From a virus (lineage: Duplodnaviria > Caudoviricetes), in the IMG/VR virus record IMGVR_UViG_3300044719_000253, positions 64,001 to 128,000 of that record: DNA of 64,000 nt, one strand, 5' to 3'. Numbering within the stretch: the first letter of the stretch is position 1; every line of letters begins with the position of its first letter. Below are positions 1 to 64,000 of the stretch, piece by piece. The translations under genes were made by a program, and so were the position numbers. The notes below the pieces were generated by a model. That model worked only from the letters and a program-made list of their open reading frames with translations, searched no databases and was not told where the DNA came from.

Positions 1-481
1 TGGGGCGCGCGATCGTATTCAGATCGAAACTGCGCAGGCTATCCAGTGCCGGTGGAATCGGCGGCCAGACCACATTGAACAAATCGGGGCTATTGGTAAT
101 ATCGCGCAGCGCTTGGCGATATGCCGTGACTTGGGCTTGGGCCACCACATCCAGCATATTCCAACGGTCGACGCTCATCACGCTGTCCGAGGCCCGCAAC
201 AGCGGATCACGCATCGAGCGAATCCAGGCCAGCACTGCTGGTTGGGCGGTGGCGATCGCGTTGTTAATGCTGTCAGGATCGACCCCCACCGCCCGGGCGC
301 GTTCAATCGGCATGAAACTTACGCCTTGGTGGTTGGTAGCCCACAGGTAAAAGTGTTCGAGACTTTCGTCGCTCTGACCCAGCATGCCAGTGACGGTACC
401 CCAGGTGTTATCGAGTTGGATCAAATCGTGCGCGACTTTAAAGCGCATGTCGCACACGAGGTACCAGGTTGCGTTAAGCAT
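1..481 (-). CDS. Tail fibre assembly chaperone-like protein (3' end runs off the window)
   Basis: Not in the ORF track; translated by hand from ATG at 481 after an AAAGGAAAG RBS: MLNATWYLVCDM...AYRQALRDITNSPDLFNVVWP. The RQALRDIT..WP pattern is typical of phage tail assembly chaperones, and the gene lies downstream of the fibre. Confidence 0.7.
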   Translation of the reverse strand, partial: MLNATWYLVCDMRFKVAHDLIQLDNTWGTVTGMLGQSDESLEHFYLWATNHQGVSFMPIERARAVGVDPDSINNAIATAQPAVLAWIRSMRDPLLRASDSVMSVDRWNMLDVVAQAQVTAYRQALRDITNSPDLFNVVWPPIPPALDSLRSFDLNTIARP

Positions 482-492
482 GTTCTTTCCTT

Positions 493-1383
493 TTAAATCG
501 GTGTGATAGTCACATACCCACCTGGCCCCACATTGATCGGGACGCCATTGGCCACATACGACATGGTGGAAGGGGCTGGACTGATGGTGGGTGCCAGTGA
601 CCCGATCGCGCCCCCAGGGAGAGTTACTCCGGCCACGGTCACGGTCTGCCCAACATTACCTGGTACCACCGGGTTATAGTTGGCGTTACCCGGCGTATCG
701 GGATTGTAGTTAGCATTCCCCGGTGTCGTGGGGTTGTAATACGGGGTGGCAGGGTAATACGGGTTGTAATACAGATTGCCACCGGTGGGTGGATTGTAAT
801 TGGTGACCGGTGGGTTGGTATACGCGGGGGCATAGTTCCCCGGATTGGTGTTACCGGGCGTATAAGTTCCGGGATTGGTATACGCCGGATTGGTAATCGT
901 ACAGACTTTATACGGTTTACCTAAATCGTCATACGAGTAACCGGTATCCCATCCAGAAGGGCAGTTCTGGGTCATGGCCACATCGACTTCACTGGTCGAC
1001 TCTGGCACATAGTTCCCGTTGGTGTACGAACCGGGATTGGTGTTGCCCGGGGTGTACGAAGCTGGCACGTAGTTGCCGGGATTGGTCACTGAATTCCCGG
1101 GCACCACCGGATTGTAACCGGCGGCATTGCCCCCGGAAGCCGGGTTGGTGCCGGCATAGTTACCCGGAATCGGAGCATTGTAATTCGCGATGTTGCCGGG
1201 GGTGGGTGGATTATAATTCGCCACCGTTCCACCCGTAGGTGCATTGCCCGAACCGCCGCGTCCACCCACTTTCACCAAACCACGCCCATACGGAACTTGA
1301 TAGGTTCCAGGCGAATTGAAAGTGGTGACGTTCTTGTTGGCGCGCAATGTCTTTTCATAACGTAACCGTGTTGACAATGGCAT
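493..1383 (-). CDS. Gly-rich virion/fibre-associated protein with Asn-Pro-Gly repeat insertion
   Basis: Start reassigned to ATG 1383 (GAGG RBS). Gly-rich termini (TFNSPGTYQVP..GGRGGSG; VPINVGPGGYVTI) flank NYNPxxPGN repeats and a central CPSGW..KVC loop. Confidence 0.7.
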   Translation of the reverse strand: MPLSTRLRYEKTLRANKNVTTFNSPGTYQVPYGRGLVKVGGRGGSGNAPTGGTVANYNPPTPGNIANYNAPIPGNYAGTNPASGGNAAGYNPVVPGNSVTNPGNYVPASYTPGNTNPGSYTNGNYVPESTSEVDVAMTQNCPSGWDTGYSYDDLGKPYKVCTITNPAYTNPGTYTPGNTNPGNYAPAYTNPPVTNYNPPTGGNLYYNPYYPATPYYNPTTPGNANYNPDTPGNANYNPVVPGNVGQTVTVAGVTLPGGAIGSLAPTISPAPSTMSYVANGVPINVGPGGYVTITPI

Positions 1384-1427
1384 AATTACCTCAAGCGAAG
1401 GCATGGGGTAACTACCCCATGCTTCTG

Positions 1428-4400
1428 TTAACGTTGATCGTCAATCGCCAGACTGCCGGCATAGATCCCACCATCCACATAGAACGCCCATACATCCTTG
1501 GCGTTGGCGGTGGTGGTGCGCGGGGGCAAATTACCACCCGCCCACTGGACCGAATTACCGAAGCTCATGGCCCGGCCTCCGGTGGAGTCATTGATAGTAA
1601 TCAGCGTGAAGTTGAAGATCTCACCATTCGGTGCTGGGGGCGGATTAGTGAAGGTGATTGTGGTATTGGCCGCAATCGTGACTTTGAATACCGTAGCGCC
1701 ATCGCCGTTGTTCAAGTCGATGGTGGTGGCTGCTGTATTCGCCGTGATGTTGCGCACCTTTTCCCGGGCATTACCAAAGATCGGCAAGCCCGAGATTGGC
1801 AGATAATGCAAACACTGCACCACCCCCGACGCTCGCCCCACCACCACCGCCCAGTCACCGGCTTGTGTAACGATATCTTGTCCGGTCGGCAAAACCAACG
1901 AGGCTCCATTCTTCAGCGTCAGGCTGGCCGAAAAGTGCAAGAAACGCATGTGACCATCCGCCAGCAACAACGAGTTGATCGTGGTCGTGCCTGTGATTTC
2001 CACCACGTTACTGAGTACCGAATCCAGATTCACTGTCGCCGCTGCCGCCAAGCTAACCCCAGCAGCAAAGTTCAATGCCCCAGTCATGCTGTCGCCCGCT
2101 TTGTTGACCGGAGTATAAGTCAACTTAGCGAGAATTGATGCCTGGGTTTCATCGCCAGTATTCGAGCCGCTCAGCACGGACACACCAAGTTTCGACAGAA
2201 TCGAACCTTGGGTTTCGTCACCAGTGTTACTACCCGATAGCGTGCTGATCCCCAGTTTCGATTTGATGGTGGCCGCAGTTTCGTCGCCGGTGTTGGTGCC
2301 CGAGTTGACCCCGGTGATATCGGACAGCATGGCCACGGTACCATTCTTGTCGGGCATGACATACGCCCGGGGTACCGTGTTGTTGTTTTCCAGGGTCGAG
2401 GTGACCGTGCCGGCATTATTGATCAGATTCAGCTTATAACCCGTCATTCCGGCCACGCCATCCGTGGCGTTGATGCGGCTCGGCGCTATCGGCGTATAGC
2501 CCAATGCCCCCGTCACCATTGCGGCCGTGATGGCCGAAATATAACCGGCCGGGTTCGAGGCGTTATACGGCACATACCCGATGTTGGTTTCCAGCGCATC
2601 CCAGTTGGTGTTCACCTGACCCGGACTATCCACCAAAGCCCGGATCGAGTCGCCAATATTCAATTGGTTACCGCCGATGTTACCGGCCACCGAGATGAAG
2701 AACAGGTTACCTTTCTTGATCGCGCCCCCAGCGCCGGTCCCGCCCGTGGCTGGATAACTGCCAGTGGACGCATCCCAGCTACCGCAATCAACCACCACAC
2801 TGGTCAAGCGGCCGTCCATGTAATTCTTGACCGCCGACGTGGTCGGGTACTTCACGTTGTCGATCGTGCTAAAATCCGTGGCTTTGTTGCTGAGATTTTC
2901 TTTCAGATTCAGCGCGGTTTGCTGTGCGGTACTGACCGGTTTGTTGGCGTCACTGGTGTTGCTGACTTGGTCCAAACTCATCAAGGACTTAACCTGGGTG
3001 GTGGTCAAAGTCTCAACATTCCCTGATCCAGCACTGGCTCGCCCCAACATCATCCCAGTAGCGATCTGTGCCATTTTGGCCAGCGTCACCGAGTTAGGGC
3101 TGATCGTGGCCGGGAAGGTGCCGGTGCCGCTACCCGTGACATCACCGGTCAAAGTGATGGTTTGGTCGCCAGTGTTTGAACCGGTGACTTGAGTCGCACC
3201 CAACTTTTGCAAAATACTGGCTTGGGTCTCATCCCCAGTGTTCACCCCAGACGAGGTTCCCGCCAAGTCCGATAACATCGCCACCGTACCGTCTTTGTCC
3301 GGGAAGGTGTATGTACGCGCCGCTGTAGCGTCGTTACTGAGGAACGAAGTGAAGGTGCCGAGGTTGTTAATGAAGTTGTGCTTAAACCCGGTCGTTCCCA
3401 CCACGCCGTTGTTGGCGTTCTTATCAGTCGTCTTGAGCGGCGTGTACCCGAGTGCGGTCGTGACCATCGCCGACGTAATGCCAGAGATGTAACCGGCTGG
3501 GTTGGACGAGTTATACGGCACGTAACCCAGGTTCGATTCCAACACGCCCCAGTTCGATGGCGTTTGACCGGGGTTATCCACCAAAGCACGGAAGGAATCC
3601 CCGACATTGACTGACATGCCACCCAGCGTACCAGCCACCGACACATACCACAGATTGCCTTTCTTAATGGCCCCATTCAAACCACTACCACCGTTGGTGG
3701 GGAATTGATTGAGTGAGGCATTCCAGTTCCCGCAATCTTTCACGAGACCGACCACCAGCGCATCGGCATACGTCTTCACTGCTTGCACACTCGGGTACAG
3801 TGAGTCATTCACCACACTGAAGTCAGTGACTTTGTTGGCGACGTCTTCTTTGGTGGCCAGTTTGGCGGTGTAATCGTTGATAGCGTTGTTGATCTGGGTT
3901 TGCAGTTTACTGATGGCATTCACCACCGTATCGCCACTGGTCACCGCACCCGTCACGCCATTTACATAGTTGCTCAGCACTGATTGAATCGAGCGCAGCT
4001 GCGTGAAGTATTTGTTGGTATTACCTTCCGCCACTGAATCGGTATTTGCGATCAGCGTGGTGAGTTGGGCGTAGGCGGCGCCATTCCAGTAATACAATAC
4101 CGAGGCGGCCAAATCGATGTAAATCCGTTTGGGCACCCCTTGGTTGGGGAGCGCGGCGGAACTCGTGACTGTCACCACGTTATCAAAGTCACCGGTATTT
4201 ACCCCGGACAGGGTCGTGATGCCAAGTTTATTCTTGATAGTGGTGGCGGTTTCATCGCCGGTGTTCACCCCACTGTTGGTACCAGTGATATCCGAGAGTA
4301 ATGCAAGGGTGCCGCTGTTGTCCGGCAGATTCCAATTGCGACCCGCCGTGGCGTTATTGATCAGGTAGCCCTTGGTGTTGTTGACATTGTTGATGAGGGC

Positions 4401-4805
4401 CAACAGATTCCCTTCGTAACCCACATACCCATTGGGTGCGCTTTTGTTACTGGATGATTCTTTGCCTTGCAGCTGTGCCAACAGGTCATTGATCGCGGCT
4501 TGCACCACCGTCGACATTGGTTTGTCGGCATCGGCGGTGTTGTTGATTTGATCCAAACCCAAGTTGATACGGGCTTGTTGTTGTTGGGCTGGGTTGTAGG
4601 TCACCTGGGTGTCGGTGCGCAGCAGGTTATTTCCTTGCGCGGTCAAGGCATCAAACTTGGCTTGGGCCAGGCGCGCCTGTTTGGCCAACGATGGGATCTT
4701 ACCGGCCGGGGTGTCCACGTCGGTATTGGCGTCACCGCCAGCCACCAACCCAGCAATTTGCATGCTCGTTTTAAACCCGGCAATCAGGTTGTCCATGTCA
4801 GACAT
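1428..4805 (-). CDS. Long tail fibre protein (1125 aa)
   Basis: N-terminal DTPAGKIPSLAKQ anchor-like motif, SGxNTGDET repeats, two copies of a DCGxWxAS..GAIKKGNL module, Gly/Thr/Asn-rich composition, and adjacent chaperone. Confidence 0.85.
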   Translation of the reverse strand: MSDMDNLIAGFKTSMQIAGLVAGGDANTDVDTPAGKIPSLAKQARLAQAKFDALTAQGNNLLRTDTQVTYNPAQQQQARINLGLDQINNTADADKPMSTVVQAAINDLLAQLQGKESSSNKSAPNGYVGYEGNLLALINNVNNTKGYLINNATAGRNWNLPDNSGTLALLSDITGTNSGVNTGDETATTIKNKLGITTLSGVNTGDFDNVVTVTSSAALPNQGVPKRIYIDLAASVLYYWNGAAYAQLTTLIANTDSVAEGNTNKYFTQLRSIQSVLSNYVNGVTGAVTSGDTVVNAISKLQTQINNAINDYTAKLATKEDVANKVTDFSVVNDSLYPSVQAVKTYADALVVGLVKDCGNWNASLNQFPTNGGSGLNGAIKKGNLWYVSVAGTLGGMSVNVGDSFRALVDNPGQTPSNWGVLESNLGYVPYNSSNPAGYISGITSAMVTTALGYTPLKTTDKNANNGVVGTTGFKHNFINNLGTFTSFLSNDATAARTYTFPDKDGTVAMLSDLAGTSSGVNTGDETQASILQKLGATQVTGSNTGDQTITLTGDVTGSGTGTFPATISPNSVTLAKMAQIATGMMLGRASAGSGNVETLTTTQVKSLMSLDQVSNTSDANKPVSTAQQTALNLKENLSNKATDFSTIDNVKYPTTSAVKNYMDGRLTSVVVDCGSWDASTGSYPATGGTGAGGAIKKGNLFFISVAGNIGGNQLNIGDSIRALVDSPGQVNTNWDALETNIGYVPYNASNPAGYISAITAAMVTGALGYTPIAPSRINATDGVAGMTGYKLNLINNAGTVTSTLENNNTVPRAYVMPDKNGTVAMLSDITGVNSGTNTGDETAATIKSKLGISTLSGSNTGDETQGSILSKLGVSVLSGSNTGDETQASILAKLTYTPVNKAGDSMTGALNFAAGVSLAAAATVNLDSVLSNVVEITGTTTINSLLLADGHMRFLHFSASLTLKNGASLVLPTGQDIVTQAGDWAVVVGRASGVVQCLHYLPISGLPIFGNAREKVRNITANTAATTIDLNNGDGATVFKVTIAANTTITFTNPPPAPNGEIFNFTLITINDSTGGRAMSFGNSVQWAGGNLPPRTTTANAKDVWAFYVDGGIYAGSLAIDDQR

Positions 4806-4829
4806 GCGTGTTCCTTTTGTATGGAAAAG

Positions 4830-5324
4830 TTACGACTGTGGAAAGAGAGTCGCGGCGGATTGGGTCAAGAAGGTGAAGAGATCGGGGGCGCTGGCCGGAA
4901 TCCCATTCAGTATCGTTACCTCGGTATTCCCAAGCCACGCCAGCGAGCTATCGGCAGCACTTAACAAGAACGTCACCGGTACTCCGGTTTCGGTTACCGG
5001 TAAGATGGTGTTGGTCACATCTTCGGCCGTCATCTGGGCATTCTTGCTGGCATTGATATTGGCCAGTAAGCTGTCGATGGTGAATGGGGCTTCTTGAATT
5101 GCGTTGATGGTCCCCATGGCGGTCAAATTGACCCGGGTGTAAAACAGGTCCACCTGACCACTGTAGCCCGTCTGCGGGCCGCGCGAGCGCATGGTGACAC
5201 GAGTGTTATGGTCGTTGGCGTTATCGATCAACATCCCATCCAACGCCACCGTATCCGGGGTGATGGGATAAGTGGGATGGTTCTTGGCCACGACCATTTG
5301 AAGAATCCGGTCGGTACTGGACAT
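4830..5324 (-). CDS. Virion structural protein, small tail-associated family (paralogue of 5419..5997)
   Basis: 164 aa; YSGQVDLFYTRVNL matches YSGSRNVTYNRVDM in the neighbouring gene; next to the tail fibre. Confidence 0.6.
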   Translation of the reverse strand: MSSTDRILQMVVAKNHPTYPITPDTVALDGMLIDNANDHNTRVTMRSRGPQTGYSGQVDLFYTRVNLTAMGTINAIQEAPFTIDSLLANINASKNAQMTAEDVTNTILPVTETGVPVTFLLSAADSSLAWLGNTEVTILNGIPASAPDLFTFLTQSAATLFPQS

Positions 5325-5348
5325 AAGACACCTTGTTTAACAAACATC

Positions 5349-5408
5349 AAAAAAGAGAGCATCCCTACCCTTACTGCCACAAGGACGAGTAAGGGTAGGG
5401 ATGCTCTC
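5349..5408 (-). terminator. Intrinsic terminator
   Basis: Long perfect stem GAGAGCATCCCTACCCTTACT / AGTAAGGGTAGGGATGCTCTC followed by a T-run on the minus strand. Confidence 0.85.
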
Positions 5409-5418
5409 GTATGGTGAA

Positions 5419-5997
5419 TCACCCCGCGGGGGGTGGAGACGGGAAAGCAAACCCGTTGAGCAGGTTGTCGCCCGAGAGCTGCGAGATGGTCGGCAAGATG
5501 AAACCGCTCAGCAAGTTCTGGGTCAGGTAATCACTGATCAGGGTCTTGCCACCGACAGCCGTCAACACCAGCATGTTGATGTACACGTACGACCCGGGTT
5601 TGGCACGTAACAAGAAGTTGTGATTATTCAGCGTGGAGTCGGAGAAGTCCGGCAGCACATCGTCGTAATAATCTTCCGGTTGCAGATTCAGGTTGTACGC
5701 CGCATTGATGGTGGGCACCACTTCGTGCATGTAACGCCAGGACGGATCCATGGTGAATTCCGTGCTCCGTAGACCCGGAATCATCCCCATATCAACCCGG
5801 TTATACGTGACGTTGCGGCTACCGCTATACGGGCTCCCAGGGGTGGCGGTGATCAACATTCCCGTGTTGCGACTGGCGTTGGTCAACACGGTCGGTGCAC
5901 TGAAACTGACATCGGCCGTGGTCAGCGCACAACCGTTGGTTTGATTGATCAGATCAACCAAAATCTCCAACGGCATCTTGGTAAAATCAGTCGCCAT
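5419..5997 (-). CDS. Virion structural protein, small tail-associated family
   Basis: 192 aa, GGAG RBS; LVDLINQTNG...YNRVD pattern; paralogue of 4830..5324. Confidence 0.6.
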   Translation of the reverse strand: MATDFTKMPLEILVDLINQTNGCALTTADVSFSAPTVLTNASRNTGMLITATPGSPYSGSRNVTYNRVDMGMIPGLRSTEFTMDPSWRYMHEVVPTINAAYNLNLQPEDYYDDVLPDFSDSTLNNHNFLLRAKPGSYVYINMLVLTAVGGKTLISDYLTQNLLSGFILPTISQLSGDNLLNGFAFPSPPPAG

Positions 5998-6059
5998 AGT
6001 GGCTCCTATTTTGAATTCAATAAAAAGCTATTCAGGGTGGCATAGAATAAAAGCCAACG

Positions 6060-7421
6060 TCACGCCGCACTGGATTCGGTCACGGGGGTGACGAATACAT
6101 TCAGCGCCATTGTGCTGGTAAAGCGCTGGGCTGTGACCCCGGGATCGCGCAGATGGGTGTACCAGTGCGCTCCCTGTAATACCCCCATGACTTCGGCCAC
6201 CTCATCACCATCCAGGTACATGACCTTAACGGGCATCCCAGGATAGATCAACTCGGGGTCAGCGTTTTCCCACACCAATGACATGCCACTGCCTTGACGG
6301 GCCGCTAAGGCCGAGAATTCAACAAAGGGGTTGGCATTGATATTACGCAAACCCGCGGTAACGTAGTTAATCCCGTTCGGCCGTTCCTCCGTGATGATTT
6401 CGGTATTGGCCTTACTGCGCGTCGCGATAGCTTTGTTATCCTTCACCGTCACAAAGCTTTCCAGTAGCTGATCAGCATCAGCAAACCGCACCCCGTTACC
6501 CCGATTAAGTTGCGCCAAGTTGCGCAGTTCACGGATATTCACTTGACCAGTAGCGAGCACCACCAGGTTGTCACCATCCTTGCGGTAAGTGCGTTCAATC
6601 CCTGGCAGTCGATGCGGCGGGATATTCACAATGGTCAGAGTCGGATCGCCATCTTGAAACCGTGTCGTGTCATGTGAGGGAAATACGTACCACTGCGTGT
6701 CTTGCAGATAGTACCCCAAACCCGCTGCGTACAACCCCCCGCAGTGATAATGCACATGGTGCGGGATATCGACTGCCTTGACTTTGTGCGGGATGATCAC
6801 ATGCTCGCGTTTCTTGCGATTTGAAGCTGGCACCATCTTCACGCCGGTGATGGCGCGGCTGCTGTCGACCTGCACTTTTTGTGCGGTTTCCAGTAACACG
6901 GCCTTTACCACATCTTCCCCGGTCATGTTGCGTCGAATCCCGCCCGCGGAAATCGTGCGGAACTGTTCCAGCGCTTTATTCAACAACTGAAAGCGCACGG
7001 TCGGGATATCAATCCGGTTCAAATCTTCTTCGGACGTGATGATACCGATGTTGTTGGCCACGATCGGGTTACCGGTATCGATCATGACCGCGGCATACCG
7101 CTCGACTTGTGGCGGTGTGTCCATCTCCACCGCATCACTGGTTTCACCGATCGCCACTCGCTTCAATTCGATTTCCACGTTGTTGGCATTCGGATACAAA
7201 CGCTTGGCGTAAGTCCCGAGTGGAATCATCACATCCAGCAACATGTAGTCCGTGAAGTTGTGTAGATAGTCCCGGTCGATGTCGATCGACAGCAGCTTAA
7301 ACGGTTTGATGGTTTCTTCGCCGGCATAGATCGTGATATCCCACACATGGTGTACGGTTTTACTGCCTGTTCTCACAATCGCTTGGACTTCGCGCCAGAG
7401 CGATGAATTTTCAATGTCCAT
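6060..7421 (-). CDS. Virion structural protein (phiKZ gp101-like, possibly baseplate hub)
   Basis: 453 aa intact ORF in the structural block; assignment by synteny only. Confidence 0.55.
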   Translation of the reverse strand: MDIENSSLWREVQAIVRTGSKTVHHVWDITIYAGEETIKPFKLLSIDIDRDYLHNFTDYMLLDVMIPLGTYAKRLYPNANNVEIELKRVAIGETSDAVEMDTPPQVERYAAVMIDTGNPIVANNIGIITSEEDLNRIDIPTVRFQLLNKALEQFRTISAGGIRRNMTGEDVVKAVLLETAQKVQVDSSRAITGVKMVPASNRKKREHVIIPHKVKAVDIPHHVHYHCGGLYAAGLGYYLQDTQWYVFPSHDTTRFQDGDPTLTIVNIPPHRLPGIERTYRKDGDNLVVLATGQVNIRELRNLAQLNRGNGVRFADADQLLESFVTVKDNKAIATRSKANTEIITEERPNGINYVTAGLRNINANPFVEFSALAARQGSGMSLVWENADPELIYPGMPVKVMYLDGDEVAEVMGVLQGAHWYTHLRDPGVTAQRFTSTMALNVFVTPVTESSAA

Positions 7422-7432
7422 CGTCCCGTCCC

Positions 7433-8146
7433 TTATTTGTACTGTAAGCCGAGTTGCCGTCGTTCCTCAAACAACTTGGCCAGACTGTTTCGTTTCGGCA
7501 GAGTCGGATCTTCCACAATCGGATCGAGTTCCATCACGCCATGCTCATTAACTGCCGGCGGGGTCGTAGCAGCGATCTCAGCATGGGTGCCATATTGGCG
7601 ACCAACGCTCGATCCACCTGGCGTCTCGGGCAAAGTCTCGGGTTGGAGTTGCTTGTTGCGAATCCGATCGCCCAGCTTAGCAAACGGGTCGCGGGCCCGG
7701 GCCCGTCGCGCAAAGCCCGCGTGTTGTAGATTATCTCGCAGGCCATAGCGGGCATGCTGAAACACCGCATCGGCGAACTGGTCGAGTCGGATGAGTTCAG
7801 CCATGGTTTGCGGATCTCCAGTAACGTTTTCCGATTGCGCCAACACCTGGTTCATTACCGTTAAGTGATTGTGGATCAGTTTGTAGACTTCTTCACAATC
7901 GGTGCGTTTGATGAACTTAACCGGATACCCGCTGCTGTAGTGTGCTTCCAGTTTCGAAATCGGCCACATCACGATGTGTTCGTATTTGTCCAACTCACGA
8001 TCCACATCAGCGTTGCCGGTGGTGGGGGTGCCGTAGAGTTTGATGTCTTCTGCACTCCGGGCATGGTGCGGGTTAATACGCACTTGAAACAGTTTGTTGA
8101 ACAGATACCACCCGGTGCTCCGTTCCGACTCTGGGATGTAGCTCAT
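7433..8146 (-). CDS. Conserved hypothetical protein (phiKZ gp100-like)
   Basis: Start reassigned to ATG 8146, which overlaps the upstream stop (TAATG); synteny. Confidence 0.55.
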   Translation of the reverse strand: MSYIPESERSTGWYLFNKLFQVRINPHHARSAEDIKLYGTPTTGNADVDRELDKYEHIVMWPISKLEAHYSSGYPVKFIKRTDCEEVYKLIHNHLTVMNQVLAQSENVTGDPQTMAELIRLDQFADAVFQHARYGLRDNLQHAGFARRARARDPFAKLGDRIRNKQLQPETLPETPGGSSVGRQYGTHAEIAATTPPAVNEHGVMELDPIVEDPTLPKRNSLAKLFEERRQLGLQYK

Positions 8147-9510
8147 TACATTCTCCGAATAGCTCCGCGGATCATGGCCAGCAAAAATGGCATTTGGTAG
8201 AATTGCTCCAGTGGGGTCCAGCTGGTATAGCTGACGCACAACTGCAGCAACATCCGCAGCGGAATCGCCCGGTCATCCAGATAGTTCTGGAAAGCCAGTT
8301 CCAATGCCGATTGGCCGGGATTGACCGCTTGATAAAATTGAGGGGAAAACACGTACGTGTCGCTTTGCGAACTGTTAATCGCCGGGGCATCAAAATTCGG
8401 CAAACCATTCAGTTCACTGATTTGGATCACGTCAGCCAAACTGACCAACTGGCTTGGGGTGGCTTTGATCACCGTGTCGCTCAGTGGTTTGCTTTGGTCG
8501 TAACGTTGGTAATCGATCGACTTGACTGCATTCACCGGATAGACCACATAGTCGACACCAGCATAGCGGATCGAGTTCATCACTGGGTCGCGCGAAAATG
8601 CTTGTGCGGTCACCAGACCGACTTTGGTCATCGCGCCCACCAGCTCCTTACGTCGTTTCTTTTGTAGTGCCGTCCAGATGTTGGGGGTGAGGTAGTTGTC
8701 GTCTTCTTGCACATTCAGTTCGCGCACCAACTTGATGTTCGGGTGATTCGCATCGCGCAGCATCGAGAGCACGCTACGGGTCAAGAACGGATCGTACACC
8801 ACGTAATCTTGACCCGGCACCAACAAGGTCCGGCGCTCTTGGCTCATGAAGCGAGTGAAGTAGTAATCGACGAGTTCGGCATGGTATTGCTCCAACTTGG
8901 TCATGACGTCGTAGTCGTCGATATCCACCAACCCATGTTGACCATTTTCCAACATGTCGGCCACATACTTGACAGTCTGCACGGTCTTGGCGTTCAAGTC
9001 CACGATACGAGCATCTTGATCGGACCAAGCCACCAGCTTGTAATCGACAATATACGCTCCCACCCGCATGATGGTGCGCTTTTCCGAATTGGTGATTTCA
9101 AACACCGCCTCGCGGCCATCACCCACATCCGCCAAGAAACAATCCCCTTCGTTCGGGATCAAGCCGCAGGGGTAGACGTTCGCTTGTCCAGTGACATGGA
9201 ACTCTTTGGTCTGCTGGTCTTGCGTAGTATTGAGCGGCGTGGTGACTTTCAATTCCAGACCGACAATCAACTTGTACTGCTGATAAGCTGCCGGCCGGTC
9301 CAGGTTCTGACCCGACAAAGCATTGTCTTTCCCCAGCACCTGGCTGTAGTAATTCACCGACCATGAGGCCCCTTCGATGTGGGTCAGAAGCGATTCGATC
9401 GGCTCATAGCGGGTGTCAACAGTGACTCCACGGAATTCATCCGCGACCACCTTCACCGCCACCGGCGGATTGATCGGCGGGGTCAACGGGGTATCTTCAA
9501 TGATGGGCAT
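8146..9510 (-). CDS. Virion structural protein (phiKZ gp99-like)
   Basis: 454 aa intact ORF, AAGG RBS; synteny. Confidence 0.6.
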   Translation of the reverse strand: MPIIEDTPLTPPINPPVAVKVVADEFRGVTVDTRYEPIESLLTHIEGASWSVNYYSQVLGKDNALSGQNLDRPAAYQQYKLIVGLELKVTTPLNTTQDQQTKEFHVTGQANVYPCGLIPNEGDCFLADVGDGREAVFEITNSEKRTIMRVGAYIVDYKLVAWSDQDARIVDLNAKTVQTVKYVADMLENGQHGLVDIDDYDVMTKLEQYHAELVDYYFTRFMSQERRTLLVPGQDYVVYDPFLTRSVLSMLRDANHPNIKLVRELNVQEDDNYLTPNIWTALQKKRRKELVGAMTKVGLVTAQAFSRDPVMNSIRYAGVDYVVYPVNAVKSIDYQRYDQSKPLSDTVIKATPSQLVSLADVIQISELNGLPNFDAPAINSSQSDTYVFSPQFYQAVNPGQSALELAFQNYLDDRAIPLRMLLQLCVSYTSWTPLEQFYQMPFLLAMIRGAIRRM

Positions 9511-9523
9511 AATTCTTTTTCCT

Positions 9524-11068
9524 TTATACCGCGAAAGTCTCCGCGAACACGGTCTGGACTGTGTACATCATTCCAGTCGGTCCAGGCGTCAAAACATTTT
9601 TCGTCGGGCGTAAGTTATTGATCGCGATCAAGAGGCTGGTCTTTGAGACGAAATTGTCGTCAATCAAGACGGGCAGGAAACCGCGTTCTTTGAGGGAGGG
9701 GTCGATCGCTTGTAACATCAGAATCGCTGCACGCCCATGGTCTTGCATGCGTTGCAGTGCACCACCGCGCAAGCTTTGCCAATCGGTGAACAGACTGATC
9801 CGCAAATGGTGTTGCACCCGATAGTTCGTCGACAGCGCACCTATTACATTCAGATTGGCGTCCACCGTAAAGGGTGTTGGATTATTAGCGATCAAGAATT
9901 CATTCTTGTACAAGGCCAGGTGAATCGCCGTGGCGCCAGGAATCGTTAAGTAATCCCGCTCCGCGCGGATGTATTCGAGCACATCCGGATGAAATTGTCG
10001 GCTCTTCAAATCACCGAGATTTAAGAACTGGTGCGGGTTGGTGTCATCCAGCGTAAACAACACCGTCAGCAAGCGTCGGGTATTCGGGGTGACCATCCGC
10101 GGCCAGAACTCATCAAAAGCGGGGATCGAAAACCCGAAGTCTTGGATTTGTTGGTCGCTCCACTGGCCGGTTTCAAACGAGTTAAAAATGCGCGCCGTCA
10201 AGGCGTAGCTTTTTTCGACATCACTCGGATCCGTCAGCGGGGTATCGCGATACTTAGCATCCAGCAGTTGGTTATGTACTACGATTGGATAGATCATCTC
10301 GATCCGAGTCGGACGGGCATAACGGAACTTGTAATTAAACGACGCAGTCCAGGTCGGACCATCACTATCCTTTTGCGGTTCTTCCGGCAACTCCCAATCG
10401 AACCAACCTTGTATGCGGGTCTGGGTCTCGGGCACTGCCCACAACCGCGCCGTCCCATTCAGATTGGTAAGCAACGTCATCTTGGGGGTACGATTGTTAG
10501 CGAAATACGTATCGAAGTCTTCCCCGAATCCCGCCACGTTTTCGCGCAGTCGGTGCAGTTCCTTCAAGATGTACAAACACTCATCCGGAATCCCGAACGA
10601 ATATGTAACGTTATGCAGATACAGTTCGCGTTTCTGGCTCATACGCGCTTTGACGAAATCGCGCCATTGCATCGCCAGGGTTTTGTTGTTGGCCCGGAAC
10701 TTGATACTGACCGTCGCTTCCATCTGGGCATAGATCGGTTTCATCACGATCGACAGTGGCGCGTCTTGAAACACCAGCAAGTTCTCAGGACGTTCCACCG
10801 CGTCTTGGTGCCCCAATTCATTGAAATAGCTTTCAGCCACTTCAATCGAGATTTTGTCATTGTGGGCAAAGGTGTTCGGATCGTCTTTTTCATCCGCGGT
10901 ACCGATGGCCGAATTGAGTTGTTTCGAGCGTTCCAAATCGCCGAAGTAGACGATGTTGGTTTTCTTAGAAATCCCAGTAAGAGACATGAGTTGGCGCACT
11001 ACGTCCAGCATCACCGGACGGGTCACACTCTCCACAGTCTCCGGGATCGGGAGTGAAATCATGGGCAT
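9524..11068 (-). CDS. Virion structural protein (phiKZ gp98-like)
   Basis: Likely start MPMISLPIP at 11068; the upstream in-frame extension runs through a terminator and is unlikely to be coding; synteny. Confidence 0.6.
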   Translation of the reverse strand: MPMISLPIPETVESVTRPVMLDVVRQLMSLTGISKKTNIVYFGDLERSKQLNSAIGTADEKDDPNTFAHNDKISIEVAESYFNELGHQDAVERPENLLVFQDAPLSIVMKPIYAQMEATVSIKFRANNKTLAMQWRDFVKARMSQKRELYLHNVTYSFGIPDECLYILKELHRLRENVAGFGEDFDTYFANNRTPKMTLLTNLNGTARLWAVPETQTRIQGWFDWELPEEPQKDSDGPTWTASFNYKFRYARPTRIEMIYPIVVHNQLLDAKYRDTPLTDPSDVEKSYALTARIFNSFETGQWSDQQIQDFGFSIPAFDEFWPRMVTPNTRRLLTVLFTLDDTNPHQFLNLGDLKSRQFHPDVLEYIRAERDYLTIPGATAIHLALYKNEFLIANNPTPFTVDANLNVIGALSTNYRVQHHLRISLFTDWQSLRGGALQRMQDHGRAAILMLQAIDPSLKERGFLPVLIDDNFVSKTSLLIAINNLRPTKNVLTPGPTGMMYTVQTVFAETFAV

Positions 11069-11119
11069 GATAGGGTTCCTAATGGAAACGGTTTTAGCTT
11101 CATAACATCCATCCCGTCT

Positions 11120-11160
11120 GAAAGGGCATAAATAGACCACCTGCCCATGAGGGCAGGCAG
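11120..11160 (-). terminator. Hairpin/terminator after head-protein gene
   Basis: Stem CCTGCCC-ATGA-GGGCAGG (11140-11157), followed on the minus strand by TATGCCCTTT. Confidence 0.6.
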
Positions 11161-11178
11161 TCCATTCGTAGGCCAGGG

Positions 11179-12627
11179 TTAGGCCGCGATGCCACCTGCG
11201 GCCGGGGCAGTTGCCGGAACCGGTTTGTACTGGTCCAGCGACTTGTCGACCAGCACCAGCGAGGTGCGGCAGGTTTGGTAGATCTTCTTGGTGACCGGCA
11301 TGGTCAGCTCCGTCATCCAACGCGTGAGCGTGGTGTTGAAGTTGGCCATGGCTTTCATGACGTCCAGCGCGAACGCGCGTTCCATCTTGCCCGCGTCGTC
11401 ATTGCCAGCCAGTTTGGCGACTTCGGCCGAAGCATGGTTGCCGCCGTCGATCAGGTCTTGACGCACCTTCTCGATGGCTTTGCCGTCGGCCGAGGATTCG
11501 AACGCGACGACTTGCTTGACCAGGGCTTCCACCGAGTTCAGCGTCTGTTCCATTTCCGCGAAGGTCATGGTCTGGAAGCCATTCTTGGTGTTGACCAGCG
11601 AGGCCGAGCCTTGACGCGGGCGCAGCTTCATGCCGCTGTTCCGCAGGGCGGCGACGACCTGCGCGTGGCTCAGGTCACGCGTCTTGTTCTTGTCCAGACG
11701 CACCGGGTCGACATCGAAGCAACCCAGGTAGCCGGTTTGCGGATTGCCCGGGAAGCTGCCGAAGTTGTTCTTCTGCACGTTGAGGGCAACGTTCTTCAGG
11801 TGTTCGCCGGCGTTCTTCGGATCGAACTTCTTCAGTTCGGTCGCGACGTATTCACCCATGGCCTTGCAGTCCTTCAGATACGGACCGAATGCGTAGCGGC
11901 CGAGGCTGCCCAGTTCGCCCAGACCCTTGGTCAGTTCCTTGGCGTTGTGCACCATGTATTCCGGGTAGGAAATCGAGTTGGTGCCGACCATGACCGTGAC
12001 GGTGTCGGACTTGGCTGCCAGCTCGCCGGCTTCTTTCTTGCGCGCAGCGACTTTCTCGCGCAGGTCTTTGACGTTGCTCAGCAGACGCGGCGCGGCATGG
12101 AAGATGCGGGAGAAGAATTCCTTGATGGTCTTCCAGATTTCCAGGCAGAACGCGCGGATGCGTTGCCAGATTTCGGCAGCACGCTTGCGGATGTCTTCGA
12201 CGAACGATTCCAGCGAGACCTTGCCCTCGACCACGTCGGCGGCGGTCGGGATCACGTCATCGGGATCACCATCGGAACCAGCCACGGCCATTTCCGACAC
12301 GGTGTCGGTCAGCATGGCTTGCTGCGGGGTGATCTCGTTGGTGGTTTCGAGCGTGTCTGCCACGTTCAGCATGACATCGGTGACGTCTTCCACGCGGGTG
12401 GTTTCGGCCACGTCGGCCACGGCTTGGGCTTGGGCTTCGTCCGCCGCTTGCAGGTCGACGACTTCTTCGTCCAGGGTCGGCACTTCACGACCTTCCAGGA
12501 CTTGTTCGATCGGCATTTCTTCGATCGACAGGGTGGGCTGTTGGCCCTGGGCATCGAGACCTTCGTTCGACGGCTTCACCGCCGGCACGACGGGCGTACC
12601 CGGATACTTTTGAAAACGACGCATCAC
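11179..12627 (-). CDS. Internal head (inner-body/ejection) protein, phiKZ gp93-family-like
   Basis: Acidic propeptide with S/A/G-x-E head-protease sites (SIEE, VSLESF), then an amphipathic IWQRIRAFCLEIWKTIKEFF helix. Confidence 0.75.
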   Translation of the reverse strand: MMRRFQKYPGTPVVPAVKPSNEGLDAQGQQPTLSIEEMPIEQVLEGREVPTLDEEVVDLQAADEAQAQAVADVAETTRVEDVTDVMLNVADTLETTNEITPQQAMLTDTVSEMAVAGSDGDPDDVIPTAADVVEGKVSLESFVEDIRKRAAEIWQRIRAFCLEIWKTIKEFFSRIFHAAPRLLSNVKDLREKVAARKKEAGELAAKSDTVTVMVGTNSISYPEYMVHNAKELTKGLGELGSLGRYAFGPYLKDCKAMGEYVATELKKFDPKNAGEHLKNVALNVQKNNFGSFPGNPQTGYLGCFDVDPVRLDKNKTRDLSHAQVVAALRNSGMKLRPRQGSASLVNTKNGFQTMTFAEMEQTLNSVEALVKQVVAFESSADGKAIEKVRQDLIDGGNHASAEVAKLAGNDDAGKMERAFALDVMKAMANFNTTLTRWMTELTMPVTKKIYQTCRTSLVLVDKSLDQYKPVPATAPAAGGIAA

Positions 12628-12660
12628 ATTACCTTTTCAGTGTGAGGGTTCGATAAGATC

Positions 12661-12712
12661 GAAAAAAAGAAGACCACCCCTTCACCCTTGGTTGCCCAAA
12701 GAGTGAAGGGGT
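12661..12712 (-). terminator. Intrinsic terminator
   Basis: Stem CACCCCTTCAC../..GTGAAGGGGTG followed by a T-run on the minus strand. Confidence 0.75.
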
Positions 12713-12725
12713 GTTACCTTACCGA

Positions 12726-14153
12726 TTAGGCAGCGGCCGGAGCAGCGGCGCCTTCCGGTTTCTTCTCTTCGGCCTTCTTGCCGTATTGCTTCAGCGACTG
12801 CTCGCCGTATTGCAGCACGTAGCCGCCGGCGTTCAGGGCGAACGCAGCCAGCGGCGGCACCGAGCTGATGACCGAGCCCATGGCGCCTTTGGCGATGGCG
12901 CGTTCGTCGGAACCGGCCAGCATGGCCTTGGCACCTTCTTTGACTTGGTTCATCTTGCCATCGGCGTTGGCGGCTTCAGCCTGCGCGCCTTCGCGTGCTT
13001 TCTTCTCGGCAGCGGCGATGACCTTCTTGGCGATGTTCTCGGCTTCTTTCTGTGCCGACTTGTACGACAGCAGGTGGTCAGCAGCGGCGACGATCGTCTT
13101 GGCGATGGCTTGCACTTCGGCGGTCGGCAGGACCTTCAGTTGGGTCTTGTCAGCGACCTTCTTCGAAGCGTCGAACATGCCCAGCTTGTAGCCGCACTTG
13201 CCCAGCGCACCCGGCTTGGCGTCGGTGCCGGCGACGATCGCGATGATAGCTTTGTTACCCGGCAGTTCAGCGCTCTTGGCCAGTTCCAGACCTTCGCCCG
13301 GATCAGCCAGACCGACCGAAGCGGCATCGGCCACCTTGGCGAAGTGCGAAGCCAGGCCACCGTTCAGGCCGGCTGCTTGGACCACGGCTTCGACGCTGCC
13401 GCCTTGCTCCAGCGCTTTCAGCACGGTTTCGGCGAACGCGACGTTGGCTTTCGACAGGGCCGGCAGTTCAGCAGCTTCACGAGCGACGGCGTCAGCGGCG
13501 CGCTTGGCATCGACCGTTCCGCCGATGGCGAGGTTGGTGGCCAGGGTCTGGTTTTCGAAGGTCTGGCTGGCGGCTTCGCCTTTGGTGTCAGCCGCAGCTT
13601 TGGCCAGGTTCTCGGCGCGAGCCTTCAGCTTGGTGGCGCCGTCGAACAGGCGGTTCCAGACGTTGACGATGGCTTGCACGGCCGAGCGGAACATCTCGAC
13701 GATCTTGCCCCACAGTTCTTTGGCCTTCTCGGCGATCGATTCGGCGGCGAGCTTGGTGGAGGCGACTTTGTCGGCGGTGCCGCCGAACGATTCCTTCGAC
13801 AGCGTGCCGTAGGATTCGTCGTAGCCCAGGCGACGGTTGATCGAGGCCAGGTGCATGTTCAGCACGCGGGCGCCGTTGCGGTCCAGGCCGCCGTTGGCAG
13901 CGATTTCTTCCAGGGCGACGGCGGTCTCTTCCAGTTCGTCCACGGCTTGGGCCGCGTCGTCGACGATGGCTTCATCTTGGGCGACTTCGACGATGTCGGA
14001 GTTGACTTCGACCAGTTCGGCTTCGACGCTGTCCGCACCGGCTTCGACCGGAGCAGCGACGACGACCGGCTCTTCGCCGGCGACGACTGCGTTGTCTTCC
14101 AGTTCTTCGACGGCCAGGCGGGTGGCGATACCGTAGGTGCGATTGATGCGCAT
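12726..14153 (-). CDS. Internal head protein, same paralogous family
   Basis: Acidic propeptide (LAVEELED, LSKESF, LAAESI), then AKELWGKIVEMF amphipathic helix; strong codon bias; GGAG RBS. Confidence 0.75.
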   Translation of the reverse strand: MRINRTYGIATRLAVEELEDNAVVAGEEPVVVAAPVEAGADSVEAELVEVNSDIVEVAQDEAIVDDAAQAVDELEETAVALEEIAANGGLDRNGARVLNMHLASINRRLGYDESYGTLSKESFGGTADKVASTKLAAESIAEKAKELWGKIVEMFRSAVQAIVNVWNRLFDGATKLKARAENLAKAAADTKGEAASQTFENQTLATNLAIGGTVDAKRAADAVAREAAELPALSKANVAFAETVLKALEQGGSVEAVVQAAGLNGGLASHFAKVADAASVGLADPGEGLELAKSAELPGNKAIIAIVAGTDAKPGALGKCGYKLGMFDASKKVADKTQLKVLPTAEVQAIAKTIVAAADHLLSYKSAQKEAENIAKKVIAAAEKKAREGAQAEAANADGKMNQVKEGAKAMLAGSDERAIAKGAMGSVISSVPPLAAFALNAGGYVLQYGEQSLKQYGKKAEEKKPEGAAAPAAA

Positions 14154-14275
14154 GGTGTTACTCCATTCGAATGGTATTAATAAAAATTGAAATATTCCGC
14201 GCGGAATAGGGCATGACGATTCTGCCTTGCCACTATACTATCACCTAGTGACGCCGCAGAATCTCATAAGGATGG

Positions 14276-14881
14276 TTACACTTCGCCAAACAGGACGTGC
14301 AAAGTGTGGGCCAGATCGAAGAACCCTTGCGGGTGGCTGCACCAACGCTGGATCACATCCACCAGTTGGACATTCTTCGCCCGTTTATCCCCGGTCATGA
14401 AGAACCAGTTGAACTGGCCTTGGTTGGGGGTGACGTTGTGAGTGATCTCCGACAGGCTCAAGAGCCCTGCCCAGTTATGTAGTGACATCTGACGACGGCC
14501 GGTCTCGATAAACTCCAGCGTGTCTTGCAGGAAGCGCATGTGGATGTCACCGGTGGACGGACCCGTGGCTTGCACATCGAGCCATTCGTAGAAATCCTTG
14601 GTGCCGAACGCGTGCAGCGCGACCCGCAGGACTTTCTCGCGGAACTCCATCGAATCCATGGCACCGTAGCTGTCGTTCAGCTTGGCCCACAGGGCTTCGA
14701 TGTTTTGGTTGATCTCTTTGGCCACGGTCGGGTTCTTGAACCAATCCGGATGGTATTGGTACGAACGCAACTGGGAGGCCACCGAGCGCTCCGTCGGCTT
14801 GATCTGTTCACCCAGGCTGGCGCCGAGGAAACCACGCGGATACACCCGGAAGCCTTTATAGGCCGGTGCGGTATCAGGCAT
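14276..14881 (-). CDS. Conserved protein (phiKZ gp91-like)
   Basis: Start reassigned to ATG 14881 (MPDTAPAYKG) just after the upstream stop, GAGGA RBS; synteny. Confidence 0.55.
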   Translation of the reverse strand: MPDTAPAYKGFRVYPRGFLGASLGEQIKPTERSVASQLRSYQYHPDWFKNPTVAKEINQNIEALWAKLNDSYGAMDSMEFREKVLRVALHAFGTKDFYEWLDVQATGPSTGDIHMRFLQDTLEFIETGRRQMSLHNWAGLLSLSEITHNVTPNQGQFNWFFMTGDKRAKNVQLVDVIQRWCSHPQGFFDLAHTLHVLFGEV

Positions 14882-15785
14882 ATTGTTCCTCGACTTTGCG
14901 GATGTGGGCCGACAGGTCATCGATACGCTTTTGCGTATATTCGATCTGCTTATCGAGCGCCGCGTCGGGCTTGCCGTGTTGCAGGCGTTCCAGACGCAGC
15001 TTACGCAGTTCCAGCGCATCTTTCTCCGCTTTGGCGCGCTCGTAGCGGTAGTGCTGGTAATCCGCGACCTTCATGCGGATGTGGTAGATCGGGTTCATGG
15101 CCAGCGGCACGAAGCCATGGCGGAACGGATCGAGTTTGGCCGCGCCCAGTGTGCTTTGTACCGCGCGATCGCCCGAAGCGGTGACGGTGATGTCCGGGAT
15201 CTCTTCCAGGTCAGCCTTGATCTTATCGGTCGGCTTGGACAGCGTGTCCATCACAGTGCAGAAGTCGATGAAGCGGTCATGCAGGAAACGCACTTCAGCC
15301 GGCACGATCGAGGCACTGATGCTGTTCACCAGATCGCCCTCTTCATCTTCCAGTTCCGCTGCTTCCACCACATATGCATAGTTCAGGTACTTGGTGGCGT
15401 AATCTGCCGCGAAACCGATCGATTCGATCATTTGCAGGATCGCCGTCTTGTAGTACGTGATGCCCACGCCTTCGATGTCGTCCGCGTAATCCTTTTCGAC
15501 CAGCGTCTCGCACAGGTCGAGGGTGGTCAGCATTTGCTTGAGGGCCTTTTCCACCACCACGATGGTGTTCGGGCCATTGGCACCGTGGACGTTGCGCTTG
15601 AAGGTTTCCCAGTCTTTTTGCAGGGACTCGTTGGTAAACTTGCGGCTGCCGAACACACGCAGCGCGTCTTGGTAAGCCGGCATCACCACCGTGGTCAAGA
15701 GCAGCTTGTTGATACGGATGTCTTCCAGCACCGTTTGCTTGGCGAAGTTGGGCAGGAGCGACTTGAAATAAGCCAGAATTTGCAT
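14874..15785 (-). CDS. Internal head protein (phiKZ gp90-like)
   Basis: 303 aa with a C-terminal coiled-coil; synteny. Confidence 0.6.
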   Translation of the reverse strand: MQILAYFKSLLPNFAKQTVLEDIRINKLLLTTVVMPAYQDALRVFGSRKFTNESLQKDWETFKRNVHGANGPNTIVVVEKALKQMLTTLDLCETLVEKDYADDIEGVGITYYKTAILQMIESIGFAADYATKYLNYAYVVEAAELEDEEGDLVNSISASIVPAEVRFLHDRFIDFCTVMDTLSKPTDKIKADLEEIPDITVTASGDRAVQSTLGAAKLDPFRHGFVPLAMNPIYHIRMKVADYQHYRYERAKAEKDALELRKLRLERLQHGKPDAALDKQIEYTQKRIDDLSAHIRKVEEQYA

Positions 15786-15804
15786 GGTAAGAATTCCTTA
15801 TGGG

Positions 15805-16941
15805 TTACAGCGACGGCGCATGGCCCGACATGAGTGCTTTCAGCACATCTTCCACCGACGCTCCATTGCCCTTGTTCGATGCTTTGAGATCCTTGATCCG
15901 GACCACCGTCGGCAGTGCGATATCGCGGTAGTAGAAAGTCACAGTGTTGTAGTCGACTTCATCGACCACGGCCATGATCATCAGCGAGGTATGCTTCATC
16001 ATGCGCTGGCGGATATCGAACTTGGAGAGCTTGCCTTCCAGTTGCAGTTCGAGTTGATCGGCGCTGTCTTTGGTGAGCACCACCATGTTCGACGACGAGG
16101 CAATGGTCGGCTGGCCAGTGATGACCGAGGTCAGGGTGTTGCTGAAATTGGTGCGGTCGATGTTCGACAGCGTGCCGGTTTTGTCTTTCAGCAGGTCTTT
16201 GCGGTGCTTGTCGATCAGGTCGTTGCAGAACACCAGATCTTTCCAGAAGCCAAGGCGACCCGCCTTCCAACCATGCCAGCGTTCCTTGAAGGAATTGTCT
16301 TCACTGCCCGTGGCTAAAATATGAATCAGATCCGGCGAGGGCAGCATGGAAGCGATCAGGCGGATGTTGATCTGAACCGGAATCGAGTGTTGACCGTCAC
16401 TGATCTGGATCTCGTAGGCTTTGCCGATCGAGAGGTTGGCCAGTTCGGTCATGGTCTTGCCCACGTCCTTGGCAACCGGCTTGACATCACCGCCAGATTG
16501 ACCGTAAGTCTTGTTGACTTTAACGGTATTGTTGGCTGCCGCGGCATCGCCCGATTCCACCGCCAGTTGCAGTGGCTTGTTGTTGGGGAACGGCAGACCG
16601 TGCTCATACGACTCGGTCGCGACCAGCCAGGTCGACAGGCCAGCGTTGACCGGACTGCGGTTGGGATTGAGGGCGTCGAGGCGTTCCAGCACGCGCACGT
16701 TGCCGATGGTATTCATCAGCGAGGCCGCTTGCAGGTAATACCCGGCAAAGATCGACAGCAGACTTTGTTGGACTTCGCCGATGCAATCGAGGTGCATGGC
16801 GGACTGCTCGATGAGTACCACGGGTTCGACCCGACCGACACTGGTGAAATCCACCAGCGAGTTGCTACCACCGCCGCGGCGCAGCAAATCACCTGCTCGG
16901 TTCAGAACGGTGAGCCCACCATTCATGATATCGCTATACAT
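15805..16941 (-). CDS. Internal head protein (phiKZ gp89-like)
   Basis: 378 aa with internal A-x-E sites (ATESY, AVESG); synteny. Confidence 0.6.
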   Translation of the reverse strand: MYSDIMNGGLTVLNRAGDLLRRGGGSNSLVDFTSVGRVEPVVLIEQSAMHLDCIGEVQQSLLSIFAGYYLQAASLMNTIGNVRVLERLDALNPNRSPVNAGLSTWLVATESYEHGLPFPNNKPLQLAVESGDAAAANNTVKVNKTYGQSGGDVKPVAKDVGKTMTELANLSIGKAYEIQISDGQHSIPVQINIRLIASMLPSPDLIHILATGSEDNSFKERWHGWKAGRLGFWKDLVFCNDLIDKHRKDLLKDKTGTLSNIDRTNFSNTLTSVITGQPTIASSSNMVVLTKDSADQLELQLEGKLSKFDIRQRMMKHTSLMIMAVVDEVDYNTVTFYYRDIALPTVVRIKDLKASNKGNGASVEDVLKALMSGHAPSL

Positions 16942-16972
16942 TGTTTTTCCTTTTAATACAAGGGGTTTCTAA

Positions 16973-18073
16973 ATGGCCGATGATAATTCGAACGCCTATC
17001 GGGACGTTTCCTACAGCGCCAGGACAGTTACATCTGCTGATGTCGACCAAGTCTTCCGCATCACCCCCGCGGGCCAACCGAATACCGCGATCGGGGATAA
17101 TTTTCGTGGCTTTAACCACAGACAAGCGCCGAGCCTCATACCAATTAATAAGGACCAGTATGGCTTGACGTTTTTCACCCGGCCCCGGATGAACTTATCG
17201 GACCAGAATTTGCGCATCATGCGGAAGCTCTCACCACTGCTTTCCCAACGCGATGATTCGCTGCAACGTATTATTCGATGCTGGCTTGATCCCGTGGGGA
17301 ACAAGGCCGGTGACTTCACCAGCCCGTATGTCGACCCCTGCATGCCCTTCATCCCCATGCTCAGTAACCTCCTGATCAGCTTACCGGGTTGGCCCGATGT
17401 GTCGATGCCGTATTCGACGTCGGCCTCGGGGATTCGCCAAGAACAGTTCTCGCTGTACGATGGCACCGAAGAAATCAATCGAATCGTGGATCTGACGGCG
17501 AACTTCCGTAACGTTGATGGGGACCCGATCACGCCACTCCTGGACACTTGGTTGACCTATGGGCGCGGGGTGTACTTCGGCGATCTGTTGCCGCACGGGG
17601 ATTCGATTTTGGAAAATGAAGTCGATTACGACACCCGCATCTACCGCCTGATCCTGGACAGCAAGAAGCAGCACGTACTACGGATTGCCGCTACGGGTTG
17701 GGGTGACCCAGTGTCGAACCCGAATGGTGCCGTTTTCAATTACGAAGCCGACACCGGCGGTGGCCAAGTCAACAACGGCTTGCAACAGATCAGTGTGCAT
17801 TTTGTCAATACCGGCATCATGTACAATGACCCGATCCTGTACTGGGAATTCAATCAGTGCAGTGAACAGTGGTTCAATCCTGCCATGGCCGATGGCACCC
17901 GGGAACAAGTGTATCAAAAGATTCCCATCGACGAGCTGCCGATCTTCAACTACCGCGGCTATCCCCGTATCAACCTCGAAACGTTTGAATTGGAATGGTG
18001 GGTCTCTAAACAAGAATACAACGCCCTCACTTCTGTCATTCAACGGTATAAAACCACCCAAGGCCAATTATGA
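16973..18073 (+). CDS. Virion structural protein (phiKZ gp88-like, tail/baseplate)
   Basis: 366 aa; YGLTFFTRPRMNLS motif; divergent from the head-protein operon; synteny. Confidence 0.6.
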   Translation: MADDNSNAYRDVSYSARTVTSADVDQVFRITPAGQPNTAIGDNFRGFNHRQAPSLIPINKDQYGLTFFTRPRMNLSDQNLRIMRKLSPLLSQRDDSLQRIIRCWLDPVGNKAGDFTSPYVDPCMPFIPMLSNLLISLPGWPDVSMPYSTSASGIRQEQFSLYDGTEEINRIVDLTANFRNVDGDPITPLLDTWLTYGRGVYFGDLLPHGDSILENEVDYDTRIYRLILDSKKQHVLRIAATGWGDPVSNPNGAVFNYEADTGGGQVNNGLQQISVHFVNTGIMYNDPILYWEFNQCSEQWFNPAMADGTREQVYQKIPIDELPIFNYRGYPRINLETFELEWWVSKQEYNALTSVIQRYKTTQGQL

Positions 18074-21006
18074 CGCTCGCCAGCCAAGACTTGATTGACA
18101 ACATCACAACCTACCGTTTCAATCCCACCGCACTGCAGCGGACCATGATTCAAGCGGTCACCGAAGCCAACAACGGGGAACAACCGGCGTTTGACGCCAC
18201 CCTCCCGTTCGTCCAAGCCCTGTCGGCGGGGGCGTACGAGACCGCCGCGTTCATGCAAGAGAATGCGGCAGAAAACCGTCGCCGCTATCCGTCGCTCGCG
18301 CAGACGCAAGAAGACCTGTATCTGCACATGTCGGATACGGATTACATTAACCGCTTTTCGATTCCTGCCACTGCTACGTTCAACTTCCGCTTTGTTAAGT
18401 CGGAACTGATCAACGCGATGGTATATGAACCGGAAACCGGGTACATGAAGCTGGTGATCCCCCGCAATACGTTCTTCACGGTGGATGTGTACACCTTCAG
18501 TTTGCAATACCCGATTGAAATTCGGCTACTGCTGAATAACGGTCTGCAAATCACGTACAACAACGATGTGCCGTCGCCGCTGCAAAGTCTGGTCAGTAAC
18601 ACCATCGAATACCAGATCCAAGAAGATGCGAATTACATTGAATACGTGACATTCGCGGTCCCGACCATGCAATTTGCGATCACCCAAAGCACGATGCCAA
18701 TCAGCTTGGGGAAAGAATTGCAGATGACCATGCCGATCAGCGACCAGTTTTACTACGCCCGGGTGTACCACAAGAACCCCACCACCAAGGCGTGGGATGA
18801 ACTGGTCACCACCCATTCGGCCATGGTATACGACATCAAGAAGCCGACGGCGGTGCTGCAAGTGTTGAATGGCTATCTGTCGGTACGAATCCCGCAGATT
18901 TACACCAACACCAGCCAACTTAGCTCGACCATCCGGGTCGATCTGTACCAAACCAAAGGCGCGATCAACGTACCGTTGGCGGACTACCACAATAACGCGG
19001 TTACCATCACCTGGAAGACGTTCGATTCCACCGAAGTGGGTAACAAATACTCAGTCGCCCTGCCGAGCTTAAACGTGGCGGGTTTCTCCGATGAAGTGGT
19101 GATCGGGGGTAAGAATGAGATGGATTTCGAAACCTTGCGCACCAACGTCATCAACAACGCAGTCGGTCCGATCGAACAAGCCATCACCCCGGCCCGTCTG
19201 GTGGTGCAGATGCAAAACGCCGGTTACTCGGTGGTCAAGGACATCGACAATGTCACCAACCGGGTCTTCTTGGCAACGCGGGAAATGCCCTCGCCCGATG
19301 TGGTCAAGGTCACCAATACCAAAGACAGCAAGGTCAAACTCTTGACGGCGGCTGCTGCCTCGATCGAGACCTTAACCACCTCAACCGAGCAACTGGCGGG
19401 ATTGAGTACGGTGAAAGACAATGGTGAGAGTTTGACCATCATGCCAGACACCCTGTACCAACTGGTCAATGGCGTGGTCAAGACGGTCCCAGGCACTGAA
19501 GTGGCACGGCTACTGGCCTTGTCGCCGGATAAACGGGCGCAAGAAGTCACTGCCGGTAACTACTTGTCTACGCCGTTCCACTACGTACTGGACACCAGCA
19601 ACAGCGCGTTTGAGATCCGGCCGTATTATCTCGATGCGCCGGTGGCCCAGTCGAAAGTGTTCGTCAAGCAAAACGACACGACTCTGATGTTGGTTGGCAC
19701 CTCGACTTACGCCTTGTCTCGGGTAGGCAGTGGTTACCAGTTGACGGTATATACGCGCTCGGATGACACTTACAAAGCGATTCCAGATAACCAGGTGTTT
19801 GCCCAGCTGGCCTATGTACCGTACGGGGAACGGGATCGGGCATATGTGAACGGGGTGCTGGTGGGCAAAACCGCCGCTGGGGAACGGGTGTATACGTTCG
19901 ATCTGTCTACCACCTTCAATGTCGACAGCAACAACAATCTGGACCTCACGCAATTCACGATGTACAACAGTGAGAGCCGGATCACCAAGACCCCGCTGAC
20001 CAACACCTTTGATATCGTTTATGCCACCTCGGCGGTATTGAGTGGTAAGTGGAGTCCAAATGCGGTCGATGATGTCTTGGGTAAACATCTGTTGCCCAAT
20101 CAAATCGCCGGGATCAACCACGAGCGCATCACCATGAAATTCGGTGATGCCTTGGACATGCTTTGGACCCGAGCCCGCAGTGTGGTCGATTCGATTGTGT
20201 ATGCAACCTGGGATTCTGACCAGCAAGCGTTCTATAAGCAAGACGTGTACCAATACAACGCTGATGGTACCAAACTCACGGTGGTGAACGGTGCACTACA
20301 ATACACGATCTTGCATCATCAGGGTGATCCGATCCTGGACCAAGACGGCAACATCACGTACGAACATCGCCAAGGCGATCTGAAGCGTGATGTGAACGGC
20401 AACTTGATTCCAGTCAACCCGCGTGGCATGTTGCGTCAGATGGATCTGTTCTTACTGGAAGGGGTGTATTGGTTTGCCACGGAAGCCACGACCACGGCTT
20501 ACCGCCAGACCTTGACCCAAGTGCTGGTGAACTGGATCGTCAACGATCTGGAACCGTTCAAGGGTGCGCTGCTGGACAAGACGCGGGTGTACTTCTATCC
20601 GAAGACCACCTCGGGCGTGATTCCCGTCTACATCTTGGATGGTGCGGTGGCGAATATCGATGCGGGTCAAGCCTTCACCGTGACGCTGGGGGTGACGGAA
20701 CAAGTGTACAACAATCTCAATCTGCGTTCACGCTTGAACGAAACCACGGTGCGGGTGTTGTACGAAGCCTTGCAACAAGCCACGGTCTCGATGTCGACTA
20801 TCATCCAACTCTTGAAGAATGCCTACGGTTCGGATGTGGTGAATATCCAAATCACCGGGCTCGGTGGGGCGGATGATTACTCGGTGGTCACAGTGGTCGA
20901 TGGAACGGATCGCCTGTCGATCAAGAAGCGGTTAGTGGCCTTGGCAGACGGGAAACTGGCGGCCCAAGAAGCCATCGATGTGAATTACCGCGTGGTAACT
21001 GTCTAA
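18070..21006 (+). CDS. Baseplate wedge-like structural protein (phiKZ gp87-like)
   Basis: 978 aa; GGKNEMDFETLRTNV resembles the baseplate J/T4 gp6 GGxDxExxxxLR motif; ATGA overlap with the upstream gene. Confidence 0.6.
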   Translation: MTLASQDLIDNITTYRFNPTALQRTMIQAVTEANNGEQPAFDATLPFVQALSAGAYETAAFMQENAAENRRRYPSLAQTQEDLYLHMSDTDYINRFSIPATATFNFRFVKSELINAMVYEPETGYMKLVIPRNTFFTVDVYTFSLQYPIEIRLLLNNGLQITYNNDVPSPLQSLVSNTIEYQIQEDANYIEYVTFAVPTMQFAITQSTMPISLGKELQMTMPISDQFYYARVYHKNPTTKAWDELVTTHSAMVYDIKKPTAVLQVLNGYLSVRIPQIYTNTSQLSSTIRVDLYQTKGAINVPLADYHNNAVTITWKTFDSTEVGNKYSVALPSLNVAGFSDEVVIGGKNEMDFETLRTNVINNAVGPIEQAITPARLVVQMQNAGYSVVKDIDNVTNRVFLATREMPSPDVVKVTNTKDSKVKLLTAAAASIETLTTSTEQLAGLSTVKDNGESLTIMPDTLYQLVNGVVKTVPGTEVARLLALSPDKRAQEVTAGNYLSTPFHYVLDTSNSAFEIRPYYLDAPVAQSKVFVKQNDTTLMLVGTSTYALSRVGSGYQLTVYTRSDDTYKAIPDNQVFAQLAYVPYGERDRAYVNGVLVGKTAAGERVYTFDLSTTFNVDSNNNLDLTQFTMYNSESRITKTPLTNTFDIVYATSAVLSGKWSPNAVDDVLGKHLLPNQIAGINHERITMKFGDALDMLWTRARSVVDSIVYATWDSDQQAFYKQDVYQYNADGTKLTVVNGALQYTILHHQGDPILDQDGNITYEHRQGDLKRDVNGNLIPVNPRGMLRQMDLFLLEGVYWFATEATTTAYRQTLTQVLVNWIVNDLEPFKGALLDKTRVYFYPKTTSGVIPVYILDGAVANIDAGQAFTVTLGVTEQVYNNLNLRSRLNETTVRVLYEALQQATVSMSTIIQLLKNAYGSDVVNIQITGLGGADDYSVVTVVDGTDRLSIKKRLVALADGKLAAQEAIDVNYRVVTV

Positions 21007-21007
21007 C

Positions 21008-21056
21008 GACAACATACCTCCCTCTACCCGCATGGGGTAGAGGGAGGCTATGCCGC
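21008..21056. terminator. Bidirectional hairpin between convergent genes
   Basis: GACAACATA-CCTCCCTCTACCC-GCATG-GGGTAGAGGGAGG-CTATGCCG. Confidence 0.75.
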
Positions 21057-21058
21057 GA

Positions 21059-22402
21059 TTACAGCACGTTGGTTTTGACCGGGGCTTGCAGATCGAGCAC
21101 CATCGTTTTCAGGGTGTCATACATGGTTTCCGGCATCTGCATGGTGTCTTGGCACTGATTCACCGACTTCCACGCATGTTCCGCGACGCGTTCTGCCAGA
21201 GCGCCCACATACGACGTGGCCACCCCCGCATTCACGCACCATTTGATCATCTGGCCGAAGGCGCGATCGAACTTGTCACTGGTCTTGGCGAAGGCTTCGA
21301 GGAAGCCCGACAGATCGTTGACTGCTTGGGGATTGGACGGGGTGGTCAGCAGTTGCGCCGAAATCGCTTTTAGTACGTCCGCCACGCCACTGGCCGCCTC
21401 AACGAAGCCCTTGGCACGGTTGAGGATGTCCTCGACCTTGGCTTGTTCAGCAGCATTACCCACATCCTTCAACCACATGAGCGTGGTGCGCTCGGTGGTC
21501 GGCTCTTGGATCTTGTCTTCTGCCGCTTGGAAGGCGTCTGCCGCATCGAGGACCGACGGTTCTGCCTTCGGCGTCTCAACGCTGATCTTATCCGCATCTT
21601 CCTGGAAGACTTCCAGTGCGTAATTGAACACATTACGCCATTGATTCAGGTGCAGCGTCATGGTTTCCAGCAGCGCCGGCGCACCGAGGTGGATGCGGTA
21701 ATACTCGTCCATCGTAGCCAGCGAGTTCGGATAACGCATATTGACCGTAAGGATGGCGGGCACTGTGGCGTTCTGCGAAGGATCCACCGCACAGCCACGG
21801 AAACAAGCATCATCCCAAGTGAACCCAGCAACACCGGTCAGCTTGATGAAGTCGTCCAGGATCGCCGCTTGCATGCAGACTTGGTCACTACGGCGCTTGA
21901 ACTCCAGATTTTCGATCACGTGGCCACGGCCGGGATTGCTGGCGATGGTTTCGAGACGGCTGGTCAGACTGGCGAGTTGACCGAGCAGATCGCTCTTCAG
22001 CCCAGCGTCGATCTCTTCCAACGCCATCGTGTAACCGGTGGCCGATGGCAGACGACTGTAGTAATTCACCGGACGACCTTGACCGAAGTTCGGCAGGATC
22101 TGGAGCGCTTCCAGGGCGATCCGTTGGTTCATGCCGCGCTGGGCCAGCAAGTCTTGCCGCAGGTATTGCAGCGGCCGACTAAACGATTCCGTGGCCACGG
22201 CCGGGGTGTCTTCCAGCTTGGCCAGCATTTCCAGTACCACGGCAGGTTCCCCCGCTACGGTGTTGGTCAACACGTCCGGGATCGGCTCATCCGGCAGCAG
22301 TGCACCCGCATTCAGACTTTCCTCGGTCGGGGCGGCCGTTTGGATCGCTTGAGCATGGGCTTGCGCGAGGGTGTTGGTGGCGTCGATGGCACTCATGATC
22401 AA
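21059..22402 (-). CDS. Processed head protein (phiKZ gp86-like)
   Basis: 447 aa; N-terminal propeptide with ATESF and ALEE sites; synteny. Confidence 0.5.
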   Translation of the reverse strand: MIMSAIDATNTLAQAHAQAIQTAAPTEESLNAGALLPDEPIPDVLTNTVAGEPAVVLEMLAKLEDTPAVATESFSRPLQYLRQDLLAQRGMNQRIALEALQILPNFGQGRPVNYYSRLPSATGYTMALEEIDAGLKSDLLGQLASLTSRLETIASNPGRGHVIENLEFKRRSDQVCMQAAILDDFIKLTGVAGFTWDDACFRGCAVDPSQNATVPAILTVNMRYPNSLATMDEYYRIHLGAPALLETMTLHLNQWRNVFNYALEVFQEDADKISVETPKAEPSVLDAADAFQAAEDKIQEPTTERTTLMWLKDVGNAAEQAKVEDILNRAKGFVEAASGVADVLKAISAQLLTTPSNPQAVNDLSGFLEAFAKTSDKFDRAFGQMIKWCVNAGVATSYVGALAERVAEHAWKSVNQCQDTMQMPETMYDTLKTMVLDLQAPVKTNVL

Positions 22403-22914
22403 CCTTCCAGGGGCGGTGCCGGTTCGTCAGCCGAACCAGGCTGCAGGATCACCGCCAGGCGCGAGGCGATACCCATGATCTCGCTGCGGTAGGTGTTCAT
22501 GAACTTGCTCATCTCTTCCGAGAGTTGCAGCAGGCCACCGGCCCACAGCGAGGTGATATCGATCGCAGCCGTACCACGGGTGGCAACCAGGCGGTCGATC
22601 TGGTACGCGTTATCGACCAGCATGCGGTTCGGGAACGCCGCAGTGTAACGCATCTTCCAGAACAGCTGGGCGTATTCCAGGGCCGACTTGGAGGCGAACA
22701 CCACCGCTTCACCGACTTCCGAGATTTTCTCGCAGATGAACGGGTGGACTTGTTCGCCGTAGTAGGCGAGTTGATTGGCGACGTTCGACGACGGCAGATG
22801 GGCTTGGGCCGAGACAGCCAGGGCGACGGCGATCGCGACGATACGGGATTGATCGGCCGGCACACGCACCAGTTTACCGATCGCTTCATTCAGGCCGAAG
22901 TATTGGGGATTCAT
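22399..22914 (-). CDS. Virion protein (phiKZ gp85-like)
   Basis: 171 aa; 4-nt overlap with the downstream gene; synteny. Confidence 0.5.
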   Translation of the reverse strand: MNPQYFGLNEAIGKLVRVPADQSRIVAIAVALAVSAQAHLPSSNVANQLAYYGEQVHPFICEKISEVGEAVVFASKSALEYAQLFWKMRYTAAFPNRMLVDNAYQIDRLVATRGTAAIDITSLWAGGLLQLSEEMSKFMNTYRSEIMGIASRLAVILQPGSADEPAPPLEG

Positions 22915-22937
22915 GGGAAAATATCCTTGTTGTAAGA

Positions 22938-24248
22938 TTAAAACATCACCGAGAGTTCAGCGGCCCGCACGAACAGCGGGTTGTTGCCGAGTTGTTCGAG
23001 TTGTTGTTGGAGCAGCTTGGTCTTGCGGTATTTACGGTACACCGGGATAACGGTGGTGGCGATATACTCGCGCCATTCCCGTTTGTCTTCGATCCCCGTC
23101 ATGGCCTTTTCCATGGCGTCGATGTCGGCCAGCGTACGTTTCTTTTCCAGATCGGAAATGCTGCGGTTCTTCAGACGCGCAATCGCATCCATCTTGATGC
23201 GGCGGAACCGCACTTCCGGGGTGTCGTAAGTGTTGTCACCATCGTCACCGAAACCACCCAGCAGAATGCCGATCAGGTTGATCGGGATCGACAAGAAGCA
23301 TACCGGCGGGATGAACATCAGGGCGATCGAGATGATCTGGGTGAACATAAACAGCGGGGTGCTTTGGTAAGCCAACTCATTGCCCATGTAACGGTGCAGC
23401 TTGTTCAGTGCCGTCATCAGGGGTAGGCCGGCACCATGACGCGTGGCGAACTGATCGGCCAGCTGTTCGGACGCGGTCGAGTCGTAGATACTGACGCCCA
23501 GTTCCGAACGCGACTTTTCCGTGACTTCGGTGACGATCGCCGTTTCCAGAATCGAGCGCTTGTCGATCTTGGCCAGTGCCGCGCTATCGACGTCTTTGAG
23601 TTTCAGTTCGTCCGCGGTGCGGGCGATGATCAGTTGACGCTTGTGCACGTCGTACGTACCGTCCAGTTCCTTGACCATAGCCGCCATGGCTTGGTTGGTC
23701 GACACCGTGCGATTGAACATCTCGCAGTAGGTAAAGAAATGACCCATCTCATGCAGCACCACGGCTGCCATCTCTTCCGAACTGAGACGGTATTGGTTTG
23801 GTACGCTGAAGCCATCTTGCGAGTAATTGTTGTTCAGTAGGCAATCGGGCAGATAGATCGTGAACGGCAGTTCCGAAAACAGACCCGACAATTGTGCCTT
23901 CATGATGTCAACCCCGGCTTTGACACCACCACCACCACCGACGAAGCGTTTGGTGAAGTTCATTTGTGCGGCAAAGAACTCGCGATAGTCATTGCGGATC
24001 AGCACGTTGTTGTGGTATTCGTCGAAGATCCGCACACACGGCCATTCTTCGCCGAACGACACACTGACGTTGGCTTTGAACGAGTTTTGCAGGATGGCCT
24101 CGATCAAACCTTCGTTGCGGCGCTTCTGTTCTTCATAAGCGCTCTGTTTCTGGAACATGATATCACGAAACGCCAGCTCCAGTTCTTTGAAGGTCTTGGT
24201 GTCCTGATAATTGATCGCCTCGGTTGAGAGCTGATTCATGCGTCGCAT
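22938..24248 (-). CDS. Virion protein with zinc-metallopeptidase motif (phiKZ gp84-like)
   Basis: VVLHEMGHFF (HExxH), downstream EQLADQFA, a hydrophobic segment FMFTQIISIALMFIPPVCFLSIPINLIGILLG, and an N-terminal LSTE site. Confidence 0.6.
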   Translation of the reverse strand: MRRMNQLSTEAINYQDTKTFKELELAFRDIMFQKQSAYEEQKRRNEGLIEAILQNSFKANVSVSFGEEWPCVRIFDEYHNNVLIRNDYREFFAAQMNFTKRFVGGGGGVKAGVDIMKAQLSGLFSELPFTIYLPDCLLNNNYSQDGFSVPNQYRLSSEEMAAVVLHEMGHFFTYCEMFNRTVSTNQAMAAMVKELDGTYDVHKRQLIIARTADELKLKDVDSAALAKIDKRSILETAIVTEVTEKSRSELGVSIYDSTASEQLADQFATRHGAGLPLMTALNKLHRYMGNELAYQSTPLFMFTQIISIALMFIPPVCFLSIPINLIGILLGGFGDDGDNTYDTPEVRFRRIKMDAIARLKNRSISDLEKKRTLADIDAMEKAMTGIEDKREWREYIATTVIPVYRKYRKTKLLQQQLEQLGNNPLFVRAAELSVMF

Positions 24249-24403
24249 GGTAGGGTCCTTGTTCACCTAGGGATAAAAGTAAAAATAACAGGCGATGGTA
24301 TTATCTGGTTCAGCATGATAAGTCACCACTTTTCACCTGCTATCAGGGAAGTCATACTGATATCGGGAAGCATTACCGATCAACAATGAATAACGAATAG
24401 CGT

Positions 24404-26206
24404 ATGCTCAAACACAATCTGAAAGACTTTGCCAATGAAGATATCATTGGTCATGAGTGCCGCCATGTCACCTACTGTCCACCCCCGGAACCAGGGATGC
24501 CAGACTTACATGTGATCAAGCGTGTTACCCATGTGCGGCAAGGGGACAATGTCATTCAAATCCCCAACGTAGTGTCACGAAAGGATTTCAAACTTAAGTT
24601 TTGGATTGAAAAGACGGGGCGGCAAAATCACAAAGAGAAACGTGAATTTGCTGAAATGGATGATTTGGACGAATTCGAGTGTACCCAGTCTCAGTTGGAA
24701 GGGTTGGTGCGCAAGAAGTTGCGCGAGAAGACCGAGCGGGCGATGAAGAACTTCAAACTCCCATGGCCGGGCGATCGCGATAGCATTCGTAAGTTGTCGC
24801 GCAGTCCGTATTTGTACGGCACCGATGTCTCGTCCACGACGCTCTTGAAAAAGATGTACATGGATCTGTATCCGAATCTGCGCTCACAATCTAGCGTGGC
24901 ATGTACCGATACGGAAACCAACATGTTCTCCAAAGAGCAAGAGATCATTATGCAGACGATCTCGATGAAGGATCGGGTATTCACCGCGATCAAGCGCAGT
25001 TTCTTTGGTAAACATATCAACATCGAAGAACGCTTGCAGGAATGCTTTGCCTATCACCTCGGGGATGTGGCCAAAGCGCGCGGCATCAACTGGGAAATCA
25101 AACTGGTGGACACGGCGGGCCAAGTGGTAACCGCTGTCATCGATAAAGCCCATGAATGGGGCCCAGACTTCCTGGCGATTTGGAACATCAAGTTCGACAT
25201 GGAGAAGATGCTGGCGGCATTGCAGGCGGACCGACTTGATCCAGCGTTGGTATTTTCACATCCGACTCTCCCCAATGCTTACAAACATTTCAACTTCAAG
25301 ATTGGTAAGTCGTCGAAAGAGACGGCCTCGGGCGTGCATAAGCCCCTCGGGTTCCATGAGCAATGGCACGTCGTCACCACACCGGCTTCGTTCTACTTTA
25401 TCGATGCAATGTGCGCGTATCGCCAGATTCGCCAAGGTCAGCAGGAAGAACCCAGCTACAAACTCGATGCGTTGATGGATAAACACATCAAGCGTGGTAA
25501 GCTCAAGTTCAGCGAAGCCGATGGTTTCATCGAAGGTGATTGGCACCGCTTCATGCAAGAGTTCTACAAATTCGAATACGTGATTTATAACGTATTCGAC
25601 TGCGTGGGTATGGAGATGCTGGATGAAAAGACCGGTGACCTGAGCTTAAACTTCCCACTGTATTCGGGTCCGTCGGATTATGCGATCTTTCCCTCGCAGC
25701 CCAAGAAATTGTGCAATAAGTTCTTCTTTGACTTGCTGTCGCAAAACCGTGTGCTCGCGTCGACCTCGGACACCATGAGCGATGAGAACGATAAACGCAC
25801 GGTGATTGGTAAAGGCTGGATCACGATGTTGCCTGCACACTTGTGCATGGACAACGGCTTGAAGTGTTTGGAAGAGATGCATAACGTGCCATCAAACATA
25901 AGGATTGGAGTCGGGGATCTCGATATCGCCGGCACTTATCCCAACGAAGGCATCTGCATGAATATTAGTAAATATACAACACATCGAGAATTGTTGTATA
26001 TCGAAGGGATCCCGGATCACATCCGTCGTCGTATTGGTTTCAATCTGGCGGGTGGCCATGTGAATGCACTTGAAGTAGGACATGATTTGTTTAAGATCCC
26101 CCGTTTGGATCAGATGTACGCGGCTTATCTCCGTAAGACTCAACCTAACGCAATCGTGCTACCTGAACAACAAATGCTGGCGACTTACCAGCGCCTTGCC
26201 GCTTAA
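24404..26206 (+). CDS. Split B-family DNA polymerase, exonuclease/motif-A subunit (phiKZ gp82-like)
   Basis: Exonuclease motifs CTDTETN, WNIKFD, YNVFDC and palm motif A DLDIAGTYP; motifs B and C are in 57921..60065. Confidence 0.85.
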   Translation: MLKHNLKDFANEDIIGHECRHVTYCPPPEPGMPDLHVIKRVTHVRQGDNVIQIPNVVSRKDFKLKFWIEKTGRQNHKEKREFAEMDDLDEFECTQSQLEGLVRKKLREKTERAMKNFKLPWPGDRDSIRKLSRSPYLYGTDVSSTTLLKKMYMDLYPNLRSQSSVACTDTETNMFSKEQEIIMQTISMKDRVFTAIKRSFFGKHINIEERLQECFAYHLGDVAKARGINWEIKLVDTAGQVVTAVIDKAHEWGPDFLAIWNIKFDMEKMLAALQADRLDPALVFSHPTLPNAYKHFNFKIGKSSKETASGVHKPLGFHEQWHVVTTPASFYFIDAMCAYRQIRQGQQEEPSYKLDALMDKHIKRGKLKFSEADGFIEGDWHRFMQEFYKFEYVIYNVFDCVGMEMLDEKTGDLSLNFPLYSGPSDYAIFPSQPKKLCNKFFFDLLSQNRVLASTSDTMSDENDKRTVIGKGWITMLPAHLCMDNGLKCLEEMHNVPSNIRIGVGDLDIAGTYPNEGICMNISKYTTHRELLYIEGIPDHIRRRIGFNLAGGHVNALEVGHDLFKIPRLDQMYAAYLRKTQPNAIVLPEQQMLATYQRLAA

Positions 26207-26260
26207 GACGGCACACCTCCCACTACCCCGTCAAAGGGTAGTGGGAGGGGGCTTATGACG
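26207..26260. terminator. Bidirectional hairpin between convergent genes
   Basis: GACGGCACA-CCTCCCACTACCC..GGGTAGTGGGAGG-GGCTTATGACGT. Confidence 0.7.
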
Positions 26261-26269
26261 TGTTACCGA

Positions 26270-27850
26270 TTACAGGTTGAAGAACTTCAGCACGCGTTGA
26301 CGTGCGAATTCCTTCACGTGATGCGCATGCAGAGCCAGGTCGAGATTGACAAATTGCTTCTTCTCCTCGCGGGTGGCCGGGTTGGCCAGTTCCACCAGAG
26401 CGTTGAGCAGATGCGTCATGTGCGTCGCTTCGGCGCTGGCCAGGTTCGTGTGCGAGGTGAAGCGGTGCAGGTTGATGCTGTTGAACGCATGGTTGCTGTG
26501 CTGGTGGATGAGAGCCAGCATGGCGCCGAACGCGGCTTCGAATTCTTCTTCCGCCGTGTGCAGCACTTGCAGAATGGTGGCGTACAGGCTGGCCTGGTAG
26601 TTACCACCAGCTTCCGCTGTCGGCGGTACTGATGCGTTCATGAAGGTGACGTAGTCGTTCAGCTCGGTGATGCTGATGCTCGCTGCAGGCGACAGCGGCG
26701 CCGGCGACGGCGCGGGCGTGGCTTCGACCGGCGGGACAGGATCCACTGCCGACGCAGGAGCCGGGGCAGGAGCGGCAGGCGTGGTGTCCACCGGTGCGGC
26801 GGGTGCTTCCACAACCGGCGCCGTCGGGGTTTCAACCACTGGAGCGGTCACGGGGACGTCCATCGCCGGAGCGGTGTCAGCCGGCACTTCCACGTTTACT
26901 GGGGCGGGAGCCGGAGCGTCGGTAGCTGCCGGGGTGGTGTCAGTCACGGGTACAGGCACGTCGACTGGTGCCACCGCTGCTTCCACTGAGGTATCGACCA
27001 CGACGGGTGCCACCGGTGCCGGATCGACCGGAGTCACAGCCACTTCCACAGGGGCAGGTGCATCCGCCACCGGCGAGGGGGTAGCGTCCGGCGTCAGAGC
27101 AGAGGCTTCTTGCGGAGCGACATCACTGACAGCAGGGGCCGGTGCGTCCACCGGAACCGGATCTGCCGCAGGGATGTCGACCGGCGTTTCCGTAACTGCC
27201 GGTGTTTCGTCTTGAGTAGGAGCTTCCGCTGCCACCGGGGTAGCAGCTGCTTCGGCCGGTACCACGTCAGCTGCCGGTGCTTCGGCGACGACGGGGGTAT
27301 CGACGACCGGTACGTCAACGGGTGCCGTTTCTGCGACTGGTGCTGGCGCGGGCTCTTCCACTACCGGGGTGGCCGGTGCCGTGTCCGTCACGACGGGTGC
27401 TTCTTGTGCCGGAGCTTCGACCGACGTCGCTTCCGGCGTAGCCGTAGCCACATCGGTGGTGTCAGCGGCTTGGGGTGTTTCGACCGCAGGTGCCGGGTCG
27501 GTCGAGACCGCGACTTCCGTGGTCGCCGGGGTCGGATCGGTTTGCGGAGCGGGGGTTTCTTCGGGCGTCGGTGCAGCGTCGGTTGGTGCCGTTACCGGGG
27601 TCTCGGTGACCGGGGTGTCCGTGGTTGCAGTCGCGGTGTCTTCGGTGGTTGGCGCCGGGTCAGCCGGCGTTTCTGCGATCGGGGGTGCGGCGGTGTCAGC
27701 CGGCGCTGCCGGAGTGCTGTTGTCGGCAGTCGGTACAGGGGCTGCGTCCGGCGTCGAGGTGGTCGTGTCGGCGGATTGGGTGGCCGTCGTATCGGTGGCC
27801 GGCGCGGTTGCGTCCGGAGTTTGGTCCGGGGCTTGGGTTTCGTCACTCAT
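26270..27850 (-). CDS. Pro/Ala/Thr-rich protein with a C-terminal domain paralogous to 27990..28763
   Basis: Start MSDETQ at 27850 (AAAGGA RBS); about 400 aa low-complexity acidic PAT/PAV region, then ELNDY..GGNYQASLY..RQRVLKFFNL. Confidence 0.75.
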   Translation of the reverse strand: MSDETQAPDQTPDATAPATDTTATQSADTTTSTPDAAPVPTADNSTPAAPADTAAPPIAETPADPAPTTEDTATATTDTPVTETPVTAPTDAAPTPEETPAPQTDPTPATTEVAVSTDPAPAVETPQAADTTDVATATPEATSVEAPAQEAPVVTDTAPATPVVEEPAPAPVAETAPVDVPVVDTPVVAEAPAADVVPAEAAATPVAAEAPTQDETPAVTETPVDIPAADPVPVDAPAPAVSDVAPQEASALTPDATPSPVADAPAPVEVAVTPVDPAPVAPVVVDTSVEAAVAPVDVPVPVTDTTPAATDAPAPAPVNVEVPADTAPAMDVPVTAPVVETPTAPVVEAPAAPVDTTPAAPAPAPASAVDPVPPVEATPAPSPAPLSPAASISITELNDYVTFMNASVPPTAEAGGNYQASLYATILQVLHTAEEEFEAAFGAMLALIHQHSNHAFNSINLHRFTSHTNLASAEATHMTHLLNALVELANPATREEKKQFVNLDLALHAHHVKEFARQRVLKFFNL

Positions 27851-27947
27851 GTTACGTCCTTTTTCAGTTGGTGAAATGTTGGATGAGCAGTCTCTCCATG
27901 GGCTCAAAGGATAATTACTCCAATTTTATTTCATCAATTTTTAAATA

Positions 27948-27985
27948 ACAACATACACCCACCGACCATCAAGGCCGGTGGGGAT
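27948..27985 (-). terminator. Hairpin after 27990..28763
   Basis: CCCACCG..CGGTGGG stem; the minus strand continues TATGTTG then a T-rich tract. Confidence 0.55.
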
Positions 27986-27989
27986 GGAA

Positions 27990-28763
27990 TTACACGTTGA
28001 AGTAATTCAGAACACGCTGACGCGATTCTTCCTTGATACGTGGGTTCTGGAACGCTTGGGCCAGGTTGACGTGACGCAGCGCCAGTTGACGTGATTGCGG
28101 TGCCGCCAGAGCCGTGAGGGCCGACAACAGGTAGCGGAAATGCGCTATCGTTTTCGACGGCATCACGACGTGTGGCGTGTAACGATGAATGTTTTCGTCG
28201 CTGAACACGCCTTTCAGGTTGGCTTGAATCAACTGCATGGCCAGACCGAACACAGCGTCGAAGTCTTCGGCGCGCGTGTTGATGATTTGCAGCAGCGTGT
28301 AATACAGATTCATCTGGACCTGACCACCGCGCTCACTCGGCATCGTGACCTTGGCCGACATCGCCTCGATGTAGTCCTTCAGTTCATGGATGGCGAGCTG
28401 CGACGACGGCGAGCACGACAGCGGCAGCTGGAAACGGTCCACCGGCATCGGCGGGACTTTGGCCATACCGGCCGGGATCGTCACCGGTTCTTGGACGGGG
28501 GCAGTTTCGGCGACTTCATCAACACCGTCGTCTTGCCCATCATCGGGGCCATCTTCCTTCTGATCGCCAGAGACATCACCCGCCTGGCCCGCGTCTTGTT
28601 CGCCACCGGCGGTGTCTTCCTTGACTTGCTCATCCGTTTTAGCGGCGTCTTGCGTTGGTTCGCCAACGGGCGCGTCGACCGGCTGCATGTCTTCGTAAGG
28701 ATTGTTCATGTTGGTTTCCTTTTTAGCTTGCGCTTGAGCGCGGTTTTTGGATTTGCTACCCAT
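27990..28763 (-). CDS. Conserved protein (phiKZ gp81-like)
   Basis: Acidic disordered N-terminus plus ELKDY..GGQVQMNLY..RQRVLNYFNV domain. Confidence 0.65.
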   Translation of the reverse strand: MGSKSKNRAQAQAKKETNMNNPYEDMQPVDAPVGEPTQDAAKTDEQVKEDTAGGEQDAGQAGDVSGDQKEDGPDDGQDDGVDEVAETAPVQEPVTIPAGMAKVPPMPVDRFQLPLSCSPSSQLAIHELKDYIEAMSAKVTMPSERGGQVQMNLYYTLLQIINTRAEDFDAVFGLAMQLIQANLKGVFSDENIHRYTPHVVMPSKTIAHFRYLLSALTALAAPQSRQLALRHVNLAQAFQNPRIKEESRQRVLNYFNV

Positions 28764-28787
28764 ACATTACTCCATTCAAAAATAGGG

Positions 28788-30119
28788 TCAGAGGATACGC
28801 AACTTGTAGTCGTATTTCTTCAGGATCAGGGCTTTACCGTGGTTGGCCTTCATGAACATCAGCATGATGGTCGAACCAAAGTCAGCAATCGCGGAGGACG
28901 AACCAGTCGGATTTTCTTCCAGACGCGGACCCACACACGTCGCGCAGTAGTCGGTGTGTGGGTGGATGCAATACATCGGTGAACGCATCATGAGTTTCTT
29001 ACCCATGTACTGATCGATGACTTCTTCCGTCAACCGCACCGTAGTGCCGTTTCCCACCAAGGCACTGAAGTTCAAATACTTCTTGCGCAGCTCTGGAGTC
29101 AGGACAAGTTCCCGCCCTCGTTTTGTGCCACAATCCCCCGGCAGGATATTGATGTTGGACGAAGCCCGTTGCAGCCACTTCACCGCCTCACCACCGCGCA
29201 TGGTTTCAGCGCCGCGGTTAAACGAACCTGCACGCAGATTGTTCACCATGGCTGGCAACTTATTAATATCCCAACCTTCATCCAGCGAGTTCGGCACGAG
29301 TTCCATGTCTTGACCATCACCCAGACCAGCTTCGGCACCGACCATCAAGAACTTCTTAGCCCGCACCACCTCGAACGACTTGGCTTTGATCAAGAAATTC
29401 AAGGTGTCATCACCCTTGAGCCATTCACTGTCGAGGGCGCGCAGATCCTTCAGTGCCTGCGCAGCAGCGGTTGGATCGATGTTCTTGGCATTCGGATCGA
29501 TGTTGTACTTCTTAAAGATCGCCGCTTTGGCTTCTTTCAAGCCCGGGGGTGGTAACAACGCTTTCTCGGTACCGCCGGTGACCCAAAGATTGGCGAAGCC
29601 CGACATGAAGGTCATGGCATCAGCAAACTTCAAATACTCACGCACGTAGATCGGCGCGACTTCGGGTTTCGCTCTCGGCAGGGCGCCGTCGGGTGGATCA
29701 TCTTGCAGCCGGGGTAGAATCAAATCTTCGATCTTGTCAGGTTTGATCCGGCCGAGCAGGAACGGGATCTTTCCGCCGAAGGGATACACCAGTAACATGC
29801 AGTTCGCCAGTACATTACCGTAACTGGTTTCCACATCTTGGTAGAGGTTGGGCAACGCACCAACTTTAAGCAATAGCTTGTCGGCTTTATTAAACGGCGC
29901 TGTACCGGCCGTGGTGCCTTCCAGGGGCAGCAATTCCCCGGGTCGCTCCGGATCGACAAAGAACACCCCAGTCGGAAGTTGAACGATGCGGTAAGCGTAC
30001 GGGTCGGCCTTATACGCATCAGGCGCTTCTTGGGTTAAAGCAAACGCACTGATCACCCAGTTCTTATGCCGATACATCTCGGCCCGCATGGCGGCGAGAA
30101 AATAGTCTTCACGTTTCAT
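28788..30119 (-). CDS. Virion RNA polymerase beta' middle subunit (phiKZ gp80-like)
   Basis: NLRAGSFNRGAETMRGGE (bridge-helix-like), DCGT...RSPMYC....CATCVG zinc site as in beta' C-terminal half. Confidence 0.85.
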   Translation of the reverse strand: MKREDYFLAAMRAEMYRHKNWVISAFALTQEAPDAYKADPYAYRIVQLPTGVFFVDPERPGELLPLEGTTAGTAPFNKADKLLLKVGALPNLYQDVETSYGNVLANCMLLVYPFGGKIPFLLGRIKPDKIEDLILPRLQDDPPDGALPRAKPEVAPIYVREYLKFADAMTFMSGFANLWVTGGTEKALLPPPGLKEAKAAIFKKYNIDPNAKNIDPTAAAQALKDLRALDSEWLKGDDTLNFLIKAKSFEVVRAKKFLMVGAEAGLGDGQDMELVPNSLDEGWDINKLPAMVNNLRAGSFNRGAETMRGGEAVKWLQRASSNINILPGDCGTKRGRELVLTPELRKKYLNFSALVGNGTTVRLTEEVIDQYMGKKLMMRSPMYCIHPHTDYCATCVGPRLEENPTGSSSAIADFGSTIMLMFMKANHGKALILKKYDYKLRIL

Positions 30120-30952
30120 TTGGCATACCCAGTCATCAGTTGCCGTACTTCGATCATGGTTTCAGAAATCAACTTCAAGTCGGGAATGAATTGTTCCAGA
30201 CTGGCTTTCACGGTCTCGCCAGGATTGCCATAACCGTCACTGGAGATCAGCGCTGCGGCAAACAACTCACGAGCGATTTGATAACCGGGCATGGTCAGAA
30301 TCGGTTGACGTCCATCGATCAGCTTGGCGTACAACTCGTAACTCATGCCAGGTTGAGTCCCTGCCGCCAGAATCGCCGGTACTTGGATGATCGTGGCACC
30401 TAAGGCTTGCAAATAAATCTCGAACAGCCGGTACGCGTGAATGCGTTCCCGGCGCTCGTGCAAGTCATCGGCGTCTTCTTCCAGTTCCGCCCGGTTGATA
30501 TTCTTTAAGCGACTAAAGAACATCTCCGAGACATCGTCGATGAGTTGCATGAATTGTTCCGCCGACCATGTGGTCACGCGATTGAGCATCTCCGCCAGTT
30601 TCTCTACTGGCCGGGTTTCCGCATCAGCAATCTTGAAGAACTGCTGAGGAGATTCGGTATTGTCAATACTTAACAAGCCAGAGACGATTTCGGTCTTTTG
30701 TTGGAGCGTACAGTCCTCCACCAACTGCACCGCGTGTAATCCGAGCAAATAATCCAGACCGCGGTGATAGGTGTTAAGGATTTCCAGCAACGGACCCCCA
30801 GAGTCCATGCCTTCGGCGGTCATCAGAATCTCTTCAATGACATGTTCATAGTCCATCTCGGCGCGCTGGAGTACCTCGTCCGCGGCTTTGATCATCGCTT
30901 TCTCTTCCACCGTGCTCTGGCTCGAAAGAAAGTCGCTGAGTAAATCTAACAT
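30116..30952 (-). CDS. Conserved protein (phiKZ gp79-like)
   Basis: 278 aa; 4-nt overlap with the vRNAP gene; synteny. Confidence 0.55.
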   Translation of the reverse strand: MLDLLSDFLSSQSTVEEKAMIKAADEVLQRAEMDYEHVIEEILMTAEGMDSGGPLLEILNTYHRGLDYLLGLHAVQLVEDCTLQQKTEIVSGLLSIDNTESPQQFFKIADAETRPVEKLAEMLNRVTTWSAEQFMQLIDDVSEMFFSRLKNINRAELEEDADDLHERRERIHAYRLFEIYLQALGATIIQVPAILAAGTQPGMSYELYAKLIDGRQPILTMPGYQIARELFAAALISSDGYGNPGETVKASLEQFIPDLKLISETMIEVRQLMTGYAK

Positions 30953-31176
30953 AATGGTTCACCTTGTGAAAAAGGGAAAGCGTGGGTCAAATGATGGGGG
31001 TCGCACACCCATTCTCTGACACGTTAAATGTTGATTTCTCGACAAATTGGATATTGTAAAAAAATATCTATCAAGTGCCATGCTCTGACAGTTGCCTTAA
31101 ATCAAGGCTTTTTAAAGAGACAACGTCTCACAGAGCAGTTTATTACAAAAATTGTAGTATTGCGGAGCTAGGGATT
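30953..31176. promoter_or_regulatory. AT-rich divergent promoter region with a structured leader
   Basis: Non-coding gap between divergent genes; three-way junction at 31081-31137 and a further hairpin at 31141-31159. Confidence 0.5.
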
Positions 31177-31752
31177 ATGACCAAGAAAAGTCAGGCGCGT
31201 ATGAAACGCGATGAAGTGAAAGAAGAAGCCAAGAGCCAAGGAATCGTCGGGATCTATGATCACTTGAATTCCATGTACACGAGTCAAATGCGGTTGTTCG
31301 AACAATACCGTAAGCTGATCGAGATCATCACCCATGACACCGTGGTACCGTTCTTGAAAAACATCACGCGGGTGGACACACTGCTCAAGGGATTCAATGT
31401 CGATATCGGCGATCTGCTCGACAAGACCCGCGTCACCCACAGCCTGCACACCGGCAAAACCGGGTTCGGTAACCCGGACGATGAAAACGAGTACTTCACC
31501 AACCTGCAACTCCAGCAAGACTACGTGGTCTATATGGGCGTGCACCAGCAGAACCTGCTGCCAGTGCTGTTGGAACTGCAAGAACATCTGAGTGGTGCAC
31601 TGGCCAAGATGCGATCGGTCGAAGCCGAAGCTGCAGCCACCACGCAAGCGCTCGACCAGCAACCGCTGATGCAGGCGCCCGTGGAAGCGGCAGCGGCCGA
31701 ACCTGCGGTTACGGGAAATCCGTACGAACAACCTGCTATCGATACCAAATAA
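31177..31752 (+). CDS. Hypothetical protein (phiKZ gp78-like)
   Basis: Start reassigned to MTKKSQ at 31177 (GGAG/AGGG upstream); helical, with an acidic tail. Confidence 0.55.
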   Translation: MTKKSQARMKRDEVKEEAKSQGIVGIYDHLNSMYTSQMRLFEQYRKLIEIITHDTVVPFLKNITRVDTLLKGFNVDIGDLLDKTRVTHSLHTGKTGFGNPDDENEYFTNLQLQQDYVVYMGVHQQNLLPVLLELQEHLSGALAKMRSVEAEAAATTQALDQQPLMQAPVEAAAAEPAVTGNPYEQPAIDTK

Positions 31753-31755
31753 ATC

Positions 31756-33372
31756 ATGACCGACCTCACCAATGTCCCGCCGCCGGGCGGGATTGAACAA
31801 CTCGATGAAGTCGCTGGCAGTACATCGTTAACTGACAGTACGCCGGCCCCGGTGGCGGACACCGAGACCTCGGCCGCGCTGGGCACTGAGCCGGTTCCTA
31901 CCGAACCAACACCGGTGACGGCGCCGGAAACCGCAGACACACCCGATGAAGCCTTCAAATGGCCGGCGCCGGACGCTCTCAACAACGCCACCACCGAGAC
32001 CGAGTACTTCTCCCCTATCGATGCAGATAAGTGGGATGATCTGGCGGCCACGATCGCTTTGCCGCCGGATACCCAAGCGCGTACCCTCAACTTCGGATCG
32101 CTGAATCCGCATGGCGAAGATCTGGTCAATACTCCGGAAGGCGAGCAATGGGCAGAAGTGATTTCGGAAGGTCTGGATCATGGCTCGTTCCACGATAACC
32201 TGCTGGCTGCCGCCAAACGCGAAGGGGCCAACTGGCAACAGCGTATCATGGTCGATGGTCGTCCACTCTCGATCGCAACGCCACGTCTGGGGGAAGACGA
32301 TGGTCCGCTGCTGACTGGCGAACGCGCCATGTTGCGGGTGAATGCGCTGATGGGGCGCGGTTCGATCATGTCGATCCCGCTCTGGCATTCGGGCTTCTGG
32401 ATCACGCTTAAGCGTCCGGGTGAGATTGATCTGCTCGATACGCTGCAAACCATCACGGAAAACAAGATCAGCTTCGGCCGCTCCAGCAATGGTCTGGCCT
32501 TTGCCAATCACGTGGTGGTCAGCCAAGGCGCGGTGATGGATCTGGCCATGCGCAATCTGTTCGAAACTTCGGTCAAAGGCTTTAACACGATCGATATGAT
32601 TCGGGCCAACATCAGCGCACTCGATATCCCGCTGATCGCCTGGGGTCTGGCTTGTGTGCTGCATCCGCGTGGCTTCCAGTTCGAACGAGCGATTCTTGAC
32701 GCCAATGGCACCAAAGCCAAGGTCGTGCGGGAACTGCTCAACGTGGGCACGTGCCTGCGGATCGACAGCAACAGCTTGAACGACTGGCAAGTCAAGCACA
32801 TGAGCCAACGCCGGACCGGCTCGATGATGCCTGAGTCGCTGAAAATTTACCGTGAGCATTTCGCACGCGGTAAACCGAAGTCGATCATGCTCGATGACAA
32901 AGTTGGCATGACCATGCGGGTCCCGAGTGTGGATGAATACATCAACGCCGGGCAACGCTGGGTCGATGAACTGGTTACCGCGGTCACGCAAGCTTTTACT
33001 CAGGATCTGTCCGAGCAACAACGCAACAACATGATTCTGGACCGGGCTAAAGCCACCTCGATGCGCCAATACGTGCACTGGATCGACACGATCGATCTGC
33101 CGGCCAGTGGGCAAGCCATCAAAGACATCGCCACCATTGAAATGACGGTGTCGAGTCTGTCGGGTGACGATGATGCGCGGGCGAAGTATTACGAGGCCAT
33201 GCGCAGCTTCATCAATGATTCGGTGATCGCTATCATCGGGGTGCCGCAAGTCCATCCGGAAGAAGCCGATCAAGTCAAACCGCGGTTCGAGAACATCATC
33301 CCGCTCGACCCGGTTTCGGTTTTTATCAGCCTCCTTTACCAAAAGACTCAACAAATCCGACAGCGTCCATAG
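31756..33372 (+). CDS. Conserved core protein (phiKZ gp77-like); possible tail/baseplate assembly chaperone
   Basis: 538 aa; IPLWHSGFWITLK motif; the chaperone role is inferred from its arrangement with the downstream ORF. Confidence 0.65.
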   Translation: MTDLTNVPPPGGIEQLDEVAGSTSLTDSTPAPVADTETSAALGTEPVPTEPTPVTAPETADTPDEAFKWPAPDALNNATTETEYFSPIDADKWDDLAATIALPPDTQARTLNFGSLNPHGEDLVNTPEGEQWAEVISEGLDHGSFHDNLLAAAKREGANWQQRIMVDGRPLSIATPRLGEDDGPLLTGERAMLRVNALMGRGSIMSIPLWHSGFWITLKRPGEIDLLDTLQTITENKISFGRSSNGLAFANHVVVSQGAVMDLAMRNLFETSVKGFNTIDMIRANISALDIPLIAWGLACVLHPRGFQFERAILDANGTKAKVVRELLNVGTCLRIDSNSLNDWQVKHMSQRRTGSMMPESLKIYREHFARGKPKSIMLDDKVGMTMRVPSVDEYINAGQRWVDELVTAVTQAFTQDLSEQQRNNMILDRAKATSMRQYVHWIDTIDLPASGQAIKDIATIEMTVSSLSGDDDARAKYYEAMRSFINDSVIAIIGVPQVHPEEADQVKPRFENIIPLDPVSVFISLLYQKTQQIRQRP

Positions 33373-33398
33373 AAGTCATCAGCCATGTCGCCCACCCG

Positions 33399-33830
33399 AT
33401 GTTCGGCGCCGAGTTCCTCGAAGAACCGACGCGGGTGGTCGAATTCTTTATCAGCACGCTCCAGCCGCTTTTGGCGCGTAAGGGTAAGATGACTGCAGTG
33501 GAAGCGTCGTTAATGTTACACCGTGCCTATTTGCTGCGTTACAACTTGGCCACTGGGGCTGAGTTAGATAACAACCCGGCGGCGTTGTTTAAGTTCCGGG
33601 AAGCGGAAGATCCGTATGTTGGTACTATGCTCGAAGACCATTTCGAACAGTTCCTGGATTTGGAAATCTTCCAGTACATGACGTGGGAGCAGTACATCAA
33701 CCTTCCACGGCATGAGTTGCAGATGGTGCGGCGCGTAGCAGAACGACGTCGGAAGCAAAAAAATAATGTTGACAGCAATTCTGTAAGAGATGCTGAAAAC
33801 ATGATGCGTAACATGGGCTTAGGGAGATAA
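33399..33830 (+). CDS. Conserved protein (phiKZ gp76-like); possibly translated as a -1 frameshift extension of 31756..33372
   Basis: No SD before the ATG; frame open back to 33219; MTWEQYINLPRHEL resembles gpT/gp51-type chaperone extensions. Confidence 0.55.
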   Translation: MFGAEFLEEPTRVVEFFISTLQPLLARKGKMTAVEASLMLHRAYLLRYNLATGAELDNNPAALFKFREAEDPYVGTMLEDHFEQFLDLEIFQYMTWEQYINLPRHELQMVRRVAERRRKQKNNVDSNSVRDAENMMRNMGLGR

Positions 33831-33832
33831 CC

Positions 33833-34276
33833 ATGGGGATCCGATATATCGAGAAAGGTGACTTGTTCACCAGTGGCGCCCAAGTGCTGGTGTGCCCCAC
33901 CAATGCTGCGGGTGTGATGGGGAATGGCTTAGCGCGGTATTTTCGAAATCGGGTCCCGGGTCTCTTTGGTGCCTATCAACGCCATTGCTCGCGGCATCGC
34001 CCCAGTCAAATGGTGCCGTTCGTGTTTCCTACGGACGACTTCATTGTGTACTGTTTGCACACCAAGCGCAAATGGTGGGAAGATTCCTCGACGACCATTG
34101 TCCGAAATGGTTTGCTCAAGTTCATCGCTTGGTGCGAACAAGAGCAGATTGACTCAGTGGCGTTGCCAGCGTTGGGTTGTGGTAAAGGAGGGCTTGATTT
34201 TTATCGGGATGTTAAACCGATCATGCACGAACTCCTGAAAGAGTCGAACATGTCCATTACGGTGTACTGTTCGTAA
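33833..34276 (+). CDS. Macrodomain protein, DarG/TARG1-like ADP-ribosyl glycohydrolase
   Basis: KGDLF, PTNAAGVMGNGLA, HTKRKW and LPALGCGKGGL are macrodomain signatures. Confidence 0.85.
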   Translation: MGIRYIEKGDLFTSGAQVLVCPTNAAGVMGNGLARYFRNRVPGLFGAYQRHCSRHRPSQMVPFVFPTDDFIVYCLHTKRKWWEDSSTTIVRNGLLKFIAWCEQEQIDSVALPALGCGKGGLDFYRDVKPIMHELLKESNMSITVYCS

Positions 34277-34336
34277 ACAAAAAAAGAAAGACGCATACGG
34301 CCTCCCTACCCGTGCGGGTAGGGAGGTTATGCCGTC
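34277..34336. terminator. Bidirectional terminator
   Basis: A-run, GACGCATA, stem CCTCCCTACCC-GTGC-GGGTAGGGAGG, TTATGCCGTC. Confidence 0.8.
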
Positions 34337-34796
34337 ACACGGAGTCATGATCGGATAAGGTCGGGAGCACATCGAACAACATCATTTTACCGTCGCGTTG
34401 ACCGGGTAAGAGATAACGTAAAGGTGGATCGGTTTCATTGGACTGGGGGAATTGACCAAACAACAAATAATCACGCAAAGCGATTGCGGCTTGATCGAGC
34501 TTGGTCAACGGGTAGGCACAGGTGGCGTGTGCGGGGCTGGGATGGCGCCAGACGCGTCCCACGGTCACGCTGACATGGTCACCCACGTCTTCTAAAAAGA
34601 CATTCCGGACCCCAAACGGGTCGCCCGGGGCTTCGGTCACATACAGACTGAGTTTGGTGAGGATCCGCTCTTGATGGGCGAATTGACCCATTAACACTTT
34701 ACCTTGGGTCAGCTTGATGCCATCGGTGATCACTTGGAGAATCTTAAGAAGTGCTGCCGTGCCCGATTGTTTCGGGCTGGTATGAATAAGGGCCAT
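34335..34796 (-). CDS. Hypothetical protein
   Basis: 153 aa ORF bounded by terminators on both sides; no recognised motif. Confidence 0.5.
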   Translation of the reverse strand: MALIHTSPKQSGTAALLKILQVITDGIKLTQGKVLMGQFAHQERILTKLSLYVTEAPGDPFGVRNVFLEDVGDHVSVTVGRVWRHPSPAHATCAYPLTKLDQAAIALRDYLLFGQFPQSNETDPPLRYLLPGQRDGKMMLFDVLPTLSDHDSV

Positions 34797-34832
34797 GCCG
34801 AGTGTCTCGTTATGCTGTTAATGGAAGGAGAC

Positions 34833-34883
34833 AAAAAAATAAAACCGTCACAGCATAGAGAGACACCCGAAGGTGTCTCTCTC
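34833..34883 (-). terminator. Intrinsic terminator after the helicase
   Basis: Stem GAGAGACACC-CGAA-GGTGTCTCTC; the minus strand continues TATGCTG..TTTTATTTTTTT. Confidence 0.8.
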
Positions 34884-34885
34884 GC

Positions 34886-36448
34886 TTAGATCATGGTGCC
34901 ATAGTAACGCGGTTCGTACTTCAAGGCCCGGGTGGCCAACAGTGCTTTCTTGTTCTGGTGATATTCGTGATGCTTGGCAAAGTCATCGCCCACAAAGTAC
35001 ACAAAGAACATTTTGCGCCCCAAGCTCGGGTCTTTCCGGTTCAAGTCCCGCAGTCGCCCAAATCCTTGGATATTGGTCGGCGAACTGTTCACGGCGGGTG
35101 TCATGATCACCGTGGTCAGTTGCGGGATGTCTTTGCCGGTGCCAGCCGATTTCAAGGTCGAGACAATGATATCGGCATTGATCAAGTTCTCGAACGGATC
35201 TTCCCCGACGAAACGCCGTACATCACGATGGCCATAGTCCTTCTTGATATACTCGGTAAAGAGCGTACACATCTCGATCGTGGCAAAATACACCAGACAG
35301 CGGTCACCTGGACGGTAATCCAAGTCGTAGGTGTAAATTAAGCTGTCGCGCGTCATCTGGAAATACGCCTTCAGCATCTCCTTCGACTTCATGATGCTCT
35401 TTTCGAACTCTACATGGGAATACGAGGCCATGCCACGTTGTAAGGTCCGAATCTCTTTCGGGCGCCGTACCGTGTAATGCAGGGAATACGCGTGGACGTA
35501 CTTGTTGAAGCCGCCTTTATCGAACCGTTGCTGCGGGGGATACGCCACCCGCATCATGTTGTTGATAAACTGATCATCGCTTTGCAGCGTGGCCGAGAGC
35601 GACACCGCGTTATTCACGTGGGTGTAGCAATCGAGCCGGAACATCAAGTGGAAATTCTCATGCACCTCGTCGATTACGCGCATGCCAATGCGTAAATGTT
35701 GAAAAAAAAGATACGGCGGGACTGCATAGCCGTGCTCTTCCTTCAGACGTGCAGCACTACCGCACTCTTCATACGCTTCGATATACAAGCGGAACGTGAT
35801 GGTGCTGACAATGATGGCGTCGTATGGAATGTCGCCATTATCTTCCCCCATCTCCAACAACGCGCGCAACGAGTTACCGCCCTGAATCACCGTGATACGT
35901 TTCTTATCGATGATACAGTTTTCGTCGAACGCCTTGAGCCATTGATCAATGTACTTGGGTTCCAGCATGATACACATGCGCTGACGGTACTTCGAGGCCG
36001 CCATCATAGTGAGTAGAGTCTTCCCACCTCCAGCTTGAAGGATCACGGCCTTGGTGGTCGGGCTGTACTCGCTCAGGATATAATCGATTGCCTCCTCTTG
36101 CAGTTCACTGGGTACGAAGTGCGGTTTGATCACCAGATGCATCGGGTCCGCCAAATACGGCTTGGCGGTTTCCCATTGGATCAACCCCGGAGCATCGAGG
36201 TTGTGACGGTACAACAGTTTCTTAAATGCCTCCAGATGGTTGATGTGGTAGCGGATCCGACCGCGTGAGGTGGTCGCGGCCTCATAGACCTTGTCCTCCC
36301 CACTTTTCATTACGCGGCCGTTACGGGTATAGGTTCTGGCAAATTGGGTCAGAGCGCGTTTGAATTCATCGCACGCAACTCTGACCCCCAGCGAAAGGTG
36401 GCTGACCACGAAATGATGCGTGGCCGCCACAACGATGGCTAAAGTCAT
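34886..36448 (-). CDS. SF2 (UvsW/RAD25-type) helicase (phiKZ gp75-like)
   Basis: Walker A QAGGGKT, Walker B DEVH, motif III SAT, SAGTGKDIP, motif VI QGFGRLR. Confidence 0.9.
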   Translation of the reverse strand: MTLAIVVAATHHFVVSHLSLGVRVACDEFKRALTQFARTYTRNGRVMKSGEDKVYEAATTSRGRIRYHINHLEAFKKLLYRHNLDAPGLIQWETAKPYLADPMHLVIKPHFVPSELQEEAIDYILSEYSPTTKAVILQAGGGKTLLTMMAASKYRQRMCIMLEPKYIDQWLKAFDENCIIDKKRITVIQGGNSLRALLEMGEDNGDIPYDAIIVSTITFRLYIEAYEECGSAARLKEEHGYAVPPYLFFQHLRIGMRVIDEVHENFHLMFRLDCYTHVNNAVSLSATLQSDDQFINNMMRVAYPPQQRFDKGGFNKYVHAYSLHYTVRRPKEIRTLQRGMASYSHVEFEKSIMKSKEMLKAYFQMTRDSLIYTYDLDYRPGDRCLVYFATIEMCTLFTEYIKKDYGHRDVRRFVGEDPFENLINADIIVSTLKSAGTGKDIPQLTTVIMTPAVNSSPTNIQGFGRLRDLNRKDPSLGRKMFFVYFVGDDFAKHHEYHQNKKALLATRALKYEPRYYGTMI

Positions 36449-38577
36449 GTTGTTTGTGGGCTACCAAAGACTTGGGTGGGGGTGTAGATGCCGTCAAACA
36501 AATGGTCAAAGCGGTTGGTGAAAATGAAGCTGGCCGGATCGCTGAGCGCCTCGTACTGCTTTTCGAAAGCGAATAGCACCGACAGACTGCGGCCTTTCAT
36601 GGTCATGGACAACACCGAAGGTTGCGAGGTAGTCCATGGTTTCGGCAGGCTGTAGTCGTTGGCTTCGGCCGAGATGATCGTGGTCGCATACAGAATCACT
36701 TCCAGACACGACAAGTTCACGTTCAACTTACGATTGACGAAGTCGAACAGTTCGACAATCATCTTATCGGCTGTTTCCGTGCGGGATCGTGCTTTCATTT
36801 CGGCCACACGCGATTCCAACATCCTTGCCACAGCGTCGACGTGGTCTGAGTTATTGAAGTGCTTGGCAGGCATCACCAAGACTGGATCATCCCAATTCCA
36901 ATCGGTCAGATCTACCTCATAACGATCTTCACCGCGTTGCTTACCGCGGGTACCTTCCGCCGATGACGGTACCGTTTTGTAACCATGATCGCGAATGTAT
37001 TCCAGCATTTCGTACGACAGGCTGGCTTCGCGGCTGCCCTGTACACCGACATCCACGCCCACCACTTGTTCCATGCCAACCACCCTCTGCTTGCTGTCAG
37101 CGTTGTTAAGCAGATCCACCGCCCCAACGCCTTCCGCGATCTTGATGTTCAGCACGGTCATTTCACTGTAGTGATTTTCCGGATGCTCCCGGACATCCTC
37201 CACAGTCCTGATGTCATGTAAGCTTTCGACTTGGCTCCTTAAGAAAATCAGACTGACGTCTTTGTCTTCGATATCCTTAGACAGCACATACGACGAGTTG
37301 TCGGCGCCGCCCGCGATGTACTTAGTCCACTGAGGAGGGATGTCAATCCGTTCCAACGCGCTAGAACGCTCCAGGTGCTTCGCCGACAGCAGGGCTTGGG
37401 TAGCTTGCTCTGCCATCGTGGTCGCGCACCATTGGCCGATATTCGCATCAGGTGGCACGTTAAATGCGAGTTCACCGAAGCAGGTCGAGCAGACCCCAGC
37501 CGGATCCGGATGAGCACAATGCAACGTAGTGCGCAGCTGTACGGTTTGCCCCAGCAGATGGAAATCCATGGGCGTGAGCACCTTCAGCTTACCAGTGGCT
37601 TCATCCAGATAGTACTTACCATTGAGCAGTTCCAGATCGCTGTCCTTGACCTTCTCCCCAGTTTCGTCTTTCTTAGCATCGCGCAGCTTCCATGGCAAAT
37701 ACTGCGTCGAGCCACAATCGCAGTCTTGGTGGATGTTGCGGATGTTTTGCGAGACGAACTGGAGTTTACGCGAGAAGTACTCGGACATCCTGAGTGACTC
37801 AGCCGCATAGTACGAAGCACGCGCCGCTGAGCGGGTTTCAATGGCGGAATCGGCGATACCGCGAATCCCTTCCACGTAACCACGGCGGATGGTGTGACCG
37901 AAGATACGCGAGTTCATGTCCGTCGGGTTACCACGGGGACCGATGTTTTGGTGCACCTGGGTTTCCTTCAGTAACTTCGAGCGGTATTCACGCACCAGCG
38001 GGTTGTGGGCCAGACGGGTGGTTTTCTTGAACACATTGTCGATGACTTGATACACTTCCCGCACGTGGATTTCACCACGTTGCACCGCTTGATTGGCGGC
38101 GTAGATTTCCGGATCATCCATCGCTTCATGGAAGTGCAGAATATCGATGGTGCCGACGAACCGGCCAGCGCGTTTGATGAAGTCGCAATACTGGAAGTTG
38201 TTGATGTCGTACGCCATCTTCCACAACGTGGTGCGGGGAATCGGCGTGGCGCTGTGACGGTAGGCATCGTAGGTGGCCAACATGCAGTTACCGATCAGCG
38301 ACAGATCGGAACCAATCGATAACCGCCCTGGCAAGCCAGTCTTCTTGTCGAACTTCAGAATGCCACGGATGTGGTGTTCGGCCAACAACGGGGTGTTGGG
38401 GTACTGGCGATGAAAATCCCACGCATAACTGCTATAGCACGTCTCCACATGGTTGGTTACGAACTCCTCGCCGTCATCCATGACCAGGATGAATTCACCG
38501 GCAAGAACATTCCACAGATCCGCCGCGGTAAAGCCCAACAAACACCGCGCGGGGATTCTCTTAAGAGGTTTGGTCAT
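36445..38577 (-). CDS. Non-virion RNA polymerase beta' C-terminal subunit (phiKZ gp74-like)
   Basis: Start reassigned to 38577; QNIGPRG, ETRSAAR, YFSRKLQ, DCGS..C..CSTCFG zinc site, EQATQALLSAKH trigger-loop-like motif. Confidence 0.9.
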   Translation of the reverse strand: MTKPLKRIPARCLLGFTAADLWNVLAGEFILVMDDGEEFVTNHVETCYSSYAWDFHRQYPNTPLLAEHHIRGILKFDKKTGLPGRLSIGSDLSLIGNCMLATYDAYRHSATPIPRTTLWKMAYDINNFQYCDFIKRAGRFVGTIDILHFHEAMDDPEIYAANQAVQRGEIHVREVYQVIDNVFKKTTRLAHNPLVREYRSKLLKETQVHQNIGPRGNPTDMNSRIFGHTIRRGYVEGIRGIADSAIETRSAARASYYAAESLRMSEYFSRKLQFVSQNIRNIHQDCDCGSTQYLPWKLRDAKKDETGEKVKDSDLELLNGKYYLDEATGKLKVLTPMDFHLLGQTVQLRTTLHCAHPDPAGVCSTCFGELAFNVPPDANIGQWCATTMAEQATQALLSAKHLERSSALERIDIPPQWTKYIAGGADNSSYVLSKDIEDKDVSLIFLRSQVESLHDIRTVEDVREHPENHYSEMTVLNIKIAEGVGAVDLLNNADSKQRVVGMEQVVGVDVGVQGSREASLSYEMLEYIRDHGYKTVPSSAEGTRGKQRGEDRYEVDLTDWNWDDPVLVMPAKHFNNSDHVDAVARMLESRVAEMKARSRTETADKMIVELFDFVNRKLNVNLSCLEVILYATTIISAEANDYSLPKPWTTSQPSVLSMTMKGRSLSVLFAFEKQYEALSDPASFIFTNRFDHLFDGIYTPTQVFGSPQTT

Positions 38578-38587
38578 GTGTACACTA

Positions 38588-38622
38588 AGAAGAAGCCCGC
38601 CCCCGAGGTAAGGGGCGGGTGG
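38588..38622 (-). terminator. Hairpin between the RNAP genes
   Basis: Stem CCCGCCCC/GGGGCGGG followed by CTTCTTCTT on the minus strand. Confidence 0.6.
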
Positions 38623-38627
38623 GTTAA

Positions 38628-40835
38628 TCACGCAGCTTTCGTGCTGTTGTCGAAATAGTAGCCGAGGTTGGCCGGATGGGTCGGGTGATACGGATCCCAC
38701 GCCATCTCGTAACCCGCACACGCCCACACGTGGTTGACCGTTTGCAGGCTGCGCGAACCATCGAGCGGAATCACACGGCGGTCCACTGCTTGCGCAATGC
38801 GGGTCGGTGATTCGGCTTCGAAGATACTCCAGCACATGGCCTTGTGGGCTTCCACGCTGTTGTTACGATCCAGGATCTCGGCCGCGGTCAGCGTCCCCGA
38901 ATACGAGATCACGATGCGGATTTCCGATTCCCCATACGCCTTGGTCGGTTGCATGCGGATGCGTTCCGAATACTTGTCCGCATTCGACAGTGTCGCTACC
39001 ACGCCCGCATGTTGACGACGCGCTGACGCCACGGCGGACCAGCTATCCGCGATCTTTTCCAGCATAATAATCGACAACGGCGCAATCCGGATCGGTTCCA
39101 CCGTGGTTTCGAATTCCCCCGAAGCGGTACGGTACGTCACCGGCGTAAACGTCGGCGGGTACAAGCGTTGGATATCCGCCACCATGTTCTTCAGTTCCAG
39201 TTCATGGTCGGAGCGCATGTACAGCACCGTATACCCTTTGGAAAGAATATACGACAAGTGGCTGATCGGGGTCGACGAATAACGTCCTTCCCGGAACACC
39301 GCCGCTTGCTTGGGTACCGTGATCTCATAGAACCCGAGCAGATATTCCCACGCCCGTGCCAAATCAGCGGGGCGTTCACGCTGCACTTTCAGCAACTCGT
39401 TCATCATCTGACCACGGCGCTGGCGATCCCGCACCCCCAACATTTGCACCACCCGCTTGTACATATCACGGGCAGCACCATTGATGATGTGCTCATACAG
39501 ACGACCCGGGATCATGCGGTTATTCACCGCCGCTTGGTCAAAGATCATCTCGGCGCGATTACCATCGGCATCCACCGGCATGTCTTCGTCTTCCCAGACC
39601 GAGACCACAACTCCTTTCCCGCCAAAAAGATCAGTAAATTTGTTCCCCATGTTGGGGATGATTTTGTTCTTGATGGTGAATTCGATGCGGTAATCGTCGA
39701 TGCGGGTTTTCTTGTGCACCTTCACCACGGTGTTGTTGCCATCCTGGTTCGGCGCGATCACCGAGATGGCTTCGATGATCAAGTTGTGCAGCTTCGGTTG
39801 CAAGATCGGGTGACGTGGACGCAGATCGTAGCACAGCTTTTGGTACCAGTCGTAAATCCCTTTGAGGAATTCCCGACGACCGGCATCGTAACGCAGCGGT
39901 TGCTCTTCCATCTGTACCGGTGTACCCATGATCCCGGTGTTGAAGTCATGGTGCACCTTGATGTCGATCACTTCGCCATCAGCACAGATCTTTTCGTCGA
40001 ACATGAAGTCGACCCGTTGGCACGCTTTGACACTCATCTCGGCAATCGCCAAGTCTTCGCGGTAACTGCGCAGCGCCATTAGGATGCCATCCGGATTGAC
40101 CCGTTCCCCGATATTGGGGTGGATCTTGTAGGTCTTGTCATCCCCGTACAGATTCAGTGGGAATTTGTTTTGACCAAACTCCACCACCCGCCGCTCAAAC
40201 GTGTTGAAGCCAAATTTCTTCAGCGCCGAACGGGCCACCACAATCCCGTCCTCGGCCACGTCAGGCAAACCCATCATCGCGACGTTGATGGTCACGCTGA
40301 AGGCATAATCGCCTTGGCCCGAGGGATCGTCCGGATCATGAATCACCCCAGGCGAATCGCGGAACACGTGGTCGCGTTTGATTTCTTGCCCGACGCTAAT
40401 CGCCATCCCACGGTCCACGTAGCTAAAGCCGAGATACGGGTGATAGGTGCTGTAATCCGTGATGCTGACCATCCCGTACTCATACGGCGCATCCGGTTCG
40501 TTGGATTGAAACACCACCACCGTTTCCGGCGGGCTGGTCTTAAATGCGTTTTCTCCTTCACGACGCAGATAGCGGTGGAAGATGCCACGCACGATGCCGG
40601 TCACTGGCATGCGCTGGGCGAACGTGGTTTTCACCAACCGGGTGTCCAAGCCGGTTTGGATGATGCGTTCTTGGACCCCGTCCACAACCACGATCTGTCC
40701 CAGGTTATTGCCATACATCTGCTTACGGGACGCCGAGATCGCCGCGTTGAACGCGTTGATCGACATGATACTTTCCCCTTGCGGGAAATGTTGATTCGGT
40801 TCGTAGTACGACGGTTTAATATCCCATGTTGCCAT
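38628..40835 (-). CDS. Non-virion RNA polymerase beta C-terminal subunit (phiKZ gp71-73-like), uninterrupted
   Basis: SASRKQMYGNN, EDGIVV, GNKFTDLFGGKGVV, NNRMIPG, YGESE are RpoB C-terminal motifs. Confidence 0.9.
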   Translation of the reverse strand: MATWDIKPSYYEPNQHFPQGESIMSINAFNAAISASRKQMYGNNLGQIVVVDGVQERIIQTGLDTRLVKTTFAQRMPVTGIVRGIFHRYLRREGENAFKTSPPETVVVFQSNEPDAPYEYGMVSITDYSTYHPYLGFSYVDRGMAISVGQEIKRDHVFRDSPGVIHDPDDPSGQGDYAFSVTINVAMMGLPDVAEDGIVVARSALKKFGFNTFERRVVEFGQNKFPLNLYGDDKTYKIHPNIGERVNPDGILMALRSYREDLAIAEMSVKACQRVDFMFDEKICADGEVIDIKVHHDFNTGIMGTPVQMEEQPLRYDAGRREFLKGIYDWYQKLCYDLRPRHPILQPKLHNLIIEAISVIAPNQDGNNTVVKVHKKTRIDDYRIEFTIKNKIIPNMGNKFTDLFGGKGVVVSVWEDEDMPVDADGNRAEMIFDQAAVNNRMIPGRLYEHIINGAARDMYKRVVQMLGVRDRQRRGQMMNELLKVQRERPADLARAWEYLLGFYEITVPKQAAVFREGRYSSTPISHLSYILSKGYTVLYMRSDHELELKNMVADIQRLYPPTFTPVTYRTASGEFETTVEPIRIAPLSIIMLEKIADSWSAVASARRQHAGVVATLSNADKYSERIRMQPTKAYGESEIRIVISYSGTLTAAEILDRNNSVEAHKAMCWSIFEAESPTRIAQAVDRRVIPLDGSRSLQTVNHVWACAGYEMAWDPYHPTHPANLGYYFDNSTKAA

Positions 40836-40893
40836 ACGTAATCCTTTGTTATGGATTTAGTTGTTGTTACTTATGAGGCGATTGGCCTACATC

Positions 40894-40904
40894 TTAGTGA
40901 TATA
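40894..40904 (-). promoter_or_regulatory. Putative early (virion-RNAP) promoter TATATCACTAA
   Basis: Identical 11-mer also at 46167-46177 and 55183-55193, each 50-85 nt upstream of a nucleus/nvRNAP gene; resembles the phiKZ early consensus TATATTAC. Confidence 0.7.
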
Positions 40905-40936
40905 GGCATGAAACTTTTTAATGCTTGCGGAGGTGA

Positions 40937-41275
40937 ATGATGGCGTTGATCGATTTGATGGTAAATGCAGGTGAAGATTTGTTTTACGATCCTGGATTTC
41001 GAAATGTGTTGGAAGACCACATGACGTATCTGCGTGAGCAATACAGTCAGATGGTGATGTTGCGCCCCGATGAAAGCTACCAGTGGCGTGGTGATTTCTT
41101 TGGGTTGTTGGATGGACGAAACTACGCACGCAAATACCACTGGGTGATTCTGCGCTTGAACCAATACACCTCGCCGACACAGTTCGACGAAGACACGTTG
41201 GCGATTTTGGTGCCCGATTTTGCGGAGATCGACCGCATCGCACAAGCGTATCAAGCGGTTCCCAAGATCAGTTAA
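40937..41275 (+). CDS. Small conserved protein, possibly LysM-like/T4 gp53-like baseplate component
   Basis: 112 aa, GGAGGTG RBS; YHWVILRLNQYTSP pattern. Confidence 0.55.
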   Translation: MMALIDLMVNAGEDLFYDPGFRNVLEDHMTYLREQYSQMVMLRPDESYQWRGDFFGLLDGRNYARKYHWVILRLNQYTSPTQFDEDTLAILVPDFAEIDRIAQAYQAVPKIS

Positions 41276-41308
41276 TACGATTCATGAATCTTTTTTCATA
41301 CATCTAGG

Positions 41309-41373
41309 AAAAAAGAACAGTGCATAGGAAAAACCAACACAACCCGCGAAGGTTGTGTTGGTCTTATGCCGTC
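41309..41373. terminator. Bidirectional terminator
   Basis: A-run, GTGCATA, stem ACCAACACAACC-CGCGAA-GGTTGTGTTGGT, CTTATGCCGTC. Confidence 0.75.
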
Positions 41374-41380
41374 CTAACGA

Positions 41381-42712
41381 TCAGTACCGGCGCGGCGCCA
41401 TATTCGGTGGCAGATACCCGTTGTTTTGCGGATAAGCTGGTTGCGAATAACCCGACTGATACACCGGTTGTTGCTGCGGGTACGGTGTCGCTGGACGACC
41501 ACCGCCGAGCATCCGGTTGAGGTCATTCACCGACATCGGGCCACCGCTTTGCTGCGGGACCGGCGGCTGCTGATACGGGGCACTATACGCCGGTTGGTAC
41601 GGCAGGGGTGCCGGGGCCGGTTGCGGTTCCCACGGTGGCGTTGTGGTCGGATAGGCCGGTGCCGCCGGTACGGCTTGCGCTTGGACGCGCTTACGCGGAT
41701 CGACGGCTTCCGGGGCCGGCTCGTTGATGACACCGGTGGCTTGGGCAGGCACCGAACGGATTTGCGGCCACAGGGCGTCGAGATTTTCGAATGCCTCGAC
41801 CCAGCTCAGATCCAGAATCGCTTCCTTCAGGATCCGGTCGGCGGTGGGATCGACCCCCATCAGTTTTTCCGAGATTGCATTCAGATGGGTGGCGATCGGC
41901 AGCCAGGCCATCATCATAGCGTCCACCGACGGCGCGATGCGCGAGTTGGAACCGACATCGTACTGATGTGGGATATCCAGGCTCGGGATCAGGTAACGCA
42001 TCAGACCAATGAACGGCTGACGGTCCTTGACCTTCACTTCGCAACCGAACACTTCATCGACCGGCTTGGGGGGCTTCTTGGTCTTCGGTGCCGCTTTGTA
42101 GGCCTGCGCTTCCGCATCCAGCCGCACCAGTTCATCGTAGAACGGGAAATTCACCACAGCGACGCGGTGGTAGCTTTGGCCGCGCAACGTAGTGGCTTGG
42201 CTCAGATACAACGACACGAACACTTGCTGGATCTGGTTCGGCTTGGCTGCCACTTCCGAGATGTTATTCCAGGCCTTGATGGTTTCATCGATGTCCTTCC
42301 AGCGTTCGAGCGAGCCGGCATCAGCGTCCACGATCAGGTCCAGGAAGTCCTTTTGGTGCGGCGACAGCCGTTTGGTGATTTCCTTGTCGGCGATAAACTT
42401 CAGGATCACCGAGCCCAGGCCGCCGATCACCAGATTGAAACGGTTGATCAGCCAGTGGCGGTAGCGGGCCAGCAAGTCCGAATCCTTCGGGCCGTTGTCG
42501 CGCAGCAGGTGGAACACTTCATAATCCTTTACGTTGGGATCACGCAGGCGTTCGTCCAGCGGCAGCACCACCATCTTGCGGTCTTTGGCGGTGACCGGGA
42601 TGTATTCACCGGGTTCGATTTCCATGCGCACGAAGCCTTCGCTGGTGGTTTCCATCCGTGCCAGGCGCAGCATCGAACGATAGACATCGAACATATCGAG
42701 TTGGTCACTCAT
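41381..42712 (-). CDS. Nucleus-module protein (phiKZ gp70-like)
   Basis: 443 aa, immediately downstream of picA; C-terminal P/Q/Y-rich low-complexity tail. Confidence 0.6.
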   Translation of the reverse strand: MSDQLDMFDVYRSMLRLARMETTSEGFVRMEIEPGEYIPVTAKDRKMVVLPLDERLRDPNVKDYEVFHLLRDNGPKDSDLLARYRHWLINRFNLVIGGLGSVILKFIADKEITKRLSPHQKDFLDLIVDADAGSLERWKDIDETIKAWNNISEVAAKPNQIQQVFVSLYLSQATTLRGQSYHRVAVVNFPFYDELVRLDAEAQAYKAAPKTKKPPKPVDEVFGCEVKVKDRQPFIGLMRYLIPSLDIPHQYDVGSNSRIAPSVDAMMMAWLPIATHLNAISEKLMGVDPTADRILKEAILDLSWVEAFENLDALWPQIRSVPAQATGVINEPAPEAVDPRKRVQAQAVPAAPAYPTTTPPWEPQPAPAPLPYQPAYSAPYQQPPVPQQSGGPMSVNDLNRMLGGGRPATPYPQQQPVYQSGYSQPAYPQNNGYLPPNMAPRRY

Positions 42713-42733
42713 TGTGGTTTCCTTTATTATAGA

Positions 42734-42757
42734 CGACCCTAGGTACGCCTAGGGTCG
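42734..42757 (-). terminator. Hairpin after picA
   Basis: CGACCCTAGG-TACG-CCTAGGGTCG perfect stem; no long T-run. Confidence 0.5.
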
Positions 42758-42767
42758 ATGGTGATGA

Positions 42768-44432
42768 TTAGTAGCGGGTGCCCGAGGGCGGGGTCTGGAA
42801 CAACAGATCCGTGGCGAGCGGCTCGACAACCCGAGTGACCGCTTGCTGCAACTGATGGAACTGGGTCGCGACTTGGTCCAGCGTATCCGGTTGCGAAGTC
42901 AACACAGGTGGCATGCTGGCCGACATGAAGGCCGGGTGCACGTAGGTGTACTGCGGCTTGCCATCGATCGAGATCTTCGTAACAATATCGCCATTGAGGT
43001 CAGCGGCGATATCGAGATCGTAGCGATGCCAGCGCCCGCCGCCAGTCATCGGGTTGATGAACTGTTCAGTGAACATGTGCTTGATGATTTCCAGCTGCGG
43101 CACCGGATTGACCCCCGGCATATACGGCACACCATTGGTGACCCAGCACACACTCTCGCGGTTGCTGTTGGATGCGAACAGGTCGAGGGCGCGAATCCCG
43201 TTATCCATCATCAGTGGCGACAGAATGTTGTTGATCTGATTGGCCCACTGGGTTGACAAATCCTGACCATGCCAGGGCGACGTGTCTTGCCCCACCGCCA
43301 TGTTTTCCCGACGCGCCCCTTTGAACTGGTTGTAATCGCGCAGATTGATCTTCAGCACTTGGTCACTTTCGGCATTCGGATCGATCATAAGCAGATCGCG
43401 GAACTTGAAGGTGGCCGACACTTGACCGCTACCGTAATTGGCCAGCGCCTTGAGGAACGGATCGTCCGCGGCGGCTGGATCCCGCAACAGCCGGGTGGCC
43501 ACGGTGTACGGCTGCATTGCGCTGTTGTTACCCGTCTTGATCGCCATGTCATGCCCGGTGGCCAAGCCGCCGATGATTTTCGCCATGTAGTTATTCGGAT
43601 TGGTGTTGTGCACATCCGAGAACGTGGGCGTGCCGTTTTGCATATAACGGGTATCGGTAGTGCTGATCCCCGAATTGAGCAACTTCGGATCATTCATGCG
43701 CGACAGTGTGGCAGCCACTTCGTACGGTCGCATGCGAATCACGTTGGCGTTGTCAACCGAATCGAACTGGGTGTCGAGCAAGACTTGGTGCACGCTGTGC
43801 ATTTCCCACTGGCTTTGCGGACCATACCCGTAGTCGCGGGTGGTCTTGATGACTTCCATCACCGAGTTGACGGTGAGTTCCATCTGCGGGTCCAGGGTGT
43901 AGTCACTGTTGTTCAAACCAGCACGCATCTGTTTCTGGATAATCCCCATGAAGTTGGTGTAACCATTCATGAGGAAACGTTGCGGTTCCACTGCGCCATG
44001 GCGATATACGGCGATACGCAGCAGGAACCGAGCGGTTTGCAGATGCAAGCCCTGGGCCAAATTCAACCGTGCCGGTGCTTCGTGAAACGCAGCAGGCACG
44101 ATAAAGTTGGCCGACACCGGGGCCAAATCGAGGGGATTGATCTGATACTGCGCCATCGGATCGATCGCGCCCGCTTCTTGGCGTTGGCGGAATTCATTGT
44201 AGCTGTGCCCCACCACCTCATACACCTGGTTGATGTTGCCGGTGTTCAGCTCCGTCACGAATGGGCGGCGGTATTGCTGCTGGTACGTGCCGGTCGGCAC
44301 CACCACCAGTTCTTCCACCACGATTTGCGTGGCACGCGACGGGAAAGTCGGTTGGATACGCTGGTCAGCTTGATCACCGTAAGCTTGGTGCGGGTTGAAG
44401 GGTTGGTGGTTGTACGGATCGTGGTAAGACAT
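42768..44432 (-). CDS. picA: Phage nucleus protein-import factor PicA/Imp1 (phiKZ gp69-like)
   Basis: Start MSYHDP just after the gp68-like stop; TGTYQQQYRRPF N-terminal motif; conserved position chmC - gp68 - picA - gp70 - beta. Confidence 0.7.
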   Translation of the reverse strand: MSYHDPYNHQPFNPHQAYGDQADQRIQPTFPSRATQIVVEELVVVPTGTYQQQYRRPFVTELNTGNINQVYEVVGHSYNEFRQRQEAGAIDPMAQYQINPLDLAPVSANFIVPAAFHEAPARLNLAQGLHLQTARFLLRIAVYRHGAVEPQRFLMNGYTNFMGIIQKQMRAGLNNSDYTLDPQMELTVNSVMEVIKTTRDYGYGPQSQWEMHSVHQVLLDTQFDSVDNANVIRMRPYEVAATLSRMNDPKLLNSGISTTDTRYMQNGTPTFSDVHNTNPNNYMAKIIGGLATGHDMAIKTGNNSAMQPYTVATRLLRDPAAADDPFLKALANYGSGQVSATFKFRDLLMIDPNAESDQVLKINLRDYNQFKGARRENMAVGQDTSPWHGQDLSTQWANQINNILSPLMMDNGIRALDLFASNSNRESVCWVTNGVPYMPGVNPVPQLEIIKHMFTEQFINPMTGGGRWHRYDLDIAADLNGDIVTKISIDGKPQYTYVHPAFMSASMPPVLTSQPDTLDQVATQFHQLQQAVTRVVEPLATDLLFQTPPSGTRY

Positions 44433-44433
44433 G

Positions 44434-46119
44434 TTAGAAGCTCCTGGTGGCGATGCGGGTTGCGAGTTCCGCAAAGCGGTTACGAAAATCAGACTTGACG
44501 ATATACCGGCGGTTGCCGTCGTGGTTGGGAACACGCTTGACCCATGCGGGGGGCAAGTTGAGTAACCATTGGTATTTCGCAATGTCTTGGGTGATATTGT
44601 TAATCAATCGCACAGCCACGTTCGGTTGCTTGGCGTACGAGGGATTGTCGCTACGGCGTTTGCCTTCTTTCCGTTGGTGATACGGGAAGTGTTCGGCCAG
44701 CGCCGCAAGGTTAGCATCCGTCAGTTCAGCAGGAGGTGGGCTGCTGCCCCGCGGATTGCCTTCACGATCTTTGTCCGGCGTTGCCGTCATCAAAGCCGCG
44801 ATGTCGTAGAAGCCGTTATAGCACAACAATGCTGTGCCCACGGCCATCATATTCAAATCTTCCACGAGATTCATCTCATCGATGGCCCGCGGCGGGAACA
44901 ATGCATCCCAGCGTTCCTGAAACTTGGGATCCACTTCCCACTGCCCGTCGAGTTGACGACACTCAGCACCCAGCACGTTTTGCAGGATGGTGAATTGCGA
45001 TTGTAACGGACGGTTGCGCCGCAGCGGTTCGATGGTTTTGAGCGCCAGTTGTAACCAGGTCTCATCCATGTCGGGATGCATCCGGCCGATGAACAACTCG
45101 GGTGTGCGCGCACAGGCTTCTGGTAAAGTCAAGTCGCCGGCCGGGAACGGTTCCCGGATCTTGATCAATTCCGACACCGAAGCACGGTTTTCCTGATCAT
45201 TCCCGCCCGCACCACTTTCCGGAATCTTCGGCTTGACCCGTTCATTGAACTGGCGATCCGCGCCTTCCAGATGCTGTTCGATGAACGAGTAGACCCGACC
45301 AATCAGCGAGAAGTTGGGATCGCGACCCGAGAAGTCCACCCATGCCAAGCGGCGCACGATCAAAATCGCTAGGGTTTGGAACGGCGCATCTTCGCGTGGT
45401 ACCGAGCCTTCCATGGCCGAGTTCTTGAATTTCTCGGGCGTCAGGTAACGGTTGATGTAAGTTTCCAGCCGGGTGTAGCCATCGGTTTCCGCCAACACGG
45501 TTTGGGTCGCCAAGCGCAGCGCATACATCTCCTTGAACTGGTTATTGACTTCTTCGTTGACGTTTTCCAGGAACTGGCCCCAAATCGGCACCAACATCCG
45601 GGTCAACATCACCAACACCACCAAGCCCCAGTAATCCTTTTCGATGTAAGTGGCATCTGCTGGGCGATTGCGCAGGCCAAAACCTTCGCCCTTTTCCGCC
45701 GATTCTTCATAAGTCGGGTACACCCGGATCCCGCTCGGGAATACAATGGTCGGGGTCAGGCGCACCCACTGCGCCACGTGTTCGGGTGGACAAATCTCGA
45801 AAATCTTTTTGATGTGCGGCGGTACACGACGGCGCAGATCCTTGATCGATTCGTGGGCGTACGGTTCGAGGATCTCGCGGATCGCCCGGTATTCTTCGAA
45901 CAGTTCGTTTTGTTTGTGCGGCGGTAGTTGATTTAAGTACTGGTTGATGTGGTCAAACGGATCAAACGGTAAACGTTCAACTTCATCGTCATCCACTTTG
46001 CCGCGTTGCGGCTTCTTGTTACTGCGTTCCAAAATCTTAACATCCCACACCAGTTCCTGGCCAGCGTGGTCAATAACAATGGTTGAGGATTTGACGGCAT
46101 ACTCTTTCCGAAATCGCAC
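44434..46119 (-). CDS. Non-virion RNAP promoter-specificity (sigma-like) subunit (phiKZ gp68-like)
   Basis: Start reassigned to GTG 46119 (AAGGAG RBS, 8-nt spacer); TYIEKDYWGL, PIWGQF motifs; synteny. Confidence 0.7.
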   Translation of the reverse strand: MRFRKEYAVKSSTIVIDHAGQELVWDVKILERSNKKPQRGKVDDDEVERLPFDPFDHINQYLNQLPPHKQNELFEEYRAIREILEPYAHESIKDLRRRVPPHIKKIFEICPPEHVAQWVRLTPTIVFPSGIRVYPTYEESAEKGEGFGLRNRPADATYIEKDYWGLVVLVMLTRMLVPIWGQFLENVNEEVNNQFKEMYALRLATQTVLAETDGYTRLETYINRYLTPEKFKNSAMEGSVPREDAPFQTLAILIVRRLAWVDFSGRDPNFSLIGRVYSFIEQHLEGADRQFNERVKPKIPESGAGGNDQENRASVSELIKIREPFPAGDLTLPEACARTPELFIGRMHPDMDETWLQLALKTIEPLRRNRPLQSQFTILQNVLGAECRQLDGQWEVDPKFQERWDALFPPRAIDEMNLVEDLNMMAVGTALLCYNGFYDIAALMTATPDKDREGNPRGSSPPPAELTDANLAALAEHFPYHQRKEGKRRSDNPSYAKQPNVAVRLINNITQDIAKYQWLLNLPPAWVKRVPNHDGNRRYIVKSDFRNRFAELATRIATRSF

Positions 46120-46166
46120 GTTGTGAACTCCTTGTTGTTGGTTGTGATATCCTGGTACTGCTCGTG

Positions 46167-46177
46167 TTAGTGATATA
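46167..46177 (-). promoter_or_regulatory. Putative early promoter TATATCACTAA
   Basis: Second copy of the 11-mer, 48 nt upstream of the GTG start. Confidence 0.7.
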
Positions 46178-46217
46178 TGCTTGAGTTTTCTTAGCGTCCT
46201 TTTTTCTCGCACCAAAG

Positions 46218-46245
46218 GCATAGCCCACGCGGCCCGAAAGCCGCG
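46218..46245 (-). terminator. Hairpin after chmC
   Basis: Stem CGCGGC-CCGAAA-GCCGCG; the minus strand continues CTATGCCTTT. Confidence 0.6.
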
Positions 46246-46264
46246 CGGTACTAATTAAGACACA

Positions 46265-47050
46265 TCAATACGGGATGTCGTCATCTTCCTCGACCACCAC
46301 CGCGGCTTGCTGACGCTGGGCGCCGCCGCCCGAATTACCACCATTGTTGTAACCACCGCCGTTACCGCCACGGTTTTGGTAGCCGCCATTGCCACCACCA
46401 TTCCCACCTTGTTGCTGTGGCACGAACGGCGGCTTGTATTGATCCGGCACTTGGTGTTGACGGATCATCGACGTTTGGATGCGTTGATGCAGTTCGGACA
46501 GCAGCTTATGGTAACTGCGGGCAGCCGACTGGCTCATCTCGGCATCGCTGAACTTGGAGCCATCGGCGTGCGCGAACACGAATTCCGGACGTTCGGCCAG
46601 GAAGCCGAATTCGATCTGCGGACGGTTGTACTGGACCAGCGAGATCGCGATCTTGCCTTCCGAGTCCTTGACGAAGAACAGCTTGTTGCCATCGCGCGGC
46701 GTGTCGATGCGTTCGCGCTGTTTGGTGTCCTTGTTGAAGCGGAAGAACTGTTGCTCGACCACGGCGACTTTCATCTCGCCCTTGGCACGGACCACGTCGC
46801 CGAACAGGTGCACCACCTTTTCGAAGTCCCAGTAATTCATCTTCATGCGGATGACGTCACCGTCTTTGGCTTTCTCTTTGTCAGCCGGGTCACCGGTACG
46901 GACCATGAACGTCACGCGGCCCGCAGCGTCGACATCGATCTTGAACATTGCGCGCTTGCCCGGCGCCGTCGACGGCGCCCACAGCGTCATCACGAACAGA
47001 TCGAAAGGGGCGGCAGGACGGGTGTCCTTCTCTTGGTTGTTATAAGCCAT
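46265..47050 (-). CDS. chmC: ChmC-like nucleus-associated nucleic-acid-binding protein (phiKZ gp67-like)
   Basis: Folded N-terminal domain plus a Gly/Asn/Gln-rich disordered tail (GGNGGGNGGYQNRGG) ending EEDDDIPY; position directly upstream of the gp68-like gene. Confidence 0.7.
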   Translation of the reverse strand: MAYNNQEKDTRPAAPFDLFVMTLWAPSTAPGKRAMFKIDVDAAGRVTFMVRTGDPADKEKAKDGDVIRMKMNYWDFEKVVHLFGDVVRAKGEMKVAVVEQQFFRFNKDTKQRERIDTPRDGNKLFFVKDSEGKIAISLVQYNRPQIEFGFLAERPEFVFAHADGSKFSDAEMSQSAARSYHKLLSELHQRIQTSMIRQHQVPDQYKPPFVPQQQGGNGGGNGGYQNRGGNGGGYNNGGNSGGGAQRQQAAVVVEEDDDIPY

Positions 47051-47121
47051 GTTGTCATCCTAAAAAGGTAGTGTTTGCGGTCTACATTCAATAGCGTGTG
47101 TGGATATTTTTCCACCACGTT

Positions 47122-47991
47122 TTAGACGAGTACCTGGAAGATACGCTTTACTTTGAGCAAGTGCGCGGGGTTTTGTAACTCATTCAGATTGTCAATGATT
47201 CGAGCCCGGGTGGTGAGCGCGTGCCATTGTCGCTTCTCAGCGATTGCCACAATCGCTTTGCGCAAGCGATGATCGAGCGGCGAGAACGTGTCGAGGTCGC
47301 CAAAGATTTGGAGCAACTCTTCCGTGAAGGGAATCATCGACAATGATTTACCTTCGTAATACTTGGAAGAGAACAAGGCTTTGGGTTTGATCCGTCCGGT
47401 GTGTGACTCGATCAAGTGGAGTTCCCCGAAGCGTTTCTCGGCCAACAGATCATACGCGATGTGGGTTAAAATAATAGTCTTGACAGCCACACCCGGTGGC
47501 AAATCATCGAACAGCAAGAACTGATCTTTGCATTCTGCCAAGAAAATCTTGATCACATCCTGGAGCCGATTGTGATTGTGGTGCTGTTTGGGAGTGCTGT
47601 CTTTGCGAAGTTCGGCTTCTGGGTATTTGCGCTCCAATTGGTTAAGATTGCTAAAGTAATACGTAACTTTGATCGGGTAGCCCACATAGTGCTGGAGCAT
47701 GTCGGGGATGATACCCATCTCTTCGTATAAGATTTGGGCCAATTCCGTCGACGAAATACGTTCGGCGATATCTTTCGACATCGACCCCAAGCAATTGCGG
47801 AACAACGTACGCAGATTCACCCAAACTTCTTTGTATGCCCTCATCGGTGGGCGATTCATCTCATCGGGAAAATCGGGATGGATCCCGCACAGACGTTCAA
47901 TCGCCAACGCGGTCGGAACCGACAAGGGCAAATAGCCCAGCGTCCGTTGATCGGCGCTATTGGCGATCTGGGTTTGGTAGTCAGTGGCCAT
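47122..47991 (-). CDS. Conserved protein (phiKZ gp66-like), possibly degenerate PIN/5'-nuclease fold
   Basis: 289 aa; VWVNLRTLFRN, LTHIAYDLL, LIESHTG, FGD; synteny. Confidence 0.55.
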   Translation of the reverse strand: MATDYQTQIANSADQRTLGYLPLSVPTALAIERLCGIHPDFPDEMNRPPMRAYKEVWVNLRTLFRNCLGSMSKDIAERISSTELAQILYEEMGIIPDMLQHYVGYPIKVTYYFSNLNQLERKYPEAELRKDSTPKQHHNHNRLQDVIKIFLAECKDQFLLFDDLPPGVAVKTIILTHIAYDLLAEKRFGELHLIESHTGRIKPKALFSSKYYEGKSLSMIPFTEELLQIFGDLDTFSPLDHRLRKAIVAIAEKRQWHALTTRARIIDNLNELQNPAHLLKVKRIFQVLV

Positions 47992-48003
47992 GATCCTCCT
48001 TAA

Positions 48004-49188
48004 CTAGCAGGGGTGGGGGAACAAGTCTTGCAACAGCTCCACCGACGCATCCAGCAGCGCACCAGACGCGCCTTCACTGGCGATCTTCTCCAGAATCAAA
48101 CTGGCAAGATTATCGGGGGTGATCCGAATCGGGACATAACGAGTTTCGGTTTCTGCCACTGGTGCAATGGCTTTGGCCTTATCCCGCACCGGCTCCTTCT
48201 TCCAATGAAGTAATGGTCCCATGCGTAGCAACACTTCCATGCTACTGAACACCGGATGATTGCTTTCGGCTTTCACCCGCACATGGGAATGATCAGGCAA
48301 GTCACCGATCCGGTCACCGATAAACGCGTAGGTCTCTTCCAGCGACATACCGGTACAGTCGAGGGTATCGAAGCGCATGGCGTGGATATTTTCGATGAAG
48401 CGAATCTGCCATGTACCATCCGGCATCCATTTGAAGCGCATATGCCCTTTGGGGGTTTCATAGCCATGACCCAAGCGGTCGAACGAACCTTGCACATAAA
48501 TCCCATGCCCGTCTTGTTCAAAGCTCTTGGCGGTATGGTCATGGCCGATGCTGATGTTGTGCTTGACGATTTTCAGGTACTCTTGCTCGTCATGGGTGAT
48601 CGAACTGTCCACGTACTCGATCTGAAAGCGGAACAAACCATGCATGACAGCGATGTCAACTTGCTCCAATCCCCGGGCACGGAGCAAATCTTTCACGGTT
48701 TGCAATGCAGGGCCCGAGCCACCGGGCGGTTCGTCCGGGATATACAGTACATGAATCCCTAAGTCTTCCATGTACTCGATATCGATCGTGTCGATATACT
48801 TCAGATCCGTGCCAATTTGACCGATCTTGTTTTCCATGGTGACGTACTTGGATTGCTTGCGATCGTGCAGCGGTGTCCCTTCCAACACCCGCAGCTTGAT
48901 GTTGTGTTTTTTGCACAGCTGCAAAAGATAGTTAATGAAGTACTTGACTTCGAAGATGTCTTCGTCGTTGAACATCATCAGGTTGTCAAACAAATCCCCG
49001 GCAATAAAGATCACATCAAGACTAGCAGTGTCAGGATCATCCGGTAACGCTGCCATCAAATTACGGGCAATGCGGTACGCGGGATTGCGGTTATGACCGA
49101 AATGGATGTCGCTGAAAACCGCGTAATAAAACCCGCCGGTCTTAAACCGGGTCAAACTCAGTACTGTCTCGGGCGATGTCGTCGGCAT
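48004..49188 (-). CDS. sbcD: SbcD/Mre11-like metallophosphoesterase nuclease (phiKZ gp65-like)
   Basis: SDIHFG, AGDLFD, GTPLHD, MHG and GHDH motifs; start reassigned to MPTTSPE. Confidence 0.85.
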   Translation of the reverse strand: MPTTSPETVLSLTRFKTGGFYYAVFSDIHFGHNRNPAYRIARNLMAALPDDPDTASLDVIFIAGDLFDNLMMFNDEDIFEVKYFINYLLQLCKKHNIKLRVLEGTPLHDRKQSKYVTMENKIGQIGTDLKYIDTIDIEYMEDLGIHVLYIPDEPPGGSGPALQTVKDLLRARGLEQVDIAVMHGLFRFQIEYVDSSITHDEQEYLKIVKHNISIGHDHTAKSFEQDGHGIYVQGSFDRLGHGYETPKGHMRFKWMPDGTWQIRFIENIHAMRFDTLDCTGMSLEETYAFIGDRIGDLPDHSHVRVKAESNHPVFSSMEVLLRMGPLLHWKKEPVRDKAKAIAPVAETETRYVPIRITPDNLASLILEKIASEGASGALLDASVELLQDLFPHPC

Positions 49189-49714
49189 GGGGAGTGGATG
49201 TGGTGACAGTGGAAGGGGTGAGCGGGGCGCGGTTATATCGCGCGAAGATTGCATTCCAGCGCTCCAGGTGCTCTTGGTTCACGTCTTTGGCATTGAACAT
49301 AAACGCGCGATTGCGTAGTTCATGGGCCACGACGTTTTGGACCGCATCGGCACCACGCCCCGCGTACATGCGCGCCGCATACACCGCATCCGACAGCGAT
49401 GGCATACGTGCATCTTGCCGGCTGCCGTCGAGCGGTTTGATGGCCGATTGGCTAAACAACGGTGGGACAGTGAACAACAGTTCGTTTTTAGCATTGATCA
49501 CCGAGACTTCATTGAACGGACCATGAGCCACATTCAACCACATTTCCGGGGTGGCCGGGTGCACTGGATTGGGATCGCCGGCGAACAAGGGCAAGAACAC
49601 CTCGACGAAGAATTGCTCTTGAATCACGGCGTTATTCAGGCTGCTGCGCGTGAACGCGGTGTCGATATCGTTGATCAGATCCGACAGTTGACGGGTGACG
49701 AAATCGGCTTGCAT
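49142..49714 (-). CDS. Conserved hypothetical protein
   Basis: 190 aa; W..VAHGPFNEVSVI....LFTVPPL; AAAGG RBS. Confidence 0.55.
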   Translation of the reverse strand: MQADFVTRQLSDLINDIDTAFTRSSLNNAVIQEQFFVEVFLPLFAGDPNPVHPATPEMWLNVAHGPFNEVSVINAKNELLFTVPPLFSQSAIKPLDGSRQDARMPSLSDAVYAARMYAGRGADAVQNVVAHELRNRAFMFNAKDVNQEHLERWNAIFARYNRAPLTPSTVTTSTPHADDIARDSTEFDPV

Positions 49715-49728
49715 GGGAATTCCTTTTA

Positions 49729-50148
49729 TCAGTAATTGGCTTTGCCTGTATTATTAAGAGTCGTAATTTTTTCAAATTTGCCGTCGATCAGAGTCAATAA
49801 TTGCCCCACATCGTAACGTTGTCCAGCTTCGGTCACCATGATCTTGACCGTGACGTGAACGCGGCTGGAGGGGTTGGTGAGAGAGTCATCGTCGACTTCC
49901 ACCACCACGTGTTCATACATCCGGCCCAGGTATTGTTCCAGGCTGGCACGCAGGCGTTCGCGCAGCTGCAACATGTCGTTACCGCACTCTTTGAGCAGGA
50001 TCGACAGATTGGCGATGGTGCCTTTGAATTGGTGATCTTGGTTGGCGTCGGAAGCGAAAAAGACAGCCAGCAGGCGGTCGGTTTTCTCTACGATCGAATA
50101 GATGTAGCCTTTGGAGGACAGGCTGGCATACGGTTTGACAGTCGACAT
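49729..50148 (-). CDS. Conserved hypothetical protein, possibly gp25-like fold
   Basis: Start reassigned to MSTVKPY at 50148 (AGGAG RBS); the longer ORF runs through a terminator. Confidence 0.55.
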   Translation of the reverse strand: MSTVKPYASLSSKGYIYSIVEKTDRLLAVFFASDANQDHQFKGTIANLSILLKECGNDMLQLRERLRASLEQYLGRMYEHVVVEVDDDSLTNPSSRVHVTVKIMVTEAGQRYDVGQLLTLIDGKFEKITTLNNTGKANY

Positions 50149-50184
50149 ACGGGCTCCTGGAAGTGGGTGCAAAAAATTAAGATC

Positions 50185-50232
50185 CATACGATCCCCTACC
50201 GACCACCCCGCAAGGTAGTCGGTAGGGTTATG
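50185..50232 (-). terminator. Intrinsic terminator-like hairpin
   Basis: Stem CCCTACCGAC../..GTCGGTAGGG with CATA on one side and TTATG on the other. Confidence 0.7.
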
Positions 50233-50237
50233 TTGCA

Positions 50238-50867
50238 TTACAAGCTATCGCCCGTTTTCGAAGTCGGGTCCACCATCGAACGCGCGAGCGAATACTTCAG
50301 CGACTCCCACGTGTTCAAGATGGCGTTTTGCTCCACCAAGACCAGGTTCCGATCCCCTTCCATCAATTCCTCCAGGTACGTCACCGATTCCCAGCCGCCA
50401 TGCGGGTTGTCTTCCGTCGGCTTCTGCAATTGAATCACCCCATCCATCACCCGGCGCCAGTTATAGTTATCCTCACCATACTTTCCTGGGAATGGTGCGG
50501 TATAACCATAACCTTCACACCGCCCTTGGTCGTACATACGGGCAATGGTGGGTTCGGCCATGATAAAGCGCTGCATCAACGGCTGAGCTTGTTGCATCTC
50601 GTAGATCGACGTGATTTGCCGGATACGATCATCCAGGAAATAACTTTGGATCCGCGCGACACCAACCCGCGCCCGGTGCAGGGCTTCATCACTGTACAGC
50701 GCATGGTACGCATCGACCACGCCTTGCGCGAAAGCATTGCCGGTACGTTGGATGTAACTGCCGATCGCTGCGGCTTGCTCCTGGGCGTACCGCAGCATCG
50801 AGGGATGGGGCTCGCCGGCAGTGATCATGTTCAACTCTGCTTCACCACCGAAAATCAAGCTTGCCAT
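50238..50867 (-). CDS. Conserved hypothetical core protein
   Basis: 209 aa; QQAQPLMQRFIMAEP, NYNWRRVMDG, DPTS; coupled to the upstream gene (TAATG). Confidence 0.6.
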   Translation of the reverse strand: MASLIFGGEAELNMITAGEPHPSMLRYAQEQAAAIGSYIQRTGNAFAQGVVDAYHALYSDEALHRARVGVARIQSYFLDDRIRQITSIYEMQQAQPLMQRFIMAEPTIARMYDQGRCEGYGYTAPFPGKYGEDNYNWRRVMDGVIQLQKPTEDNPHGGWESVTYLEELMEGDRNLVLVEQNAILNTWESLKYSLARSMVDPTSKTGDSL

Positions 50868-51085
50868 TACTGCTCCTTGTCATCCGGATAGGTTTTGACG
50901 AACCTTTCATTGGCGTTATAGGCGTCCATGACCTTCAAGTCCGCCGTCTGGGTGTCTGTCGCATACAGGTTGTGCGGGAATTGATGCCCGCCCCAGCTCA
51001 CGGCGCGTTGCTCGTAGGTCCTGAGATCGAACTGCGTCAGCGCCTGCGAGATCACGATACCGTCTTCTTGAACCGCTTGACTCAT
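50867..51085 (-). CDS. Small hypothetical protein
   Basis: 72 aa, AAAGGA RBS, translationally coupled. Confidence 0.5.
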   Translation of the reverse strand: MSQAVQEDGIVISQALTQFDLRTYEQRAVSWGGHQFPHNLYATDTQTADLKVMDAYNANERFVKTYPDDKEQ

Positions 51086-51115
51086 GTGTGACTCCTTTCC
51101 TTTTAGTGTGCTACG

Positions 51116-51346
51116 TTACGCGGCATCGGGCAAGGCCATCATCCGTGCGTAGATCGCGGGGTCCACCGGCAGAGTAGGTGCTGCCTCGATGAAGTTGGCG
51201 GCCGTCGAGATCCACGGTTTGGTTTTGGCCAGATTGCCCGAGATTTCCCGCGGGCGAGCGGTCGACATCGCGCTGCGGTACGGCGCCATGGCTTCGAATC
51301 GTGCAGCCATGTAATCGTCCAGCAACAACGTCAAATTCATTTCGTC
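51116..51346 (-). CDS. Non-virion RNAP beta' N-terminal subunit, exon 2 (76 aa)
   Basis: Begins GAC GAA ATG (D-E-M), completing NADYDG|DEMN after intron removal. Confidence 0.85.
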   Translation of the reverse strand, partial: DEMNLTLLLDDYMAARFEAMAPYRSAMSTARPREISGNLAKTKPWISTAANFIEAAPTLPVDPAIYARMMALPDAA

Positions 51347-51677
51347 CATCCGACTCTCGCGAGTCTGTCCAGTTAGTTCGCGACACTAACCCGGTGCGAT
51401 TCCTAGCACCCGCTGTAGGCTTTCCCTACAGATCAGACCATATCTTCATCCTTTCGGATGCGTTCCATTTCGGGACTGCTAGTCCCTACGTGCGATGCAC
51501 TGGTCGTTGAACTTTCCTCTGTCCTAGAGGCTTAGCTGCGGATTACCCAATCTTTATCATTGTTACCATACCTGAATGATTAGTTCAGCCACACAAATAT
51601 TCCGACTTGTGTTTGGTAGATAAAGCTCTAAGGATGTTCCCGGCAATTAGAAAACGTTTAAAGACGGCAACGAGTTT
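51347..51677 (-). mobile_element. Group I self-splicing intron, 331 nt, no endonuclease ORF
   Basis: 5' exon ends in U and the intron ends in G. P1 GACGGU/GCCGUC with a U.G wobble at the splice site; P10 UCGUU/GACGA; P-Q-R-S-like elements AAUUGCCGGGAA, AAUCCGCAGC, GUUCAACGACCA, AAGAUAUGGUC; P7 GACCA/UGGUC. Confidence 0.92.
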
Positions 51678-52958
51678 ACCGTCGTAGTCAGCATTGAACC
51701 CCCTGACGGTCAAGTCCGACAACGAGATGGTTTGGTCAGCGGCATCCGGCTTGACCCGGGTGATGTAGAACAACTGCATCGACCCCAAGCCCAGCGAGGG
51801 ATTACGCTGGAAGATCGCCGGCAACCCACGCAGATTCGAGCCCGCAATCAGCTCGTGACGCGATTCACTGATCAATTCCTTGAACAGTTCATCCAAGAGC
51901 GGGTTGTACTCGGTGGCGTAGCGGTTGAGGAACCGCCAGATCTCGTTGGGCAACCACTGGCGGTCTTTCAGCTTGCGTGCCAAGTGCAACCGCAGCAAGC
52001 CCACACCGACGCCCCACGGGATGTGCAGTTCGCGATGGTAGTGTTGCACCGGCAGCTTGGTGATCACCGCCCGCGCCGACCAATCGCACCGGGTCGCAGC
52101 CAAGTGTTTGCGCGAGATGCCTTCCTTCGACGAGAACGACTTTTTGTTGAATTCTTCGTAATACGTCGCCATGTTGGCAATCGCCCGCACCACCCGGTTC
52201 TGCTTCACCGCATCGGTGTACCCGTTGAGCGGATCATCCAGGCCGATCAGGGACTCAATCGCATCGATCGCAATCGGCACGTTCGAATCCACATACACGG
52301 CCATGTCGGTGTCTTCCACCACCAGCAAGGTCTTGTTGGGCAATGCCATGTACTTCGAGAAGATCTTGCCGCGGTTCATTTGCAAGAACTTCAGGATGTG
52401 GTGCACTTCGTTCGGGTTGTCTTGCTTCTTCTTGCGGAAGTCGCTGATGGTGAGCAGCTTGGTGATGATTTCATCGAACTTGGCCACGAAGTTATTATAA
52501 CCGCGTTGCCGATCCAAGCCCAAGGCCAGCAGTTGCGCGTACACCTTCGGCGGTTTCTCCGGCACCGGGTACTTGGTGTCACACAACCACTGGATGATGT
52601 TGAATCGCCCTTTCTTGAAATGGTTGGAGAGAATGGTCCAGACGCGCGGATTGATGAGCAGAGCCACGCGGGCTGGTTGCCGCAGCCACACGATCGATTC
52701 CAGCTTTTGATCGCGCACGTTCACCACCGGTTTGTTGCAGTGTTCGCAAATTACGCCGAGGTATTTCTTGCCACGCGGTCCTTCCGAACAGTCACAGCGT
52801 GGGGTGTTGGTCAACACGTCATTCGGCTGATAACGTGTAAAGATCTTTTCTTTAAACGCTTTTAAGGCGTCGTGGGAACATTCCTGGAAATCGTTAATGA
52901 TGATCGGATCACGGTGTGAGCGTTGGGCCCACAAGTCGTCATGGCTGACGAGCCGCAA
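51678..52958 (-). CDS. Non-virion RNAP beta' N-terminal subunit, exon 1 (phiKZ gp55-like; spliced product 503 aa)
   Basis: Zinc finger CDC..CEHC, GISRKHLAATR, ARAVI, RNPSL, FNADYDG. Confidence 0.9.
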
Positions 52959-53032
52959 ATAAGTGCCGATGATACACCTCTTTTAATCAAGAGAATAAAT
53001 AATGAGTGATACCCCAAGTTGCCTGCCTAAAG

Positions 53033-53069
53033 AAAAAAAAGTGAGACCCGCAAGGGCCTCACTTTCTTT
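53033..53069 (-). terminator. Intrinsic terminator after chmA
   Basis: AAAGTGAG../..CTCACTTT stem around a GCAA-containing loop; T-run on the minus strand. Confidence 0.8.
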
Positions 53070-53092
53070 CTTCAGCGAACTGCTAGTACCGA

Positions 53093-55099
53093 TTAGTACG
53101 TGCGCGTATGCGCCATGCCGCGGTAGCCGGCCGTGTTGCCCGTGTAGCTCGGCGCGCTGGTGAACATGGTGGTGTGGAAGTTCGACACCAGTGCACCGGC
53201 TTGGGCCAGGCCGTACGGCTGACGCACGGTCATGCGATCGTCCGAGTTCGGGATATCGATCTTCGGTTGGAAGTTCGATTGGGCGATCGATTGGTCCATG
53301 GCAGTCAGGAAGTCCGGATGGAACGTCTTGTGGATCGAGATGCCGGTCACCGTCGGGTGCACGACTTGCTCGATCAGTTTCAGACGCTCAGCCAGCTGGT
53401 AGTCGTTGCTACCGCCCCAGGTGGCGGCCCAGCGCTTGCCGATGTCCGGCTGCTCGTGGCCTTTGGCGTTGAGCAGGTACAGCAGGTCGATGTTGCGCAG
53501 ATCGTTGATGCGGCCCTGGTCGTCGGTGTAGAAACCGTTCAGCACGCGCTCGGTACGCGGCAGGACGATTTGACGGCTTTGGGTTTGGTTGAAGATCTGG
53601 CTAAAACGGCCATCGGTCATGGCGTCCATCGCGTTGATGATCGCTTGACGCGCACCTTCGACTTCGCTGGCTTCGGCGAACACGCGCAGGAACCAGGTAT
53701 CGGCGCCGGCCACCGGCACGTCGATCGAGAAGGCCGGATACGGCTGCATGATGAAGTTCACCAGACGGTAGAACTCGTCATTGCCGAAGCTGGCTTCGTG
53801 GGTCGGGAACGGGCTGACGGTGTCGCCGATCTTGAGGCCATAGTCGTAGTTCGTGGCGCCCAGATCACGCGGACGGAAGTTGCTGCGACCGCCACCGCCG
53901 TGCAGTTGCAGATGCGCCGGCAGGAAGTTGCGCAGCCACTGCGGACCGTACTTGGTCTGGTCGAACAGCGGCAGCATCGTCGAGATCAGCAGCAGCACGT
54001 TGCCCAGGTCCGGCAGCACGCCCATGTCGAAGCCCGAGATGGTGATTTCACCCGAGTATTCCTGGGTGTCATTGCCGCTCGGCTGCGCGCCGCCGACCAT
54101 GTAGCGGTTGCGGCGACCTTGGACCGGATCGATGTTGAGCGTGGTGTACGCCAGCACGCGACCGATTTCCATCACGCCCGCGGTGTTTTCGGTCTTGTCC
54201 TGCTGCGCCACGCCGGACTGGCGTTGCTGTTCCGAACGGAAGTCGGTGACGATTTCGCAGCGGATCGGCAGACCAGAAGCGTCGAACGCTTCGACCGGCG
54301 GATTGGCTTGGTCCTGGTTCATGTGGATCGAGTCGATCAGCAGCGACGAGCTGTCGGCAGCGACGTCGGCCAGGCGGTTGTACTTGAAGCCCGGCGTTTT
54401 GGTTTCCAGTTCAGCCGCGCAAGCGCGCATCGCGTTCATGAACAGACCAGCGACCTTGTACGGATCGTCGATCTTGAAGTTGACCGGCACCGGGCTCCAG
54501 TCGGCCGAATAGATCTCGGCTTGCTGCACGACCGCTCCGACGCGTTGACGGATGATCGTGGCCAGCGCGTCGTCGGCCAGCGTGGCCGGGGTACGCGGCG
54601 CGGTGACACGTTCTTGGCCATAACCGCCGTACAGTTCATTGCCACGGGTGGCCGGGGGCGGCGCCATGTCGGAAGCCAGCAGCAGGGTGTGGTAAGCCAC
54701 GCGGTTGTCGCCGCGGTCGGCGATCAGCAGGATCATGGCGATCTTATTGCTCAGGCCCGTTTGGGCGCTGCTGATGGCGTCACGGGCCACCGGCACGACG
54801 CGCACGTTCCAGCCGCTCAGTTCGTTGTCCTTCTCCTTTTCGTAGAAGTCTTGCAGCTTCTTCGTGAGTTCGCCCAGATCGCGACCGTTGTTGTCACGAC
54901 CTTGGTTGAGGGCGCCGCCGCGGAACAGCAGGCCGGCACCGGCTTGACGCGGGGCGCCACCCACGGGGGCACCTTGCGGCGTTTGGTAGTTCGGCTGCGC
55001 TTGACCCTGGGCCGCTTGCGCTGCGCCGCCGTACATGTCGTTCGGCTGCTGCTGCGTGGCGTTCGGGTTGGCGTTGCCTTGGGCGATTTGACCTTTCAT
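53093..55099 (-). CDS. chmA: Chimallin, major nuclear shell protein (phiKZ gp54-like), 668 aa
   Basis: Start MKGQ (AAAGGA RBS); Q/A/G/P disordered N-terminus, AYHTLLL motif, size, extreme codon bias, and position between the gp52-like gene and nvRNAP beta'. Confidence 0.85.
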   Translation of the reverse strand: MKGQIAQGNANPNATQQQPNDMYGGAAQAAQGQAQPNYQTPQGAPVGGAPRQAGAGLLFRGGALNQGRDNNGRDLGELTKKLQDFYEKEKDNELSGWNVRVVPVARDAISSAQTGLSNKIAMILLIADRGDNRVAYHTLLLASDMAPPPATRGNELYGGYGQERVTAPRTPATLADDALATIIRQRVGAVVQQAEIYSADWSPVPVNFKIDDPYKVAGLFMNAMRACAAELETKTPGFKYNRLADVAADSSSLLIDSIHMNQDQANPPVEAFDASGLPIRCEIVTDFRSEQQRQSGVAQQDKTENTAGVMEIGRVLAYTTLNIDPVQGRRNRYMVGGAQPSGNDTQEYSGEITISGFDMGVLPDLGNVLLLISTMLPLFDQTKYGPQWLRNFLPAHLQLHGGGGRSNFRPRDLGATNYDYGLKIGDTVSPFPTHEASFGNDEFYRLVNFIMQPYPAFSIDVPVAGADTWFLRVFAEASEVEGARQAIINAMDAMTDGRFSQIFNQTQSRQIVLPRTERVLNGFYTDDQGRINDLRNIDLLYLLNAKGHEQPDIGKRWAATWGGSNDYQLAERLKLIEQVVHPTVTGISIHKTFHPDFLTAMDQSIAQSNFQPKIDIPNSDDRMTVRQPYGLAQAGALVSNFHTTMFTSAPSYTGNTAGYRGMAHTRTY

Positions 55100-55193
55100 G
55101 CTATTTCCTTTTTTGTACAAGTTGTTGTGTAATTTGTTTGCGCAAACAAACTGTTTATTGAACACTTTCCTGGGTGTTCCTATTAGTGATATA
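55100..55193 (-). promoter_or_regulatory. chmA early promoter (TATATCACTAA at 55183-55193) and hairpin-containing 5' leader
   Basis: Third copy of the 11-mer; leader hairpins GAACAC/GTGTTC and the palindrome TTTGTTTGCGCAAACAAA. Confidence 0.65.
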
Positions 55194-55457
55194 GGCGTAT
55201 TTTTGTTTAGCGCCAGATTTCGAGAGCATACCGCAATAGGAACCATGGGACGCCGATTGCGTCTTCCACTATACAATGGGGTAGGTGATGTATTTTTTTA
55301 CTTGAACATGGCTTTCCCTTTCGTACCAATCCCCGAGTTCTGAACCACTCGCTCAAGCGATACACAGATGGAGTATTTTTCTAACACTATTCCACCCTGT
55401 CCGTGGTGCAATCGTATGTCCCTGCCCCCATTCCTTTTTCCATGATGAGTCCCGTTT

Positions 55458-56552
55458 ATGTATAGCCTGATTAAGGTTGATCCTAAAAAAGAATACGGCG
55501 TAGCGCGACTGCCTGAATGGAAAGCTGTCCGTGACGGGCTCACGCGTAACCTCGTTGCGTTCTTACAGCACCACCGGCACGCCAGCTACAGCGTCGCTGC
55601 GGATCATCTGTTGGTGAAATTGTTGCAGTCGATCGCAGTGCCGCACAGTCTCAATAGTGACCGCTACTATAGTAACATCAGTCTCAATGCGTTGGCGGTG
55701 GCCAACAGCTTACAACTGACCACCCCGTTCGGCGAAGGTAAACTGTTCACTGGGATGTTCTTTAATAAGCAAGTGCAAGAAGTGGTGATCGCGTTTGATG
55801 AAGCGTTTGATTATCAGTACGTCGAGCAACACTGGGAAGATGCCACCCCTGTGCGGGTGGTGCGCCATCCGTTTCCCCATGTGACTTTGCAAGTGCCCAA
55901 TGGGCGTTTTATCAGTCCGCACAGCGGGGTCAGTGTGGTTGCGGTAAACGTGGCGTTGTTGGCCGTGCAACATCGGGCCTTTTGTCTGGCTGAGCAGTAC
56001 AAGCAACAAACCATCCCGGGTTACGTTCAGCGCAACACCATGCAATTTATCCACATGTTTGTGTTGCCGAACATGTTGGAGAGTTATCTCGATTATGCCA
56101 TCTTTAATCGGATCGACTCTCATCGCAGTGGGCAGCCGATGTTGATGTTGCCACACAAGTCGACGATCCATTTGCCGAACTACACCAAACTGACCGACCA
56201 AACGTTACTGCGGCTGCTGGAGATTGTGGAGAGATCCGATTACAGTCCCCAGCAACTCTTGGCTGCGATTCCTGCGGTAACGTTGCCGGACATGCGTGAA
56301 GTGATGTGTGTGCCGGACGTCGCGCCGACGCGGCAAATTCTATGGTCGGTGATTTTGGCACGCTTACCCATGTTGTTATTTTTAGCACGGGTTGCACAAA
56401 AGACAGACCGCATCCGCAACCAAACCGGCTTGGCGGATGTGGCCACCATGTTGATCCGGTTAAAGAATCAACGGGTCCTGGATTCCACCTTACCCAAACC
56501 GTTATACACCCCAGCCATGGATACCATCCACGAAATCCTCGGCTATCTCTAA
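55458..56552 (+). CDS. Conserved virion protein (phiKZ gp52-like)
   Basis: 364 aa; YVLPNML-like motif (FVLPNML); divergent from chmA; synteny. Confidence 0.6.
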   Translation: MYSLIKVDPKKEYGVARLPEWKAVRDGLTRNLVAFLQHHRHASYSVAADHLLVKLLQSIAVPHSLNSDRYYSNISLNALAVANSLQLTTPFGEGKLFTGMFFNKQVQEVVIAFDEAFDYQYVEQHWEDATPVRVVRHPFPHVTLQVPNGRFISPHSGVSVVAVNVALLAVQHRAFCLAEQYKQQTIPGYVQRNTMQFIHMFVLPNMLESYLDYAIFNRIDSHRSGQPMLMLPHKSTIHLPNYTKLTDQTLLRLLEIVERSDYSPQQLLAAIPAVTLPDMREVMCVPDVAPTRQILWSVILARLPMLLFLARVAQKTDRIRNQTGLADVATMLIRLKNQRVLDSTLPKPLYTPAMDTIHEILGYL

Positions 56553-56571
56553 TACCTCTTGAAAGACAAAC

Positions 56572-57870
56572 ATGAAACGACATCTGCAAGCCCCCGAAGT
56601 GCCGCCGGTTCAGGTACCGATGCTGTCGGTGGAAGAAGAAGCGATCCTGACGGACGAGCATAACGAAGCCAGCCAAGCCCTCGACCAAGCCACGGCCGAT
56701 GCCGACCGCGTCACCGAAGTGGCGGAAGTGGCCACCGATGCCGTGCAAGTCGTCGACATCACCCCGCAAGTCGGCCAAGTCGAAGCGGAGCTGGTGGGCG
56801 CCGTGGGTGACATGGCCGTGGCCGGTACCGATGCCGATCCAGCCGATGTGATTTCGCTGCCGACCCCGACCGAAGGCGCTGAGCCGGCCCCGGAAGGGCT
56901 GAGCGTGGAAGGTATCGCCAGCACCCTGAAGTCGATCTGGGATGCGATCGTCACGGCGATCAAGAACATGTGGGTCGGCCTGAAGCACTGGCTTACCACC
57001 TATTTTTCTTCGCTGGAGCAGAACAAGAAACACGCCGAGAAACTGATCGAACGTCTGTCGGGGATGAAAGGATATCTGGCCAATGATGGCGCCCTGCTGA
57101 CTTCGGCCATCACCAACATTTACCATTACGGAGGTAAGAGTTTCCTGGACATGTCGAACACCATCGGTCGCCAAGAAAGCGACTTCAACACGTATGTGCT
57201 CGACGCCGTACAACTCCAGCATAACCAGATGAATGCGGTCGGCCTCGAACTCTCGCAAGCCTACGCCAAATACGACGGCGGCGCCACCGATCATGTTAGC
57301 CAAGTCATCGACAACGTGACCAAGCACCTGGTCGACTACATGGCCAAGCTGAAACTGATCGCCAAAGGCAGCGAAATGAGCACCAAACCGGTCGCCGGTA
57401 TGCGCGTGGTGGTCAAGGGTTACAACGAAAACGTCAGCGACGACGTGCAGTCGGTGGAAACCAAGATCGCCCTGCTGTCGAAAGTGCGTTTCTCGGCCGA
57501 CCAAGACACTGACCTCAGCACCGGGGCACGTCTGAGTGTGGCCCTCGACGTCACGCCGGATCAGCTGCTGGTGTGGGTCAAAGACCGCCTGGCGTTCATC
57601 GACAACCTGATCAAGCTCAAGGACAAGCAGTTCGACGATCTGGAGACCCGCGTGGTGTCGGTCACGAGCGCCTGTGAAGCCATGCTCGGTCGGGTCAAAG
57701 CCACTGACAAGGAAAGCGAATCCTTCGCGAAACGTCTGATGCCGTTGACGACCGCTTACGCTAACTGGGCCACCCAACCCACCGCCAGTCTGCTGAAGAC
57801 GGCGGCGCGCCACAATAAGTTCTGGCTGTCGCTGTTCGAGATGGCCACCAACAATTTCCGCCCTGCGTAA
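56572..57870 (+). CDS. Internal head protein, paralogue of 11179..12627
   Basis: Propeptide aligns with 11179..12627 (DMAVAGTDADPADVI vs EMAVAGSDGDPDDVI); LSVEG cleavage site followed by SIWDAIVTAIKNMW helix. Confidence 0.75.
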   Translation: MKRHLQAPEVPPVQVPMLSVEEEAILTDEHNEASQALDQATADADRVTEVAEVATDAVQVVDITPQVGQVEAELVGAVGDMAVAGTDADPADVISLPTPTEGAEPAPEGLSVEGIASTLKSIWDAIVTAIKNMWVGLKHWLTTYFSSLEQNKKHAEKLIERLSGMKGYLANDGALLTSAITNIYHYGGKSFLDMSNTIGRQESDFNTYVLDAVQLQHNQMNAVGLELSQAYAKYDGGATDHVSQVIDNVTKHLVDYMAKLKLIAKGSEMSTKPVAGMRVVVKGYNENVSDDVQSVETKIALLSKVRFSADQDTDLSTGARLSVALDVTPDQLLVWVKDRLAFIDNLIKLKDKQFDDLETRVVSVTSACEAMLGRVKATDKESESFAKRLMPLTTAYANWATQPTASLLKTAARHNKFWLSLFEMATNNFRPA

Positions 57871-57871
57871 A

Positions 57872-57922
57872 CGATATAAAGCACCCGCCCTCTCCCCACG
57901 GGGAGAGGGTCGGTATGCCGTC
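57872..57922. terminator. Hairpin between convergent genes
   Basis: CCCTCTCCC-CAC-GGGGAGAGGG followed by GGTATGCCGTC. Confidence 0.7.
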
Positions 57923-60065
57923 AATAAAAGTCCATCGCCAATTGGCTCAAGTCATCGTGGTTGAAGTAAAACCCGATCGTTTCTAAAATCAAGTAAAACA
58001 TCGCCGTGGCTTTTTGCACGATCTTACGCACATCCACCGCCGCCATGATCTCTTCCGGGATTCCTTTGGCCGAGACAATCGGTAGCGGTAACTGTAATGA
58101 CGTGATTTTATCGCGACCGTTCATCTCCAACCAACGCCGCATCGCCCGCGCAATCTCTTGGTCGGGCATCTTGTCCAGCCAGTTGTTGGTCTTGGTTTTA
58201 CTGTCCAATTCCAAACTGACATAGATCGCCTTGTATGGGGGCGGTGGGATCATCCCATACTTGCCGCCAAACACGTCGTTCCACATGCCGTACTGTTTAT
58301 ACGCCGAGGTTTCTTCGCCGTTCTTGTAGGCTTGCGGGTCTTTCACGGTGCTGAGTTTCAGATACTTGAATTCCCCTTTACGAATCGACTCCACAATCCC
58401 GCGCTCCAAGTCCGCCACTTCCTTGACGTATTTGTACGCGCTGATCGTGCCCTTGGCCATGATGGTGTTCATGATGTCCAGCATCATGGCTTCGGCTTGT
58501 TGCACAATCGCTTTGGGGGCGTTGGATGACTTCAAGTGCACGCCCTTGATTTCTTTCTTGAGCTCCTTCTTGATGTTACCTTCCTGGCAACTGATCTGGG
58601 CAAAATAATGTTTCCCCAATTGCGTCAACACAAAGACGTCGAACTTGAATTCGTTCTTCATCTCAATCGTAAACGCATGATTCCGACCAATTCCGACGTT
58701 GGCCGACATCTTGGCCAGGATGTGGATGATGGATTGCGAAGCCAAGAAGATCATCGAAGCGCACACGGCGTCATACGTGGCATCGAACTTAACTTCTTTA
58801 CAATACCACATGATCCAATCTTGGGTGGTAAAGATGGTCGAGTCGGTGTCCGACACCAATACCACCCGGCGCAGACTGTTGGGGAACATCGCAATCGATG
58901 GCGGCAGGTTATCAGTGGCCCAGAACGTGCGAATCAGATCCGCATACGACCACATCACATTCGCGATATTTTCGGTTTGCGCGGCCACAATCCCGTAACC
59001 GCGCGGATCGCCGTTCTTGATCTCGTCCATCGACTTGCCCTTGGTGATTTCGGGCTGGAGTTGTTTGGCTAGGTTGAAGAAGTCTTCGGGCCACTTTTTG
59101 ATGGTGTCGGCGGGAGTGGGATCAGGTACATCCACCCGTTGAATAAGGCGTCCCATAAAAGCGCGCACAAAATCATCATTGAATTCCTTCAGTTGGTACA
59201 TGTCCCCTGTGTAGACAAAGGCAGCACGTTGGATCGGCGTGAGATGGTCAATCAAGTCACGAATCTTGGCGTACGCTGGCTTGGAATTCCAATAGAGCTT
59301 AGCCGAGCGGTACACAACATTGAAGGTTTCTTCGGCAGTCGGGTAATGCAAATTGTAACGGGTCATCACGCGTTCCACCGCCGCCATGTCAGTGTGCGCC
59401 ACGATCGAGATGATGTTGTTACGGGTGATGTCATACGACCAGTAATGGCGGTTGCTGGCCAAAAAGCGTTCGTTGTTGGCATTGCCGTATGCCGAAGTTT
59501 GCCGACAGGATGAGGTCAGCGATGAGTGGCCGGTTTTGTTATGCAGCGGATTGTGTTCACTCACCATCGCGCCCGAGACGGCATTATTCGCTAACTTCTC
59601 GGTAGTTTGCAAGCCGCTGAAGTAGCGATAATTAAAGCTGCTCTCGCCTTCTTCTTGACCTGCCTTGAACATGGATTTCTTAGCCTTGCCGCGTGACTTG
59701 ACGTTGTCGTCCTGAAACTTCGACAGCGGCGACAAACGCACTTCGGGGTTGTGGTAAGTGGTGAAGGTGGGGGCATAGATCTGACCATCGCGTAAAATCG
59801 TCCCGATGTATTCCGACATCGGTACACATCCGTCTTCCCGGTCACCGGTATCAAAGTCACGCTCTAAGAAGACCGCATTCGGATCTTGGATTGGAAACTC
59901 GCCCCCGGGAGCCAGTTCTTGTCTGACAAACTGCGCGGCTTCTTCATAGCTGATCCCGGCCATGATTTGCAAATGCACCGCATGTTGGTGCACGGCATCG
60001 CGCAAGGGATTGATGCTGCGTTTATAATCTTCAGCAGGAGAAATAAACGGGCTGTTTTTCGACAT
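57921..60065 (-). CDS. Split B-family DNA polymerase, catalytic subunit (phiKZ gp50-like)
   Basis: Motif B KLANNAVSG, motif C SDTDSTIF, KHYFA, EIKGVHLK. Confidence 0.9.
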   Translation of the reverse strand: MSKNSPFISPAEDYKRSINPLRDAVHQHAVHLQIMAGISYEEAAQFVRQELAPGGEFPIQDPNAVFLERDFDTGDREDGCVPMSEYIGTILRDGQIYAPTFTTYHNPEVRLSPLSKFQDDNVKSRGKAKKSMFKAGQEEGESSFNYRYFSGLQTTEKLANNAVSGAMVSEHNPLHNKTGHSSLTSSCRQTSAYGNANNERFLASNRHYWSYDITRNNIISIVAHTDMAAVERVMTRYNLHYPTAEETFNVVYRSAKLYWNSKPAYAKIRDLIDHLTPIQRAAFVYTGDMYQLKEFNDDFVRAFMGRLIQRVDVPDPTPADTIKKWPEDFFNLAKQLQPEITKGKSMDEIKNGDPRGYGIVAAQTENIANVMWSYADLIRTFWATDNLPPSIAMFPNSLRRVVLVSDTDSTIFTTQDWIMWYCKEVKFDATYDAVCASMIFLASQSIIHILAKMSANVGIGRNHAFTIEMKNEFKFDVFVLTQLGKHYFAQISCQEGNIKKELKKEIKGVHLKSSNAPKAIVQQAEAMMLDIMNTIMAKGTISAYKYVKEVADLERGIVESIRKGEFKYLKLSTVKDPQAYKNGEETSAYKQYGMWNDVFGGKYGMIPPPPYKAIYVSLELDSKTKTNNWLDKMPDQEIARAMRRWLEMNGRDKITSLQLPLPIVSAKGIPEEIMAAVDVRKIVQKATAMFYLILETIGFYFNHDDLSQLAMDFY

Positions 60066-60113
60066 GTTGGGCCTGTTGTTCGAATTCGACTACATGATGA
60101 GGCATGACGATAC

Positions 60114-60164
60114 AAAAAAAGAAAAGACAACATAAAAAGACCAGGAACCCGAAGGTCCCTGGCC
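60114..60164 (-). terminator. Intrinsic terminator
   Basis: Stem around a UUCG-containing loop (minus: GGCCAGGGACCTTCGGGTTCCTGGTC), then TTTTTATGTTGTCTTTTCTTTTTTT. Confidence 0.8.
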
Positions 60165-60485
60165 GAAATTACAACTATGGATATCACGCACTACAAACAG
60201 CACAACGTGAAAAACATTACGTCATGTCATGGCGCCAGCTTTGGTACCAAGAACAAACGACGATCGGATCAACCGACGGTAAGGAAATGAACCGGCAGGA
60301 TACACGACGGTTATTCGTTTCCAACACCAAAGTTGCGTCACCTCTACGCCCTGTTACCATGGATGGCCGTAACGTTTTTCACCACACTACTCTGCCGCAA
60401 ACAGAGTCCTACCTCTCCCGCCAGCCAGGTCCTTTGGGAGCGCATTGAGGCGTGCGCACCTCGCTGCATTCAATACGGGACCCGA
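60165..60485 (-). ncRNA. Candidate structured non-coding RNA (family unknown)
   Basis: About 320-nt gap with no convincing ORF or RBS, several short stems, closed by its own terminator. Could instead be a long 3' UTR or a decayed gene. Confidence 0.3.
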
Positions 60486-60496
60486 ATAAAAAAGGA

Positions 60497-60901
60497 TCAA
60501 GTAATTGATTGGAAGTCACACGAACTGACCTTGAAGTTATTCGCGGCCAGGGCTGACAAGATCTTCTGTTGACTGGTGCTGGCTTCATTATCGATCACGA
60601 TGGTGTACCGACCCAGGTTCACGCTTTGTAACGTGGTCGGGTTGATCCACTCCATGGCGATGATCTGGGTCAAACCGCTCGGCAGCTTGATCTTCAAATA
60701 CCGGTACTTTTGCGGGTTGTTAACCGTGGTGCTGGGCAGCGACGGATAGATCAACGCATGTTGCGCCAAAATATCCAAACCCATCGCTTGGGCCGATTCC
60801 GCATCCAGGATCGACATCACCAACGCATTTTTGAAGTCTGTCCCCAGCACCGCCACGGGATACACACTGAACGAATACACACCACCAACTTGAACGTCCA
60901 T
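60497..60901 (-). CDS. Conserved core protein (phiKZ gp49-like)
   Basis: 134 aa; YSFSVYPVAVLG, YPSLP, YLKIKL, WINPTT; position next to the polymerase gene. Confidence 0.65.
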   Translation of the reverse strand: MDVQVGGVYSFSVYPVAVLGTDFKNALVMSILDAESAQAMGLDILAQHALIYPSLPSTTVNNPQKYRYLKIKLPSGLTQIIAMEWINPTTLQSVNLGRYTIVIDNEASTSQQKILSALAANNFKVSSCDFQSIT

Positions 60902-60922
60902 GTAAGCCTCATCGAGAAAAGA

Positions 60923-61276
60923 TTAATTCTTGCAACGACGCACACATAAATCCCAACCTTGCATCGAGAATGGGATATACATGAGTGCGCCGTCTATATA
61001 GAATCCACGGGCCCGCAATTCAGGCCAGAGTCGCACCATCAAATGGTAGGCGAGTTTATCAACCGCTTCGTGGTTCACACTCAGATGATTGGCGAAAATG
61101 AGACTGCTGTAGTCGAGGATATTGCGATCGGTCAAGTCCAGTGGAGTGTTACTGTCCAAAATCCAAAAGAGTTGTTGAAAGATTTGTAAGCGGTCTTCTT
61201 GGCAAATCTGGTACCCCAGACCGCGTTCAAATTCTTCCACCATCTCCATGGTGTCGATGATGGTGATCTCATGCAT
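60923..61276 (-). CDS. Hypothetical protein, small paralogous family
   Basis: 117 aa; LMVRLWPELRARGFY motif. Confidence 0.55.
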   Translation of the reverse strand: MHEITIIDTMEMVEEFERGLGYQICQEDRLQIFQQLFWILDSNTPLDLTDRNILDYSSLIFANHLSVNHEAVDKLAYHLMVRLWPELRARGFYIDGALMYIPFSMQGWDLCVRRCKN

Positions 61277-61281
61277 GAAAA

Positions 61282-61920
61282 TTACTCCGAGGTAAAACCA
61301 ACCACCGGCGGAGGATCAGGGATTTCAGCATCGAGGGCGACCACCACACAATCATCTTCCCAACCCGCATAGTGGTAGGGGAAGCGGTTATGTTTGTACA
61401 TACCGTACTCGATCAGACGCTGATAGAGCTGCTTCCCGAATCGCATGGCCAAATCAGCGATCTGGCGGCGGGTGTTGGAAATGGCTTGAGGGGCGTACAC
61501 GCCCGGAATATTAGAACGGATCTGGATCTCGGCCATGTGGGCGACGTCAATCCAGAGTGAACCCATGGCCAAATCGAGGTCATGCTCGGCTTCGCCCTTG
61601 GATTTGATAGCTTCCAGGGCGGCGCCGATGATCAAACTGATGTCGGGATGCCAGGCACGGCTGCGTTCGGACACATGGTGCTTCATGTACACGTGCTTGT
61701 ATACTTTCCCGTCGTCACCGATGGTGTACACTTCCGGCAAGATAAGTTCGGCGTCCCCGGGGTGTTCCATGATCTCGGCATTAATGATCCTATCCCATTC
61801 GCTCACGAACGAGGTGACGATATCACCGATATTCAAAATGTAATAATCCGGGTACTTCGGCACGACATTCGGGACCGGGTAGTAACGATCACTGGGTACG
61901 TTGTAAGGTGTAGGTTTCAT
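61282..61920 (-). CDS. Hypothetical protein, small paralogous family
   Basis: Likely start MKPTPY; FGKQLYQRLIEYGMY motif. Confidence 0.55.
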   Translation of the reverse strand: MKPTPYNVPSDRYYPVPNVVPKYPDYYILNIGDIVTSFVSEWDRIINAEIMEHPGDAELILPEVYTIGDDGKVYKHVYMKHHVSERSRAWHPDISLIIGAALEAIKSKGEAEHDLDLAMGSLWIDVAHMAEIQIRSNIPGVYAPQAISNTRRQIADLAMRFGKQLYQRLIEYGMYKHNRFPYHYAGWEDDCVVVALDAEIPDPPPVVGFTSE

Positions 61921-62311
61921 AGTCCGACGGTTGTACAATGACTTTATAACGCTCGGTGCCGGTGACGATCAACCCGAGTTCCTGTAGTTTGAAGTAAAGC
62001 GCGGTGCCGAATTGCCGCAAACACGCATGCAGATAATCGTCCAGGAGTTTCTTTTCCCGCTGGGCTTGCAAGGGCGTGGTGTAGACAAACTCCACCTTGG
62101 TATACATCCAGTCATGCGCCAGCATGTGTCGGATGATGCGCTCCAATACCACCGCAGGATCCTGGTCGGGCACTTCAAACATTTCTAAAATGCGCCATTT
62201 GACGGGGTCCAGATCGAAGGTGGGTAAATCATCTTTGGACAATTGCTTCTCAAGGGTCGCAATGGCCTCAGAAAAATCCACAATGTAGTTATCTCCTACG
62301 GCCATAATCAC
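61889..62311 (-). CDS. Hypothetical protein, small paralogous family
   Basis: 140 aa, AGGAG RBS; FGTALYFKLQELGLI motif. Confidence 0.55.
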   Translation of the reverse strand: MIMAVGDNYIVDFSEAIATLEKQLSKDDLPTFDLDPVKWRILEMFEVPDQDPAVVLERIIRHMLAHDWMYTKVEFVYTTPLQAQREKKLLDDYLHACLRQFGTALYFKLQELGLIVTGTERYKVIVQPSDYETYTLQRTQ

Positions 62312-62313
62312 TC

Positions 62314-62706
62314 CTAATGTTTCTCTAGCAAAAGGTATTCTTGCTGGGTCCCTACCTCGACTGCGTCGCCACTGAGTTTCATCCCTTGCAACAAATGCTG
62401 TTGTTGTTTGAGCAAAGTATTGGCGGTGTGGCTGATCAAATACGTGGCCGCTAGAATCGCGCGTTCCACATGATGCTTTTCCGCGTCGTTGGCGTACAGA
62501 TCGTGGTAATGCTGGGACTCATAGTACTGTTGAAAAACACCATCCACAAACGCTTGATCGAGTTCTTGATCGTCCGGATGGTGGGCGTGGTGTGCCAAAT
62601 AATCGGCGATGAGTCCGTTAAACCCTTTCGGGTAGAACTCAAACAGATGTTCGAAATTCTGACACACTTCGAACATCCCCAAAGTATCGACAATGTATTT
62701 ATGCAT
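62314..62706 (-). CDS. Hypothetical protein
   Basis: Likely start MHKYIVD at 62706, overlapping the upstream stop. Confidence 0.5.
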   Translation of the reverse strand: MHKYIVDTLGMFEVCQNFEHLFEFYPKGFNGLIADYLAHHAHHPDDQELDQAFVDGVFQQYYESQHYHDLYANDAEKHHVERAILAATYLISHTANTLLKQQQHLLQGMKLSGDAVEVGTQQEYLLLEKH

Positions 62707-63088
62707 AAGCGCGTTGTTTGAGGTACACCAAGAGCGTGACGCCGTCCGTATCCAAAATGAAGCGGCCCGCCGCAAGCTCTTGGAACGTGAGGCCTGGGAA
62801 GCAACCGATCACCAGATTAAACAGGGCGTTAAAGACGTCTTGGGAAAACTGTTGCGCCATCTCTTCGTCGACCCCGCGAATTTTCAAGTAATGGGCAGCC
62901 GGAGCGATATGGGATGTCGCATCACGGTCCCAAATCTTCACGCTCAATTCTTCCAACAAATGACCCACAAATTCCCGCACCGAGACGTCGTACTGCGTGC
63001 GGGGTGAAAAATGGGCCAACCCGTGTTCGATCACTTGCAGCACCGGATCGAACGATAACAGGTACAGGGCTTCGGTTTCCATGGTCAA
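62699..63088 (-). CDS. Hypothetical protein
   Basis: 129 aa; overlaps both neighbours, consistent with an operon. Confidence 0.5.
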   Translation of the reverse strand: MTMETEALYLLSFDPVLQVIEHGLAHFSPRTQYDVSVREFVGHLLEELSVKIWDRDATSHIAPAAHYLKIRGVDEEMAQQFSQDVFNALFNLVIGCFPGLTFQELAAGRFILDTDGVTLLVYLKQRAYA

Positions 63089-63996
63089 CGGTAAGGGTGA
63101 GGAGAGTGAGGATCAGGCAGCAACTGTGTTAACGTGCCGTCCGCCTTGGCGCGCAGGAAACGCTGGTAATCCGGATCATTCATGATGCGCTCCCATTCAT
63201 GGATTCGATAATCACCCAATTGATCGACACGGATCTGGTAGCCGTCCAGGTAATTTACGGTACACATCTGGTACGGATTGTGGCGCAGGGCATCGCGAAT
63301 CGGGGCCAGCACAAACCGCATCTCTTCAAAGATGCCACTGAAGGCCCGGATAAACCACGGATCGGTTTTCAGGTGTTCGATCTTGTCCCGATCCGACAAC
63401 GTGATCGGCAGATATGTCGCGCTGATAAACGGCATGACAATTTCTTCGATCAACCGACCCGGGGTATGGTTAAAATACCGGGTCGAGGCGATCTCGTTAT
63501 CGATCATTTGGTGTACGATCTTGATCCCAGCCCACGGCAGCGTCGGGGTGAGTGAAGCTTCATGAGCACGGTTATGCGGCAACACCGTGGCGCGCGGTTG
63601 CGCGTCCGAGCCCGGCAAAGGATCGGTGGGATGGTAATACGGTGGCCGAAACCCGACGCCCATGTCCACCACATCGTACGGTGTAGATAACACTGCTTCC
63701 AAGTTCTCAACCCGCACGTAGTGATACCGGTAGTATTGCCAGGATTGGTTATGCACTGTCAGCACGTCACCATACAAGGAATTCGGTTTGGTGGTTTGAT
63801 GGATCGGTACCGGTTGCTGATACCAATACTCGTGATCGGCCCGGAGCACCGGGTCGAGTTGGTTGGGTAAGTAAATTCCTTTCTCTGGTTCTCGCAACAC
63901 CATCTCTAGTGTGCTTTGAATACCGTGAGCGATATCGTGCACATCCGCAAAATACGAATGGCGGATGTCCAACTGTTGCGAAGCAGAATAAGGCAT
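63085..63996 (-). CDS. Conserved hypothetical protein of phiKZ-like phages
   Basis: 303 aa; C-terminal QLGDYRIHEWER motif; the start lies at the window edge, so it could extend further. Confidence 0.55.
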   Translation of the reverse strand: MPYSASQQLDIRHSYFADVHDIAHGIQSTLEMVLREPEKGIYLPNQLDPVLRADHEYWYQQPVPIHQTTKPNSLYGDVLTVHNQSWQYYRYHYVRVENLEAVLSTPYDVVDMGVGFRPPYYHPTDPLPGSDAQPRATVLPHNRAHEASLTPTLPWAGIKIVHQMIDNEIASTRYFNHTPGRLIEEIVMPFISATYLPITLSDRDKIEHLKTDPWFIRAFSGIFEEMRFVLAPIRDALRHNPYQMCTVNYLDGYQIRVDQLGDYRIHEWERIMNDPDYQRFLRAKADGTLTQLLPDPHSPHPYR

Positions 63997-64000
63997 GGTC

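Follow-up and report, generated by a model that had tools for sequence, protein, structure and literature searches.

A candidate site of programmed -1 ribosomal frameshifting towards the 3' end of the phiKZ gp77-like gene in jumbo phages and their relatives

In the 64,000-nucleotide stretch of viral DNA analysed here (the window), the phiKZ gp77-like gene appears to carry, close to its 3' end, a site of programmed -1 ribosomal frameshifting, and proteins of 538 and 691 aa would both be made. The probability of this reading, which is drawn from the comparison of related loci, is put at roughly three in four. Such a frameshift, joining the gp77-like gene to the next open reading frame, had been proposed by a sequence-only reading of the window, and family-wide conservation now backs the proposal. 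Most ribosomes would continue to the stop codon at 33370-72 and release the 538-aa protein. Some would step back one base on G_GUU_UUU (33318-24), where tRNA-Phe would re-pair perfectly from UUU to UUU, and tRNA-Val, on moving from GUU to GGU, would keep two of its three pairs. The slipped ribosomes would then read the -1 frame through an apparent spacer and the annotated ORF2, and the long form would comprise gp77 residues 1-523 followed by a 168-aa helical domain, 691 aa in total. We infer that the slip is ribosomal and still operating in this phage, and that the phage requires the two products at a fixed ratio.

Layout of the locus

The features under discussion are the following.

31756..33372, + strand: ORF1, the phiKZ gp77-like gene; zero-frame product of 538 aa
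33318..33324, + strand: candidate shift site G_GTT_TTT; P-site codon GTT (Val522), A-site codon TTT (Phe523)
33324..33372, + strand: putative dual-coding overlap of the ORF1 tail (..ISLLYQKTQQIRQRP*) and the start of the -1-frame extension (YQPPLPKDSTNPTAS..)
33324..33830, + strand: -1-frame extension, 168 codons plus stop; conserved domain, predicted to be all-helical
33339..33345, + strand: second heptamer, C_CAA_AAG, in correct zero-frame phase and kept only in close relatives
33384..33407, + strand: extension motif HVAHPMFG, which begins in the 26-nt 'spacer' 3' of the ORF1 stop
33399..33830, + strand: ORF2 as a gene caller would mark it, 143 aa; phrog_12109/phrog_7580

ORF2 lies in the -1 frame relative to ORF1. 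In the window this frame is open back to 33219 (the preceding TGA occupies 33216-18), overlaps ORF1 by 154 nt and contains no ATG, GTG or TTG between 33219 and 33399. GTT and TTT are zero-frame codons within the first heptamer, at which a fusion would amount to 523 + 168 = 691 aa. The ORF coordinates, the -1 relation, the upstream opening, the heptamer positions, the complementarity of a proposed stem and the 691-aa sum were all reproduced on recheck. A promoter and terminator scan of positions 30800-34500 revealed nothing that separates ORF1 from ORF2.

Two local observations carry little weight. The open -1 frame, taken in the window alone, is within chance (P ~0.31). The ATG at 33399 has no Shine-Dalgarno match (duplex +1.0 kcal/mol), as had been claimed, and this is weak evidence because about half of the window's genes, ORF1 among them, also lack a clear one.

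Conservation of the layout across relatives

The sequence-only reading had proposed comparing the junction across relatives. This was done for 38 distinct gp77-type loci, some analyses covering the first 30 only. The set includes phiKZ, 201phi2-1, PhiPA3, SPN3US, RAY, a Bacillus phage and uncultured phages (L031 is a phiKZ-like locus), spans hosts from Pseudomonas to Bacillus and reaches down to ~21% identity in ORF1. The relatives were reached via ORF1 because ORF2 is too diverged: a DNA-level phage search and tblastn with ORF2 alone gave nothing useful. A metagenome scan with a single protein gave no match, and one with a four-sequence alignment gave one new short contig.

The same -1 relation was found in 38/38 loci. 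A T-run is located 9-38 codons upstream of the gp77 stop in every one of them, and from this run the -1 frame is open for 149-192 codons (in one locus it is ended by the contig edge). The extension is homologous in all 30 loci aligned and forms one protein family with a helical domain. Its motif H-V-x-x-P-x-F-G is encoded upstream of any ATG, GTG or TTG in most loci; the first start codon of the extension is codon 85 in phiKZ, 88 in AgentSmith, 68 in RAY and 51 in L013. A start-less open stretch of this kind would arise by chance with a probability of 5e-8 in phiKZ and 2.5e-8 in the Bacillus phage AgentSmith, and the log10 P values of the first 30 loci sum to -46, a figure that overcounts on account of their shared ancestry. 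Substitutions in the start-less stretch are concentrated at third positions of the -1-frame codons, which is a coding signature; over the three positions they are distributed as 2/2/9 between L002 and L013 and as 0/0/2 between the window and L005, both of the latter being synonymous.

The nearest -1-frame stop upstream of the T-run is only 3 nt away in L016, 5 nt in L024, 12 nt in L003, L019 and L027 and 14 nt in L020, and no locus has a -1-frame stop between the run and the extension's end, that is, 3' of the T-run within the open frame. As judged from the reading frames, the shift position is mapped to the T-run.

The zero frame is conserved as well. The ORF1 tail 3' of the site is preserved in sequence across the gp77 family and in length in most loci, and wherever the window and L005 differ within 33324..33372, the change is synonymous in frame 0. 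A profile search for the gp77 family collected 1650 cluster representatives; among the 150 closest, none is an in-frame fusion, and all of these proteins (403-604 aa) end at the ORF1 end. Searches for longer, fused homologues found none, which is weak evidence. The conserved zero-frame tail and the lack of an in-frame fusion together suggest that both the short and the long gp77 product matter.

These data also bear on the notion that a single gene was split by a sequencing error in the homopolymer, or that the locus is a decaying pseudogene. Homopolymer runs are a classic place for length errors; against this stand the recurrence of the -1 relation in 38 loci, which come from separately obtained isolates and assemblies and have runs of 5 to 8 T's, the preservation of the zero-frame tail past the run, the absence of in-frame fusions (0/150) and the fact that the window and L005 differ at the site by substitutions, with no indel. 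An artefact is thus hardly credible.

The slip site and its variants

An in-phase T_TTT_TTN heptamer is present in 26/38 loci. The T-run varies from 5 to 8 nucleotides, with 7-8 T's in most relatives, six in eight loci and five in the window and four other loci. The window's site, which corresponds in position to the T_TTT_TTN of most relatives, is with its five T's the weakest of the gp77 family. Phe523 is invariant in the gp77 alignment, and its codon is TTT in 30/30 loci, even where TTT makes up just 9-17% of the Phe codons. By this measure, codon choice at the putative slip site is under selection.

The sequence-only reading had named G_GTT_TTT as the first candidate site, and this choice is borne out by its recurrence in eight loci of about four lineages. 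Among the best 150 of the 1650 cluster representatives, 143 have FF and seven V-F-x at the site. Counting the window and L005, nine V-F-x loci are available: GTT TTT is used in 9/9 and is preceded by G in 8/9, and Val stands directly before FF in just 34 of the 143 FF-type members. The window's exact form, G_GTT_TTT followed by A with a five-T run, is shared by L034, L035 and L037, whose first start codons are found at extension codons 39, 83 and 44, all past the motif. Because these three carriers lack any start codon ahead of the motif, the G_GTT_TTT variant very probably functions as a slip site.

The second proposed heptamer, C_CAA_AAG, is indeed present and in phase. Its nucleotides are conserved only in the window's close relatives, the position reading CAG AAA or CAG CGC elsewhere, and it is not needed for the data. 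It was rejected as the main site and could at best have a minor or back-up role.

The same fusion protein would be obtained if the phage or host RNA polymerase added one U on the T-run in some mRNAs. The 7-8 T's of most relatives would suit such transcriptional slippage, these phages use their own unusual multisubunit polymerases, and the search for a cis stimulator of ribosomal slipping was negative; moreover, the protein product is identical, and sequence alone cannot fully tell the mechanisms apart. However, runs of five T's (the window and four loci) or six (eight loci) are short for known bacterial polymerase slippage, and the T-run is held in X_XXY_YYZ phase in 26/38 loci. The flanks of the short runs are constrained, with the preceding G in eight of nine loci and the Val codon always GTT, which speaks against polymerase stuttering, since this constraint matters for tRNA re-pairing and not for stuttering. 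Two apparently interchangeable sites, U_UUU_UUN and G_GUU_UUU, thus occur in the gp77 family and favour ribosomal slipping over polymerase stuttering, which is regarded as improbable, at about one-tenth weight. The two sites also offer natural variants for measuring efficiency.

Search for RNA stimulators

Some known frameshift sites lack a cis stimulator, be it a 3' stem-loop or pseudoknot or a 5' Shine-Dalgarno-like element. The RNA 3' of the window's site folds no better than shuffled sequences (z 0.10), and no conserved 3' stimulatory structure emerged over 30 loci (mean z -0.36): hairpins occur at some individual loci (z ~-2.6) and are absent from most. A consistent upstream Shine-Dalgarno-like element was not found either. 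The stem CCACCCG (33392-98)/CGGGTGG (33432-38), proposed as a hindrance to independent initiation, is complementary as described. Its pairing is intact in the window and L005 alone and is disrupted in L006, L007, L033 and L038-L040, and the region as a whole does not fold better than shuffles.

Cardioviruses and arteriviruses use a G_GUU_UUU site at which frameshifting is turned on by a viral protein. Since the gp77 loci share this heptamer in some lineages and no cis stimulator is conserved, it is conceivable, as a long shot, that gp77 frameshifting is regulated in trans as infection proceeds. A phage protein that binds ribosomes could do this, or the condition of ribosomes close to the phage nucleus, and the balance of short and long form would in that case differ between early and late stages. 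If true, gp77 would be the first phage gene with a -1 frameshift under protein control.

The ATG at 33399

The extension might instead be made in this phage solely from the ATG at 33399, as a separate gene, the old shift site having decayed by a TTC to ATC change in the second Phe codon. The ATG itself is in place, and a Met at this position is common to L005, L033 and L038-L040. The window no longer has the canonical T_TTT_TTC that its sister loci L006, L007 and L033 carry, and the open -1 frame from the site to the ATG is, as stated above, insignificant on its own. However, the ATG is situated inside the conserved motif: it is codon 25 of the extension and specifies the sixth, variable residue of HVAHPMFG, at which relatives have M, N, L, Q, A, S, E, G, F or K. 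The 'spacer' upstream of it encodes conserved residues (..ISHVAHP) with only synonymous changes relative to L005 and L006, in agreement with the earlier impression that the -1 frame before the ATG is protein-like. L033 combines the Met with a canonical heptamer, so the Met is no marker of site loss. The window's form of the site is carried by L034, L035 and L037, in which the first start codon comes after the motif, and the site that remains is of a recognised shift-site type (PMC5009743). No Shine-Dalgarno sequence supports initiation at 33399. Exclusive initiation there is therefore considered unlikely, if somewhat less so than polymerase slippage. Initiation at 33399 and frameshifting could also coexist; separate initiation may occur in addition and is not required. 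ORF2 is homologous to FLC9 gp361 and LUCX_95.

Protein features and gene context

ORF1 matches phrog_4585 (E 5e-89) and, by tblastn among 199 phage records, PHIKZ077. Its length in relatives is 476-672 aa, and its N-terminal ~75-120 residues are predicted to be disordered. Neighbouring genes encode the virion RNA polymerase beta subunit (gp80-like), gp79-like and gp78-like proteins and a macro-domain protein. A homologue in phage Churi was picked from a proteome as an early-expressed protein (PMC11849849). The name gp77 follows other numberings in several papers, where it denotes a capsid decorator (Goslar), a small terminase (PCH45) or an RNA polymerase subunit (PhiPA3); these proteins were set aside.

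Sequence searches of Pfam, NCBIfam and PDB gave no match for ORF1 or the extension, nor did Foldseek against PDB with the structure models (ORF1, pLDDT 70 and pTM 0.73; extension, pLDDT 75). A VIA-wide fold search with ORF1 returned only helical look-alikes (Z <=6.2). When the ORF1 model was compared to BFVD with Foldseek, proteins of ~245-285 aa named as baseplate hub assembly protein, chaperone or subunit were matched (E 1.5e-4 to 4e-3, prob 1.00, TM by target 0.49-0.59), both sides being predicted models and the names automatic. Further leads to T4 hub-type proteins are a language-model match of 0.90 and an atlas match with TM 0.46. The PF12322 (T4_baseplate) profile stayed below its cut-off (best E 0.0079, in 1/30 members) and had no match in five genomes, a search in which the control genomes gave none either; hhalign comparisons with T4 gp26 and gp51, each as a single sequence, did not reach significance. 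By predicted fold, gp77 may distantly resemble the T4 baseplate-hub assembly proteins gp26 and gp51, and from this likeness the short/long pair may act in baseplate-hub or tail assembly. The gp77 protein is about twice as long as these T4 proteins, and T4 genes 26 and 51 are not known to undergo frameshifting. T4 gene 26 also gives two products, by an internal start according to its record annotation.

Comparison with known frameshift systems

A conserved -1 frameshift in tail assembly chaperone genes, including lambda gpG/gpGT, P2 E/E+E', Mu and HK97, has been described (Xu, Hendrix and Duda 2004, as cited in PMC5009743). The gp77-like gene had been suggested to be the jumbo-phage equivalent of G/GT, and the analogy holds for the mechanism and perhaps for the role. 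As in lambda, one start would serve a short and a long form through a conserved -1 frameshift near the gene end; the layout persists among sequences that have diverged beyond recognition, and in-frame fusions have become fixed in no lineage, an indication that the short:long ratio probably matters. The defining gene context and size do not fit: G/GT is located between the tail tube and tape-measure genes and its upstream product has ~100-150 aa, whereas gp77 lies beside a virion RNA polymerase subunit and ORF1 encodes 538 aa. The Pfam tail-assembly-chaperone families gave no sequence match to ORF1 or the extension; hints below threshold were Foldseek to 2ob9 (prob 0.21) and a language-model score of 0.83 to Phage_TAC_19.

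T7 gene 10 (10A/10B) is similar in having a -1 frameshift near its 3' end, with a minor C-terminally extended form, and resembles the gp77-like gene of the window in its non-canonical G_GU plus U-run site. No classical stimulator lies near the T7 site, and none was found near that of the window. The G_GU-type heptamer of this gene has been noted as decoded by bacterial ribosomes (PMC5009743). Unlike gp77, a non-capsid core gene with a 168-residue folded domain (predicted), T7 gene 10 specifies the major capsid protein, and its extension has ~50 residues; most gp77 relatives also differ from it in using U_UUU_UUN. The tau/gamma pair of Escherichia coli dnaX likewise depends on a -1 frameshift at a homopolymeric heptamer and is made as two forms in a set ratio. 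In dnaX, however, the shifted frame stops at once and the frameshift product is the shorter one, and a Shine-Dalgarno-like element and a stem-loop act as stimulators, of which none was found at gp77.

Significance

The gp77 family is common to all nucleus-forming jumbo phages examined and to Bacillus-infecting relatives. The sequence-only reading had suggested that the event was undescribed in this family; literature searches likewise found no description, and none of 17 named-phage records joins the two ORFs. If the frameshift is real, all public annotations of these genomes portray the gp77 locus incorrectly, the small 'hypothetical protein' being called from an arbitrary start. The long product of ~650-715 aa would be absent from proteome databases, and mass-spectrometry searches would therefore be blind to it. 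The frameshift would add recoding to the biology of phages that attract intensive study, both in cell biology and with a view to therapy. It would also provide a concrete handle on gp77, an uncharacterised core gene, by means of slip-dead and locked-in-frame mutants.

Organization of the gp77 locus

Comparative sequence evidence makes it very likely (about 0.9) that genes of the gp77 family undergo -1 recoding, which would fuse the gp77-like protein to the product of the next ORF. Coordinates and frames of both ORFs, re-read from the window, are all as the sequence-only reading had them, and both of its candidate shift heptamers lie in zero-frame phase:

31756..33372, + strand: ORF1, gp77-like, 538 aa
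33318-33324: heptamer G_GTT_TTT
33339-33345: heptamer C_CAA_AAG
33399..33830, + strand: ORF2, ATG ORF, 143 aa, -1 frame, 26 nt after ORF1
33833-34276, + strand: next gene, macro-domain protein, PF01661 (E 1.2e-9), phrog_335 'phosphatase'

ORF1 matches phrog_4585 (E 5e-89) and, among 199 phage records, PHIKZ077; ORF2 matches phrog_12109 and phrog_7580. The -1 frame of ORF2 extends back to 33219 without a stop, sharing 154 nt with ORF1, and contains no ATG, GTG or TTG upstream of 33399. Taken alone, the window's open overlap is within chance (P about 0.31), and the missing Shine-Dalgarno sequence before ORF2 is weak evidence because about half of the window genes lack one. The gp77 N-terminus (31756-32100, residues 1-115) is of low complexity and rich in Pro, Thr, Glu and Asp, with residues 1-74 and 101-124 predicted to be disordered (pLDDT below 50); the length of this stretch is very variable among relatives and explains most of their 476-672 aa size range. 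The macro-domain gene, preceded by a strong GGGAGA ribosome-binding site, starts 2 nt past the stop of the extension, the -1-frame product that a slip on the T-run would add to gp77. It follows the extension in loci L038, L039 and L040 as well, and thus appears to be part of the same transcription unit in the window's clade.

Conservation of the -1 frame

The comparison set of 38 distinct gp77-type loci included 17 annotated named phages (FLC9, FLC1-1B, phiKZ, LucasX, 201phi2-1, RAY, SA002, Bacillus phage AgentSmith, Xoo-sp14, Proteus phage 10, SPN3US, Halocynthia phage JM-2012, Vibrio phage Yong XC32, PhiPA3, Centimanus, Totoro and Wellington), 12 loci from IMG/VR contigs, one from a metagenome contig and seven from contigs reached by profile search. 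Across the junction, the -1 relation and a T-run, 9-38 codons upstream of the gp77 stop, are kept in 38/38 loci, and in every locus the -1 frame stays open for 149-192 codons from the T-run, ending together with the small downstream ORF. No record of the 17 named phages joins the two ORFs by annotation.

The -1 translations constitute one family, a helical domain with the mid-region motif YxxxxGIxxH. Their N-terminal motif, HVxxPxFG, lies past the gp77 stop and, in most loci, ahead of the first ATG, GTG or TTG, which is extension codon 85 in phiKZ, 88 in AgentSmith, 68 in RAY and 51 in L013. Computed from each gene's own -1-frame stop density, the chance of such a start-less open stretch is 5e-8 for phiKZ and 2.5e-8 for AgentSmith; the summed log10 P of -46 for the first 30 loci is an overcount, since the loci are related. 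Within this stretch, substitutions between close pairs fall preferentially on third positions of -1-frame codons (L002 and L013, 2/2/9; RAY and SA002, 7/6/12; the window and L005, 0/0/2, both synonymous). The AT-rich genomes carry -1-frame stops that end 3, 5, 12 or 14 nt upstream of the T-run, never downstream of it, which places the change of frame at the run.

Independent initiation at ATG 33399 may occur in the window's clade, but the gp77 family as a whole does not rely on it: the ATG is residue 6 of the conserved motif, where relatives carry N, L, Q, A, S, E, G, F or K, and sister locus L033 combines Met there with a canonical heptamer.

About 20-45 codons before the T-run, adjoining a conserved PxLIPLD..FF segment on its upstream side, a CPxC motif in many relatives (L003, L004, L012, L016, L025, L026, L034 and L037) may mark a zinc-binding element; in the window's clade GVPQVHPEE has taken its place, with no Cys there. 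Directly upstream of its gp77 homologue, the uncultured relative L037 carries a Tad2-like gene (746-1039; PF11195, anti-Thoeris family) in the slot of the gp78-like gene of other genomes.

The proposed shift site

By comparison across loci, the T-run site is under selection. Its Phe codon is TTT in 30/30 loci, including those in which just 9-17% of the same gene's Phe codons are TTT. T_TTT_TTN occurs in phase in 26 of the 38 loci, G_TTT_TTT in three (L001, L009, L026), G_GTT_TTT in eight and T_GTT_TTT in one. With five T's left, the window's GTT TTT ATC could be a decayed form of the canonical GTT TTT TTC of its sister loci L006, L007 and L033 (L005 reads GTT TTT TCC). Against decay, F-F stands near the C-terminus in 143 of the family's 150 closest cluster representatives and V-F-x in the other seven; in the DNA of these seven, the window and L005, GTT TTT is kept in 9/9 and the preceding G in 8/9, and Val precedes F-F in only 34/143. 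Also, L034, L035 and L037 share the window's own form (G_GTT_TTT, then A), and their first start codons (extension codons 39, 83 and 44) lie downstream of the conserved motif, so that in these lineages the extension is reachable only from gp77. Heptamers of the G_GU type are an established class, used by T7 gene 10, on bacterial ribosomes, and by cardioviruses (PMC5009743).

Polymerase stuttering on the T-run is compatible with the sequence of relatives with 7-8 T's. Five T's, however, are short for stuttering, and constrained letters flanking short runs are sensible for tRNA re-pairing but not for stuttering; ribosomal slipping is therefore favoured. Across the family, the proposed frameshift at the first heptamer is supported by the open -1 frame, the start-less motif, the kept TTT and L034, L035 and L037, and a ribosomal event still active at 33318-33324 in this phage is likely.

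No cis stimulator was found in the window region or in the 60 nt after the run in 30 loci: folding was no better than shuffles in the window (z 0.10) and averaged z -0.36 past the run. The CCACCCG/CGGGTGG stem, suggested to hinder initiation at ORF2 (7 bp; arms 33392-33398 and 33432-33438 bracketing the ATG), did not hold up beyond the window and L005. Since its arms code for conserved residues in these two loci (HP.. and ..RVV), the base pairing may simply follow from the coding sequence.

Conservation extends to the zero-frame tail past the site (..TLLxQKxxxIxxR). In-frame fusions are absent from the 150 representatives (403-604 aa, all ending at the ORF1 end), and two dedicated searches found no longer fused form. 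This pattern is consistent with selection to keep a short form alongside a long one.

Relation to known systems and possible function

In mechanism and site type, T7 gene 10A/10B is the closest case. The proposed likeness to lambda G/GT extends to the logic, in which short and long forms of an assembly factor are kept while the sequences diverge, but not to the gene context and size that define G/GT. Recoding of this kind is already known, and gp77 adds a new gene family to it; in agreement with the sequence-only reading, no description of a frameshift in this family was found in the literature searched, mostly outside subscription journals.

Sequence searches of ORF1 and the extension for function gave nothing significant, and neither the all-helical extension model (pLDDT 75) nor the ORF1 model (pLDDT 70, pTM 0.73) had a PDB match. 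Among predicted viral structures, the ORF1 model matched many proteins of about 245-285 aa outside its own family, named baseplate hub assembly protein, chaperone or subunit (E 1.5e-4 to 4e-3, prob 1.00, TM by target 0.49-0.59). Weaker leads are a language-model score of 0.90 to a PF12322 cluster, an atlas match (TM 0.46) and a single Pfam hit to PF12322 (E 0.0079). Although direct profile tests for kinship with T4 gp26/gp51 failed, these fold matches and leads make such kinship probable. Churi gp256, a listed homologue of phiKZ gp077, is among early-expressed picks from a proteome (PMC11849849), a misfit with a purely late assembly role. For T4 gene 26, the T4 record (L030, 3803-4429) gives two products, the full-length protein and 26', a C-terminal form made from an internal start. 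If gp77 is indeed kin to gp26/gp51, the two would have in common that a single hub-assembly gene yields two forms, though by different means.

What the first reader, a model, noticed from the sequence alone, without database searches (positions are those of the whole stretch)
51347..51677. ORF-less group I intron inserted inside the RNA polymerase catalytic motif
Seen: the beta' frame reads NADYDG then drifts into 30 unrelated codons and a stop. Removing 51677..51347 restores NADYDG-DEMN and 76 further residues. The splice-site U.G wobble in P1, P10, the P7 pair GACCA/UGGUC (a compensated variant of the usual GACUA/UAGUC), P9 hairpins and the terminal G are all present. No homing endonuclease lies in or beside it. 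Known: phiKZ-family RNAP genes often carry endonuclease-encoding group I introns. Inference: the third metal-binding Asp exists only after splicing, so nvRNAP activity, and with it middle and late transcription, depends on this ribozyme. It may be a minimal domesticated intron, a timing checkpoint, or an immunity marker against a homing endonuclease acting in trans.
Basis: partly seen in the sequence, partly recalled or inferred. Interest (0 to 1): 0.75.

Follow-up and report, generated by a model that had tools for sequence, protein, structure and literature searches.

The report
Endonuclease-free intron in phage polymerase gene
A 331-base self-splicing-type (group I) intron with no endonuclease gene does interrupt the catalytic metal-binding motif of this giant phage's RNA polymerase gene. 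Related giant phages carry similar introns in the same motif, one at exactly this spot, so it is a new example of a known thing.

Summary
Window 51677..51347 (- strand, 331 nt) matches Rfam RF00028 (group I intron) at 65.2 bits against a cut-off of 50, E 1.4e-15. It has P1 with a U.G pair, a 5-bp P10, P3-P9, a GACCA/UGGUC P7 and a terminal G. Removing it joins NADYDG to DEMN. Three close uncultured relatives (70-91% aa identity) have no intron and read NADYDGDEMN or NADFDGDEMN without a break.

The host gene is the phiKZ gp55 homologue (nvRNAP beta'-N) and sits next to chimallin. The 226-kb record holds only one copy. No HNH, HNH_3, HNH_5, GIY-YIG, LAGLIDADG_3 or NUMOD1 match was found in the record, which is about 83% complete.

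This is not a new kind of element. Serratia phage 2050HW has an ORF-less intron at the same G|D site. phiLBG22 and Salmonella SPLA5c have ORF-less introns in or just before the motif. phiKZ, PA7, Goslar and a 93%-identical relative carry HNH-bearing introns 6-18 nt from each other in the same motif. The solved phiKZ gp55 structure is the spliced product.

Most likely this is a selfish, self-splicing IA-type intron without its own endonuclease. A shielding role against sibling HNH nickases is possible but untested. Splicing itself was not observed. A duplicate first-stage note (e1-5336352) covers the same DNA.

The parts
51678..52958 (-). Exon 1 of the nvRNAP beta'-N gene (phiKZ gp55 homologue), 427 codons ending ...RGFNADYDG. 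The last base, U at 51678, is the 5' splice-site U. The true start codon is uncertain: TTG 52958 comes from the ORF finder, and a conserved ATC ATC lies at 52973..52968.
   Evidence: tblastn to gp55 homologues in 305 phage records, best FLC9 42% E 2e-100; Pfam RNA_pol_Rpb1_2 weak hit at residues 380-427; start-codon comparison.
51347..51677 (-). Group I intron, 331 nt, ORF-less, GC 47% against 56-60% in the exons.
   Evidence: RF00028 at 65.2 bits, E 1.4e-15, model positions 1-253 of 253; helices all paired; GC.
51116..51346 (-). Exon 2: DEMNLTLLLDDYMAARFEAM...LPDAA, 76 codons plus a TAA stop at 51118..51116.
   Evidence: tblastn places it directly after the exon 1 match in FLC9, RP12, PhiPA3, Phabio and others; it matches residues 441-496 of PDB 7OGP chain A.
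51663..51683 (-). P1: exon GACGGU (51683..51678) plus intron AA pair with intron UUGCCGUC (51670..51663). U51678.G51668 is the splice-site wobble.
51669..51673 (-). P10 guide: intron UCGUU pairs with the first five bases of exon 2, GACGA (51346..51342).
51461..51656 (-). P3 (CGUUUU 51656..51651 with GGAACG 51466..51461), enclosing P4 (51645..51639 with 51542..51537), the branched P5/P5a/P5b/P5c domain (51635..51545) and P6/P6a (51536..51511).
   Evidence: compensatory changes in P3, P5, P6 and P8 across seven chimallivirus introns.
51436..51505 (-). P7 (GACCA 51505..51501 with UGGUC 51440..51436), enclosing P7.1 (51500..51490), P7.2 (51486..51472), the P3 3' strand and P8 (51460..51447). J8/7 reads GAAGAUA.
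   Evidence: The P7.1/P7.2 pair is the subgroup IA hallmark (established knowledge).
51352..51431 (-). Peripheral 3' hairpins: P9 (51431..51413), P9.1 (51410..51393), P9.2 (51390..51372) and an extra hairpin GACUC-GCGA-GAGUC (51365..51352) that the compared introns lack.
51347..51347 (-). Terminal G (omega G), the last intron base.
   Evidence: This is the only G whose use restores the frame and the motif seen in intronless relatives.
51585..51587 (-). In-frame stop codon 30 codons into the intron, within P5c. It ends translation of unspliced RNA at 457 aa.
53093..55276 (-). Upstream neighbour: chimallin (phage nuclear shell protein). It fixes the synteny chimallin - beta'-N as in phiKZ gp54-gp55.
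   Evidence: Pfam PF25677, E 8e-21; phiKZ annotation.

Best explanation
Window 51677..51347 (- strand) is a subgroup-IA-type group I intron with no open reading frame. It sits in the single-copy gene for the beta'-N subunit of the non-virion RNA polymerase (phiKZ gp55 homologue) of an uncultured nucleus-forming jumbo phage (chimallivirus).

Proposed mechanism:
1. On the pre-mRNA the intron folds into the P1-P10 architecture.
2. A free guanosine attacks after U51678, which pairs as U.G in P1.
3. The freed exon 1 end, held next to exon 2 by a 5-bp P10, attacks after the terminal G51347.
4. The ligated mRNA encodes a 503-aa, 57.6-kDa protein with an intact NADYDGDEMN metal-binding loop.
5. Unspliced RNA gives a 457-aa product that lacks the third Asp and the last 76 residues, so an active nvRNAP needs splicing.

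In evolutionary terms it is most likely a selfish intron of the family that repeatedly invades this motif in chimalliviruses. It either lost its HNH endonuclease gene or never had one. It persists because an imprecise deletion inside the catalytic loop would be lethal.

Shown: the ribozyme signature, the boundaries, the restored frame, the absence of an ORF, the single gene copy, and the allelic states in relatives. Inferred: the splicing activity and the evolutionary history.
For: 1. RF00028 scores 65.2 bits against a gathering score of 50, E 1.4e-15, with a full-length model match.
2. Every core helix pairs, and U.G, P10 and omega G are in place. MFE folding recovers P1, P6a, P7, P7.1, P7.2, P8 and the four 3' hairpins (P9, P9.1, P9.2 and a further one).
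3. Across seven chimallivirus RNAP-gene introns, 30 of 53 predicted pairs keep pairing through two-sided changes. The window's P7 C-G replaces U-A on both strands.
4. Intronless alleles in relatives L006 (91% aa), L007 (74%) and L008 (70%) read NADYDG-DEMN or NADFDG-DEMN without a break. In FLC9, RP12, PhiPA3, Phabio and others the exon 1 and exon 2 matches abut exactly.
5. Among these alleles only the window has GGT (U at -1) at the junction. The others have GGC or GGA, which fits the U.G requirement.
6. The gene is single-copy in the 226-kb record.
7. PDB 7OGP chain A is the fusion 'PHIKZ055 + PHIKZ056.1'. PMC8287921 places DFDGD at 417-421 of gp55 and makes the following residues strand beta6 of the double-psi barrel. 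Native phiKZ gp55 is given as 56 kDa (PMC4666361), matching the 55.7 kDa computed for the spliced form against 47.9 kDa unspliced.
8. The intron holds no ORF. The record gives no match to HNH, HNH_3, HNH_5, GIY-YIG, LAGLIDADG_3 or NUMOD1, and none to the HNH protein of the sibling phage L005.
9. The same family includes forms with an endonuclease gene, with a stub, and without one: phiKZ, PA7, L005 and Goslar (HNH); T2P (37-codon stub); 2050HW, phiLBG22 and SPLA5c (none).
Against: - No RNA data.
- A long-read transcriptome study of phiKZ reported no spliced reads for its predicted introns under its conditions (PMC10914365). In vivo splicing in this phage group therefore rests mainly on protein-level evidence.
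- The record is about 83% complete, so an endonuclease gene could lie in the missing part.
- A weak Endonuclease_7-like hit (16.4 bits, below cut-off) exists far away in the genome.
- 'Lost its endonuclease' cannot be told apart from 'never had one'. No remnant was found, and no intron closer than about 60% identity was found.
Confidence: 0.85

Rival explanations
1. The intron also serves as a shield. By splitting the motif DNA it destroys the target site of I-HmuI-like HNH nickases carried by introns of sibling phages that co-infect the same host. It is then kept by selection as immunity, or is moved in trans by such an enzyme. This is compatible with the best explanation and adds a benefit to it.
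For: - Three allelic states occur among phages with more than 90% identical beta'-N proteins: empty (L006), an HNH_3+NUMOD1 intron at NAD|YDG only 9 nt upstream (L005), and the ORF-less intron at G|D in the window.
- PhiPA3 gp210, an intron HNH nickase in a chimallivirus RNAP gene, damages intron-minus competitors, and the authors state that acquiring the intron would protect (PMC11620839).
- ORF-less introns that share a target site with free-standing endonucleases ('collaborative homing') are described (PMC3984707).
Against: - No endonuclease target site was mapped.
- No free-standing endonuclease was found in the record.
- Co-occurrence of these phages in one host is not shown.
- Some I-HmuI-type enzymes also cut intron-containing alleles (own knowledge), so protection is not guaranteed.
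Confidence: 0.25
2. The intron is a domesticated regulator. Its splicing rate sets the timing or amount of nvRNAP and so gates middle and late transcription.
For: Only the logic that active beta'-N needs splicing, and the general literature on condition-dependent splicing of phage introns cited in PMC10914365.
Against: - The closest relatives (L006, L007, L008) and most chimalliviruses sampled do without any intron at this site.
- Presence is patchy. Insertion sites vary over 18 nt, and endonuclease content varies. This is the pattern of a mobile parasite, not of a conserved regulator.
- No conserved extra element suggests a sensor.
Confidence: 0.05
3. The intron is dead or splices poorly. The gene is then a pseudogene in a defective or misassembled metagenomic genome, or the enzyme is assembled from two separate polypeptides of 457 aa and 77 aa.
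For: - An in-frame ATG (51349..51347) directly precedes exon 2, so a 77-aa product is formally possible.
- Jumbo-phage RNAP subunits are split elsewhere (PMC4666361).
- No RNA evidence is available.
Against: - The ribozyme core is intact and scores above the curated cut-off.
- The junction codon GGT is fitted to P1.
- The ATG has only a poor GAGAG upstream and lies next to a stable hairpin.
- A break between the second and third Asp would cut the Mg loop and separate strands beta5 and beta6 of the double-psi barrel (PMC8287921).
- Both exons remain open and conserved.
Confidence: 0.05

Closest known systems
Group I intron of Serratia phage vB_SmaM_2050HW (MF285618, Moabitevirus), lying between its two CDS annotated 'RpoBC'
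   Same: Same gene (nvRNAP beta'-N) and exactly the same insertion site (NCDFDG|DML, after GACGGT). Same P1 3' strand GUUGCCGUCUU. ORF-less, 296 nt, RF00028 at 58 bits.
   Different: The ribozyme is only about 57% identical. It lacks the window's extended P5 branch and the 3' hairpins P9.1, P9.2 and the further one. Its P7 is the usual GACUA/UAGUC. The host phage is a distant chimallivirus of Enterobacterales. The record does not annotate the intron.
phiKZ gp55/gp56/PHIKZ056.1 intron (predicted by Mesyanzhinov 2002, as cited in PMC10914365)
   Same: Same gene, same catalytic motif, same intron family (RF00028 at 75.6 bits; the aligned core is 58% identical). The functional protein is the spliced product (PDB 7OGP chain A).
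   Different: phiKZ's intron is 1372 nt and carries the HNH_3+NUMOD1+NUMOD4 endonuclease gp56. It is inserted 15 nt upstream (N|ADFDGD), so all three Asp lie in exon 2.
PA7 / phiLBG22 intron pair in the same gene
   Same: Intron in the same motif. phiLBG22's copy is ORF-less (362 nt), like the window's.
   Different: The site is 3 nt downstream (NADFDGD|QLN). The PA7 copy carries an I-HmuI-like HNH gene 3' of the core. Their cores are 92% identical to each other but only about 55% identical to the window's.
PhiPA3 gp210 intron (vRNAP beta gene) and its interference competition (PMC11620839)
   Same: A group I intron at catalytic acidic residues of a chimallivirus RNAP gene. The window's genome also has an intron at that homologous DD site.
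   Different: A different gene (virion RNAP beta). It encodes an active HNH nickase. The window's two introns encode nothing.
ORF-less phage introns with 'collaborative homing' (PMC3984707)
   Same: A small ORF-less group I intron in a conserved site of an essential phage gene.
   Different: Those systems have a free-standing endonuclease that targets the intron insertion site. None was found here.

Membership tests
Group I intron (Rfam RF00028) | Covariance-model score at or above the curated gathering score | tested here: met
   65.2 bits against 50, E 1.4e-15, model positions 1-253 of 253.
Group I intron (Rfam RF00028) | 5' splice site after a U that forms a U.G wobble in P1 with the internal guide sequence | tested here: met
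   Exon GACGGU pairs with intron nt 10-15 GCCGUC; U51678.G51668.
Group I intron (Rfam RF00028) | Terminal G at the 3' splice site, and P10 pairing of the guide with exon 2 | tested here: met
   G51347; UCGUU pairs with GACGA, 5 bp.
Group I intron (Rfam RF00028) | Conserved core: P3-P8 and P4-P6 domains, P7 with flanking J6/7 and J8/7 | tested here: met
   All helices pair. J6/7-P7 GUUCAACGACCA and J8/7-P7' GAAGAUAUGGUC match the consensus. Compensatory changes are seen across seven related introns.
Group I intron (Rfam RF00028) | Removal restores an uninterrupted, conserved reading frame | tested here: met
   Intronless relatives read NADYDGDEMN. Exon matches abut in other phages.
Group I intron (Rfam RF00028) | Guanosine-dependent self-splicing | not testable with these tools
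This needs RT-PCR or an in vitro assay.
Subgroup IA (phage-type) group I introns | Extra hairpins P7.1 and P7.2 between P7 and the 3' strand of P3 | tested here: met
   GUGC-AUC-GCAC and GGGACU-AGC-AGUCCC at 51500..51472. No subgroup-specific model was available, so the assignment rests on this hallmark (own knowledge of the Michel-Westhof scheme) and on the nearest DNA matches being introns of Bacillus, Vibrio and Enterococcus phages.
Mobile (homing) group I intron | Encodes a homing endonuclease | tested here: not met
   331 nt with no ORF. No similarity to the sibling phage's HNH protein anywhere in the record.
Collaborative-homing pair (ORF-less intron plus free-standing endonuclease) | A free-standing homing endonuclease gene in the same genome, classically adjacent, that cuts the intron-minus site | tested here: not met
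   No HNH, HNH_3, HNH_5, GIY-YIG, LAGLIDADG_3 or NUMOD1 match in the 226 kb. The neighbouring genes have no such domain. There is only a sub-threshold Endonuclease_7 hit about 100 kb away. The record is about 83% complete, so absence is not proven.
Chimallivirus nvRNAP beta'-N subunit (phiKZ gp55 family) | Sequence homology to gp55 across both exons, and the NADxDGD motif | tested here: met
   tblastn of exon 1 against 305 phage records, phiKZ-genus phage PA7 at E 1e-69. Exon 2 matches PHIKZ056.1 and 7OGP chain A residues 441-496. The intronless sibling L006 matches 7OGP_A at E 4e-82 across the junction.
Chimallivirus nvRNAP beta'-N subunit (phiKZ gp55 family) | Synteny directly downstream of chimallin | tested here: met
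   PF25677 chimallin at 55276..53093. The order is the same in phiKZ, PA7 and Goslar.

The most novel reading that the evidence does not exclude
Within one lineage of uncultured chimalliviruses (beta'-N more than 90% identical) the polymerase Mg-binding motif exists in three states: empty, an HNH-armed intron at NAD|YDG, and this unarmed intron 9 nt downstream. The unarmed intron may be kept because it breaks the target of the sibling's nickase. That would make it a ribozyme serving as anti-homing armour in phage-against-phage interference inside shared phage nuclei.
Probability: 0.25. Interest if true: 0.5.

Novelty: new member of a known kind. Interest (0 to 1): 0.3.

Why it matters
For annotation: gene callers will report a truncated 457-aa 'RNA polymerase beta' plus an orphan 77-aa ORF, as already happened for Serratia phage 2050HW and Salmonella phage SPLA5c. 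The correct product is a 503-aa spliced beta'-N.

For biology: it adds a data point to a pattern that has not been written up in the papers I found. The NADxDGD loop of the chimallivirus nvRNAP is a hot spot with at least four insertion positions within 18 nt, occupied by related IA-type introns with, without, or with remnants of HNH genes. That pattern is what intron-endonuclease warfare of the kind shown for PhiPA3 gp210 would be expected to leave behind. The trio window / L005 / L006 would be a natural test set for whether an unarmed intron protects against an armed neighbour. The intron itself is an ordinary member of a well-known class.

Tried and rejected
- megablast of the locus against GenBank phages found no match. 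There is no close cultured relative.
- An exact 23-mer of the window's P7 region found nothing in IMG/VR, so no near-identical copy of this intron was found elsewhere.
- A second related-loci run with an alignment returned the same four relatives. The alignment was too shallow to reach further.
- One literature search with a loose setting returned nothing useful.
- Alternative 3' splice sites, for example after G at ...ACUGGACAG, would insert TRESRM into the motif. Intronless relatives contradict this, so they were rejected.
- I tested whether the window's intron is simply the L005 or phiKZ intron minus its ORF. It is not: the cores are only 52-59% identical and the insertion sites differ.
- The Goslar and SPLA5c junctions could not be resolved by eye and are left open.
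- The weak Endonuclease_7 hit was examined. It is a 166-aa CxxC protein and not a convincing homing endonuclease.

Full report
**What is in the sequence.** On the - strand an ORF runs from 52958 to 51585 (457 aa). It reads ...LTVRGFNADYDG, then 30 codons with no similarity to anything, then a stop. A second frame starts at 51349 with M-DEMNLTLLLDDYMAARFEAM... and ends at 51116. Removing 51677..51347 (331 nt) joins GACGGT to GACGAAATG and gives NADYDG-DEMN in frame. The one loose point is that exon 2 holds 76 residues including DEMN.

**Is it a group I intron?** Yes.
- Rfam's RF00028 model matches 51687..51413 over its full length (positions 1-253). It scores 65.2 bits against a gathering score of 50, with E 1.4e-15 over 3 kb and 2.9e-14 over the window. 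It is the only Rfam hit in the 64 kb.
- I located every helix by hand and checked the pairing by script.
  - P1: exon GACGGU plus intron AA pair with UUGCCGUC, with U51678.G51668.
  - P10: intron UCGUU pairs with exon 2 GACGA.
  - P3: CGUUUU with GGAACG.
  - P4: present, with one bulged C.
  - P5: a branched P5/P5a/P5b/P5c domain.
  - P6/P6a: present.
  - P7: GACCA with UGGUC.
  - P7.1 and P7.2: two hairpins between P7 and the 3' strand of P3.
  - P8: CAUCC-GAAA-GGAUG.
  - Four 3' hairpins, then the terminal G at 51347.
- Plain MFE folding finds most of these helices unaided (z = -2.5).
- P2 is absent.
- The P7.1/P7.2 pair is the hallmark of subgroup IA, the usual phage type. That assignment rests on established knowledge; I had no subgroup-specific model. 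The nearest DNA matches are introns of Bacillus, Vibrio and Enterococcus phages, 74-81% identical over P3-P6.
- In an alignment of seven introns from chimallivirus RNAP genes, 30 of 53 predicted pairs survive two-sided changes.
All six other introns have GACUA/UAGUC, and the window has C-G in place of U-A.

**Are the boundaries right?** Homology settles this.
- IMG/VR holds four close relatives of the host gene.
- Three have no intron and read straight through the proposed junction: L006 (91% aa identity) GFNADYDGDEMNLTLL, L007 (74%) NADYDGDEMNGTLL, and L008 (70%) NADFDGDEMNGTLL.
- In Burkholderia phage FLC9, Ralstonia RP12 and RP31, PhiPA3, Phabio and others, the tblastn matches of exon 1 and exon 2 abut to the base.
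- Among the close alleles only the window uses GGT for the junction glycine. The others use GGC or GGA. This supplies the U needed for the U.G pair.
- Other candidate 3' sites would insert residues into the motif and are excluded.

**What gene is it?**
- The gene lies directly downstream of chimallin (PF25677, E 8e-21), as phiKZ gp55 follows gp54.
- Exon 1 matches gp55 homologues in 305 phage records.
- Exon 2 matches PHIKZ056.1 and residues 441-496 of PDB 7OGP chain A.
- The intronless sibling L006 aligns with 7OGP_A at E 4e-82 right across the junction.
- That PDB chain is named 'PHIKZ055 + PHIKZ056.1', meaning the spliced product.
- PMC8287921 places DFDGD at 417-421 of gp55, between strands beta5 and beta6 of the catalytic double-psi barrel. 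That numbering exists only after splicing: exon 1 ends at N415.
- Native gp55 is listed as 56 kDa in PMC4666361. I compute 55.7 kDa for the spliced form and 47.9 kDa for the unspliced ORF.
- The window's spliced protein would be 503 aa and 57.6 kDa.
- The 226-kb record holds one copy only.

**Endonuclease content.**
- The intron has no room for an ORF.
- The downstream genes (72, 209, 169, 190 and 416 aa) and the upstream chimallin show no nuclease domain.
- Six-frame searches of the whole record found nothing for HNH, HNH_3, HNH_5, GIY-YIG, LAGLIDADG_3 or NUMOD1, and nothing for the HNH protein of the sibling phage L005.
- One sub-threshold Endonuclease_7 match (16.4 bits) lies in a 166-aa CxxC protein about 100 kb away and is not convincing.
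- The record is estimated to be 83% complete, so absence is likely but not proven.

**Context in relatives.** This is what sets the novelty. The Mg-binding motif of this gene is a repeated landing site.

| Phage or locus | Insertion site | Intron length | Endonuclease content |
|---|---|---|---|
| phiKZ | N\|ADFDGD | 1372 nt | gp56 (HNH_3, NUMOD1, NUMOD4) |
| T2P | same as phiKZ | not measured | 37-codon HNH stub |
| L005 (93% aa to the window) | NAD\|YDGDEMN | 1211 nt | 264-aa HNH_3/NUMOD1 ORF |
| Window | NADYDG\|DEMN | 331 nt | none |
| Serratia phage 2050HW | NCDFDG\|DML (same site as the window) | 296 nt | none |
| PA7 | NADFDGD\|QLN | 1524 nt | I-HmuI-like HNH 3' of the core |
| phiLBG22 | NADFDGD\|QLN | 362 nt | none |
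| Goslar | exon 1 ends NADF | not resolved | HNH; RefSeq annotates 'Intron_gpI' |
| Salmonella SPLA5c | just before DFDGD, junction not resolved | not resolved | none |

- The 2050HW intron scores 58 bits on RF00028, has the same P1 3' strand GUUGCCGUCUU as the window's, and is annotated only as two 'RpoBC' CDS.
- The phiLBG22 core is 92% identical to PA7's.
- Apart from that pair, all these introns are only 52-63% identical to one another, whatever their site.
- The window's intron is therefore not a recent deletion derivative of any sampled armed intron.
- Its GC content (47%) is well below that of its exons (56-60%).
- The same genome has a second ORF-less intron in the virion RNAP beta gene, after ...GSDRDD (RF00028 at 43 bits, E 6.5e-9). 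This is the site homologous to the PhiPA3 gp210 intron (PMC11620839).

**Most likely explanation.**
- It is a self-splicing, selfish IA-type intron without its own endonuclease. It sits where imprecise loss would be lethal, and it is removed from the pre-mRNA by the standard two-step guanosine-initiated pathway.
- The mix of armed, stub-bearing and unarmed relatives matches the known gain-and-loss cycle of homing endonuclease genes (PMC3984707).
- The intron's patchy distribution argues against a conserved regulatory role. Its closest siblings lack it.
An armed intron sits 9 nt away in a 93%-identical phage and an empty site in a 91%-identical one. PMC11620839 shows that such nickases can cripple intron-minus competitors in this phage family. 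But no target site is known, and no trans-acting enzyme was found in this genome.

**Weak points.**
- I have no RNA evidence.
- One long-read transcriptome study saw no splicing of the predicted phiKZ introns under its conditions (PMC10914365), although the protein data above say the spliced gp55 exists.
- In chimalliviruses, transcription occurs inside a protein shell away from ribosomes (PMC12908238). Splicing here would therefore proceed uncoupled from translation. This is a general point and not specific to this intron.

**Verdict.** The element is a new member of a known kind. Its value is mainly in correcting the annotation and as one allele of a natural three-state polymorphism that could be used to test intron-mediated protection.

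Noticed in passing
G000:C1:162152-162477 (- strand; L004:1501-1826), 34 kb beyond the window's end: A second ORF-less group I intron in the same genome (RF00028 at 43 bits, E 6.5e-9). It splits a virion-RNAP beta-like gene right after ...APGSDRDD, the site homologous to the PhiPA3 gp210 intron.
   Followed up: partly
L005:5273-6483 (IMGVR_UViG_3300038443_002533): The closest relative (93% aa) carries a different, 1211-nt intron 9 nt upstream (NAD|YDGDEMN), with a 264-aa HNH_3/NUMOD1 endonuclease ORF at L005:5329-6123. L006 (91% aa) has an empty site. Three allelic states therefore occur in one lineage.
   Followed up: yes
L018:2723-3018 (Serratia phage 2050HW, MF285618); L016:2708-3069 (phiLBG22, OU343167); L022:~2376-2760 (Salmonella phage SPLA5c, OR413585): Cultured chimalliviruses carry unannotated ORF-less group I introns in the same motif. 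2050HW has one at exactly the window's G|D site. Their records list two separate 'RpoBC' or 'RNA polymerase beta subunit' CDS, or no annotation at all.
   Followed up: partly
L015:2711-4234 (PA7) against L016:2708-3069 (phiLBG22): The same intron core (92% identical) at the same site (NADFDGD|QLN) occurs with an I-HmuI-like HNH gene in the Phikzvirus PA7, and without any ORF in phiLBG22, a ~302-kb phage whose exon 1 hit scores like those of the PhiPA3-sized Pseudomonas phages. This is a clean armed/unarmed pair.
   Followed up: partly
L021:2390-4200 (Escherichia phage Goslar, NC_048170): Goslar's exon 1 ends NADF, and the annotated exon 2 starts (R)LMLNTTM. The DGD codons (GACGGTGAC, L021:3842-3850) stand alone between the HNH ORF and a second, partial group-I-like core (RF00028 at 16.7 bits, E 0.07). 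This may be twin introns around a 9-nt mini-exon. The splice sites are not resolved.
   Followed up: partly
window 52958-52980 (- strand): The TTG that the ORF finder takes as the start (52958) is CTG or CTA in relatives L005 and L006. Conserved in-frame ATC ATC (52973..52968; GTC ATA in L008) follow a GAGGTG ribosome-binding site, and phiKZ's MGLYAKVVDH aligns with (I)GTYLRLVSH. The gene may start at a non-AUG AUC/AUA codon.
   Followed up: partly
window 53020-53075 (- strand): A GC-rich hairpin (GTGAGGCCC-TTGC-GGGTCTCAC) followed by a T run sits directly after the chimallin stop codon. It looks like an intrinsic terminator between chimallin and the beta'-N gene.
   Followed up: no
G000:C1 ~11.0-11.6 kb (L024:1174-1674, - strand): A 166-aa protein with two CxxC pairs gives a sub-threshold Endonuclease_7 (His-Me finger) match (16.4 bits, E 0.0015). 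It is the only nuclease-like signal found when looking for free-standing homing endonucleases.
   Followed up: partly
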